A DNA stretch of 38,454 bases, taken from Candidatus Micrarchaeota archaeon. Its GTDB lineage: Archaea; Micrarchaeota; Micrarchaeia; Micrarchaeales; CABMGC01. The notes beneath the pieces were generated by a model that did no database searches, was not told the DNA's origin, and saw nothing but the letters and a program-made list of their open reading frames with translations. The stretch covers positions 1 to 38,454 of the forward strand of contig JAGDYD010000017.1 of the NCBI GenBank assembly GCA_023256515.1, read 5' to 3'. This document shows, piece by piece, positions 1 through 38,454 of the stretch. Numbering within the stretch: the first letter of the stretch is position 1; the number at the start of each line of letters is the position of its first letter. Made by a program: the position numbers and the translations under genes.

Positions 1-69
1 TGCCAATGATTGAAACGAACCTTGAAACCGTGAGGAACCCCACGAATTTATTCGTCGGGAAGATGTCAG
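1..69 (+). mobile_element. Probable right end of an IS200/IS605-family (tnpB) element; rest lies outside the window
   Basis: GGAACCCCACGAATTTATTCGTCGGGAAGATGTCAG: imperfect hairpin followed by GATGTCAG, the layout typical of IS605-family right ends. No tnpA/tnpB ORF is visible. Confidence 0.5.
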
Positions 70-233
70 ATCTTTGTGAACGCTTCTGCGAACTTCTTGC
101 TGAACTTTATAGAGCCGTAATAGTCATCTGAAAGCTTTATCCCTCTTTCGTTTACTCTCATTGTTGGGCATCCCGCGTTCGGATCGAAATGTGTGAGCAC
201 AACAACTAAACCATTGCTTTTTAGCAGTCTCAT
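66..233 (-). CDS. Small hypothetical protein, 55 aa (MRLLKSNGLVVVLTHFDPNAGCPTMRVNERGIKLSDDYYGSIKFSKKFAEAFTKI)
   Basis: Hand-translated ATG(233)..TGA(66), below ORF-track cutoff; co-oriented with pyrE; stop coincides with the putative IS end. Confidence 0.45.
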   Translation of the reverse strand: MRLLKSNGLVVVLTHFDPNAGCPTMRVNERGIKLSDDYYGSIKFSKKFAEAFTKI

Positions 234-322
234 ATTAATCAATGAATATTAAAAAGCATTTATTTTTATTCTTTTCTTAAAAACATCTTTACTCCTCTGC
301 AAAGACCGTTACTGTGAATATA

Positions 323-1003
323 CTAGCCATCAATTTTAGATTTTATTTGTGCAATTTCCTCTTCCGAAAGCTTGTCCTTGAGCACATTCAGCATTGTGCC
401 AATGTCTGTGATAGCTCTGAGTTTAATGCCAGATTTTTCAATCTCAATCTTTGCGTTTTTGCTTGATCTGTCTATAACCACATATATTCCCTTTATCTCC
501 ACGTTTTTGATCCCAAGAACCTTTGCCTGATACTTTACCTGTTCTATTGCAAGTTCCTTGCTCGCGAAAGATGTCACTACATCATCAAACAGATACAATT
601 TGTCGTTCTCGCATAGCAAGCCTTCGACAAGGGAATGTTGGCCATGGTGTTCTAGGTATGCGGATATTTCGGAAGGTTTGGTTATCTCCTCTGGCAACTT
701 GCGGGTATAGAGCACAGGTATACCGCACTCTAGCCCAACACCGCTTGCTATCGGAACTCCCGCAGTAGCTATGCCCACAATCTTCGTCCCCGCATCTATA
801 TCTTCTTTTCTTAGCATCTCGCAAAAAGCTCTAGAGACATCGGCAAAGAGATCGGGAAAAGAAGGAAGGGGCCTTAGATTTATATAAAAAGGGCTCCAGG
901 AGCCGTCAGCCAAAGTCCATCCCTCCGGCCTGTCTCTTAAAGTAAGAAAAAGTCCGTAGTCATAAATCTTCCTTATTATACTGTTTTCTAGCTTGTTTGG
1001 CAT
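323..1003 (-). CDS. pyrE: Orotate phosphoribosyltransferase
   Basis: WTLADGSWSPFYINLR N-terminal motif, GIATAGVP, and PRPP-binding loop YLFDDVVTS. Confidence 0.8.
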   Translation of the reverse strand: MPNKLENSIIRKIYDYGLFLTLRDRPEGWTLADGSWSPFYINLRPLPSFPDLFADVSRAFCEMLRKEDIDAGTKIVGIATAGVPIASGVGLECGIPVLYTRKLPEEITKPSEISAYLEHHGQHSLVEGLLCENDKLYLFDDVVTSFASKELAIEQVKYQAKVLGIKNVEIKGIYVVIDRSSKNAKIEIEKSGIKLRAITDIGTMLNVLKDKLSEEEIAQIKSKIDG

Positions 1004-1116
1004 AGAAATTGTTAATTTGTTGAGCGTAAAGATTATAAAGGTATTTCCTCATATTATTAATGCTTTTTATAATGCTTTTGGCATTATCAGTGAAAATTGC
1101 GTCTCGCAATTGGATT

Positions 1117-1147
1117 TAGTCTTGAGGAGTGCAAAGAGGCTCGCAAT
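1117..1147 (+). other. 5' arm of 16S pre-rRNA processing stem (BHB-like)
   Basis: TAGTCTTGAGGA-GTGC-AAA-GAGGC-TCGCAAT is complementary to 3158-3191. Confidence 0.75.
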
Positions 1148-2216
1148 TGCTTTTCGCGGCAAATCGACTCCAGTCGATGCTGCTGGAGGGCACTGCTATC
1201 AGATTTCGACAGCCATGCAAGTTCGCCCAACGGCTTCGTTGAGCGGCGTACGGCTCAGTAACGCGTAGTCAACCTAATGTAAGGAGGGGGATAACCTCGG
1301 GAAACTGAGGATAATACCCCATAGGCTAGGGATCCTGGAAGGGGCCTTAGCCGAAAGGTACGCAAATTGCAGCGCAACCACCTTACAATGGGACTGCGTC
1401 GGATCAGGCAGATGGCGGGGTAACGGCCCACCATACCTATGACCCGTAGGGGCTATGGAAGTAGGAGCCCCGAGAAGGGCACTGAGACAAGGGCCCTAGC
1501 GCTACGGCGTGCAGCAGGCGCGAAAACTCCACAATGCGCGAAAGCGTGATGGGGGAAGTCTGAGTGATGCACTTCGGTGCATCTTTTGCCAAGTATAGCA
1601 AGCTTGGCGAATAAGTGCTGGGTAAGACGGGTGGCAGCCGCCACGGTAATACCCGCGGCACAAGTGGTGTCCACGATTATTGGGCTTAAAGCGTCCGTAG
1701 CCGGTTGGAAAAGTCTCATGTGAAATATAGGTGCTTAACGCCTATGCTTGCACGAGATACTATCCGACTAGGGAGTGGGTGAGGTTGGGAGTACTTATAG
1801 GGGAGGGGTTAAATCCTGTAATCCTATAAGGACTACCGGTGGCGAAGGCGCCCAACCAGAACACATCCGACGGTGAGTGACGAAGGCTAGGAGAACGAAT
1901 CGGATTAGATACCCGAGTAGCCCTAGCAGTAAATTATGCAGACTCTGGTGTTGCACTTGCTATGAGCTGGTGCAGTACCGTAGGGAAACTGTTAAGTCTG
2001 CCGCCTGGGGAGTACGGCCGCAAGGTTGAAACTTAAAGCAATTGGCGGGGGAGCACACAAGGGGTGGATGCTACGGTTTAATTGAATCCAACGTCGGAAA
2101 CATTACCTGGAGCGACGGCAAGATGAAGGTCAGGCTAAAGACCTTACCAGATGAGCCGAGAGGTGGTGCATGGCGATCGTCAGTTCGTGGTGTGAACTGT
2201 CCGGTTAAGTCCGGTA

Positions 2217-2705
2217 AGCAATTGAGTGATGCAATGAAAGCGAAACTAAGCAAAGAATTTTGCTATCTTGCCGGCCTTTCGAGGCTGAGCAAGGAAGAGA
2301 AGTCTAAGGTAAGCGCAAAGAGCGAGATAAAGGAGATAATAGAGAGATTCGTGGAAATAGCAGTAAAGCTCGGCGTAGAGCCGAGGAAGATAGTCGTGGA
2401 AGAGAATGAAACATTTTTCTACCATTCCAAGATAGCTAGACAGATAAGAAAAATAAGGGAAAATGAGATAAAAGTATTCAGGCACAGAAACGAGTTGTCA
2501 TCTAGCTACATAGCTGGCATATTCGATGCGAGAGGGAGCATAAGGTCAAAGAGCGTGGAGATTTCTTCAATGAAGCCAAGCGAGGCGATAATGCTGGAGA
2601 ATCTTGGCATGCATGTAAGGGGAAACAGGATTGCAAACATAAGCGAGTTTATCATGCTTATAAAAGGCTATAGTCTTCGCATAGAGCTCATTCAATTGCC
2701 CGGTA
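2217..2705 (+). other. Archaeal BHB intron in 16S rRNA, 489 nt, inserted near E. coli position 1101/1102
   Basis: CCGG-TAA at 2211-2217 and 2700-2706 gives a 4-bp central helix with two UAA bulges; 12-bp stem 2218-2229/2688-2699; removal restores TTAAGTCCGGTAACGAACGAGACCC. Confidence 0.92.
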
Positions 2706-2725
2706 ACGAACGAGACCCTCGCTGA
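2234..2725 (+). CDS. Intron-encoded degenerate two-motif LAGLIDADG homing-endonuclease-like protein (163 aa from unspliced precursor; no stop inside the intron)
   Basis: YLAGLSRLS and YIAGIFDARG motifs; GTGA plus 4 nt before ATG 2234; first stop is in exon 2. Confidence 0.8.
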   Translation: MKAKLSKEFCYLAGLSRLSKEEKSKVSAKSEIKEIIERFVEIAVKLGVEPRKIVVEENETFFYHSKIARQIRKIRENEIKVFRHRNELSSSYIAGIFDARGSIRSKSVEISSMKPSEAIMLENLGMHVRGNRIANISEFIMLIKGYSLRIELIQLPGNERDPR

Positions 2726-3157
2726 CAGTTGCTACAGGTCTAGCGATAGATCTGGCACTCTGTTGGGACCGCCTCTGTTTAAAGAGGAGGAAGGAGAGGG
2801 CGACGGTACGTCAGTATGCCCCGAATCTCCAGGGCTACACGCGGCATACAAAGGTTGGTACAATGGGTTGCAACTCCGAAAGGAGAAGCTAATCCCCTAA
2901 AACCAACCGAAGTTCGGATTGAGGGCTGGAACTCGCCCTCATGAAGCTGGAATCCCTAGTAATCGCTTGTCACTATCGAGCGGTGAATATGTCCCCGCTC
3001 CTTGCACACACTGCCTGTCAGGTCATCCAAATGGGGTGCTAGTGAGGCGGCATCTTCATGGTGCTGTCGAACTAATATTCCGTGAGGAGGGCCAAGTCAT
3101 AACAAGGTATCCGTAGGGGAACCTGCGGATAGATCACCTCAATTATTAGTGTGCAAA

Positions 3158-3191
3158 GTTGCGAAAGCCTCGCATAATTTCCTCAAGACTA
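3158..3191 (+). other. 3' arm of 16S pre-rRNA processing stem
   Basis: GTTGCGA-AA-GCCTC-GCAT-AATT-TCCTCAAGACTA pairs with 1117-1147. Confidence 0.75.
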
Positions 3192-3274
3192 TGTCATTAT
3201 CATAAGGTTTAAATAACCTCTATGATATATATAAACGAGATTATCTCGTTATTTGATGTTTAAAGGTGAAAAAG

Positions 3275-4543
3275 ATGGCAGAAAAACCACACATGAATTT
3301 GATCTTTATAGGCCATATAGACCACGGAAAATCTACAACAGTAGGAAGGCTTCTTTATGAAACAGGGGCTATAAGCGAGCAGGATATAAAGAAGATGAAA
3401 GAAGAAGCTGCAAAATACAACAAGCCAACATTTGAGTTCGCTTTCGTTATGGACCAGCTAAAGGAAGAAAGAGAAAGAGGAATTACAATAGATATAGCCC
3501 ACAAAGAATTTCAGACACCTAAATACTACTTCACAATAATAGATGCCCCTGGACATAGGGACTTTGTAAAGAACATGATTACAGGAGCAAGCCAAGCTGA
3601 TGCTGCAGTATTAGTTGTATCATGCGTAGATGGTGTGCAGGCTCAAACAAGAGAGCATGCCTATCTTGCAAAGGTTTTGGGAATAAATCAGCTTGTAGTT
3701 GGTATAAACAAGATGGATGCTGCAAACTACGATAGAGTAAAATACGAAGAAGCAAAGAATTCAATAATGAATTTGCTTAAGACAATAGGCTATGATACAA
3801 GCAAGATAATGGCAATACCTTATTCTGCTCTTGCTGGAGACAATGTAAAAACAAAGTCAGACAAAATGCCATGGTATAATGGGCCTACACTCCTAGAAGC
3901 ACTTGATACATTCCAAGTCCCTCCAAAGCCGGTTGACAAGCCATTAAGGTTGCCAATACAAGATGTTTACAGCATATCAGGTTTCGGTACAGTGCCTGTA
4001 GGAAGAGTAGAGACAGGAGTGATGAAGCCAGGCGACCAAATAATAATAATGCCTCCTGGTGTAAAGGCAGAGGTTAAAAGTATTGAGATGCACCACCAGC
4101 AGCTTCAGAAGGCAGAGCCTGGTGACAACATAGGATTCAACATAAAAGGTGTAGACAAGAAAGACATAAAGAGAGGCGATGTCGTTGGTCCTGTGAGCAA
4201 TCCACCTACAGTTGCACAAGAGTTTACTGCTCAAATAGTAGTAATAAACCACCCTACAGCAATAGCTCCTGGTTATACCCCTGTATTCCACATACACACA
4301 GCTCAGGTTGCAGCTACAATAACAGAGATCATCGAAAAGAAGGATCCTAAGACTGGCCAGTCATTGCAGAAAAACCCAGAGTTCATAAAGAATGGCGATG
4401 TCGCAATAGTAAAGATAAGGCCAACAAAGCCAGTAGTTGTCGAGAAATACAGCGAATTCCCACAGCTTGGAAGGTTTGCAATAAGAGATATGGGCCAGAC
4501 AGTTGCTGCAGGAGTAGTCCTTGATGTAGTGAAGAAAGAATAA
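3275..4543 (+). CDS. tuf: Translation elongation factor EF-1alpha
   Basis: [30 protein letters not shown]; SD AGGTGA at 3264 favours ATG 3275. Confidence 0.98.
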
Positions 4544-4551
4544 ATGATTGC

Positions 4552-4857
4552 ATGCCAGTAGCCAGGATAAAACTTATAAGCAGAAATGCGAATGACGTCA
4601 AAAGCATAGCCAATCAAATAATAGAAATAGCAAAAGCTTTGAATATTAAGTACAAGGGGCCAATACCCCTCCCAACAAGGGTTCTAAGAATTACTACAAG
4701 GAAAACCCCTTGCGGTGATGGAAGCCATACATTTGAGCACTGGGAAATGCGCATGCACAAATGGATTGTGGAAATAGACGGCAGCGAGCAGGCACTTAGG
4801 CAAGTAACGAGAATACCAGTCCCTGATACAGTTCAAATAGAAATGACCCTTAGCTGA
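4552..4857 (+). CDS. rpsJ: 30S ribosomal protein uS10
   Basis: GPIPLPT and RKTPCGDGS motifs; follows tuf. Confidence 0.97.
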   Translation: MPVARIKLISRNANDVKSIANQIIEIAKALNIKYKGPIPLPTRVLRITTRKTPCGDGSHTFEHWEMRMHKWIVEIDGSEQALRQVTRIPVPDTVQIEMTLS

Positions 4858-4896
4858 TCTTTTTTTGCATATCTTTTTAAAGCTTTTTTTGTTTTT
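4858..4896 (+). terminator. Oligo-T terminator region after tuf-rpsJ
   Basis: Several T runs (T5-T8) immediately after the stop. Confidence 0.45.
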
Positions 4897-4959
4897 CGAC
4901 AATCCTATAAATATCAAAGACTCTTTTTAAATATTTGTGTATAATGATTATTGATTTAT

Positions 4960-5169
4960 ATGAACGCTGTAGAGAAAATAGATAAAGAAACAGATTCGTC
5001 TAATTTCAAAGATGAAATCGGGTACCTTGGTAGTGACCTATTGCCGAGGGCAAAAGGGGTACGTGCAATAGATCAGCAAAATGATCAGCAAAAAGAACAG
5101 CAAGAGAAACAAGATCTTACCAAATTAAGAAGGCGAAGTAAATTTGAAGACGAATTTGATATGTTATAA
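4960..5169 (+). CDS. Small hypothetical hydrophilic protein
   Basis: Only ORF in the gap; TATA-like sequence upstream and T-rich sequence downstream; no recognisable motif. Confidence 0.45.
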   Translation: MNAVEKIDKETDSSNFKDEIGYLGSDLLPRAKGVRAIDQQNDQQKEQQEKQDLTKLRRRSKFEDEFDML

Positions 5170-5238
5170 CCTAATTCTGAGATTTTTATTTTTTATTTTT
5201 ATAACCTAAAAGTTTAAAAAGAAAAGAAAAAAGATCTT

Positions 5239-5808
5239 TTATACTTTGGTGGTTATTGGCACAATTGGTAAGTTATTAATAATAGAAAGACGTATAGTAA
5301 TTACTATTATAGCAATTACTATGCTTGTTATCAAAATCACTCCAAAAGCAGCTAGTTTGCTGGTTTTCTGCTGGTTTGACAATGCAAATATAGATATTAC
5401 AAATCCCCATATTTCAAAAATGATTGGCAAGAATGAAATGATGGGTATCAACTCTAGCCATAGAAATATTATTATTGGCATATATCCATAAACTACCGCT
5501 GTAAATGTCTTATTGTAGCCTCCTTTAAATAATTTGAATAGCTTGCCAAATATCTGGTAAAGGAAAGCAGAGACAAAGAACATAATGGGCACAAGCACAA
5601 GAAACGTTAATAAGCTAGACCCAACTAAAAATGCCCCTATAACTCCTCCTACAAAAATAAACACTGTCAGTATGTATATTATAAAAGGTATGGCCAATAC
5701 CTTATAGTAAAACAAGATGGATTGGCTTATGCTCCTTTCTTTCATTGTTGCAGTCTGTGGATGCAACATTATGTTAAGCCCTTCTTTTATTTCTTCTATA
5801 AAGATCAT
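5239..5808 (-). CDS. Yip1-family membrane protein
   Basis: N-terminal 'IMLHP' followed by about 5 hydrophobic helices, including AVVYGYMP. Confidence 0.6.
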   Translation of the reverse strand: MIFIEEIKEGLNIMLHPQTATMKERSISQSILFYYKVLAIPFIIYILTVFIFVGGVIGAFLVGSSLLTFLVLVPIMFFVSAFLYQIFGKLFKLFKGGYNKTFTAVVYGYMPIIIFLWLELIPIISFLPIIFEIWGFVISIFALSNQQKTSKLAAFGVILITSIVIAIIVITIRLSIINNLPIVPITTKV

Positions 5809-5918
5809 CTAATCACTGACTTTATTATAGAGTTAATCTTTATATATAATGCCTAAATTAAATATGGCTAAACCAGTCCTTGGTAAAGTATAAAAATCTT
5901 TTTGAGCATAAAAATAAG

Positions 5919-6035
5919 TGCCAAACGGCCATAGGAGCAGGGTAACGCCCGATCCCTTACCGAACTCGGAAGCTAAGCCTGCTCACGATATGAAATACTG
6001 CCCAATAGGGTGGGAAAGCATATTGCTGTTTGGCA
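5919..6035 (+). rRNA. rrf: 5S rRNA
   Basis: Terminal helix TGCCAAACGGC/GCTGTTTGGCA; GGCCATAG; CCCGATCCC-CCGAAC-CGGAAGCTAAGCC core; 117 nt. Confidence 0.93.
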
Positions 6036-6041
6036 TTTTGT

Positions 6042-7064
6042 CTACTTCTCTCTCACATATAGCTCTTCTATAGCACTTATCAGTATATCTTTATATTCAT
6101 TGTTTGGCAACTGGTCGCTAAACTCTTTTACCTTCTCTTCAGCAGATTGGCCGTATCTCTTTGCAACCTCCTTTGCATAGCCTATGCCATCATATTTTTC
6201 TATAAGCCCTCTAAGATAATCAATCTCATCTTTTGTCTTGTCTTTCCTATCCTTTGCGTATATTGCATCTATTTTCTCTTTCTCTTCATTTGTTGCGTTT
6301 CTATATGTATGCAATATTATCAAAGTAACCTTTCCTTCATAGAGGTCTCCAAAATTCTTTTTGCCAAACTTCTTTTCATCTCCAACCATATCTAATATAT
6401 CATCTGTAATCTGGAAGGCTATTCCTGCATCTTTGCCTATGCTTTTCAATTTTTCTAGTACATTATCGTTTTGATTTGCTGCTATAGCTCCTATCTGCAA
6501 TGGTCCATATACTGTATAATAGCATGTTTTGCTGTCTGCTATCCTATAATATAAGCTCTCATCGACTCCTGCGAGCTTTTTTGTATGGTGTATAAATTCA
6601 TTTTCAATATGCTGGCCTACTACAGTATATTCTAGCATATCATAAAATTTTTCATACATTCTTTTTCCTTTCTGCGGGCCATACTTTATTGTATAATCAT
6701 GAAGCATTCTCCACATTGCCATATGGCCAAGGTTGCTTGCATTCATAGCATGTATCCAGCCATATAGTTTTTGTATTGCTGGCTTCCCTCTCCTTAGATC
6801 AGAGTCATCTTCACAATCATCTTGCATTAGTATCCAGTCTTCAGAAAGCTGCTGTGCTGCTGCAGGTAGCATTAGCTCATCTAAGCTTGCTCCAAAAAGC
6901 TGGCCGCTTAAAAGCACAAGGCCAGGCCTCCTATAGCTGCCTTGCCTATCTATATAATCCCTAGCTATCTGGTAAAAGCTCTTTGGCTCTTTAATTGGCA
7001 CATAATTGCAGATTGTAGAATATATGCTCTGCCTATGCTTTTCTATATACTCTTTAAAGTTCAT
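6042..7064 (-). CDS. Polyprenyl diphosphate synthase (GGPP-synthase-like)
   Basis: FARM QDDCEDDSDLRRG, KT motif, SARM FQITDDILD. Confidence 0.9.
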   Translation of the reverse strand: MNFKEYIEKHRQSIYSTICNYVPIKEPKSFYQIARDYIDRQGSYRRPGLVLLSGQLFGASLDELMLPAAAQQLSEDWILMQDDCEDDSDLRRGKPAIQKLYGWIHAMNASNLGHMAMWRMLHDYTIKYGPQKGKRMYEKFYDMLEYTVVGQHIENEFIHHTKKLAGVDESLYYRIADSKTCYYTVYGPLQIGAIAANQNDNVLEKLKSIGKDAGIAFQITDDILDMVGDEKKFGKKNFGDLYEGKVTLIILHTYRNATNEEKEKIDAIYAKDRKDKTKDEIDYLRGLIEKYDGIGYAKEVAKRYGQSAEEKVKEFSDQLPNNEYKDILISAIEELYVREK

Positions 7065-7083
7065 AAAATCAACATTATAGATA

Positions 7084-7758
7084 CTATCTAGCTATTTTTA
7101 TCTTTTTTGATCCATACAGGCAAATGCCTCTTATTGGACATTGAGTGCATAGGGGTTCTTTTTTGCAGTAATTCTTTGCAAGCTCTACAAATTGTGCATG
7201 GAAATCCTTATATAATTCTAGCTCTGGCTTTAAGCTCTTTTCAAAATAAGATTTAAGCTCGTCATAATTAATATCATCATTTATTCCATAAATCCTACTC
7301 ATTATCCTCTTTGTATACGCGTCTATTACAAAAGTTGGCTTTTCTGCTGCATACAATATTATAGAATCTGCCGTTTCTTTTCCTATGCCATTTAAGCTTA
7401 GCAATTCTTCGCGCAGCTCATCTTTGCTTTTATTGAAAAAAGAATCTAAAGAACCATATTTGTCTTTTATATATTTGAAAAGATTTCTTAGCCTATATGC
7501 CTTTTGTTTGTAGAAGCCGCTGGGCTTTATTGCTTCCTCTATTTCTTTCAAGCTAGAATTTGCTATTTTTTCTTCAGAAAGCAAGCCCTTTTCCTTTAGC
7601 CTCTTTATTGCTTTTTCTACATTTTTCCATGCAGTATTCTGTGTAAGTATAGCCCCTACAACTATCTCTGTCTTTGTTTCGCCAGGCCACCAATTCAAAA
7701 ATCCAAAATGTGATCTAAGCCTTCTATAAAGCTCTTTTAGCCCTGGCCCATTCTTCAA
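7084..7758 (-). CDS. Endonuclease III-related HhH-GPD DNA glycosylase with 4Fe-4S motif
   Basis: GAILTQNTAWKNV, LNGIGKETADSI, VIDAY, C-x6-C-x2-C-x5-C; probable TTG start overlapping the rpl11 stop. Confidence 0.85.
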   Translation of the reverse strand: MKNGPGLKELYRRLRSHFGFLNWWPGETKTEIVVGAILTQNTAWKNVEKAIKRLKEKGLLSEEKIANSSLKEIEEAIKPSGFYKQKAYRLRNLFKYIKDKYGSLDSFFNKSKDELREELLSLNGIGKETADSIILYAAEKPTFVIDAYTKRIMSRIYGINDDINYDELKSYFEKSLKPELELYKDFHAQFVELAKNYCKKEPLCTQCPIRGICLYGSKKIKIAR

Positions 7759-8222
7759 AGCTTTATCTCTCCAGAGTTTATTTTTGCTATTATCTCTTTT
7801 GGATCCTTTCCTTCGCATGTTATATTCATACTTTTGCATGTTCCAAGCACTTGCTTTACTTTTTCAGCAAAACTCTTCCCATATAGCATGCTTTCCTTCG
7901 CTTTGGCTATCTTCTTTACTTGCTCCAATGTTATGTTGCCAGCTACTTCATCTTTGCTTTTTGCCCCGTGCTGTATGCCCAATTCCTTTAAAATAAGCGC
8001 GCTTGTTTGAGGAGAGCCGACTTCTACTCTGTAATTCTTAGTTGCCGGATCTACAATAACCTTTACAGGCACTTTTATGCCTTCAAATGATTTTGTTTTT
8101 TGGTTTATTTCATCAACTATCTTTGCAATGTTTACCCCCAAAGGGCCTAGTGCAGGTCCAAATGGTGGCCCTCCTGTGGCTTTTCCTCCTTCAATCAATC
8201 CATTAATTACAACTTCAGCCAT
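7755..8222 (-). CDS. rplK: 50S ribosomal protein uL11
   Basis: GGKATGGPPFGPALGPLG; GTCKSM. Confidence 0.96.
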   Translation of the reverse strand: MAEVVINGLIEGGKATGGPPFGPALGPLGVNIAKIVDEINQKTKSFEGIKVPVKVIVDPATKNYRVEVGSPQTSALILKELGIQHGAKSKDEVAGNITLEQVKKIAKAKESMLYGKSFAEKVKQVLGTCKSMNITCEGKDPKEIIAKINSGEIKL

Positions 8223-8237
8223 AAAAACACCTAAACA

Positions 8238-8681
8238 TCAAGCATTTGCTTTCTCTACCACTCTAGCCGTATTTGATTTTGTTGTAACTGGTATTGGCAC
8301 AGCAACATCCATAAGCTCTACTGTTATCTCATCTTTTGTCTGATCAATCTTTATAACCTTTGCTTTGTAGCCTTTGAAAGGTCCTGAAAGGAATTCGACT
8401 ATATCATTAACACTTATCTCTTGTGCACTCTTCTTGGTCTCTAGCATAGCATTTAGCTCAGCCTCGCTTAGAGGCTTTGGAAGCATTCCCTTTACATGAG
8501 GCTCATTCATTATCAAATCCCTGCATGCAACCTCATTCTCAGCCTCTACTATAATGTAGCCTCTCATTCCTTCTACAAGCACTATTGAGTATATGGGCAG
8601 ATTTGTCTTCATTACCTTGCTTTCTAATATATCTACTGTTATCTTCTCTTGGCTTGATGTAACCCTTATTACAAAATACAT
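8238..8681 (-). CDS. spt5: Transcription elongation factor Spt5/NusG
   Basis: NGN domain (RGYIIVEA) plus KOW motif (SGPFKG); adjacent to uL11. Confidence 0.93.
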   Translation of the reverse strand: MYFVIRVTSSQEKITVDILESKVMKTNLPIYSIVLVEGMRGYIIVEAENEVACRDLIMNEPHVKGMLPKPLSEAELNAMLETKKSAQEISVNDIVEFLSGPFKGYKAKVIKIDQTKDEITVELMDVAVPIPVTTKSNTARVVEKANA

Positions 8682-8737
8682 AATTCCAACCCGTTATATA
8701 TTTTAAACTTCAATTTTTAAAACTATACTATGATTTT

Positions 8738-9751
8738 ATGAAATGCTTAATCGTAAACAAGGAAAGTGCAGAAAAGGCAAGAAAGTACCTTTTAAGGTAC
8801 GGACTGCTCAAAAAAGGATATAAAGTATTTAGTAAAGAATCTTTTATATATTTTCCTATTTCTGGCATTAGCGAAGAGGTTAAGAGGCTTGCCCAGTTTG
8901 GCACTATTGGAGATGCAAAATTTGAGAAGATAAAGACAAATAAAAATTATAAGGAAGAGCTTGAAAAGATTATAAGCTCAAGCGAAAGCGCATCAAAAGG
9001 CTATGACCTGCTAGGGGATATTGCAATAATAGATGCAGATCCAAAGACAGCAAGAAAAATGGCAAAGCTGCTTTTAGAGTCGAACAAGAACATAAAGACA
9101 GTTCTTAGAAAGGCAAGCGCAGTCAAAGGGCTATATAGAAAGAGGAGCTATGCTTATGTTATGGGGAAGAGGAATTATATAGCCCATTATAAAGAAAATG
9201 GCGCAATATTCGAATTTGATGTTAGGAAAGTTTTCTTTTCGCCAAGGCTTTCTTATGAGAGGCAGAGGATAGCTAGCATGGTTAAAAATGGGGAAAATGT
9301 AATGGTGATGTTTGCAGGGGTTGGCCCTTTTGCAATAGAGATAGCAAAGAAAGCCCCTAAATCGAAAGTCGTTGCAATAGAGTTGAACAAATATGGCTAC
9401 AAATATATGCTGAAGAATATAGAATTGAACAAAGTCAAAAACGTAATACCTATACTCGGCGATGTTAAAAAGATGGCTATTAAATACAAGAACTTTGCAG
9501 ATAGAATTGTGATGCCTTTGCCCAAAGAAGCCCATCATTTCTTGGATAGCGCATACATTGTCGCAAAGAAAAAAGCAATAGTGCATTATTACTCTTTTGT
9601 AGATAAAGAAAAAGAATTTGAAGCAGAGCAGATGATAAAAGAATTTTTTGAAAAATACGGGGCTAAGGTTAAAATAATAAATAAAAGGGTTGTAAGACCT
9701 TATTCCGCAAAAGAGGTAGAGGTTGTGATTGATTTCTCAATAGCAAAATAA
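8738..9751 (+). CDS. trm5: Trm5/Met-10-like tRNA (G37) SAM-dependent methyltransferase
   Basis: GDIAII, YKENG, FFSPRLSYER, MFAGVGPFAI, DRIVMPLP. Confidence 0.82.
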   Translation: MKCLIVNKESAEKARKYLLRYGLLKKGYKVFSKESFIYFPISGISEEVKRLAQFGTIGDAKFEKIKTNKNYKEELEKIISSSESASKGYDLLGDIAIIDADPKTARKMAKLLLESNKNIKTVLRKASAVKGLYRKRSYAYVMGKRNYIAHYKENGAIFEFDVRKVFFSPRLSYERQRIASMVKNGENVMVMFAGVGPFAIEIAKKAPKSKVVAIELNKYGYKYMLKNIELNKVKNVIPILGDVKKMAIKYKNFADRIVMPLPKEAHHFLDSAYIVAKKKAIVHYYSFVDKEKEFEAEQMIKEFFEKYGAKVKIINKRVVRPYSAKEVEVVIDFSIAK

Positions 9752-9780
9752 TTTTATATTTAGGTCTCTATGTTTATTGA

Positions 9781-10530
9781 GTGGTCAAATTGAAAGCACA
9801 AAGTGCTGTAGAATTCATGACGACATATGCATGGGCATTCTTAATAATAACCTTGTTTATCTCTATTGTAGTACTTCTTGTTACAATAAAAAATCCACAA
9901 GAATATACTCCATCATCATGCTACATAAGCCCGGAATTGCTATGCACACAATCATTGTTTTCTACTAATTCAACAGCCAGCACATTTGCAATACTTTTCA
10001 TAAATGATCTTGGTGCTCCAATACAGTTCAATAAAACCTCTTTCTATGTTTATTCACCCTATCTAAATACATCTTACCCTGGAAACTGCTTGCCATCTTA
10101 CCTACCTAAAAGGGGCGTTGCCACATGCATATCTAAAATACCCCATAGCTACTCAGTTGGTGTTCAGGTAAATCCAAATTTTGTAGTGCGTTATTCTGTT
10201 TGTCCTCCTCAAGGCATTTGCAGCGCATACCTAAACACAACAGGAGTTGCTTCTGATATAACAGTATTTAGCAAATCTGTCTTTAGCAATGTAACTTTGT
10301 TAACAAATACTGGCTCTGGAAACATCATTCTAGATGGTGTACCATACCAAAGCAATACTGTGCTATTCTTGATAAACAACCTAAAATATAGCATATATGC
10401 ACAGCCTCCACCTGGCAAATCTTTTACAAGCTGGAGTGTATCTAGCGGCATAAATATAGGCAGCACTTCTCAGCAATCCACATTTATATACACCACAACA
10501 AACGGCTATGTTGAAGCAACATTTAGTTAG
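9781..10530 (+). CDS. Class III signal-peptide (type IV pilin-like) surface protein
   Basis: KA|QSAVEF with +5 Glu, hydrophobic helix, S/T-rich Cys-containing ectodomain. Confidence 0.72.
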   Translation: MVKLKAQSAVEFMTTYAWAFLIITLFISIVVLLVTIKNPQEYTPSSCYISPELLCTQSLFSTNSTASTFAILFINDLGAPIQFNKTSFYVYSPYLNTSYPGNCLPSYLPKRGVATCISKIPHSYSVGVQVNPNFVVRYSVCPPQGICSAYLNTTGVASDITVFSKSVFSNVTLLTNTGSGNIILDGVPYQSNTVLFLINNLKYSIYAQPPPGKSFTSWSVSSGINIGSTSQQSTFIYTTTNGYVEATFS

Positions 10531-10602
10531 CCAATTATTAGCAAGAGTTAAAAATCTTTTTAGTCAAATAATAATACACTCAACGCTTACTGCGTGTTTT
10601 TT

Positions 10603-11034
10603 ATGGCAAAGAAAGAGTTAGAAAATAAACTAATAGCCGCAATTAGAGTAAGAGGCAGGGTAAATGTAAGAGAGGATATATCAAAAACTCTAGAAAGGCT
10701 AAAGCTAAATAGGGTTAATAATCTCTCTCTTATACTCGGCACAAAATCAAATATAGGTATGATACACAAATGCAATGACTATATAACATATGGAGAGATA
10801 AGCAAGGAACATTTGAAAAAGCTTTTTGAGAAAAAGGGGATACAATTAAAGGAAGAAGATATAGATTCTCTATTCAAATGCTCAAAAACCCCGAAACAGT
10901 TGGGGATAAAATTGCCGATACGCATGAGGCCTCCAAAGCATGGGTATGAGGCAATTAAAAAGAGCTTTTCAATAGGAGGTTCTCTTGGATATAGAGGCAG
11001 CAAAATAAATGAACTTATAGAAAGGATGATCTAA
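10603..11034 (+). CDS. rpmD: 50S ribosomal protein uL30 (archaeal long form)
   Basis: AAIRVRG, TLERLKL, DYITYGE, RMRPP, GGSLGYRG. Confidence 0.94.
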   Translation: MAKKELENKLIAAIRVRGRVNVREDISKTLERLKLNRVNNLSLILGTKSNIGMIHKCNDYITYGEISKEHLKKLFEKKGIQLKEEDIDSLFKCSKTPKQLGIKLPIRMRPPKHGYEAIKKSFSIGGSLGYRGSKINELIERMI

Positions 11035-11447
11035 TGGTAGTTAGACACGAAAAGAAAAATAGGAAATATCATGGCACAAGAAGCTGGGGTGCTGGAAATA
11101 TTAAAAATAGGAGAGGCGCTGGAGATAGGGGAGGAGTAGGAAGGGGAGGCAGAAAACACAAGTATACTTATCTTGTAGTTTATGAAAAAGATAAAATAGG
11201 AAAGAAAGGTTTCCACCCTTGGAAGAAAAAAGAGCTTATGGAAATAGATCTTTATCAGGTAAACAAGCTTGCTCTAGAAAAAAGCGAAGAAAAGCCCACA
11301 ATCGAATTAAAAGGATATAAAGTATTGGGAGATGGTGAGATCCAGAAGCCTATAATTATAAAAGCAGAAGGCTTTTCAAAGAAGGCTTTAGAAAAGATAA
11401 AGGAAAAAGGAGGCGAAGCCATAATTTTTGGAGAAGAAAAAGCTTAA
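11034..11447 (+). CDS. rplO: 50S ribosomal protein uL15
   Basis: RRGAGDRGGVGRGG, KVLGDG, FSKKALEKI. Confidence 0.95.
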   Translation: MVVRHEKKNRKYHGTRSWGAGNIKNRRGAGDRGGVGRGGRKHKYTYLVVYEKDKIGKKGFHPWKKKELMEIDLYQVNKLALEKSEEKPTIELKGYKVLGDGEIQKPIIIKAEGFSKKALEKIKEKGGEAIIFGEEKA

Positions 11448-11486
11448 AATTTGAACTATTATTAGCTAATCAATTAAACTGGTTTC

Positions 11487-12653
11487 ATGGATAAACTGAA
11501 CATTGCTTTCTATTCAGACACTTATCTTCCAGCTGTTGATGGTGTAGTAACCTCTATGCTCAATTTCAAAAAAGAGCTTGAGAGAAGAGGGCATAAGGTG
11601 CTAATAGTTGCAAGCGGGGATCCTAAATACAGCAAAAAACATTCTAATAAGGGTGTGCTTGTTGTTCCTGGAATAAGCTTCAAGCCTTATCCTCAATATA
11701 AGCTTGCATTCTTTCCTTACCATACTGCAATAAACATACAAAAGGAAGATATTGATATATTACATGCGCAAACTCCTTTCTTCATGGGCTTCACAGCTTT
11801 GACAATAGCAAGAATATTAAAGCTGCCTATAGTTGGCTCTTTCCACACATTCATAAACGATAAAAAAGTCTTGGAAACATACTATCCTAAAAATAGATTC
11901 TTAAAGAGCATTACTAGCAAGTACCTTTGGAAGTATACAAAATTCTTTTACAGAAAATGCGACATTACAATAGTTCCAACAAAAACGGTTCAAGAATTTT
12001 TGAATAAGGAAGGCCTTCAAAATATAGAGATAGTGCCAAACAGCGTAGACACTACTAAATTCAATCCAAAAGTGGATGGGAGTTATATAAGGGAGAAGCT
12101 AAAGCTCAAGAAAAAAGTTGTATTGTATGTTGGTCGCATAAGCAAGGAAAAAAGATTGGAGGTTATGCTCAAAGCAGCTAAAATACTTTCCAAGAAGAGG
12201 GACGACATATCTTATCTGATAGTTGGCCATGGCCCTGCATTAGAACAATATAAAGCACTTGTCGCAAAGATGGGCTTGTCAAATGTTGTAAAATTTGCTG
12301 GTTTCGTAAGTGATGAAGAGTTGCCTATGTATTATGCAGCATCAGACATGTTTTGCATGCCTTCCACTTTCGAGACTCAGGGGATAGTAACGTTAGAGGC
12401 AATGGCTTGTGGCAAGCCAGTTGTAGGCGCAGATTATTTAGCTTTAAAGGAAGTAATTAAAAATGGCAAAACTGGTGAAAAGTTCAAACCAGGGGATTAC
12501 CTTTCATGTGCAAGAAAAATAGAAAAGGTTTTAAATAGTTCTGAGAAATATAAAAGAAATGCTGTTGCTTTAGCAAATGAATTTTCAATACCTAAAGCAA
12601 CAGATAAATTATTAGATGTTTATAATAAAGTTTTACAAAAGGCGATTTACTGA
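11487..12653 (+). CDS. GT4-family glycosyltransferase
   Basis: SDTYLPAVDGV, VGRISKEK, ETQGIVTLEAMACG. Confidence 0.92.
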   Translation: MDKLNIAFYSDTYLPAVDGVVTSMLNFKKELERRGHKVLIVASGDPKYSKKHSNKGVLVVPGISFKPYPQYKLAFFPYHTAINIQKEDIDILHAQTPFFMGFTALTIARILKLPIVGSFHTFINDKKVLETYYPKNRFLKSITSKYLWKYTKFFYRKCDITIVPTKTVQEFLNKEGLQNIEIVPNSVDTTKFNPKVDGSYIREKLKLKKKVVLYVGRISKEKRLEVMLKAAKILSKKRDDISYLIVGHGPALEQYKALVAKMGLSNVVKFAGFVSDEELPMYYAASDMFCMPSTFETQGIVTLEAMACGKPVVGADYLALKEVIKNGKTGEKFKPGDYLSCARKIEKVLNSSEKYKRNAVALANEFSIPKATDKLLDVYNKVLQKAIY

Positions 12654-12706
12654 GCAGAGAAGAAAAGATTCAGCATGCAGATGCTAGCAATGAAGGTGCA
12701 AAAAGC

Positions 12707-13432
12707 ATGGAATCAAGCGCAGAGGCTAAAGTAGATGTTAAGGCTAAGCCTAGCCAAATAGAAGAAGCCAAAACGGCCAACGAAAACGCAGAGCCAAAAG
12801 TTTCATCAGAAACAGAAAGCAACGCAGGGAAAGAGAAGCCTTCAGACCCTAGGATAGAAGAGATTAAAAAGAGCATAGAGGAAGAAAGGAAGAAGAGGTT
12901 TGGTATAATAGATGAACTCAAAAAGCTAAGGAAAAGGCTTGGCTTTAAGAAGGCTGAGCAATCTGCTATACTCAAGCTCCTTGAATCTGAAAAGGATGAG
13001 GGCAAGAAAATAGGCTATTTGCTAAGGCTAAAAGAGAAGCTTGAGTTCAAAATAGCTACAGAAGCCTCTACATTAAATGCTGAAAAAGAGCTTATTAGGA
13101 GAATAAACGAAGTGAATGAAGAGCTCGACAAAGCAATAAAGAAGAAGAGGCTCAAAAGGCGTGCAGAAATGCTCTCTGAAGATATAGAAGAGCTAAACAA
13201 ACAGATAGAAGAAAAGGAAAAGCTTGTAAAAGAATCTGAAAAGAAATTAGATGAACTTTATGATAACCTTAGAGGGCTTATGGGCAAGAAGAAGCAGAAG
13301 CCAAAGGAGAGAAGAAGCCCTCCAAAACAGCAAGAGATAAGCCTTGCAGACATAGCTATTATAAAGGATAAGACAAATAAGAGTGGGAATAATTCTAATC
13401 CTGGTCTAAGTGACGATATAGAAAGCAATTAA
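12707..13432 (+). CDS. Coiled-coil hypothetical protein
   Basis: E/K-rich heptad pattern; SD AGGTG upstream. Confidence 0.7.
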   Translation: MESSAEAKVDVKAKPSQIEEAKTANENAEPKVSSETESNAGKEKPSDPRIEEIKKSIEEERKKRFGIIDELKKLRKRLGFKKAEQSAILKLLESEKDEGKKIGYLLRLKEKLEFKIATEASTLNAEKELIRRINEVNEELDKAIKKKRLKRRAEMLSEDIEELNKQIEEKEKLVKESEKKLDELYDNLRGLMGKKKQKPKERRSPPKQQEISLADIAIIKDKTNKSGNNSNPGLSDDIESN

Positions 13433-13442
13433 AGGTGTTTTT

Positions 13443-14753
13443 TTGAAATTAAAATTCTACGGTGCTGCCCATGAAGTTGGGCGCAGCTGCATCCTAGTTG
13501 AAAGTGGCAATACAAAAGTTCTTTTGGATTGTGGCGTAAAATTGGGAGAGAAAGAGGAATATCCTCTAATAAGCGATGAAGAGCTAAAGAATATAGATGC
13601 AATAATAATAACGCATGCGCATCTTGACCATGTTGGCTATGTGCCTCATGTTTTTTCTACAGGCTGGACTGGGCATGTATACTCTACAAAGCCAACCTTT
13701 GAATTATCTAATGTGCTTATAAGCGATTATATAAGAATATCTAATCCTAGCAACATAACTAAAGAAGGGCTTGCGCGCATGCAAAGGGGCTTCAAACTCA
13801 TGGAGTACCATAAGGAGTTCCAAATAAAAGACATTAAAGTAAGGCTGATACCTGCTGGACATATACTGGGCAGTGCGCTTATAGAGATAAGTGCAGAAGG
13901 GAAGAAGCTCATATATACTGGAGATATAAACCTAAGGAAAACAAGGCTTCTAGATTCTGCGCATATAGAGCATCTGCATGGAGAGATATTGCTTACAGAG
14001 AGCACATATGGCGGCGACAATGACTCATTTCCTCCAGAAAGGGAGCAGCTTAGCAAGATGCTTCAGAGCATAAAAGAGACAATACAGAAAGGAGGCAAGA
14101 TAATAATACCAAGCTTTGCTGTTGGAAGGGCCCAAGAAGTCCTTTTCATATTAGATGATTATATAAGATCTGGGCTTTTGCCTAAAGTGCCGATATATGT
14201 AGATGGCATGATAAACAAGGCTATGAGGATACACAGGCACAATGTCATATACTGCAGGGATGAGCTCCAAAAGAGGATACTTATGAGCGAAGATGATCCT
14301 TTCAAAAGTAAGAATTTCCATATAATAGATACCAAGAAAAGCAGGAGCAGGGCAATAAACGAGCAGGAAGCAGGAATAATAGTTACAACAAGTGGGATGA
14401 TGACAGGAGGTCCTGTAATGAAATATGTGGAAAGGCTTGGAGGCGATCCAAACAACAAGCTTATACTTGTTGGCTACCAGGCAGAAGGGACCCCAGGAAG
14501 GGCTCTTGCAGAAGGAGCCAAGGAATTAGAGATAAATGGCAAGAAAGTAGAAATAAAGATGGCTGTTGAGCTTTATCATTTATCAGCCCATGCTGATAGG
14601 CCTCAGCTTCAGAAGCTTGTAAGCAGCATAATAGGCTTGAAGAAAGTGTTTGTAATTCACGGAGAAGAGGGCAAAAGCGAGCAGTTTGCACGCTATTTAT
14701 CAAGCAAATATGAAGCATATGTGCCAAAGCTTGAAGAAGAATTTATTGTGTAA
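13443..14753 (+). CDS. Metallo-beta-lactamase/beta-CASP ribonuclease (aCPSF-like, no KH domains)
   Basis: HAHLDH, AGHILGS, YTGD, ESTYG, SAHAD, HGE motifs; TTG start after AGGTG. Confidence 0.92.
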   Translation: MKLKFYGAAHEVGRSCILVESGNTKVLLDCGVKLGEKEEYPLISDEELKNIDAIIITHAHLDHVGYVPHVFSTGWTGHVYSTKPTFELSNVLISDYIRISNPSNITKEGLARMQRGFKLMEYHKEFQIKDIKVRLIPAGHILGSALIEISAEGKKLIYTGDINLRKTRLLDSAHIEHLHGEILLTESTYGGDNDSFPPEREQLSKMLQSIKETIQKGGKIIIPSFAVGRAQEVLFILDDYIRSGLLPKVPIYVDGMINKAMRIHRHNVIYCRDELQKRILMSEDDPFKSKNFHIIDTKKSRSRAINEQEAGIIVTTSGMMTGGPVMKYVERLGGDPNNKLILVGYQAEGTPGRALAEGAKELEINGKKVEIKMAVELYHLSAHADRPQLQKLVSSIIGLKKVFVIHGEEGKSEQFARYLSSKYEAYVPKLEEEFIV

Positions 14754-14770
14754 AAGGCTAAGTGATAGGT

Positions 14771-14840
14771 TTTTATATATTTTCTAATATAATATCTTAA
14801 AGCTTGTTTTCCCGCAAGCACTGCAATTTTGCAGGAGGGG
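14771..14840 (+). promoter_or_regulatory. TATA box plus structured leader with putative uL1-binding site over the SD
   Basis: TTTTATATA at 14771; CC-CGCAAGCA-CTGCAA-TT-TTGCAG-GAG-GG at 14811-14840. Confidence 0.5.
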
Positions 14841-14846
14841 TGTTTT

Positions 14847-15482
14847 ATGCTAGAGGATAAGTTTGAGGAATTTTCAAAATTCCTTTCAGAGGAAAAAGGC
14901 AAAAGAAAGTTCAAGCAGAGCGTTGAGCTGGCAATAAACTTCAAAGGAATTGATTTTTCCAAGCAGGATAATAGGCTAAACATGGAGATAATACTGCCAT
15001 ATAGCAAAGGCAAAGTGGGAAAAGCAGCTATATTTGCAACAGATAGGAATTTCATAACAAAAGCTCAGCAGCTTGGAGTAGAGGTTTTAGATGGCACAAA
15101 GATAGATTCTATAGCAAACGACAAGGAAAAGCTAAATTCACTTCTCAATTATGAGCTTCTTTCGCAGCCAAACCTGATGCCTGAGATAGCAAAGAAGCTT
15201 GGTCAATTCTTGGGCCCTAGGAATAAAATGCCAAAGCCAGTATTCAGCCCAGAAGAGCTTGAGAAGTTTGTATCCAACATTTCAAAAAGGATAACAATAA
15301 AGAGCAAAGGAAGGTTCTTGCCTACAGTCCATTGTGTGGTGGGAAGCGAAGACATGAAACCTGAAGAGATATTTGAGAACATAAAAGAAGTAATAAACAA
15401 CATATCAAAGAAAGTAAGTCCAAACCATCTTAAATCAATTTATGTTAAGCTTAGCATGAGCAAGCCTTTGAGGCTATTGTAG
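14847..15482 (+). CDS. rplA: 50S ribosomal protein uL1
   Basis: KRKFKQSVEL, LGQFLGPRNKMPKP, HCVVG, KLSMSKP. Confidence 0.95.
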   Translation: MLEDKFEEFSKFLSEEKGKRKFKQSVELAINFKGIDFSKQDNRLNMEIILPYSKGKVGKAAIFATDRNFITKAQQLGVEVLDGTKIDSIANDKEKLNSLLNYELLSQPNLMPEIAKKLGQFLGPRNKMPKPVFSPEELEKFVSNISKRITIKSKGRFLPTVHCVVGSEDMKPEEIFENIKEVINNISKKVSPNHLKSIYVKLSMSKPLRLL

Positions 15483-15490
15483 TGATTTTT

Positions 15491-16330
15491 ATGCCTATGC
15501 TGAAAAAAGAGAAGATAGAGCTTGTAAATAAGATTAAAGAAGAGCTTAAGGAGTATAAGACAGTAGGCGTTATGCCTATTGACTCAATACCTGACAGGCT
15601 GCTTCAAAAAGTAAGAAATTCAATGAGGGAAGAAACAAAAATAATATTTGCAAGGAAGAATCTTTTGCTAAAGGCTCTTGAATCCTCTCCAGAATTATCA
15701 AAGCTTTCACAATATGTTTCAGGCAATACTGTACTTGTTTTGTCAAATAAGGATCCTATTGAGCTTTATAATGAGATTAAATCAAACAAGCTAAAGTTAG
15801 CTGCTAAGCCAAATCAGATAGCTCCCAATGACATAGTTGTAGAGGCTGGGGAAACAAGCATACCTCCAGGCCAAGGAGTTACAGACCTTAAGGCTGCAGG
15901 AATAGATGTACAGATACAAAAAGGCAAGGTGGTAATATCAAAAAGCAAAGTGCTTGTGCCTAAAGGCTCCAAAATATCTGTAGCTGTTTCAAAGGCTTTA
16001 AGGATGCTTGACATATTGCCTTTTGAGGTTGCTCCAGAGCTTGCAGGAGCAGTATATGAAAATATCTTGTTTACAAAAGAAGTGTTTAGCATAAACAGAG
16101 AAAGCGTAATGAGAGACATAGCAATAGCTTTTGCACAGGCATACAACCTTACAATAGAAGCTGGCTATGTTACAGAATACAATGTAAATGCACTGATAAG
16201 GAAAGCATATCTCTCTGCTTTGGGCCTTGGACTTGCAGCAAACATATATGAGCCTGAAGTGGTGGAGAAGCTTTTAGCAAAAGCTGTTGCAGAAGCCCTT
16301 AATATAAAGCTTAGCGCTAATGTTGAATGA
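15491..16330 (+). CDS. rplJ: 50S ribosomal protein uL10 (P0)
   Basis: ARKNLL, AAKPNQIAP, ETSIPPG, IQKGKVVI; lies between uL1 and P1. Confidence 0.93.
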   Translation: MPMLKKEKIELVNKIKEELKEYKTVGVMPIDSIPDRLLQKVRNSMREETKIIFARKNLLLKALESSPELSKLSQYVSGNTVLVLSNKDPIELYNEIKSNKLKLAAKPNQIAPNDIVVEAGETSIPPGQGVTDLKAAGIDVQIQKGKVVISKSKVLVPKGSKISVAVSKALRMLDILPFEVAPELAGAVYENILFTKEVFSINRESVMRDIAIAFAQAYNLTIEAGYVTEYNVNALIRKAYLSALGLGLAANIYEPEVVEKLLAKAVAEALNIKLSANVE

Positions 16331-16348
16331 TTTAAGAGGTGAAAAGAG

Positions 16349-16651
16349 ATGGAATATATATATGCTGCACTTTTGCTTGATGCAGCTGGAAAAGAGATAA
16401 ACGAGAAAGACCTCATGGAAGTAGTAAAGGCTGCTGGAATACAGCCAGACGAAGCAAGGGCAAAGGCTGTAGTTGCATCATTAAAAGGAGTAAACATAAA
16501 AGAGATAATAAAGAATGCACAGAACATACAAGTAGCTCCTCAAGGTGCACCTCAGCAGCAAGAGGCAAAGAAGGAAGAAAAGAAAGAGGAGAAGGAAGAA
16601 AAGAAGAGTGAAGAAGAAGCTGCTGGCGGACTAGCTAGCCTCTTTGGCTGA
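16349..16651 (+). CDS. rpl12: 50S ribosomal stalk protein P1 (aL12)
   Basis: [10 protein letters not shown] start, acidic hinge, GLASLFG end; SD GAGGTGA. Confidence 0.97.
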
Positions 16652-16654
16652 CCT

Positions 16655-18046
16655 ATGCAAGAATATGAGGGGATTGCAGATTATGCAATCTCCTACGGTC
16701 TCAAGCAAGGCTTTGATTACGTAGAGGCTTATCTAGAGTCTGGAGGGTCTTTTTCCTATTCAAGGAAGCAAGGCAATCCAAATAGTTCTTACAAATCAAA
16801 ATATTCTGGCATAAGGCTAAGGCTAATAAAGAAGGGGAGCCTCTATACTTATTCTACAAACATCATAAGCAAAGAAAGGATAAAAGAAGCCTTCAAATTT
16901 TCAGGATTCAAGGGAGAAAAAGTAGGTCTCTCTGAAGAAAAAGCAGAAAAATACAGCTATAAGGTAAAAGAAAGGATAAAGGTAGAAGATTCTTATGAAA
17001 GCGCAGTAAAGGATGTAGAAGAGCTTGACAAGTCTTTGAATGGATTAGCATATAGATCTATTAGCATAAGCTTGGGAAAATACGAAAACCTTTTTGTAAA
17101 TTCAGAAGGTAGCAGGGTATATAGCGAGATACCTTATATCTCATCTTTTATACTAATTATAGTAAAAGATGCAAATGACAGCAGGCAAAAGCTAATACAG
17201 CTAGGCAATACTGGTGGTTATGAGGTTTTCAAATGGGAAGAGATAAGAGATAATATTGAGGAAGAAATAAATTCTCTCAAAAAGGTTTTGAAAGAAGGAA
17301 TAAGCCTTAGTAAATCTCAAATTAATGGTATAAAGAACGTAGTCGCTTCTTCAGAGATAATTGGTATAGCAGTTCATGAAAGCATTGGGCATCCGCTTGA
17401 AGCAGATAGGGTTTTTGGAAGAGAAGCAGCACAGGCAGGCACAAGCTATCTAATGCCTAGTAATCTAGGCTTGAAGATAGGAAGTAAAGAGGTAAATATA
17501 TTCGATGATCCAACAATAAAAAATTCTTATGGCTTCTTCTTATACGATGAAGAAGGTGTAAAAGCAAGGAAAAAGCAATTAGTAAAAAAAGGCATTCAAA
17601 ATGAGCTTTTGCTGAATAGAGAGTATGCTAAAGCATTAGGCACAAAAAGCAACGCTTCTTCAAGAAGCGATTTTTACTCAAACGAGCCAATAATAAGAAT
17701 GTCGAATACATACCTTGAAAAAGGCAAAGCTGATTTTGAAGAATTGATAAGCGAGGCAAAGAATGGGATTTACATAAAGAGTTTTACTGAATGGAATATA
17801 GATGATACAAGGAGCTTTGCAAGGTATCAGGGCAATGAGGCTTATATAATAAAAAATGGAGATATAGAAAAGCCTGTTAAGAACTACAAGCTTGAAAAGT
17901 CTACCTTTGATTTTTGGAGCTCAGTTTATCTGCTTGGGAATGATTTCAATTTGTATGCAGGCACATGTGGCAAAGGCGAGCCGCAGCAAGGCGTACCAGT
18001 AATGCACGGAGGCCCATCTGCCTTGCTCAAATTCGGTGGTAAATAA
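16655..18046 (+). CDS. tldD: TldD-family metalloprotease
   Basis: HESIGHPLEADR (HExxxH), YDEEG, RMSNT, GTCGK. Confidence 0.9.
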   Translation: MQEYEGIADYAISYGLKQGFDYVEAYLESGGSFSYSRKQGNPNSSYKSKYSGIRLRLIKKGSLYTYSTNIISKERIKEAFKFSGFKGEKVGLSEEKAEKYSYKVKERIKVEDSYESAVKDVEELDKSLNGLAYRSISISLGKYENLFVNSEGSRVYSEIPYISSFILIIVKDANDSRQKLIQLGNTGGYEVFKWEEIRDNIEEEINSLKKVLKEGISLSKSQINGIKNVVASSEIIGIAVHESIGHPLEADRVFGREAAQAGTSYLMPSNLGLKIGSKEVNIFDDPTIKNSYGFFLYDEEGVKARKKQLVKKGIQNELLLNREYAKALGTKSNASSRSDFYSNEPIIRMSNTYLEKGKADFEELISEAKNGIYIKSFTEWNIDDTRSFARYQGNEAYIIKNGDIEKPVKNYKLEKSTFDFWSSVYLLGNDFNLYAGTCGKGEPQQGVPVMHGGPSALLKFGGK

Positions 18047-19371
18047 TGGAGCCCTCAGACATATTGAAGATCTTAAAGGATGAAGGCTTTGATGAAGCAG
18101 TGGTCTCAACTTCTTCTACTAGGTCTATATACATCAAGATAGCAAATTCAAAAGTTGATTCAATAGTTGAGAAAAAGAATGAGCGCGGAAGGCTCTTTGT
18201 AAGCAAAGAGAAGAAGGTTGCATTCTCGAATATAGAAAGACCAGACAAGCAAAGCATAAAGCTTGCTATACTAAATTTAAAGCAGGCAATAAATATTGCT
18301 GAGCCTAAGCCTGATTATTATGGGATAGCAGAAGGCCCATTTAAATACAGGTCTAATTTTATTTTTGACAAAAAGATATCAGAGATAAGCATAGAGGAAG
18401 CATCTGAAATAGCGAACCAAGCAATAAGCGAGTTTGATGTAGAAAATATTGCAGGAACTTTGCACCTTTCCAGCTATACTTATTCAATAGCTACTACAAA
18501 AAGAGTTGAAGCCTCTACTATGGGCACAGAGGCGAGGCTCTCTCTAAGAATATTCAAAAACGGCTTCTCGATGCAAGATTATATAGCAAGCAGGCAATTA
18601 AAAGAGATAGATGTATCTAAAATAAAAAACAGCATAAGCATGCTGGAATATACTAATGACACTGGCAAGGTAAAAAGTGGAAAATACGACATAATATATA
18701 TGAGAAGCCCAGCAGGCCTGCTCTTTTCTAATGTAAACGATATGGCTTGCATAGACAGTGTAGAAATGGGTAGCTTTTTGTCTAACAAACTTGGTGATAA
18801 AATTGCAAACAGAGATTTAAGCATATATGATGATGGCTCAATAGAAAGTGGAATAGACTCTTCGCCTTTTGATGAAGAGGGCTACCCCACTCAAAGAACC
18901 CCAATAATAAAAAATGGCATATTGAAAAGCTACCTGCACAATTATTCTACAGCAAAGAAATATAATACAAAGAGCACAGGAAATGCTGGATTGGTTAATC
19001 CTAGCCCGAATACAATGGTGCTCTATCATAGAAAAAAGAAGAGTCTTGAAAAACTAATTTCAAGCATAGACAAAGGTATTATAGTTACAAATACTTGGTA
19101 TACAAGATTCAGCAACTATCTTAAGGGCGATTTCTCCACAGTGCCCAGAGACTTGGCAATATATGTAGAAAAAGGTTCGCCTAAATTTGTTATAAAGAAC
19201 CTCGGTTCAAGTTTTGGCATAGGTATAAGGATAAGTGATAATATTTTAAGGATGCTTGAAAAAACAACTTCTGTTGTTAACGATACTACTCAATCAACAT
19301 CTTGGGATTCTGATAGCTATTATTATACTCCAAGCGTACTTGTGGAAGAAGTAAATATTTCAACAGTATAG
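18046..19371 (+). CDS. pmbA: PmbA/TldE-family protein
   Basis: FDEEG, STGNAG, GDFS; lacks HExxxH; translationally coupled to tldD. Confidence 0.85.
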   Translation: MEPSDILKILKDEGFDEAVVSTSSTRSIYIKIANSKVDSIVEKKNERGRLFVSKEKKVAFSNIERPDKQSIKLAILNLKQAINIAEPKPDYYGIAEGPFKYRSNFIFDKKISEISIEEASEIANQAISEFDVENIAGTLHLSSYTYSIATTKRVEASTMGTEARLSLRIFKNGFSMQDYIASRQLKEIDVSKIKNSISMLEYTNDTGKVKSGKYDIIYMRSPAGLLFSNVNDMACIDSVEMGSFLSNKLGDKIANRDLSIYDDGSIESGIDSSPFDEEGYPTQRTPIIKNGILKSYLHNYSTAKKYNTKSTGNAGLVNPSPNTMVLYHRKKKSLEKLISSIDKGIIVTNTWYTRFSNYLKGDFSTVPRDLAIYVEKGSPKFVIKNLGSSFGIGIRISDNILRMLEKTTSVVNDTTQSTSWDSDSYYYTPSVLVEEVNISTV

Positions 19372-19419
19372 TTTTTATATTTATTATAGCCATTTTTACT
19401 GTAAAATCCTGGTGATTTC

Positions 19420-19776
19420 TTGAAAGTTTGGGTAGATAAGACAAAGTGTACAGGATGCGCTCATTGCCATGATGTATGCCCTGTAGCAGTTTTCGAGATG
19501 AAAGACAGGACTGCAAATGATGTAAATAGTGATGTAGCGCCTCCAGAACAGCAATGGAATGGAAAGATAAACCCAGAAGTATATGCAAAGTGGAAGGATG
19601 TGCAAGACGGGCATCGTCATTTTGCAGATAAATATGAAAACGGGAGCGGTGGCTTGTCAGTCGCGGTAAATGGCGAAGCATGCATACTATGCCAAGCATG
19701 CTTGATAGAATGCGAAGGAGAGTGCATAACAATAGTCGACGATACTGGCTCTGAATATCATTCAATATACAAGTAA
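19420..19776 (+). CDS. 2x[4Fe-4S] ferredoxin with large internal insert
   Basis: CxxCxxCxxxCP and CxxCxxCxxxC motifs; TTG start after GGTGA. Confidence 0.85.
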   Translation: MKVWVDKTKCTGCAHCHDVCPVAVFEMKDRTANDVNSDVAPPEQQWNGKINPEVYAKWKDVQDGHRHFADKYENGSGGLSVAVNGEACILCQACLIECEGECITIVDDTGSEYHSIYK

Positions 19777-19791
19777 TAATTTCTTTTATTT

Positions 19792-20496
19792 TTACTGCTT
19801 CTTGTTTTGTATCAAATTCTTGTTCTGAATGTAGCCATTTATAAATATCTCTGAAGATAGTTTAAATCTAGAGACGCTATGCAAGAAAACCCTGCCTTTC
19901 CCTTCAAATTTTGCAAGGAATAAGCCTACACCTCCAAATAGAGCTGTTCTTATATTATCTACAAATCTTATCTTATAGCTTAGCGTAGAATCGAATCCTG
20001 CTATATGCCCAGGCTCTACCTCCAATGCTTTTGTTCCGTCAAGGTCATATTCTATCATATCTCCAACAGTATGTATGAATACAGTACCAGATCCTTCAAA
20101 CTTCTGTAGTATAAGGCCAGCTCCTCCGAAAAACGCAGCACCTATGCTTACTGTTTGCATTGTGAATTTTACAGAATCTTGCGCAGCTAGAAAAGCATAA
20201 TGCTCTGCTATAAAGGCTTCACCATCGTCAATATCTATAGCCTTTATCTTTCCAGGCATAACGCCAGACATAGAAACTACTCCAGGGGAATCTTTTGCAT
20301 AAAACTCTGTAAGCAGAGCTGTTGCACCAGTTATCTTTCTTTCTATTGCGCCAATAACTCCCCCCACAAGCCTTGGGGTCATCACCACATTCTCGCTTTT
20401 ACTCAAAAGTTTGCCAGAATCTCCATATACTTTTTCTCCTTGGTCAAGCCCTATATCTAAAGACTGCATAGAGTTGCCAATTATGCTATATTTCAT
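19792..20496 (-). CDS. AIM24/TIGR00266-family protein
   Basis: FFGGAGLILQKFEG, PGHIAGF, LFGGVGLFLA. Confidence 0.85.
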   Translation of the reverse strand: MKYSIIGNSMQSLDIGLDQGEKVYGDSGKLLSKSENVVMTPRLVGGVIGAIERKITGATALLTEFYAKDSPGVVSMSGVMPGKIKAIDIDDGEAFIAEHYAFLAAQDSVKFTMQTVSIGAAFFGGAGLILQKFEGSGTVFIHTVGDMIEYDLDGTKALEVEPGHIAGFDSTLSYKIRFVDNIRTALFGGVGLFLAKFEGKGRVFLHSVSRFKLSSEIFINGYIQNKNLIQNKKQ

Positions 20497-20500
20497 TTAA

Positions 20501-22357
20501 TCACTTTGTTAAAATATCAATCTCTTTATTCATTTCTTCCCCATCTATGTTGAATCTATATCTTGACATTACTCCTGCAATTATCTTGCCTTTATCATTT
20601 CCATACTTGCTTATCTCTTCTTTTAATATTTTTTCCAATTCGCTTCCAGATATGCGTTGGAGACCTTTTTCTTCTATTATCCTCTCGACTTCTTTGCAAT
20701 CTTTTGGAAGTGCTTTCAATATAGGCTCAAAGGCTTGCTTGGTTATCTTTTTGTCCATATATTTTTTGAATATGCATATTAGTGTGTCGTTTCCTATTGA
20801 ATCTACATCAAATCCTTCTCTCTTGAGCTCTTTCATCTTCTGCAACAGTATGCTTGCAATAAGCTGGTGCTCTCCTTTTATCTTCTCAGAAATATACAAA
20901 TAATCATGAAGCTTCTGTGACCTTATCAATTGTTCAACTATCTGCCTGTTGCCTATCTCTTTATTTAATCTCTTTTCAAGCTCATCTATATTTGGAGCTT
21001 CTTTCTTGAGCTTCTCATATAACTCATGGTCTGCCAATATAGGCCTTTCATCAGTTTCTGGATACATTCTAGAGCTGCCAGGAAGGGGCCTCATAAATTT
21101 TGTTATATTCTTCTTAGCATCTATAGATCTTGTCTCCTTTGGAACCCCTTTTATTGCGTATTCTGCCCTATAAATGGCAAGAGGCATAGCCTTCTCCACC
21201 TTCTCTTTTTCTCCTGCTATGAGCATAAATCCATCGTTGGCCTCTAAGCCAAGCTTAATTGACAATTCTCTAATCTCTTTTTCAGAAATGCCATATCCCT
21301 TGAGGTCTTCATCGCTGTGTATTATGCCGCCTATGCCCACAGCCTTTACATAATCGCTTATCTCGCTTCCAAGCCTCCTGTCTGGGTTTATCTCTTTTCC
21401 AATCAGGCCTTTAAATCCTGAGAGCTTGACAGCAAAAACAACTCCATTGTCTTTTATTGCATTTTTAATAATCCTTGATTCTGTATTCAGAAATATTGAA
21501 GTGGCATCTATAGCCTTACCAACCTCTGCATGCCTCTCTCTGAGCTCTTTGCTTATCTCTATCAGTTTTAATTGCCTCTCTACCTCATTTTCAATTACCT
21601 CATCCATAGAATCCAAGTCTTGGAATCCTTTTATCTCTACTCTGGCCCCATCTTTTATGGAAATGTTAACATCTTGCCTTATTGTCCCTATGCCTCTCTG
21701 CACCTTTCCTGTTAGCCTTATGAGAAGGCCTATCCTCATAGCGACCTCTTTTGCTTCAGATGGGTCTTTTATCTCAGGATCTGTATCTATCTCAACAAGT
21801 GGTATGCCGAGCCTGTTAATATTATATACAACCTTCTCGTTGTTTGATTCTTCTATACCGCTTGATTCCTCCTCTAGGAAGATAGAAGGTATATTTATCT
21901 TCCTTCCATTTATATCCAATGAGCCGCCATAGCCAATGAGCATGGTTCTTTGGAAAGCACTTGGGTCGCTGCCATCTACAACCTCTTTTCTCATTACTTC
22001 TATCTCATCAGGTATGTTGCAATTGAAAGTTGCAGCTATAAGATAAGATATGTTAAGCGCTTCTTCGTTTATCTTGTGAGGGGGCTCCTCATCCAGTTCA
22101 ACAAGGCATGAGCTTATGTCGTATACATTGTATATGAACCTCCTTCCTTTCATGCTTTCAAATCCTGTGGCTTTGTCCAATTCCCCTGTTTCGCCTACTA
22201 CTGCCCTTTGCATCCTCTCTACTTTCATTCCTGTCTTTTTACCTTCATTTATGGCATTGCAGGAGCAGAATAGCTTTTCTGTTGTTAATAATCTTTGGTG
22301 TATCTCTAAGCCGCATTTGAAGCCCAATTTTTCATAATATTCTTTTTCGTGCTTCAT
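20501..22357 (-). CDS. gatE: Glu-tRNA(Gln) amidotransferase subunit E
   Basis: KCGLEIHQ, DEEPPH, RGIGTIRQDVNIS, RPLPGSSRMYPETD. Confidence 0.97.
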   Translation of the reverse strand: MKHEKEYYEKLGFKCGLEIHQRLLTTEKLFCSCNAINEGKKTGMKVERMQRAVVGETGELDKATGFESMKGRRFIYNVYDISSCLVELDEEPPHKINEEALNISYLIAATFNCNIPDEIEVMRKEVVDGSDPSAFQRTMLIGYGGSLDINGRKINIPSIFLEEESSGIEESNNEKVVYNINRLGIPLVEIDTDPEIKDPSEAKEVAMRIGLLIRLTGKVQRGIGTIRQDVNISIKDGARVEIKGFQDLDSMDEVIENEVERQLKLIEISKELRERHAEVGKAIDATSIFLNTESRIIKNAIKDNGVVFAVKLSGFKGLIGKEINPDRRLGSEISDYVKAVGIGGIIHSDEDLKGYGISEKEIRELSIKLGLEANDGFMLIAGEKEKVEKAMPLAIYRAEYAIKGVPKETRSIDAKKNITKFMRPLPGSSRMYPETDERPILADHELYEKLKKEAPNIDELEKRLNKEIGNRQIVEQLIRSQKLHDYLYISEKIKGEHQLIASILLQKMKELKREGFDVDSIGNDTLICIFKKYMDKKITKQAFEPILKALPKDCKEVERIIEEKGLQRISGSELEKILKEEISKYGNDKGKIIAGVMSRYRFNIDGEEMNKEIDILTK

Positions 22358-23679
22358 ATAAACCAGTCTGCTTCAGATCTTTCTGTTATCTCTCCAGCCA
22401 AGTTGACATTCAGCAGTTTTTCAGCTTCTTCCTTTTTGTAATTTCCAAGTAGGAAGCCAAGCTTTACATATGCAACTTCTGGAAGCATGTCTTCACAGTA
22501 TATTGCACCTGCATTGCTCAATAGCCTTAAGTTTCTATATACATTTGGGTTTACCCTACCATATAAGCACTGCGATGTTATTCCTATAATCATTCCAGAG
22601 TCGACAGCATTTTCAACCCTTTTAAGCCACGAGTAATCTGGATTCTGCGTCGATACTGGAGTGTGCCCAAGGCCTGTGCCCTCTATTATTATTCCTTTGT
22701 ATCCTTTAGACAAGTAATAATCGATTATCAATGGATCTGAATTTGGGTAAGCTTTCACAAGAGCCACTTTAGGCTCATAGCCTATAAGCAGCTTAAGCTC
22801 CTTTTTTTCGCTCTCTACCTTTCTGTAATTGCTTGTATACTCTATACTGCCTTCTCTGCTTATCCTTGCAATAGGCTTGTTGTTTATGGGCTTAAAAGCA
22901 TCTCTTCTTGATGTATGCATTTTCCTTGCCTTCGTGCCTCTTATGGCGCTGCAATATGTATCAGAAGAGCTTTCATGCATGCATATAACTACTTCTGCTA
23001 TATCACTTTTAGAGGCCAAGTGTGCAGAGCATATCAAATTCATAAACGCATCGCTAGAGCCTCTGTCGCTACTCCTTTGTGAACCAGTCATTACTACAGG
23101 CGCATTCAATCCATTGAGCATAAAGCTCAATGCAGCAGAAGTGTAGTGCATGGTATCTGTTCCATGCGTTATTACTACTCCTCTATTCTTTTTCAGTGCA
23201 TCCGCAACAGCCTTTGCAATTTTTTGCCATTCAACAAAAGTCATGTCTTCGCTTGCTACACTCATCAAAGGGTTTAAGTCTATATTGGCTATCCCTTCAA
23301 GCTCTGGAACTTCAGCAAGCAATTCTTCTGGCTTTGTAAGCATGAATACTCCACCACTTTTATAATCTATCTTGCTCCCTATTGTGCCCCCAGTATATAT
23401 TAAGCCGATATCTGGCAACTCTTTTTTGTGCTTTATAGAAATTGTTTTTGGGCTCTCAATGCTCTTGCTTTTTATCTTCTCTATTTTTGAACCTTTTTCG
23501 AACTTTATACCTATATTATAACCATTTTCTAGCTTTATTACTAATATGCTGTTGTCTCCAAGCTCAGGCCTTGGCATAAGCGTTCCTTTGAACTCTCCTT
23601 TTTTAGAAATTAGCTTTATCTCATCTCCTGGTTCTATGTTCTGCTTTTTAAGTTCTTTTTCTATCTCTTCAGAATACAT
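22354..23679 (-). CDS. gatD: Glu-tRNA(Gln) amidotransferase subunit D
   Basis: KLENGYNIG, TGGTI, HGTDT, SQRSSDRGSSD. Confidence 0.97.
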   Translation of the reverse strand: MYSEEIEKELKKQNIEPGDEIKLISKKGEFKGTLMPRPELGDNSILVIKLENGYNIGIKFEKGSKIEKIKSKSIESPKTISIKHKKELPDIGLIYTGGTIGSKIDYKSGGVFMLTKPEELLAEVPELEGIANIDLNPLMSVASEDMTFVEWQKIAKAVADALKKNRGVVITHGTDTMHYTSAALSFMLNGLNAPVVMTGSQRSSDRGSSDAFMNLICSAHLASKSDIAEVVICMHESSSDTYCSAIRGTKARKMHTSRRDAFKPINNKPIARISREGSIEYTSNYRKVESEKKELKLLIGYEPKVALVKAYPNSDPLIIDYYLSKGYKGIIIEGTGLGHTPVSTQNPDYSWLKRVENAVDSGMIIGITSQCLYGRVNPNVYRNLRLLSNAGAIYCEDMLPEVAYVKLGFLLGNYKKEEAEKLLNVNLAGEITERSEADWFI

Positions 23680-23727
23680 AAATTAAAATTGGATAAAGAG
23701 ATTTAAATTACTTCTCTCTTGCTATAA

Positions 23728-25005
23728 TTAATTTGCTTTTGCTTCGCCTATTAGGCATGCGGAAGAATTGCCTGTTAGCTCAACCTCTACAAAATCTCCT
23801 AGCTTGACATTTCCAAAAACAGCTATTTGGTTGTATCTCTCATCTCTTCCTGAAAAAGATTTTTCATTTTTTTCTGTTATAAGCACTTTCCTCATTTCTC
23901 CTATGTGCTTTTCCCTCTCTTTAAATTGAAAATCTCTTACAAACCTTGAAAGCCTTATGCTTCTCCTTTTAATTTCTTTATCATCTAGCTGTTTTAGCTT
24001 GCTTGCAGGTGCATGCGGCCTAGCTCCAAATTTAGATATATTTACTACCTCTGGCTTAATCTCGCCAAGCAACTCTATGCTTTTTTCGAAATCTTCTTCG
24101 CTTTCTGTTGGATAGCCAACTATAACATCTGTAGCTATAGTTGCTGAAAGTTTTTTCCTTATTTCATTCACATATGACTTGAATTCATCTACAGTATACC
24201 TTCTTCCCATATCTTTCAATATTTTGTCGCTGCCAGATTGCACAGGCAGATGGAAGAACTTGTAAACTTTTTTGCTTTTATATGCCTCTATAAGTGAGTC
24301 AAAATACCTGTGTAGGTGCTCTGGGTTAAGCATGCCAACCCTTATCATGAATTCCCCATCCAAATCAGATACCTTTTGCAAAAGCTCTGCTATGTTTGTT
24401 TTTCTGTCTAATCCATAGGCTCCTACATCCTGTGAGGTCAATTCAATCTCCTTTGCGCCATTCGATACTGCATTTTCAACAGCCTTCAGTATAAGCTCTT
24501 CAGAGAAGCTGTTTAATGGGCCTCTTGCAAACTTAGTTTCACAAAAAGTGCAATTGCTAAGGCATCCCTCACTTATTGGTATCCTCGCTATGATTGAATC
24601 ATTATCAATTCCATAAGCAAGCTTTTCTGATCTTTTGTACTTGTCATCGATTACATTTCTTCCTATTTTTATGCTTTCTATAACATCAACTATATCTTGT
24701 ACATTGCTAGTTGTTAATATGCTGGCTTCTGGAACCAATTTGACAACTTTCTCTTTATCTGCGCTTACAAGGCAGCCTGCTACAATAAGCTTTTTGCCTA
24801 AGTTTCTCAACTTACTTAGCCTATAAAGTATTTTATTCTCTGTGGGGGTTTTGACTGTGCATGTGTTTATTATTATATAATCAGCATCTTTTAAGTATCT
24901 ACCATACTCTACCTCATATCCATTCTTCTTTAGAAGGTTTCCCATTATTCTGCTGTCCGCCTGATTTAATGTACAGCCGTATGTTTCTATGACAACCTTT
25001 TCCAT
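23728..25005 (-). CDS. mtaB: Radical-SAM tRNA methylthiotransferase (archaeal MtaB/CDKAL1-type)
   Basis: TYGCTLNQAD, NTCTV, CxxxCxxC (CLSNCTFC), C-terminal TRAM domain. Confidence 0.88.
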   Translation of the reverse strand: MEKVVIETYGCTLNQADSRIMGNLLKKNGYEVEYGRYLKDADYIIINTCTVKTPTENKILYRLSKLRNLGKKLIVAGCLVSADKEKVVKLVPEASILTTSNVQDIVDVIESIKIGRNVIDDKYKRSEKLAYGIDNDSIIARIPISEGCLSNCTFCETKFARGPLNSFSEELILKAVENAVSNGAKEIELTSQDVGAYGLDRKTNIAELLQKVSDLDGEFMIRVGMLNPEHLHRYFDSLIEAYKSKKVYKFFHLPVQSGSDKILKDMGRRYTVDEFKSYVNEIRKKLSATIATDVIVGYPTESEEDFEKSIELLGEIKPEVVNISKFGARPHAPASKLKQLDDKEIKRRSIRLSRFVRDFQFKEREKHIGEMRKVLITEKNEKSFSGRDERYNQIAVFGNVKLGDFVEVELTGNSSACLIGEAKAN

Positions 25006-25224
25006 TCTCTATACCTCCTTCTAACCTATTATTTTTAATATTCAGTTATAAATTACTTTTTGTATATCATTTTGTTCAAGGGATTTGCTCTAATCTAAAC
25101 TTTTATAAGAATCTAGCTTGACGTATAGTAATTCCAATACCTTACTTTTCAAGAAATGGGAAAGTTTTTATTGATTTATATTACATAATTATATCCATAA
25201 TTTTGTCAATATGCGAGTGATTAT

Positions 25225-25419
25225 ATGATATGTGAGAGATGTGGAGCCGAGATATATAAATACAGTACCTGCAGGTATTGCAAAAGGAAGATTTGCAATG
25301 ATTGTGTTAAAAGTTCCAAAAGGGTAAGCAAGACTGTAAGGATAGTAATATGCAAAGACTGCTGGACAAATGTAAACAATAGGAAGGCTTTCAAAAGCGC
25401 AAATGCCGAAAACTATTGA
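25225..25419 (+). CDS. Small basic zinc-finger protein (4 x CxxC)
   Basis: CERC, CRYC, CNDC, CKDC; GAGTGA SD. Confidence 0.75.
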   Translation: MICERCGAEIYKYSTCRYCKRKICNDCVKSSKRVSKTVRIVICKDCWTNVNNRKAFKSANAENY

Positions 25420-28400
25420 TTAGCTTTCTTTTCTATTTCTATTATTATTTCTTCTTCCAGTATATCAAATTTCTTCCCTTTTAAATCATGTGATTCTTCT
25501 ATAGATACTGCATTTGCCTCTTTCATTAGCTCTTTATACTTGGCCTTTATTATCTTCTCAAGGTTTCCTGATGTGCTATATTTTATTGCTATTTTATCTA
25601 CTTTCTTAAGCCCTAGCTCTTTCCTCATGATTTGTATTCTTCTTGCTAGCTCTCTATATATAGCCTCTTCAACGAGTTCATTGCTTAGGTTTGGATCAAC
25701 GTAGGCTATTCCATATTCAAATTTTGCAGCATCTGTATTCTGCTCTTTCTCTATTATCACAAAATGTTCTGGCCTTATATTAAATACTCCTTTTTCTGTG
25801 TGCAATTCGTAATAGCCTTTCTTGCCAATCTCTTCTTCTATTGCATTTGCATCGGAGCTTTTCAAAGCTTCTGCAACAACCTGTGAATTTTCCTTAAACT
25901 CTGGCCCTATTTTCTGGAATATAGGCTTAACAATCTTTTCTATGCCGCTTACTTTCTTTATTTCTAGCTTCTTTATATTTGTATAATCTTCTATAATTGG
26001 CGATAGCTTTTCTATGGCTTCTAAGGCATAATCATCTTTGACCTCTATGGTAGCTTTGCTCAGCGGCCACCTTAGCTTAACTTTCGCCTTTTCCCTGCTA
26101 TTAAGTATAGCTGTCATAGCAGATATAGCTATCTCAAACTGCTGCTCTAGCTCTTTATCTACTAGGCTCTTTCTGTATTTAGGCCATTCATCTAGGAATA
26201 TACTCTCTTTGTATGCAAAGTTTTCAAGATAAAGCTTTTCTGCAGTGAAAGGAGCAAAAGGGGATATAAGTATCAATGTATTGTAGAACACATATTTCAT
26301 AGTGTCTATAGTTTCCTCAGCCTCTTTTTTGCTGCCATATATTACCCTTTTCTTTGCCATCTTTAGGTAGAATCTGCTGAAATCATCCAATATAAATTCT
26401 CTTAGTGCAGAGTTGGCCTTCTCTAAATTGTATCCATCTAAAGATTCATTTATGTAACTTATTAGGTTGTTTAGCCTAGAGATTATCCATTTGTTTATCT
26501 CACTTTTCTTTGATACCTTTATCTTTTCGCTTTTGTAGCCTATTGCATCTGAGTATTCATTTATCAAATTCGCTATGTTGTGCAGTATCATCAATGTTTT
26601 CTCTGCTTCTTTAAGCTCTGATTTTTTGAAAGGTATATCTAGCCACTGTGTATGGCTTGAGAACCAAAGCCTATAAGCATCTGCACTTGTTATCTTTATC
26701 AGCTCAGAGATTGGTATATAGTTGCCAAGGTGCTTGTGCATTTCCCTGCCATCTTCAGCAAGAAGCATGCCATCTACGACAACCTCTTTGTAAGGCGCTT
26801 TTTTATAAAGCATTACACTGCTTCTGAGCATGCTTGAGAACCAGCCCCTAAGTTGGTCTACTCCTTCTAATATCAAGTCAGCAGGGAAAAGCCTTTTGAA
26901 TTCCTCTTCACTCAGGCTTGCTTCAAAAGCTATGCTCGAGTCAAACCATACATCAAAAACATCGCTAATTCTGTGCATCTCTGAGCCGCACTTGTCGCAT
27001 TTTAATGTTACTCTATCAATATACGGCCTGTGCAAATCTTCTAAGCTGTTTACATAATCCTTTTCTAATGCTTTTTCCTTTAGCTCTGCCATGGAGCCTA
27101 TTACTTGTATATTTTCGCATTTATCGCATTTCCATATTGGTATTGGTATGCCCCAGAACCTCTGCCTTGATATGCACCAATCTGGAGAGCTTTCAAGAAC
27201 ATTCGCTTGCCATTCTTTTGCTTCTTTTGGATGCCAGTTTACTTTTTTGTTTGCATTAAGCAAGCCTTTCTTTATCTTAGTTATCTTTAGGAACCACTGG
27301 TCTGTTGCTTTGTAAATAAGCTTGCTTCCGCATCTCCAGCAATGTGGGTAACTATGCACTATTGTGCCTTTGCTTAAAAGCAGGCCCTTTTTCTCAACAT
27401 CTTCCATAACTTTTTGGTTTGCTTCATTAGGCACAAGCAAGCCTTCATATTTGCCTGCCTCTTTTGTATATCTAGAATGCTGGTCGACTGGTGAAAATGC
27501 AGGTATTTTGTTTTCTTTACCAAGCTTGTAATCATCTAATCCATGTCCTGGAGCAATATGCACCAATCCGCTTCCTTCGCTCATCGATACCATGGTTTCA
27601 GAGAATATCACTTTATGATATTTCCTGAAGCTTTTCTGTATTGGAACTTCATCTTCAAGAGGGCTTATGTAATATATACCTTCAAGCTCCTTTCCATAAA
27701 ATTCTTCTTCTATTATTGCACTTTCATTTAGATTAGAAACTACAGAATCTAGCCTATTCTTAGCAAATATCAAATCTTTGCCACCTATTTTTGCTTTTAC
27801 ATATTGTTCATTTGGATTTGCAGCTACGGACATATTTGCAGGTAGAGTCCAAGGGGTTGTGGTCCATATTAGCAAATATGTATTCTCATCTATATTTATC
27901 CTGGCTTTTGATCTTTTGGTATCCACCTTAAAAGCAACAAATATTGAAGGATCGCTTTCATCACTATATTCCACTTCTAAAGTGCCTTGAGCCAATACTG
28001 TTTCGCAGCTAGGGCAATAAGTCAAAGGCTTCCCTTCCTTATACAAAAGCCCCTTTTCACTAAGCCTTTTAAGTATATCCCAAGCTTTTTCTATGTAGCT
28101 TCTTCTATAAGGTATGTATGCATTTTCAAAATCTAGAGACACTCCGAACCTTAAGAAGTCTCTATTCATCTTTGGTATAAGTGAATCTACATATTCCCTG
28201 CACGCCTTTACAAAATTCTCTACGTTTATCTTTGATTCAAGCTCCTTCTTTGATTTTATCCCCATTGACTTTTCTACTGCATGCTCTACTGGCAGCCCGT
28301 GCACATCGTAGCCTGCCCTATCATGCACGTCATACCCTCTCATTCTTTTGTATCTTATAAAAATGTCTTTTGCACCCTTTACCCATATCTGCCCAGGATG

Positions 28401-28532
28401 CAATTCGCCACTTACATATGGTGGCCCATCTAAAAAGTAAAATGGCTTGTTTCCCCTATTTTTTGCACGCCATTTTTCAAGTATGCCATGTTCTTGCCAA
28501 TATTTTAATATCTCTTCTTCGTAATTCTCCAT
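25413..28532 (-). CDS. ileS: Isoleucyl-tRNA synthetase (archaeal/eukaryote-type)
   Basis: DGPPY, GYDVHGLPVE, WTTTPWTLPAN, YPHCWRC, DWCISRQRFWG, EGVDQLRGWF. Confidence 0.96.
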   Translation of the reverse strand: MENYEEEILKYWQEHGILEKWRAKNRGNKPFYFLDGPPYVSGELHPGQIWVKGAKDIFIRYKRMRGYDVHDRAGYDVHGLPVEHAVEKSMGIKSKKELESKINVENFVKACREYVDSLIPKMNRDFLRFGVSLDFENAYIPYRRSYIEKAWDILKRLSEKGLLYKEGKPLTYCPSCETVLAQGTLEVEYSDESDPSIFVAFKVDTKRSKARINIDENTYLLIWTTTPWTLPANMSVAANPNEQYVKAKIGGKDLIFAKNRLDSVVSNLNESAIIEEEFYGKELEGIYYISPLEDEVPIQKSFRKYHKVIFSETMVSMSEGSGLVHIAPGHGLDDYKLGKENKIPAFSPVDQHSRYTKEAGKYEGLLVPNEANQKVMEDVEKKGLLLSKGTIVHSYPHCWRCGSKLIYKATDQWFLKITKIKKGLLNANKKVNWHPKEAKEWQANVLESSPDWCISRQRFWGIPIPIWKCDKCENIQVIGSMAELKEKALEKDYVNSLEDLHRPYIDRVTLKCDKCGSEMHRISDVFDVWFDSSIAFEASLSEEEFKRLFPADLILEGVDQLRGWFSSMLRSSVMLYKKAPYKEVVVDGMLLAEDGREMHKHLGNYIPISELIKITSADAYRLWFSSHTQWLDIPFKKSELKEAEKTLMILHNIANLINEYSDAIGYKSEKIKVSKKSEINKWIISRLNNLISYINESLDGYNLEKANSALREFILDDFSRFYLKMAKKRVIYGSKKEAEETIDTMKYVFYNTLILISPFAPFTAEKLYLENFAYKESIFLDEWPKYRKSLVDKELEQQFEIAISAMTAILNSREKAKVKLRWPLSKATIEVKDDYALEAIEKLSPIIEDYTNIKKLEIKKVSGIEKIVKPIFQKIGPEFKENSQVVAEALKSSDANAIEEEIGKKGYYELHTEKGVFNIRPEHFVIIEKEQNTDAAKFEYGIAYVDPNLSNELVEEAIYRELARRIQIMRKELGLKKVDKIAIKYSTSGNLEKIIKAKYKELMKEANAVSIEESHDLKGKKFDILEEEIIIEIEKKANQ

Positions 28533-28617
28533 AGAATCCACTGAAACAAGTGTTTTTACTTTTAGTTCCTAAATATTAAAACTTTCTGTTTAATATATTA
28601 TAAGCTTTTGTGGTTTT

Positions 28618-29253
28618 ATGAGAAGCGCAGATGCAACAACCATATTAAGGACGCTAATGGTTTTTCTAATTGCCTATCTAGTCATAATAAAATTCAGTCC
28701 ATTAATTACTATTCTATTGATACTTGTAATGTATGTGCTTGATGCTGTAGATGGCTACTTTGCCATAAGAAGTGCAAGCAAAGGCTCTGTAGGCTTTATC
28801 GAATATATAAAAGCATCTATAGGAAATAACCAGGAAGTAAAAGAAAAGATGTCTAAATTCAAGCATATAGCAAAGAAGGATTCAAAATTTGGCCCAAGGA
28901 TAGATATTGCAGGAGATAGGGTAATAGAATACACATTTTGGATATTATTTACATACCTAAGGCTCATACCTCTTTTTGTTGTTTTTATAATAATATTTAG
29001 GCATTCGTTTGTTGATGCACTAATGGCTTCTCGAGGAACATCTTCAAAACCAAAAACAAGATTTGCAAGAATAATATATTCTTCTAATATAGGAAGGGGC
29101 GGCATAAATGTGGTAAAATTCCTTGCCTTTGCATATTTTGTACTAGTCTATGTTTCTTCTTATCCGCTTTGGGTCGGCTATATACTTATAGCAGTACTTG
29201 TAATTTACATAGTGCTTAGGGGCATAGCAGAAGCATATGATGTGCTTTCATAA
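28618..29253 (+). CDS. CDP-alcohol phosphatidyltransferase family protein
   Basis: DxxDGxxA...GxxxDxxxD (DAVDGYFA / GPRIDIAGD) with TM helices. Confidence 0.8.
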   Translation: MRSADATTILRTLMVFLIAYLVIIKFSPLITILLILVMYVLDAVDGYFAIRSASKGSVGFIEYIKASIGNNQEVKEKMSKFKHIAKKDSKFGPRIDIAGDRVIEYTFWILFTYLRLIPLFVVFIIIFRHSFVDALMASRGTSSKPKTRFARIIYSSNIGRGGINVVKFLAFAYFVLVYVSSYPLWVGYILIAVLVIYIVLRGIAEAYDVLS

Positions 29254-29322
29254 GCTAACACGTAAAATATTTATTTGTATAATGAATAAATTTGAATGGG
29301 GGCTTAAACTTTAGCTGATTAT

Positions 29323-30285
29323 ATGGATGTTCTCGACCTTTCATGGACTGAAAAATACAGACCTTCAAAGCTCAGTGAGGTGATAGGCCAGAATGCAATA
29401 GTTGAAAGGCTCAAAGCATTTGTAAAAACCAAGAGCTTTCCTAACATGATATTCGCTGGGCCTGCAGGTGTTGGCAAAACCACATCCGCAATAGCAATGG
29501 CAAAAGAGCTATATGGGGATAAAATAAACGAATTCTTCCTAGAGCTAAATGCTAGCGACACAAGGGGCATAGATGTAATAAGAGGAAAGGTGAAGGAGTT
29601 TGCAAGGACTTTGCCGCTAGAAGAAGGTTTGGTTAAAATAATCTTTCTTGATGAAGCTGATGCTCTTACTCCTGAAGCTCAGCATGCTTTAAGAAGAACG
29701 ATGGAGAAGTATGCACCCACAACAAGGTTTATATTGGGTGCAAACTATGCAAGCAAGATAATAGAGCCGATACAAAGCAGGTGCGTTGTGCTCAGGTTCA
29801 AGCCTTTAAATGTAGAAGAAATGAAGAAGTTCATAGAGAGAATTGCAAAAGGGGAATCTCTAGAAATAGATGAAAAGGCAATAGATGCTTTAATCTATGT
29901 AAGTGAAGGTGATCTAAGAAAACTTACCAACATATTGCAAAGTGCAGCAATACTGGACAAGAAGATAACTGAAAGGAGCATATATGATATAGCAGCAAGG
30001 GCAAGGCCAAAAGAGATAATATCAATGCTAAAATATGCAATAAGTGGCGAGTTTTCTAAAGCAAGGGAAGAGCTAAATAATCTTGTTTTTATATACGGCA
30101 TGAGTGGAGAAGATATATTGATGCAGTGCTATAGGGAGATTCAAAATCTGCCTGTAGATGATAAAACAAAGCTGGAAGTGATAGATAAAATAGGAGAATG
30201 TAATTTTAGGATTGTAGAAGGTGCAAATGAGAGGATACAACTTGAGGCTATGCTTGCCAATATAGCTATGATATCAAAAAAGTGA
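29323..30285 (+). CDS. rfcS: Replication factor C small subunit
   Basis: WTEKYRP, GPAGVGKTT, ELNASD, DEAD, SRC; no intein. Confidence 0.97.
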   Translation: MDVLDLSWTEKYRPSKLSEVIGQNAIVERLKAFVKTKSFPNMIFAGPAGVGKTTSAIAMAKELYGDKINEFFLELNASDTRGIDVIRGKVKEFARTLPLEEGLVKIIFLDEADALTPEAQHALRRTMEKYAPTTRFILGANYASKIIEPIQSRCVVLRFKPLNVEEMKKFIERIAKGESLEIDEKAIDALIYVSEGDLRKLTNILQSAAILDKKITERSIYDIAARARPKEIISMLKYAISGEFSKAREELNNLVFIYGMSGEDILMQCYREIQNLPVDDKTKLEVIDKIGECNFRIVEGANERIQLEAMLANIAMISKK

Positions 30286-30291
30286 TTTAAA

Positions 30292-30459
30292 ATGGCCCAA
30301 AATTCTATTGCCTCTTTGAATGGAATTGATGTGTATTCTATATTGCTTGGAATGTATAGATCTGAGAATTTTGCAAATTTTTTAAAAGGCAGAGAGTACA
30401 TACTAGATGATTATCTAATCTATTTTTCTTACAAAAACCTACTAGAAATGGAAAGTTGA
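30292..30459 (+). CDS. Small hypothetical protein, 55 aa (MAQNSIASLNG...LLEMES)
   Basis: Hand-translated ORF filling the gap after rfcS, preceded by GTGA. Confidence 0.4.
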   Translation: MAQNSIASLNGIDVYSILLGMYRSENFANFLKGREYILDDYLIYFSYKNLLEMES

Positions 30460-30499
30460 ATTTCAGCTTTTGCACTTAATTCTCCATATTATAGGCGTT

Positions 30500-30907
30500 A
30501 TGGCTTTCTATTGCGATAAAGAAACCATATTAGAAAACAAAAAGGCTGAGCTTGCTGTATTGGAAAGTTCAGATATAGAATTTATAAAGAAAAATATATA
30601 CAATCCAAAAACACACTACTCACAAGCTTTTGCTATAATAAACAAAAACTTAACAAAAGAAGAGCTTAACAAGATTGCAGATGATGTATTCAAGGATTCT
30701 AAATTCTTCTCATACATTTCAATGGCCATTAGATTTGATGAGCTAAATAAAGAATACAAGGGGAAGGTAAAGTATCTTGGTTTAATTGCCAAAGAAGAAA
30801 TAATACTGCACACTAGTGACATGAGGGAATTGGTTTCTTTAATGAGCGATAATAGCGAGGATGTATCAAGGCTTGCAAGGCTCTTCTATAATTTAAGAAG
30901 GAGGTAG
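30500..30907 (+). CDS. Hypothetical protein
   Basis: ORF-track frame, first ATG at 30500; no recognisable motif. Confidence 0.55.
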   Translation: MAFYCDKETILENKKAELAVLESSDIEFIKKNIYNPKTHYSQAFAIINKNLTKEELNKIADDVFKDSKFFSYISMAIRFDELNKEYKGKVKYLGLIAKEEIILHTSDMRELVSLMSDNSEDVSRLARLFYNLRRR

Positions 30908-31468
30908 CTTCCTTGCAAAAGTCAAATAACCTGTATGCCAAAGCCCTTTGTTTGTTGGCCTTGTTCCTTCTTCTCTAACTAAATAGTCCCTTATTATAAC
31001 CTCTATTGTATATATTTCTTTGAATCCAAGCTTGTTTAGCTTCTTTACATATTTGTTTACCTGCTCGGCATGTGGCAAAAAGCATGCAACATAGCCGCCT
31101 ATCTTCAAAGCCTTCTTTACATTCTTTAAAGCTTTTTCTGGATTGGGCATATCTAAAGTTACGAGATCTACTTCTTTTTCATATATCTTTTTTGTAATAT
31201 CCTCTTTCCTGAATACTATATTGTTCAATCCTAAAATTTCAGCATTTTTCTTGCCTATCTCAATGAAGTCTTCCCTAACATCATATGAGTATACTTCTTT
31301 TGCAATCCTGGCTAATGAAATTGTTAGCCAACCGCTTCCTGTTCCTGCATCAATGCACACGCTATCTTTGCCTACACATGTATAAGCTACTATTGCCCCT
31401 ATGTCTTTTGGCAGCATAACTTGTGGCCCTCTCTTGAGCTTTCTATAAATATGTGGGTAAATAAACAA
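30893..31468 (-). CDS. trmI: tRNA (adenine-58/57 N1)-methyltransferase, catalytic domain only
   Basis: KRGPQVMLPKD, DAGTGSG, LDMPNP, RP...HTGYL. Confidence 0.88.
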   Translation of the reverse strand: MFIYPHIYRKLKRGPQVMLPKDIGAIVAYTCVGKDSVCIDAGTGSGWLTISLARIAKEVYSYDVREDFIEIGKKNAEILGLNNIVFRKEDITKKIYEKEVDLVTLDMPNPEKALKNVKKALKIGGYVACFLPHAEQVNKYVKKLNKLGFKEIYTIEVIIRDYLVREEGTRPTNKGLWHTGYLTFARKLPPS

Positions 31469-33568
31469 TCAACCACCTTTCTTCTTTTTAGAAGCTACTT
31501 TGTTTTTAGCTTCTACCTTTCCTTCTTTTCCCCATTCTTTTTTGGTTGGGCATTCGGGATCCAAACACATCTCAAATACGCTTTTTCCCCTCCTAAATAT
31601 TTTTACTATTGGCGTATGGCAATATTCGCATGTTTTTCCGGTGGGCACAATCTTCGCAGCTTGGGGCAAAGGATATGTAACATTGCAATTAGGCCAATTG
31701 GTGCATCCAACAAAGCTTTTTCCATTCTTGGACCTTTTTATTACAAGATCTCCGCCGCATTTGCATTTCCCTAGAACTTCTCCTTTTGAAGTTTCTTGCA
31801 AGCCTTCTTTCAAGCTTTTGCCTATCTCTGCCTCTTTTGCTTTGAATTCTTTTATTATGCTTTCTATTATCTTTTTACCCTCCTCTATAACTTCTTCTTT
31901 TTTCGCTTTGCCGCGCATTATATTGTCCATATCTTCTTCTAGTTTCCTTGTTAGCTCTTCATCCAATATCTCTTTGCAATTTTCCTTAAGTGCATTGTAT
32001 ACGCTCATTCCAAAATCCGTGACCTTTATGCTGCTTCCTTCTATATAATTCCTTTTGAAAAGGGTGTCTATTATCTCTGCTCTTGTAGCCTTTGTGCCCA
32101 AGTTTTTCTTTTCTAAGAGGCTTATCAAGCTTGCTTTAGTGTACCTTTTTGGTGGTGTTGTTTTTGCTTCTTTTTGGAATATCTTTTCTGCTTTTAGCCT
32201 TTCGCCTTCTTCAAACTTTGGGATCTCTACATTCTTCATCTCAACATAAGGAGCATAAAACTTCCTCCATCCTTCCTTCTCTAAAACCTCCCCACTTGCC
32301 TTGTATAATTCATCATTTGCATTTATCACAACATTTGTTCTTTGTATTGTTGCATAATCAGCAAAGCAAGAAAGGAATCTTTTTACTATGAGGTCATAAA
32401 CCTTTTCTTCTTCAGCAGTTAGGCTCTTTGGCTCTATTCCTGTAGGGTATATTGCAGGATGCGCTTCATCCTCTTTTTTGCCTTCAGCAGGCTTAAAGCG
32501 TTTTGCCTTTATTAGTTCATCAGCAAGCGCCTTGTATCTTTCATTTTTGCCAATCTCATAAATAATCCTTGGCAGATTAAGCGAATAAGGCAGCTTCTGT
32601 GATGAAGTTCTTGGATATGATATATATGCTCTTTCATAAAGCGATTGTGCTATTGCTAAAGTTCTAGATGGGTCCATTCCGAAGACTCTGCTGGCCTCTA
32701 CCTGTAAGCTTGTCAAATCAAAAGGAGGCAAAGGCCTTTCTATTACTTCTTTATTCTCTACTTTTTGTACAAAAGCCTCTTTTTGCCTGCTCCTTTCCAA
32801 AGCTTCATCAGCAACTTTCTTTTCGAAAATTTCATTCCTTGAGTTTTCAAAAGTTACTCCTTTAAAAACAGCGAATATCTTCCAATATGGCTTAGGTACA
32901 AAATCCTTTATCTCCAATTCTCTTTTGGCAAGTATTGCCAAAGTTGGGCCTTGAACTCTTCCTATACTCACTATTTTTTTAATACCATTCGCATAAAGAG
33001 AGCGCATAAGCGCCCTGCTCATGTTTATGCCCCACATCCAATCTAGTATATGCCTTGTTTCACCTGCATTGAAGTTGTTTTCATCAAACGGATTTATGTT
33101 TCTGTAGGATTCTAGAAGGTCTTCTTTTGTAGTGGTTGAAAACTTCATCCTCAGCAATTGCCCTTTTTTAACCTCACTATTGACATCGCCATTTTGTATA
33201 AACTTTATTATATTTGTGCCTATGACTGTGCCTTCTATATCATAGTCGCACGCATTTATGAAAAGGCTGCATCTTTTTCCTATCTCTGCTATGGTGTCAA
33301 GGTATTTCTTTGTAAAATATGCATTTTTGTTTGCCTTGTATGATGGCACCCATTCTATTTCGAAAATAGGGAATCCTTTGCTGCCCTCTTTTTGCCTTAT
33401 TGTAAAAAGGTGGCCTGCTGCAGCAACAACATAAATAATGTCTTCTCCGTTTTTAAGCTCATAGTAGCTTACTCCTTCGAATGAAAATCTTTTATAATCC
33501 CCTTCAGCAAGAGAGCTAGCGAGCCTTTGTGCTACACTAGGCTTCTCTGCTATAATCAATTTGTTCAT
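31469..33568 (-). CDS. topA: Type IA DNA topoisomerase with C-terminal zinc ribbons
   Basis: IIAEKPS, DYDIEG, SIGRVQGPTL, ISYPRT, EAHPAIYPT, LGTKATRA. Confidence 0.96.
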   Translation of the reverse strand: MNKLIIAEKPSVAQRLASSLAEGDYKRFSFEGVSYYELKNGEDIIYVVAAAGHLFTIRQKEGSKGFPIFEIEWVPSYKANKNAYFTKKYLDTIAEIGKRCSLFINACDYDIEGTVIGTNIIKFIQNGDVNSEVKKGQLLRMKFSTTTKEDLLESYRNINPFDENNFNAGETRHILDWMWGINMSRALMRSLYANGIKKIVSIGRVQGPTLAILAKRELEIKDFVPKPYWKIFAVFKGVTFENSRNEIFEKKVADEALERSRQKEAFVQKVENKEVIERPLPPFDLTSLQVEASRVFGMDPSRTLAIAQSLYERAYISYPRTSSQKLPYSLNLPRIIYEIGKNERYKALADELIKAKRFKPAEGKKEDEAHPAIYPTGIEPKSLTAEEEKVYDLIVKRFLSCFADYATIQRTNVVINANDELYKASGEVLEKEGWRKFYAPYVEMKNVEIPKFEEGERLKAEKIFQKEAKTTPPKRYTKASLISLLEKKNLGTKATRAEIIDTLFKRNYIEGSSIKVTDFGMSVYNALKENCKEILDEELTRKLEEDMDNIMRGKAKKEEVIEEGKKIIESIIKEFKAKEAEIGKSLKEGLQETSKGEVLGKCKCGGDLVIKRSKNGKSFVGCTNWPNCNVTYPLPQAAKIVPTGKTCEYCHTPIVKIFRRGKSVFEMCLDPECPTKKEWGKEGKVEAKNKVASKKKKGG

Positions 33569-33576
33569 ATACAAAT

Positions 33577-33795
33577 TCACTTGCTTTTCTTGCTTTTTGC
33601 TTTATTTGGTTTATATGTCTCTTCTTTTGATATATATCTAGACATATAGAATCCAAGGATTATTGTTATTACTGCTATGATATAAAATATGTAGCCACTA
33701 CCATACATTATAAATGCGGCTATGGCAATAATTGTGAGTGTAATAACGCTGACCGATAGGTAAAGCGACTTTCTTTCCTTTTCGGAAAGTTCCAT
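33577..33795 (-). CDS. Small 2-TM membrane protein
   Basis: Two hydrophobic helices and a basic tail; coupled to topA. Confidence 0.7.
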   Translation of the reverse strand: MELSEKERKSLYLSVSVITLTIIAIAAFIMYGSGYIFYIIAVITIILGFYMSRYISKEETYKPNKAKSKKSK

Positions 33796-33867
33796 TAAAC
33801 CACATTTTTAGATTAAAATTTAAAGTTTAAATAACCTTACTTCTAATTTATCTTATCTTGTGATTAA

Positions 33868-34227
33868 ATGATAGGCGAAGCAGAAATAATAGCTCTTACA
33901 GTTTTCTCTTCATTTTTAGCATCTTTTGCACAGTATTTATTCAAGAAAAATCTACCAAGGTTTGAAGCGAGCATTAGGGGTTTATTTTCAATAATTAAAA
34001 ACAAGTTTGTAGTAATTGGTCTTCTAATATATATAGTCAGCTTGCCAATATATCTTTTTGCTTTGAAAAATGGGGCTCTTTCTTTTGTTTATCCCACATT
34101 TGCAACTTCTTTCATATTTGTTCTTTTGTTTTCAAAATTCGGAATAGGCGAAAAGATAAGCCTTTCAAGGGTAATTGGTATAATATTGGTAATATTTGGC
34201 ATATCTATAATCGCATTAACATTTTAG
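33868..34227 (+). CDS. EamA/SMR-like (DMT superfamily) 4-TM protein
   Basis: AQYLFK, LSFVYP, GEKIS..RVIGI. Confidence 0.8.
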   Translation: MIGEAEIIALTVFSSFLASFAQYLFKKNLPRFEASIRGLFSIIKNKFVVIGLLIYIVSLPIYLFALKNGALSFVYPTFATSFIFVLLFSKFGIGEKISLSRVIGIILVIFGISIIALTF

Positions 34228-34236
34228 GCTGATGTT

Positions 34237-34581
34237 ATGGAAAAAGAAAGCCAATATAGCAAAAAAATACTTGTTTCAATATTGATAACAAGCACATTCC
34301 TTGGTGGCCTTGGACAATTCCTATTCAAGATAGGATTAAACAACCATAATTCATTCATACTTCTATTATTCGTTTTTCTTGGCTTCTTGTCTTATTCATT
34401 ATCTACTGTTTTTTACTTTTTTGCTTTAAGCAGAGCACACTTGAGCTGGGTTTATGGCTTTGGTGGCTTGTCATATATATTTGCAAGCTTGCTGGCATCT
34501 TTTATAGAGCCAGTACCTCTATTGAGATGGCTTGGCATATTTATAATAGCTGTAGGTACTGCACTTATAGGGATAAGCTAA
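34237..34581 (+). CDS. EamA/SMR-like (DMT superfamily) 4-TM protein, paralogue of upstream gene
   Basis: GQFLFK, LSWVY, RWLGI. Confidence 0.8.
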   Translation: MEKESQYSKKILVSILITSTFLGGLGQFLFKIGLNNHNSFILLLFVFLGFLSYSLSTVFYFFALSRAHLSWVYGFGGLSYIFASLLASFIEPVPLLRWLGIFIIAVGTALIGIS

Positions 34582-34899
34582 CTACTTGCTCTCTTTTCTA
34601 GAGCTGCTTCCATTATCTTGGCAATTCATCTTTATTCCCAAGTAGACAAATTTGTAGCCTATATTTGCGAAGAGGAAAAGCAGAATTATCTGTAGGAATA
34701 TAAAACCTGTCTCTTTTGCTGTGTTGCTCAAATTATTTGTCAGCGAATATATTGAGACTGTTATATTTGAATTTTGTGGCGTCTGCGTCATATATTGCTC
34801 TGAGTTCAAGCTTTGATAAAGGCCGTATCCTACCAAGAATGTGAACAATAGTAGTATTATTCCTATAGCAATTAGGACATATCCTATTATAGAAGCCAT
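34582..34899 (-). CDS. 2-TM hypothetical membrane protein
   Basis: Two hydrophobic segments flanking an S/T/N-rich loop. Confidence 0.7.
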   Translation of the reverse strand: MASIIGYVLIAIGIILLLFTFLVGYGLYQSLNSEQYMTQTPQNSNITVSIYSLTNNLSNTAKETGFIFLQIILLFLFANIGYKFVYLGIKMNCQDNGSSSRKESK

Positions 34900-34920
34900 A
34901 AAGATCAATCATCTTGCTTA

Positions 34921-35700
34921 TTATAACATTATAAACTTTTCCCTGTCAAATAGCTTTTTGCTAAACCATAGCACAAGAATGCTTGTAATAATCAAAGTGG
35001 CAAGCATCAATATAAAAAATTGTAATGTTAACTTCGCAATATTGAAGATAGACATAAAAGGTATTATCAATAGTGGCAATATAAGCAAAGTGCTTATTTG
35101 CTGCGCCTCTTTTATGCCTTTGACCCTTGTAGAAACTAGAACAACCAAGCCTATAGTAGTAAGTGCAAGAAAAGGGGAATTAGCAAGCATCATATACCAG
35201 CTCATATTTGGGAATATCTCTATCCCAAAAGCCTTTAGTGAAAAAAAGTCTGTAATTCCTGCATATATTAAAAATACAATGGTGGTAAGTAAAACAGCAG
35301 GTATCAAAGAAGCAAGTATTTTGCCAACAAGAAGCTCTTCATTTGTTGCAGGAGTCAAGAGCAAAGCCTCTGCAGTTTTCCTTTCTTTTTCTCCAGCAAA
35401 GCTGTCGGCTGCAAGTACAGAAGCAGTTATTATTGGCATGGTCATAAATATAGGCCCTAATATGTTTGTTGAAAAGAATTCTATAAAATAAATGCTTCCA
35501 AAAGAAGATTGCGGCACTTCTACCCCTGCTATCTGTGGCAATATGCTAGTGCCGGCATATTTTGATATATAAAATGTAAATGCTGGAAGCATTATTGCAA
35601 ATATTATTGGTATGCCTACCATTGGCCCCCATATAGAGATGCTGGAAAATGCCTCTTTGATGTCTTTTGCACTTATTGCCCAAACTTTATACCATTCTAT
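34921..35700 (-). CDS. ABC-2 type transporter permease (probable ATA start at 35700)
   Basis: ADSFAGEKERKTAEALLLTP, GKIL, KEAQQ; frame extends 26 codons upstream of ATG 35622. Confidence 0.88.
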   Translation of the reverse strand: MEWYKVWAISAKDIKEAFSSISIWGPMVGIPIIFAIMLPAFTFYISKYAGTSILPQIAGVEVPQSSFGSIYFIEFFSTNILGPIFMTMPIITASVLAADSFAGEKERKTAEALLLTPATNEELLVGKILASLIPAVLLTTIVFLIYAGITDFFSLKAFGIEIFPNMSWYMMLANSPFLALTTIGLVVLVSTRVKGIKEAQQISTLLILPLLIIPFMSIFNIAKLTLQFFILMLATLIITSILVLWFSKKLFDREKFIML

Positions 35701-35704
35701 TTAA

Positions 35705-36574
35705 TCACCAATCCCCGCTTATACTTTCATTAAGGTAGCTTACGCTCAATATTTTTCCACCTTTTTCTATTATCTTACTTATGAGCTCTGGTATTTCTTT
35801 TGCGCTATCTAGCTCTGCTTCTATCCTATTTCCTTTCTGCAATATTTTAAACCCATTTATAAGAAGCTTTTTGCTTTCTAAAAGATATACCTCTACTTTT
35901 ACATTTTTTATCTTTGAGAGTATCTTATTTATGTTTCCAAAACCTTCTACTCTGCCTTTCTTAAGTATTAGTACCTTTCCATCTATCTTGTGTATCTCTT
36001 CCAGCCTTTGTGTTGCATAAACTATTGTTGCCTTTGAGCTGTTTATTATTTCATGAACCTCATTTGATGCTTTTGGGTCAAGGAATGCGGTGGGCTCATC
36101 CAAGAGCATTACCTCTGGATTATTAAGCAAAGCTCTGCATATTGCTATTTTTTGTTTTGTTCCTCTACTCAGTTGGCCAACTTTTGTATATTTATAATTT
36201 GCAGCATTTAGCCTTTCCAAATTATATTCTACTTTCTCTTCTATTTCCTCTTTCTCAAGACCATAAAGCCTGCCGAAGAAAATCAAGTTTTCCATAACAG
36301 ACAAATTGTCATATAAAGAATAGTTTTCCCCTACAAAAGAAATTTTCATCCTCATCTCTTTTGGGTTTTCAATAGTATTGCTTCCAAGCACTTTAATAAA
36401 GCCTTTATCTGGCTTCAATATTCCAGATATTAGCCTGAGCAATGTGCTTTTCCCTGCACCATTCGGCCCAAGCACAATGAGCTTTTCTCCTTTCTTTAGC
36501 GGGAAGCTTACCTCTTCTAATGCTTTTGCGCCTTTAAAATATTTTGATACATTGTTTACTTCTATGGCTCTCAT
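35705..36574 (-). CDS. ABC transporter ATP-binding protein
   Basis: GPNGAGKST, LSRGTKQK, LLDEPT. Confidence 0.93.
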   Translation of the reverse strand: MRAIEVNNVSKYFKGAKALEEVSFPLKKGEKLIVLGPNGAGKSTLLRLISGILKPDKGFIKVLGSNTIENPKEMRMKISFVGENYSLYDNLSVMENLIFFGRLYGLEKEEIEEKVEYNLERLNAANYKYTKVGQLSRGTKQKIAICRALLNNPEVMLLDEPTAFLDPKASNEVHEIINSSKATIVYATQRLEEIHKIDGKVLILKKGRVEGFGNINKILSKIKNVKVEVYLLESKKLLINGFKILQKGNRIEAELDSAKEIPELISKIIEKGGKILSVSYLNESISGDW

Positions 36575-36590
36575 AAAAACCTTATAGATT

Positions 36591-36693
36591 TGCAGGGGGA
36601 GAGATTTGAACTCTCGAAGGCGCTAAGCCACAGGATCTTAAGTCCTGCGCATTTTTCTGTGGCTAATGCCAGACCAGACTCTGCCACCCCTGC
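36591..36693 (-). tRNA. tRNA-Leu(UAA) with ~19-nt D-loop intron; CCA not encoded
   Basis: GCAGGGG/CCCCTGC-A acceptor stem, CAGGA-CT-TAA-GA-TCCTG anticodon arm, long variable arm, GAGAG-TTCAAAT-CTCTC T arm. Confidence 0.93.
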
Positions 36694-37428
36694 CTAAGCA
36701 TACATAGATGGTCCGGTAGCATCGGTCGCCTTTTTGTAGCTTTCATGGGATAGATTTGCCTTCTTTACCATTTGCCTTATCTTTGCTTCTACGAGCTTTG
36801 CTTCTTTGTCCAATTCCTTAAGGTCTATGTTTATATCTATTATCTTGTTAAGGCCTGAGAGAGCTATTTCTGCATATTTTGGATCTGTCATTTCAGGATT
36901 TACTTCAACAAGTAGATTTGCTATTGGTATATCTAATACTGTGCTGTTTGCCAATATTATTGCGCTAACTCCAGCCACTACTCCATCGCCTATAGGCTTT
37001 ATTCCATTGGCCAAAGCCTTTGACAAAAGTGTTTTATCTGTACTTACTATAAATGCATCTTCGCTTGGCTTCTCTACAGGTATGCCGCCTATTGATATAA
37101 TCCTCTTTATTCCCATCTTTCTAACGAAATCCATTATCTCAATTCCAAGCTCATGAACAAGCTCCGTCTGTATTGTAAATTCAGCTATCATTGCAATGAG
37201 CTTGTTCTTCTTGTCAGCATAAATTCTAACAGGGAACATAGGAACTGAATTGTGTATTACTGCTATTGGTGGAAATGACTCGCTGTCTATGTAGCCAATA
37301 TATTCCATATTTAGCTTTTCTATCATGTAGCTGTTGGCCATTGAGCCCACTAGTCCTGCCCCTGGAAATCCTTCTATAAGCGTGTATCCTTCGAGGTCTA
37401 TATCCTTGAATAGTCTTATTTCTATCAT
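36694..37428 (-). CDS. PAC2-family proteasome assembly chaperone/activator
   Basis: IEGFPGAGLVG, FPVRIY, IISIGG, DPKYA; C-terminal HbYX motif MYA; GTGA before ATG 37428. Confidence 0.88.
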   Translation of the reverse strand: MIEIRLFKDIDLEGYTLIEGFPGAGLVGSMANSYMIEKLNMEYIGYIDSESFPPIAVIHNSVPMFPVRIYADKKNKLIAMIAEFTIQTELVHELGIEIMDFVRKMGIKRIISIGGIPVEKPSEDAFIVSTDKTLLSKALANGIKPIGDGVVAGVSAIILANSTVLDIPIANLLVEVNPEMTDPKYAEIALSGLNKIIDINIDLKELDKEAKLVEAKIRQMVKKANLSHESYKKATDATGPSMYA

Positions 37429-37627
37429 AGAATCACAACTAGTTAGTTGTTGAATTAAAATATTAAATATCTTTGTTTGCATCTGCTGCTTTATTTTTAT
37501 AAAAGCGAGCTGTAAAAATAGGATTTCAATGGGGTAATGCTACATTTCATAGCTATTTATTGTCCTCTCGATTTTTCGACGATTAATTTATAAATCTATG
37601 TACTCTCATTAATATCGGGGTGAATTA

Positions 37628-37852
37628 ATGGCTGAAAGAGTGGGAAAAGAAAAAATTGAAAAAGAAGACGGCTACCTGTACTATCTAGGTAAGGATGGCT
37701 ATGTATGGAGAACCCCTATGAAAACAAATCCAAGGGGTAAGAAGAGCAGAGTAGGAACAGAAAAAATAGAGAGAGAAGAAGGCTACCTATACTTCATAGA
37801 CAAGAACGGATACGTAGCCAGAGCAAAGATGAACAGGAAGGGAAGGAAATAA
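37628..37852 (+). CDS. Small basic protein made of two ~37-aa repeats
   Basis: RVGKEKIEKEDGYLYYLGKDGYV and RVGTEKIEREEGYLYFIDKNGYV; TATA at 37587, SD GGGGTGA. Confidence 0.85.
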   Translation: MAERVGKEKIEKEDGYLYYLGKDGYVWRTPMKTNPRGKKSRVGTEKIEREEGYLYFIDKNGYVARAKMNRKGRK

Positions 37853-37883
37853 TCCTTTCCTATTTTTTATTTTTGCTTCTTTT

Positions 37884-38285
37884 CTAAATTTCTAAATCTA
37901 TTTTTTCGTTTCGCTTTATGCCAAGTTTTTTTGCCATGCCTGCTTTAACCTCGATTACGTATTGAGCTCTGTTTCGTGGCGTGTATGTTTTGCAATCAAG
38001 CAGCTTGCACGGCTTGGCATTTCTTATAAGGTCAACCACGCGCTTTTTCCTGTCAAGCCATATTATGTCTAGCGGAAAAAGCATGTTATGCATCCATATC
38101 CCTGGATAGAATTCGCGGCTAAATTTTATCAGCATGCATTCGTTATCTTTTAACGATGCCCTAAACATAAGGCCTATGGCTCTTTTGATCGGAGTGTCGG
38201 CAAGAATGGCATTAAACGTTCTGCCTTTTATGTCTATGCGCACATGCTCATATTTCTGGTGCTTGTACAATAGCCTGAGCATCAA
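37884..38285 (-). CDS. DUF192-family protein
   Basis: ADT..KRAIGLMFR, WMHNMLFPLDIIW, YVIEVKAG. Confidence 0.88.
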   Translation of the reverse strand: MMLRLLYKHQKYEHVRIDIKGRTFNAILADTPIKRAIGLMFRASLKDNECMLIKFSREFYPGIWMHNMLFPLDIIWLDRKKRVVDLIRNAKPCKLLDCKTYTPRNRAQYVIEVKAGMAKKLGIKRNEKIDLEI

Positions 38286-38288
38286 GGA

Positions 38289-38454
38289 TCATCTTTTTAT
38301 GGTCCTAGAGATGCTCTGCTCTCTCATGAATTGCTCAAGATAATACTTGCTTCCTGTTCCTTTTCCAGTCAATCCACTACCCTTCCATCCTACAAACGTA
38401 TGTAAGCCTACAATTGCCCCTGTTGTTGCACTTATTGCCCTATTTATGTAAACT
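38289..38454 (-). CDS. Aldehyde dehydrogenase family (P5C dehydrogenase-like), C-terminal part only
   Basis: Hand translation YINRAISATTGAIVGLHTFVGWKGSGLTGKGTGSKYYLEQFMREQS; runs off the window. Confidence 0.78.
   Translation of the reverse strand, partial: VYINRAISATTGAIVGLHTFVGWKGSGLTGKGTGSKYYLEQFMREQSISRTIKR

Follow-up and report, generated by a model that had tools for sequence, protein, structure and literature searches.

We find that the 16S rRNA gene in the 38,454-nt stretch of Micrarchaeota DNA analyzed here (the window) probably carries a protein-coding intron of the archaeal BHB type at E. coli position 1093, occupied almost from end to end by the gene for a disarmed LAGLIDADG-fold protein, with the endless reading frame of its excised circle being an incidental property. 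In the mechanism that we propose, the endonuclease EndA would cut at a relaxed BHB motif, in which a TAA bulge lies between a central helix of 4 bp (CCGG/CCGG) and a helix of 12 bp closing the intron; exon ligation would then fall to RtcB, as would circularization of the intron if the pathway of other archaea applies here. A small LAGLIDADG-fold protein with two domains, of the I-DmoI type, is encoded by 472 of the intron's 489 nt. Its translation would start 17 nt inside the intron at an AUG served by a Shine-Dalgarno (SD)-like GAGTGAT and, in this genome, could end at no stop other than the TGA in exon 2, 17 nt past the splice junction. The endless frame would then be a by-product of the modal 17-nt leader, of an ORF read across the 3' splice site in a frame that meets its nearest stop in exon 2, and of one base, CAA at 2219-2221 here versus TAA in the nearest relatives, which would leave the circle stop-free. 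The features concerned are collected in Table 1.

Table 1. Features of the 16S rRNA intron and of the ORF within it (window coordinates)
Feature	Position	Strand	Basis
16S rRNA gene, host of the intron	1167..3142	+	Rfam RF01959
Intron, 489 nt, taking the cuts to lie behind the second nucleotide of each bulge	2217..2705	+	Repeat spacing, RNA contigs
Central helix H, 5' strand, CCGG, 4 bp, pairs with 2700-2703	2211..2214	+	Covariation set, minimum-energy fold
3-nt bulge TAA, 5' splice site	2215..2217	+	Single-stranded in the fold, with H and h' on either side
Helix h', 5' strand, 12 bp with 2688-2699, overlaps the ribosome-binding motif	2218..2229	+	Covariation, fold
CAA codon in the leader; in-frame TAA here in the two closest relatives (G024, G027)	2219..2221	+	Intron comparison
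SD-like GAGTGAT, upstream of the ATG by 3 nt; complement of 3132-3140 at the 16S 3' end	2224..2230	+	Motif counts
ORF, 163 codons plus TGA; final 6 residues and stop in exon 2	2234..2725	+	ORF call, homologues in 294/401 genomes
First LAGLIDADG-like motif, residues 11-19, Y-L-A-G-L-S-R-L-S, catalytic position non-acidic	2264..2290	+	Conservation, motif register
Second LAGLIDADG motif, residues 93-101, I-A-G-I-F-D-A-R-G, catalytic position Arg	2510..2536	+	Profile alignment
Helix h', 3' strand; also encodes the protein's last structured-to-disordered residues	2688..2699	+	Covariation, fold, model
H, 3' strand CCGG (2700-2703), and loop TAACG with the 3' splice site	2700..2708	+	Fold
TGA in exon 2, sole stop open to the ORF, present in unspliced RNA only	2723..2725	+	Translation

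The open frame and its closure on the excised intron

The archaeal small-subunit rRNA match (RF01959; 1346.5 bits; 1167-3142, forward strand) covers model positions 1-1478 of 1478, and the gene measures 1976 nt, the excess over the model being accounted for by a 489-nt insert. The heptamer CCGGTAA occurs at 2211 and 2700, with no further copy in 2001-2900, and cuts anywhere in 2211-2217 and 2700-2706 yield the same circle and the same mature rRNA; we take the cuts to fall after the second bulge nucleotide. The insert is an intron at a known archaeal site, 1093 being listed among the 16S intron sites of Crenarchaeota and Aigarchaeota (PMC4496867). The frame of the ATG at 2234 has no stops in 2213-2699, the other two frames having 24 and 8, and the probability of 163 random codons at the intron's base composition staying open is 7 × 10−6; the frame is open beyond chance, being a real gene. 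Translated from the ATG, two turns of the 489-nt circle contain no stop, and the frame returns via Pro-Gly-Lys-Gln-Leu-Ser-Asp-Ala to Met. Read along the DNA, it ends at the TGA of 2723-2725, giving a protein with the C terminus PGNERDPR. The first-pass annotation was therefore accurate on these local points: an insert of 489 nt (163 codons) between the repeats wherever the cut falls within them, a LAGLIDADG frame unbroken within the intron, a circle that re-enters its start in frame, and a stop available to unspliced RNA only. By sequence, the circle matches the description of an infinite ORF (489 nt = 3n, zero stops over two turns, a start codon, and an SD-like motif).

The same annotation had also asked whether a 3n length and a stop-free circle persist among homologous introns and had named mixed frames and internal stops beforehand as refuting a maintained endless circle; mixed frames and internal stops are what these introns show. 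The best 150 of ~300 family matches, a sample in which more distant families are under-represented, include 52 introns at the same 16S site, with lengths of 489-593 nt. Their lengths modulo 3 are 0, 1, and 2 in 24, 18, and 10 cases, and the remainder varies even within 5 genera. Twenty-four have a stop within the intron or at its end, and 28 are stop-less. Just 7 of the 52 form endless circles, spread over 7 genera, and the other 45 terminate, among them all three relatives from the same genus, with introns of 492, 489, and 500 nt, the first two of which meet an in-frame TAA two codons past the junction. A single base (CAA versus TAA at 2219-2221) decides between an endless and a terminating circle. 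On the protein tree, the endless state requires 6 changes for 7 rows, compared with a mean of 6.9 after shuffling.

These frequencies can be set against chance. An ORF running through the 3' splice site is expected to close endlessly with a probability of ~0.22 (1/3 × 0.65), and 7 of the 28 stop-less introns do so. Thirteen of the 28 have a 3n length (binomial P = 0.10), and 7 of these 13 are endless, with no depletion seen. Selection for or against leader stops is rejected, such in-frame stops being found in 6/13 introns where they would matter and in 21/39 elsewhere (Fisher P = 0.75). Selection for 3n length is likewise rejected; besides the 13/28 above, the 24/52 among all introns (P = 0.037) is not accepted as such a signal because the rows are related and the excess fades to 17/39 when distinct genus-length states are counted. 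As judged from these sequences, endless closure is not beyond chance and appears to be neither conserved nor visibly selected against; it is most likely incidental.

The chief rival to this reading is that the excised circle is a real message, around which ribosomes travel repeatedly to make tandem 163-residue repeats here and in six other genera, as a natural process that is either useful or merely tolerated. We consider rolling-circle translation possible and regard this account as unlikely. Speaking for it, the circle is a stop-free 3n ring that leads back to its own SD motif and AUG, and that motif is conserved in intronic copies: GAGTGAT is found in 25/52 homologous introns, and an SD-like tetramer within 16 nt of the ATG in 41/52 intronic copies, as opposed to 27/98 non-intronic ones. 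Such conservation implies internal initiation, which would also work on a circle. Residues 153-163, disordered in the structural model, would serve as a linker, so that the repeats could fold as beads, and endless circles are not depleted among the 3n stop-less introns. Archaeal introns are moreover known to be circularized, as far as the accessible part of PMC7714728 goes, and the available portion of a review (PMC11724312) has the 23S intron circle of Desulfurococcus mobilis encode, or be translated into, a 194-aa endonuclease. Against it stand the termination of 45 of the 52 homologous introns, with all three same-genus relatives included; the location of the SD motif inside the 12-bp closing helix; the trapping of ribosomes that a stop-less circle would cause; and the lack of both a back-splice joint and any RNA contig on 2248-2681, these last being weak data from small contig sets. 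Cells of the Micrarchaeota group hold very few ribosomes; combined with the absence of selection against endless circles, this suggests that the circles are little translated. In its full form, the claim is that in seven or more Micrarchaeota genera 16S splicing frees a circle with a ribosome-binding site of its own and an endless frame that is naturally translated into LAGLIDADG-fold tandem repeats, with sisters one base or one leader nucleotide apart making the monomer. This is quite improbable; if true, it would be the first cellular prokaryotic case of rolling-circle translation and a natural experiment on archaeal rRNA-intron circles as messages.

As to which RNA is the message, we lean slightly toward the unspliced, DNA-colinear RNA over the excised circle. 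The 28 stop-less ORFs all pass the 3' site in the frame ending at +17 in exon 2, in 4 further homologous introns a TAA of the frame in use straddles the splice site, and the frame running 192 nt into exon 2 is used by none, a pattern that would favor the colinear message. The argument is a weak one, as frames are inherited and the lineages are not independent.

The splicing motif and removal of the insert

A canonical BHB consists of a 4-bp central helix between two 3-nt bulges that contain the splice sites, with flanking helices. In the 52 homologous introns, all four pairs of the central helix H are formed in every case, as they are in the minimum-energy fold, and the 5' bulge, a clean 3 nt in the fold, is TAA or TAT in 51. 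The intron-closing helix h' is paired in 506 of 564 cells, versus a mean of 375 (maximum, 408) when partners are shuffled among the sequences, and most of its positions show several pair types. The 3' splice site, in contrast to a clean 3-nt bulge, lies in an internal loop of the minimum-energy fold (AAGU opposite UAACG), beyond which the exon side contributes a mere 3-bp GUU/AAC helix, the canonical outer exon-exon helix not being evident. The motif is hence a relaxed BHB, and cleavage at the 3' site would rest on the broad specificity of the Micrarchaeota-type EndA, which is reported in the accessible portions of the literature. The host genome encodes both an EndA (a 395-aa ORF with two tRNA_int_endo matches) and an RtcB (560 bits).

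Splicing is also reflected in assembled RNA. In each of two RNA runs (X5 and X6), one contig passes directly from 2210 to 2700 and leaves out 489 nt, the joint being ambiguous by 7 letters; the short side of the joint spans 20 letters, the samples are other than those that gave the DNA, and the same contig could derive from a relative lacking the intron. RNA depth in these contigs is zero across 2248-2681, with the exons covered. A back-splice joint was absent from the contigs of four runs, of which the RNA runs are the small X5 and X6 sets from other samples, contigs being a form of data that drops rare species. Other runs (X7-X20) have small shares and carry no conclusion on habitat. Archaeal introns are circularized, according to the part of PMC7714728 that is accessible. 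With covariation in H and h', EndA and RtcB in the genome, and the exon joint in RNA contigs, the proposal that this is an archaeal endonuclease-type (BHB) intron is supported.

It is very unlikely that the insert stays unspliced, either as an expansion segment retained by the mature 16S rRNA or in a non-functional copy of the rRNA gene. The weakness of the outer BHB helix would be in keeping with such a state, and the accessible text of PMC8784108 calls the splicing-out of the comparable insertion in strain ARM-1 uncertain. Yet the X5 and X6 contigs make the join exactly and leave 2248-2681 without RNA depth, the covariation of H and h' is that expected of a structure in use, both splicing enzymes are encoded, and the insert interrupts a universally conserved segment of 16S rRNA. 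As for other intron types, the intron has no Rfam match at the gathering score to group I or any other known RNA, and the region 2190-2730 matches no Rfam family even at E ≤ 1. The lack of a ribozyme match, together with the 472 of 489 nt taken up by the ORF, leads us to reject a group I intron; group I introns reported in Micrarchaeota occupy other sites (PMC6125680).

The encoded protein and its spread across the phylum

The AlphaFold model of the protein (pLDDT, 93.8; pTM, 0.88) contains two alpha-beta-beta-alpha-beta-beta-alpha domains of the LAGLIDADG fold, with residues 153-163 at low pLDDT (72 and 52) and disordered. Foldseek recovers I-DmoI as the best PDB fold (E = 1 × 10−4; TM, 0.58-0.60), followed by I-Tsp061I and PI-PfuI, the three having a probability of 1.00 and TM values of 0.50-0.60. 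That the intron encodes a LAGLIDADG-fold protein, also claimed initially, is confirmed by this I-DmoI-like two-domain model. The Pfam scores of the window protein fall below the cut-offs (Hom_end, 20.7 versus 21.1 bits; LAGLIDADG_3, 18.7 versus 22.5), and within the family, again below curated cut-offs, LAGLIDADG_3 matches 11/68 members and Hom_end 8/68. A PDB sequence search with the single protein gave no match, and one with the family profile gave weak matches only (E = 0.015 to 0.32).

LAGLIDADG endonucleases carry a catalytic acidic residue at the eighth position of each motif. In the first motif, whose register was set by the motif and not by superposition, Y11 and G14 are conserved in at least 90% of sequences, and the family has S, N, T, or G at position 19, apart from an E in 2/51 intronic copies. 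In the second, FDaaG of the family profile lines up with FDAEG of PI-PfuI and with VDGDG of E-DreI, placing a non-acidic residue at the catalytic position; position 100, an R in the window protein, varies among A, N, S, R, C, and K across the family, and D and E are absent from its eight commonest residues. Judging by these motif positions, the canonical catalytic acidic residues have been lost, and nuclease activity is presumably gone. Two residues, F39 and D98, do not vary at all, and at ten further positions at least 90% of sequences agree; an unusual active site built with the invariant D98 is possible.

The family is matched in 294 of 401 Micrarchaeota genomes. The best 150 of ~300 places comprise 52 intronic copies, 33 just after the 16S 3' end on the same strand, and a class located elsewhere that is an upper bound, most flanks being 600 nt only. 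At 12 non-intronic loci, the 16S alignment runs uninterrupted across site 1093 and the gene is still present. The frame is intact over ~160 codons in the 52 introns and in 98 non-intronic copies, the protein tree recovers taxonomic families, and location is uniform within most genera. Among the 120 profile matches listed of 453, almost all bear Micrarchaeota names; two are MAGs with bacterial names and are probably mis-binned. The gene is vertically inherited across the phylum and is not a sporadic selfish element; this inheritance, together with its placement in, just after, or apart from the 16S gene, makes it most likely that the gene serves the host in a role linked to 16S rDNA or rRNA. 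A broad distribution that follows taxonomy is unlike that expected of an active homing element.

These observations also bear on the reading of the ORF as a functionless, decaying selfish homing-endonuclease gene nearing loss, which we hold to be highly improbable. The missing catalytic residues, the lack of a stop of its own, and the sub-threshold Pfam scores are what such decay might look like, but the intact frames in all intronic and non-intronic copies, the two invariant and ten nearly invariant positions, the presence in 294/401 genomes and even at the 12 intron-less sites, and a tree that follows taxonomy point the other way, and a gene that persists across the phylum is not a decaying one.

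The weakest alternative, an indel within the intron that would make its 3n length an assembly artefact, can hardly be entertained: an independent DNA run (X4) does yield one contig, at a depth of 4.1, with an extra C behind 2223, but its contigs differ from the assembly at other places too and so represent a related strain, a 539-nt contig of run X1 is identical to 2190-2728 (X1 possibly being the source sample, so that its agreement is not independent), and the intact ORF aligns with 149 homologues without frame breaks.

Expression route and comparison with known systems

How archaeal rRNA-intron proteins are expressed, from the unspliced precursor, the linear intron, or the circle, has been open since the work on D. 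mobilis. The present family offers natural contrasts in endless circles (7 genera), stops two codons past the junction, stops made by the junction, and intron-internal stops. Since each type predicts a distinct protein end for each route, proteomics on co-cultures or enrichments of Micrarchaeota could answer the question. In scans of genomes, about 1 in 4-5 intron ORFs running through the 3' splice site should give a stop-free 3n circle, which is thus no signal on its own.

The closest published relatives are the 16S insertions of the cultured strain ARM-1 (522 bp at E. coli 1093, encoding a hypothetical protein; PMC8784108), ARMAN-2 (UNLARM2_0643), and Mia14, which, by the accessible portions of PMC8784108 and PMC5498576, share the phylum and the site and, like the window intron, encode a hypothetical protein of ~160-170 residues. 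Introns of 519-528 nt are common among our 52 homologues. In those portions, no homology, fold, or function is reported and splicing is left open, PMC8784108 describing the protein as being without homology or known function. The present analysis adds a LAGLIDADG fold without catalytic residues for that "hypothetical protein," a BHB backed by covariation, a gene found in most genomes of the phylum, also outside the intron, and genetically tied to the 16S gene, and variable stop usage; the window copy, compared with these three by their published descriptions, is one of the stop-free circles.

The I-DmoI intron in D. mobilis 23S rRNA and other crenarchaeal BHB introns (16S sites including 1093; I-Tsp061I) are, like the one described here, rRNA introns filled by an ORF, and the monomeric two-domain LAGLIDADG fold of I-DmoI is the best structural match to the window protein. 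I-DmoI is reportedly an active endonuclease with D21 and E117, in place of which the window family has non-acidic residues. The family further differs in being vertical across its phylum, I-DmoI-type introns being patchy, and in that half of its introns have no stop of their own. Stable circles are reported for these crenarchaeal introns in the literature as far as accessible, and no statement that circularization supplies the stop of I-DmoI was found in the literature searched.

In having a 3n length, a start, and no stop, the window circle resembles the infinite-ORF circular RNAs (circEGFR, circNFIB, the 220-nt satellite of rice yellow mottle virus, and circles engineered in E. coli), which the available portion of PMC11724312 describes. 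Those RNAs have been shown to be translated round the circle, whereas the window circle and its translation are predictions. Our literature search found no report of a cellular RNA from archaea or bacteria that undergoes rolling-circle translation.

Domesticated LAGLIDADG proteins (the bI3 and I-AniI maturases and WhiA) have, like the window family, kept the fold under selection without the canonical nuclease site, and both WhiA and the bI3 maturase are among the fold matches of the window protein (ranks 43-46). WhiA has a helix-turn-helix domain, which the window protein lacks. To our knowledge, BHB introns need no maturase, and the window gene persists where no intron exists. In this company, the family looks like a domesticated homing endonuclease that may have taken on a role connected with rRNA or rDNA in organisms whose genomes are very small.

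Type and splicing of the 16S insert

The archaeal 16S rRNA gene of the window (Table below) owes its surplus length to a single insert, removal of which leaves flanks that restore a conserved 16S segment. The first-pass annotation had described the repeat spacing, a stop-free frame closed by a TGA in exon 2, and a stop-free ligated circle, and these observations hold in every detail: between 2213 and 2699 the frame of the ATG has no stop, against 24 and 8 in the other two frames; exon 2 supplies the last six residues of the ORF; and two turns of the 489-nt circle translated from the ATG have no stop. We call such a circle endless, i.e., of length 3n, stop-free in the ORF frame, and returning in frame to its own ATG. 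The ORF frame also stays open for 64 codons into exon 1; an open frame of ~220 to 242 residues marked many 3n introns in the phylum search and is a handy quick flag, with no evident meaning of its own.

Features of the window and of its 16S rRNA gene
Feature	Position	Detail
16S rRNA gene (Rfam)	1167-3142	1976 nt; model of 1478 positions
Open frame upstream of ORF	2042-2233	
CCGGTAA repeat	2211 and 2700	spacing 489 nt
ATG of intron ORF	2234	
TGA ending ORF on DNA	2723-2725	
16S 3'-end complement of leader motif	3132-3140	motif GAGTGAT, SD-like
Elongation factor 1-alpha-like gene	3275 onward	GHIDHGKST motif, by eye
5S rRNA	5921-6034	

Homologous inserts were gathered by searching 401 genomes of the phylum with the intron protein and retrieving the best 150 places, in 52 of which an insert at this 16S position contains the ORF. 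Judged from how PMC8784108 describes the ARM-1 insertion, the position corresponds to E. coli 1093, where 16S introns recur in Crenarchaeota and Aigarchaeota (PMC4496867). The CCGG preceding the insert and the one at its end form four of four pairs in 52/52 introns, and the following 12 insert positions are paired with the 12 that precede the second CCGG in 506 of 564 cells (mean 375 and maximum 408 when partners are shuffled among sequences), with several Watson-Crick pair types at most positions. The minimum-energy fold of 2196-2722 contains the 4-bp and 12-bp helices, separated by a UAA bulge of 3 nt; on the other side, the 3' splice site falls within an internal loop, AAGU facing UAACG, beyond which there is a helix of 3 bp. 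The covarying helices and this fold thus identify an endonuclease-type intron with a relaxed bulge-helix-bulge (BHB) motif, of which one canonical half is well supported and the other weak. Rfam has no match on the insert, for group I introns or for any other family. At one other locus (L086, genome G395, 1-377), the 3' part of 16S aligns in two pieces; the ~137 extra bases near spliced-window 16S position 1320 perhaps represent a further, small insert elsewhere in the gene.

The window genome (G000) encodes RtcB and a 395-residue EndA with two endonuclease-domain matches, a length that fits the three-unit enzyme of the phylum, for which extracts of PMC3239211 and PMC3488258 give a broad substrate specificity. 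EndA would cut at two places, the UAA bulge and the loop past the second CCGG, after which RtcB would ligate the exons and circularise the intron. Besides the full-length RtcB on contig C45, an RtcB-like frame at G000:C18:5980-6996 (L155, L156), with two model pieces (1-192 and 291-426) in one 388-residue open frame, is possibly a truncated paralogue. Two metatranscriptome runs, both from one study, each contain a single contig in which 2210 is followed directly by 2700, so that precisely 489 nt are skipped; neither run has an RNA contig on 2248-2681. The short side of the joint measures 20 letters and the RNA samples differ from the DNA samples, so an intron-less relative is a possible source of this joint.

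A DNA contig of run X1 is identical to 2190-2728, X1 perhaps being the source of the window and hence not independent. In run X4, DNA from an independent hot-spring study, a contig of depth 4.1 differs by one additional C after 2223, within the leader, and by a few substitutions elsewhere in the intron; a close strain may thus carry an intron of 490 nt, and its circle would not be endless.

The endless frame among 52 introns

The homologous introns range from 489 to 593 nt, with lengths mod 3 of 0 in 24, 1 in 18, and 2 in 10. Among the stop-less introns (Table below), 13/28 have 3n lengths; seven of these form endless circles, and in the remaining six a TAA or TGA stands in frame two codons past the junction.

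Intron classes, endless circles, and gene places
Class	Count or locus	Detail
Own stop	24/52 introns	
Own stop, near end	11 introns	stop 10 nt before intron end
Own stop, spanning	4 introns (L034, L037, L046, L080)	TAA spans 3' splice site
Own stop, upstream	9 introns	stop further upstream
Stop-less	28/52 introns	all in one same frame to TGA or TAA 17 nt into exon 2
Endless	window	genome G000, genus g1
Endless	L007	genome G035, genus g4
Endless	L032	genome G079, genus g5
Endless	L038	genome G040, genus g6
Endless	L039	genome G022, genus g38
Endless	L042	genome G133, genus g50
Endless	L043	genome G399, genus g59
Intronic gene	52 of best 150 places	31 genera, five families
Gene just downstream of 16S 3' end, same strand	33 of best 150 places	
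No 16S within retrieved flank	65 of best 150 places	flank mostly 600 nt; 1.5 kb for 13, shown rRNA-free by Rfam

None of the window's three congeners is endless: the CAA of the window at 2219-2221 corresponds to TAA in genomes G024 (492 nt) and G027 (489 nt), and the G225 intron measures 500 nt. Length mod 3 varies within five genera. On the protein tree, the seven endless rows take six changes against a mean of 6.9 with shuffled labels and are therefore scattered over it. The 3n share of the stop-less introns does not significantly exceed one third (p 0.10), and in-frame stops in the leader occur no more often where they matter (6/13) than where they do not (21/39; p 0.75). From base composition, an ORF running through the 3' splice site has a chance of ~1/3 x 0.65 = 0.22 of forming an endless circle; 7/28 do. 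Thus, the endless frame is neither maintained nor visibly avoided. The earlier proposal of natural rolling-circle translation had offered conservation of 3n and of a stop-free circle as its test; with seven of 52 introns endless, the congeners not, and lengths mixed mod 3, this comparison lends no support to selected or regular translation of that kind. It is a physical possibility in seven lineages that we regard as very unlikely.

Since the frame at the 3' junction is constant in the stop-less class, the leader from the 5' cut to the ATG sets length mod 3. Its modal state, 17 nt (23/52 introns), yields 3n. The leader contains the 5' strand of the closing helix and the SD-like motif; that of the window has stops in both other frames, and a single-base indel, or the sister genomes' C-to-T change, would end the circle's frame. 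An ATGA start (2234-2237 in the window), with TGA in the +1 frame, occurs in 45/52 intronic and 44/98 non-intronic copies, counts not corrected for relatedness; this TGA would be the circle's stop in 7/8 introns of mod 3 = 2 that have no stop of their own.

As to the message, the junction frame with a stop 17 nt away is used by 28/28 stop-less ORFs, the TAA-spanning frame by four introns, and the frame with a 192-nt run in exon 2 by none. This usage fits DNA-colinear, unspliced RNA, weakly because the frames are inherited. Read as circles, most introns would stop 2 to 50 nt past the junction. In L100 and L101 (genomes G350 and G239), ligation would make a TAG exactly at the junction, where the DNA reads through to the exon-2 stop; the spanning TAA of the four introns is complete on precursor and circle and incomplete on the linear intron. 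The tail past residue 152 is disordered in the structural model and missing from non-intronic homologues, so that the protein would work with any of these ends, and folding of tandem repeats might still be possible.

The intron protein and its distribution

What the intron protein is and where it occurs is the more solid new result. Pfam recovers only sub-threshold Hom_end and LAGLIDADG_3 matches, and the single sequence as query has no match in PDB. AlphaFold with a 68-sequence alignment predicts a LAGLIDADG fold (pLDDT 93.8, pTM 0.88; weak only at residues 153-163), with I-DmoI as best structural match (E 1e-4, TM about 0.6) and I-Tsp061I, PI-PfuI, E-DreI, WhiA, and the bI3 maturase as further ones. 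In the family profile, the second motif, [LVI]-A-G-x-F-D-x-x-G, aligns with FDAEG of PI-PfuI and VDGDG of E-DreI; in place of their catalytic Glu or Asp the family has a non-acidic residue (A, N, S, R, C, or K in 150 members; R in the window), and the corresponding first-motif position is S, N, T, or G. Together with the invariant F39 and D98 and ten more positions conserved at ≥90%, this points to a protein under purifying selection that lacks the canonical LAGLIDADG active site. It would bind the 16S rDNA or rRNA region from which it originates and serve the host.

Matches occur in 294/401 genomes, including 149/188 high-quality ones. The after-16S copies (33/98 non-intronic; L013, L016-L018, L026, L027, L033, L056, L057, and 24 more) start roughly 100 to 900 nt past the same-strand 16S 3' end; in 12 loci the 16S alignment is uninterrupted across the 1093 site, which therefore has no intron there. 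Even outside 16S, the gene thus seems linked to it. Its location is uniform within most genera, and both large families are recovered on the protein tree; the gene is thus inherited mainly vertically, and this poorly resolved tree requires at least 18 changes from intronic to non-intronic state or back. An SD-like motif occurs in 27/98 non-intronic against 41/52 intronic copies and TTTAAAT-like boxes, read by eye, lie 25 to 30 nt upstream of the ATG in several non-intronic copies, which suggests that these have their own promoters. The bin G127 holds an intronic and an after-16S copy (L014 and L067; contigs C19 and C18), the second nearly the same as the G372 copy (branch lengths 0.007 and 0), and may mix two organisms. 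In the window, the gene following 16S is not 23S but elongation factor 1-alpha-like; given this and the position of 5S, the rRNA genes of this genome are unlinked.

A profile search of a large protein collection recovered 453 proteins; among the matches listed, those with names are nearly all "hypothetical proteins" of Micrarchaeota. PMC8784108 describes the versions of ARM-1 and ARMAN-2 as hypothetical, without other homology and of uncertain function and splicing, and a literature search for LAGLIDADG with Micrarchaeota found only a group I intron paper on other sites (PMC6125680). The intron is a variant within a familiar type, the BHB rRNA intron with an ORF; unusual for that type are its disarmed nuclease, the phylum-wide retention of the gene, and an ORF that often has no stop of its own.
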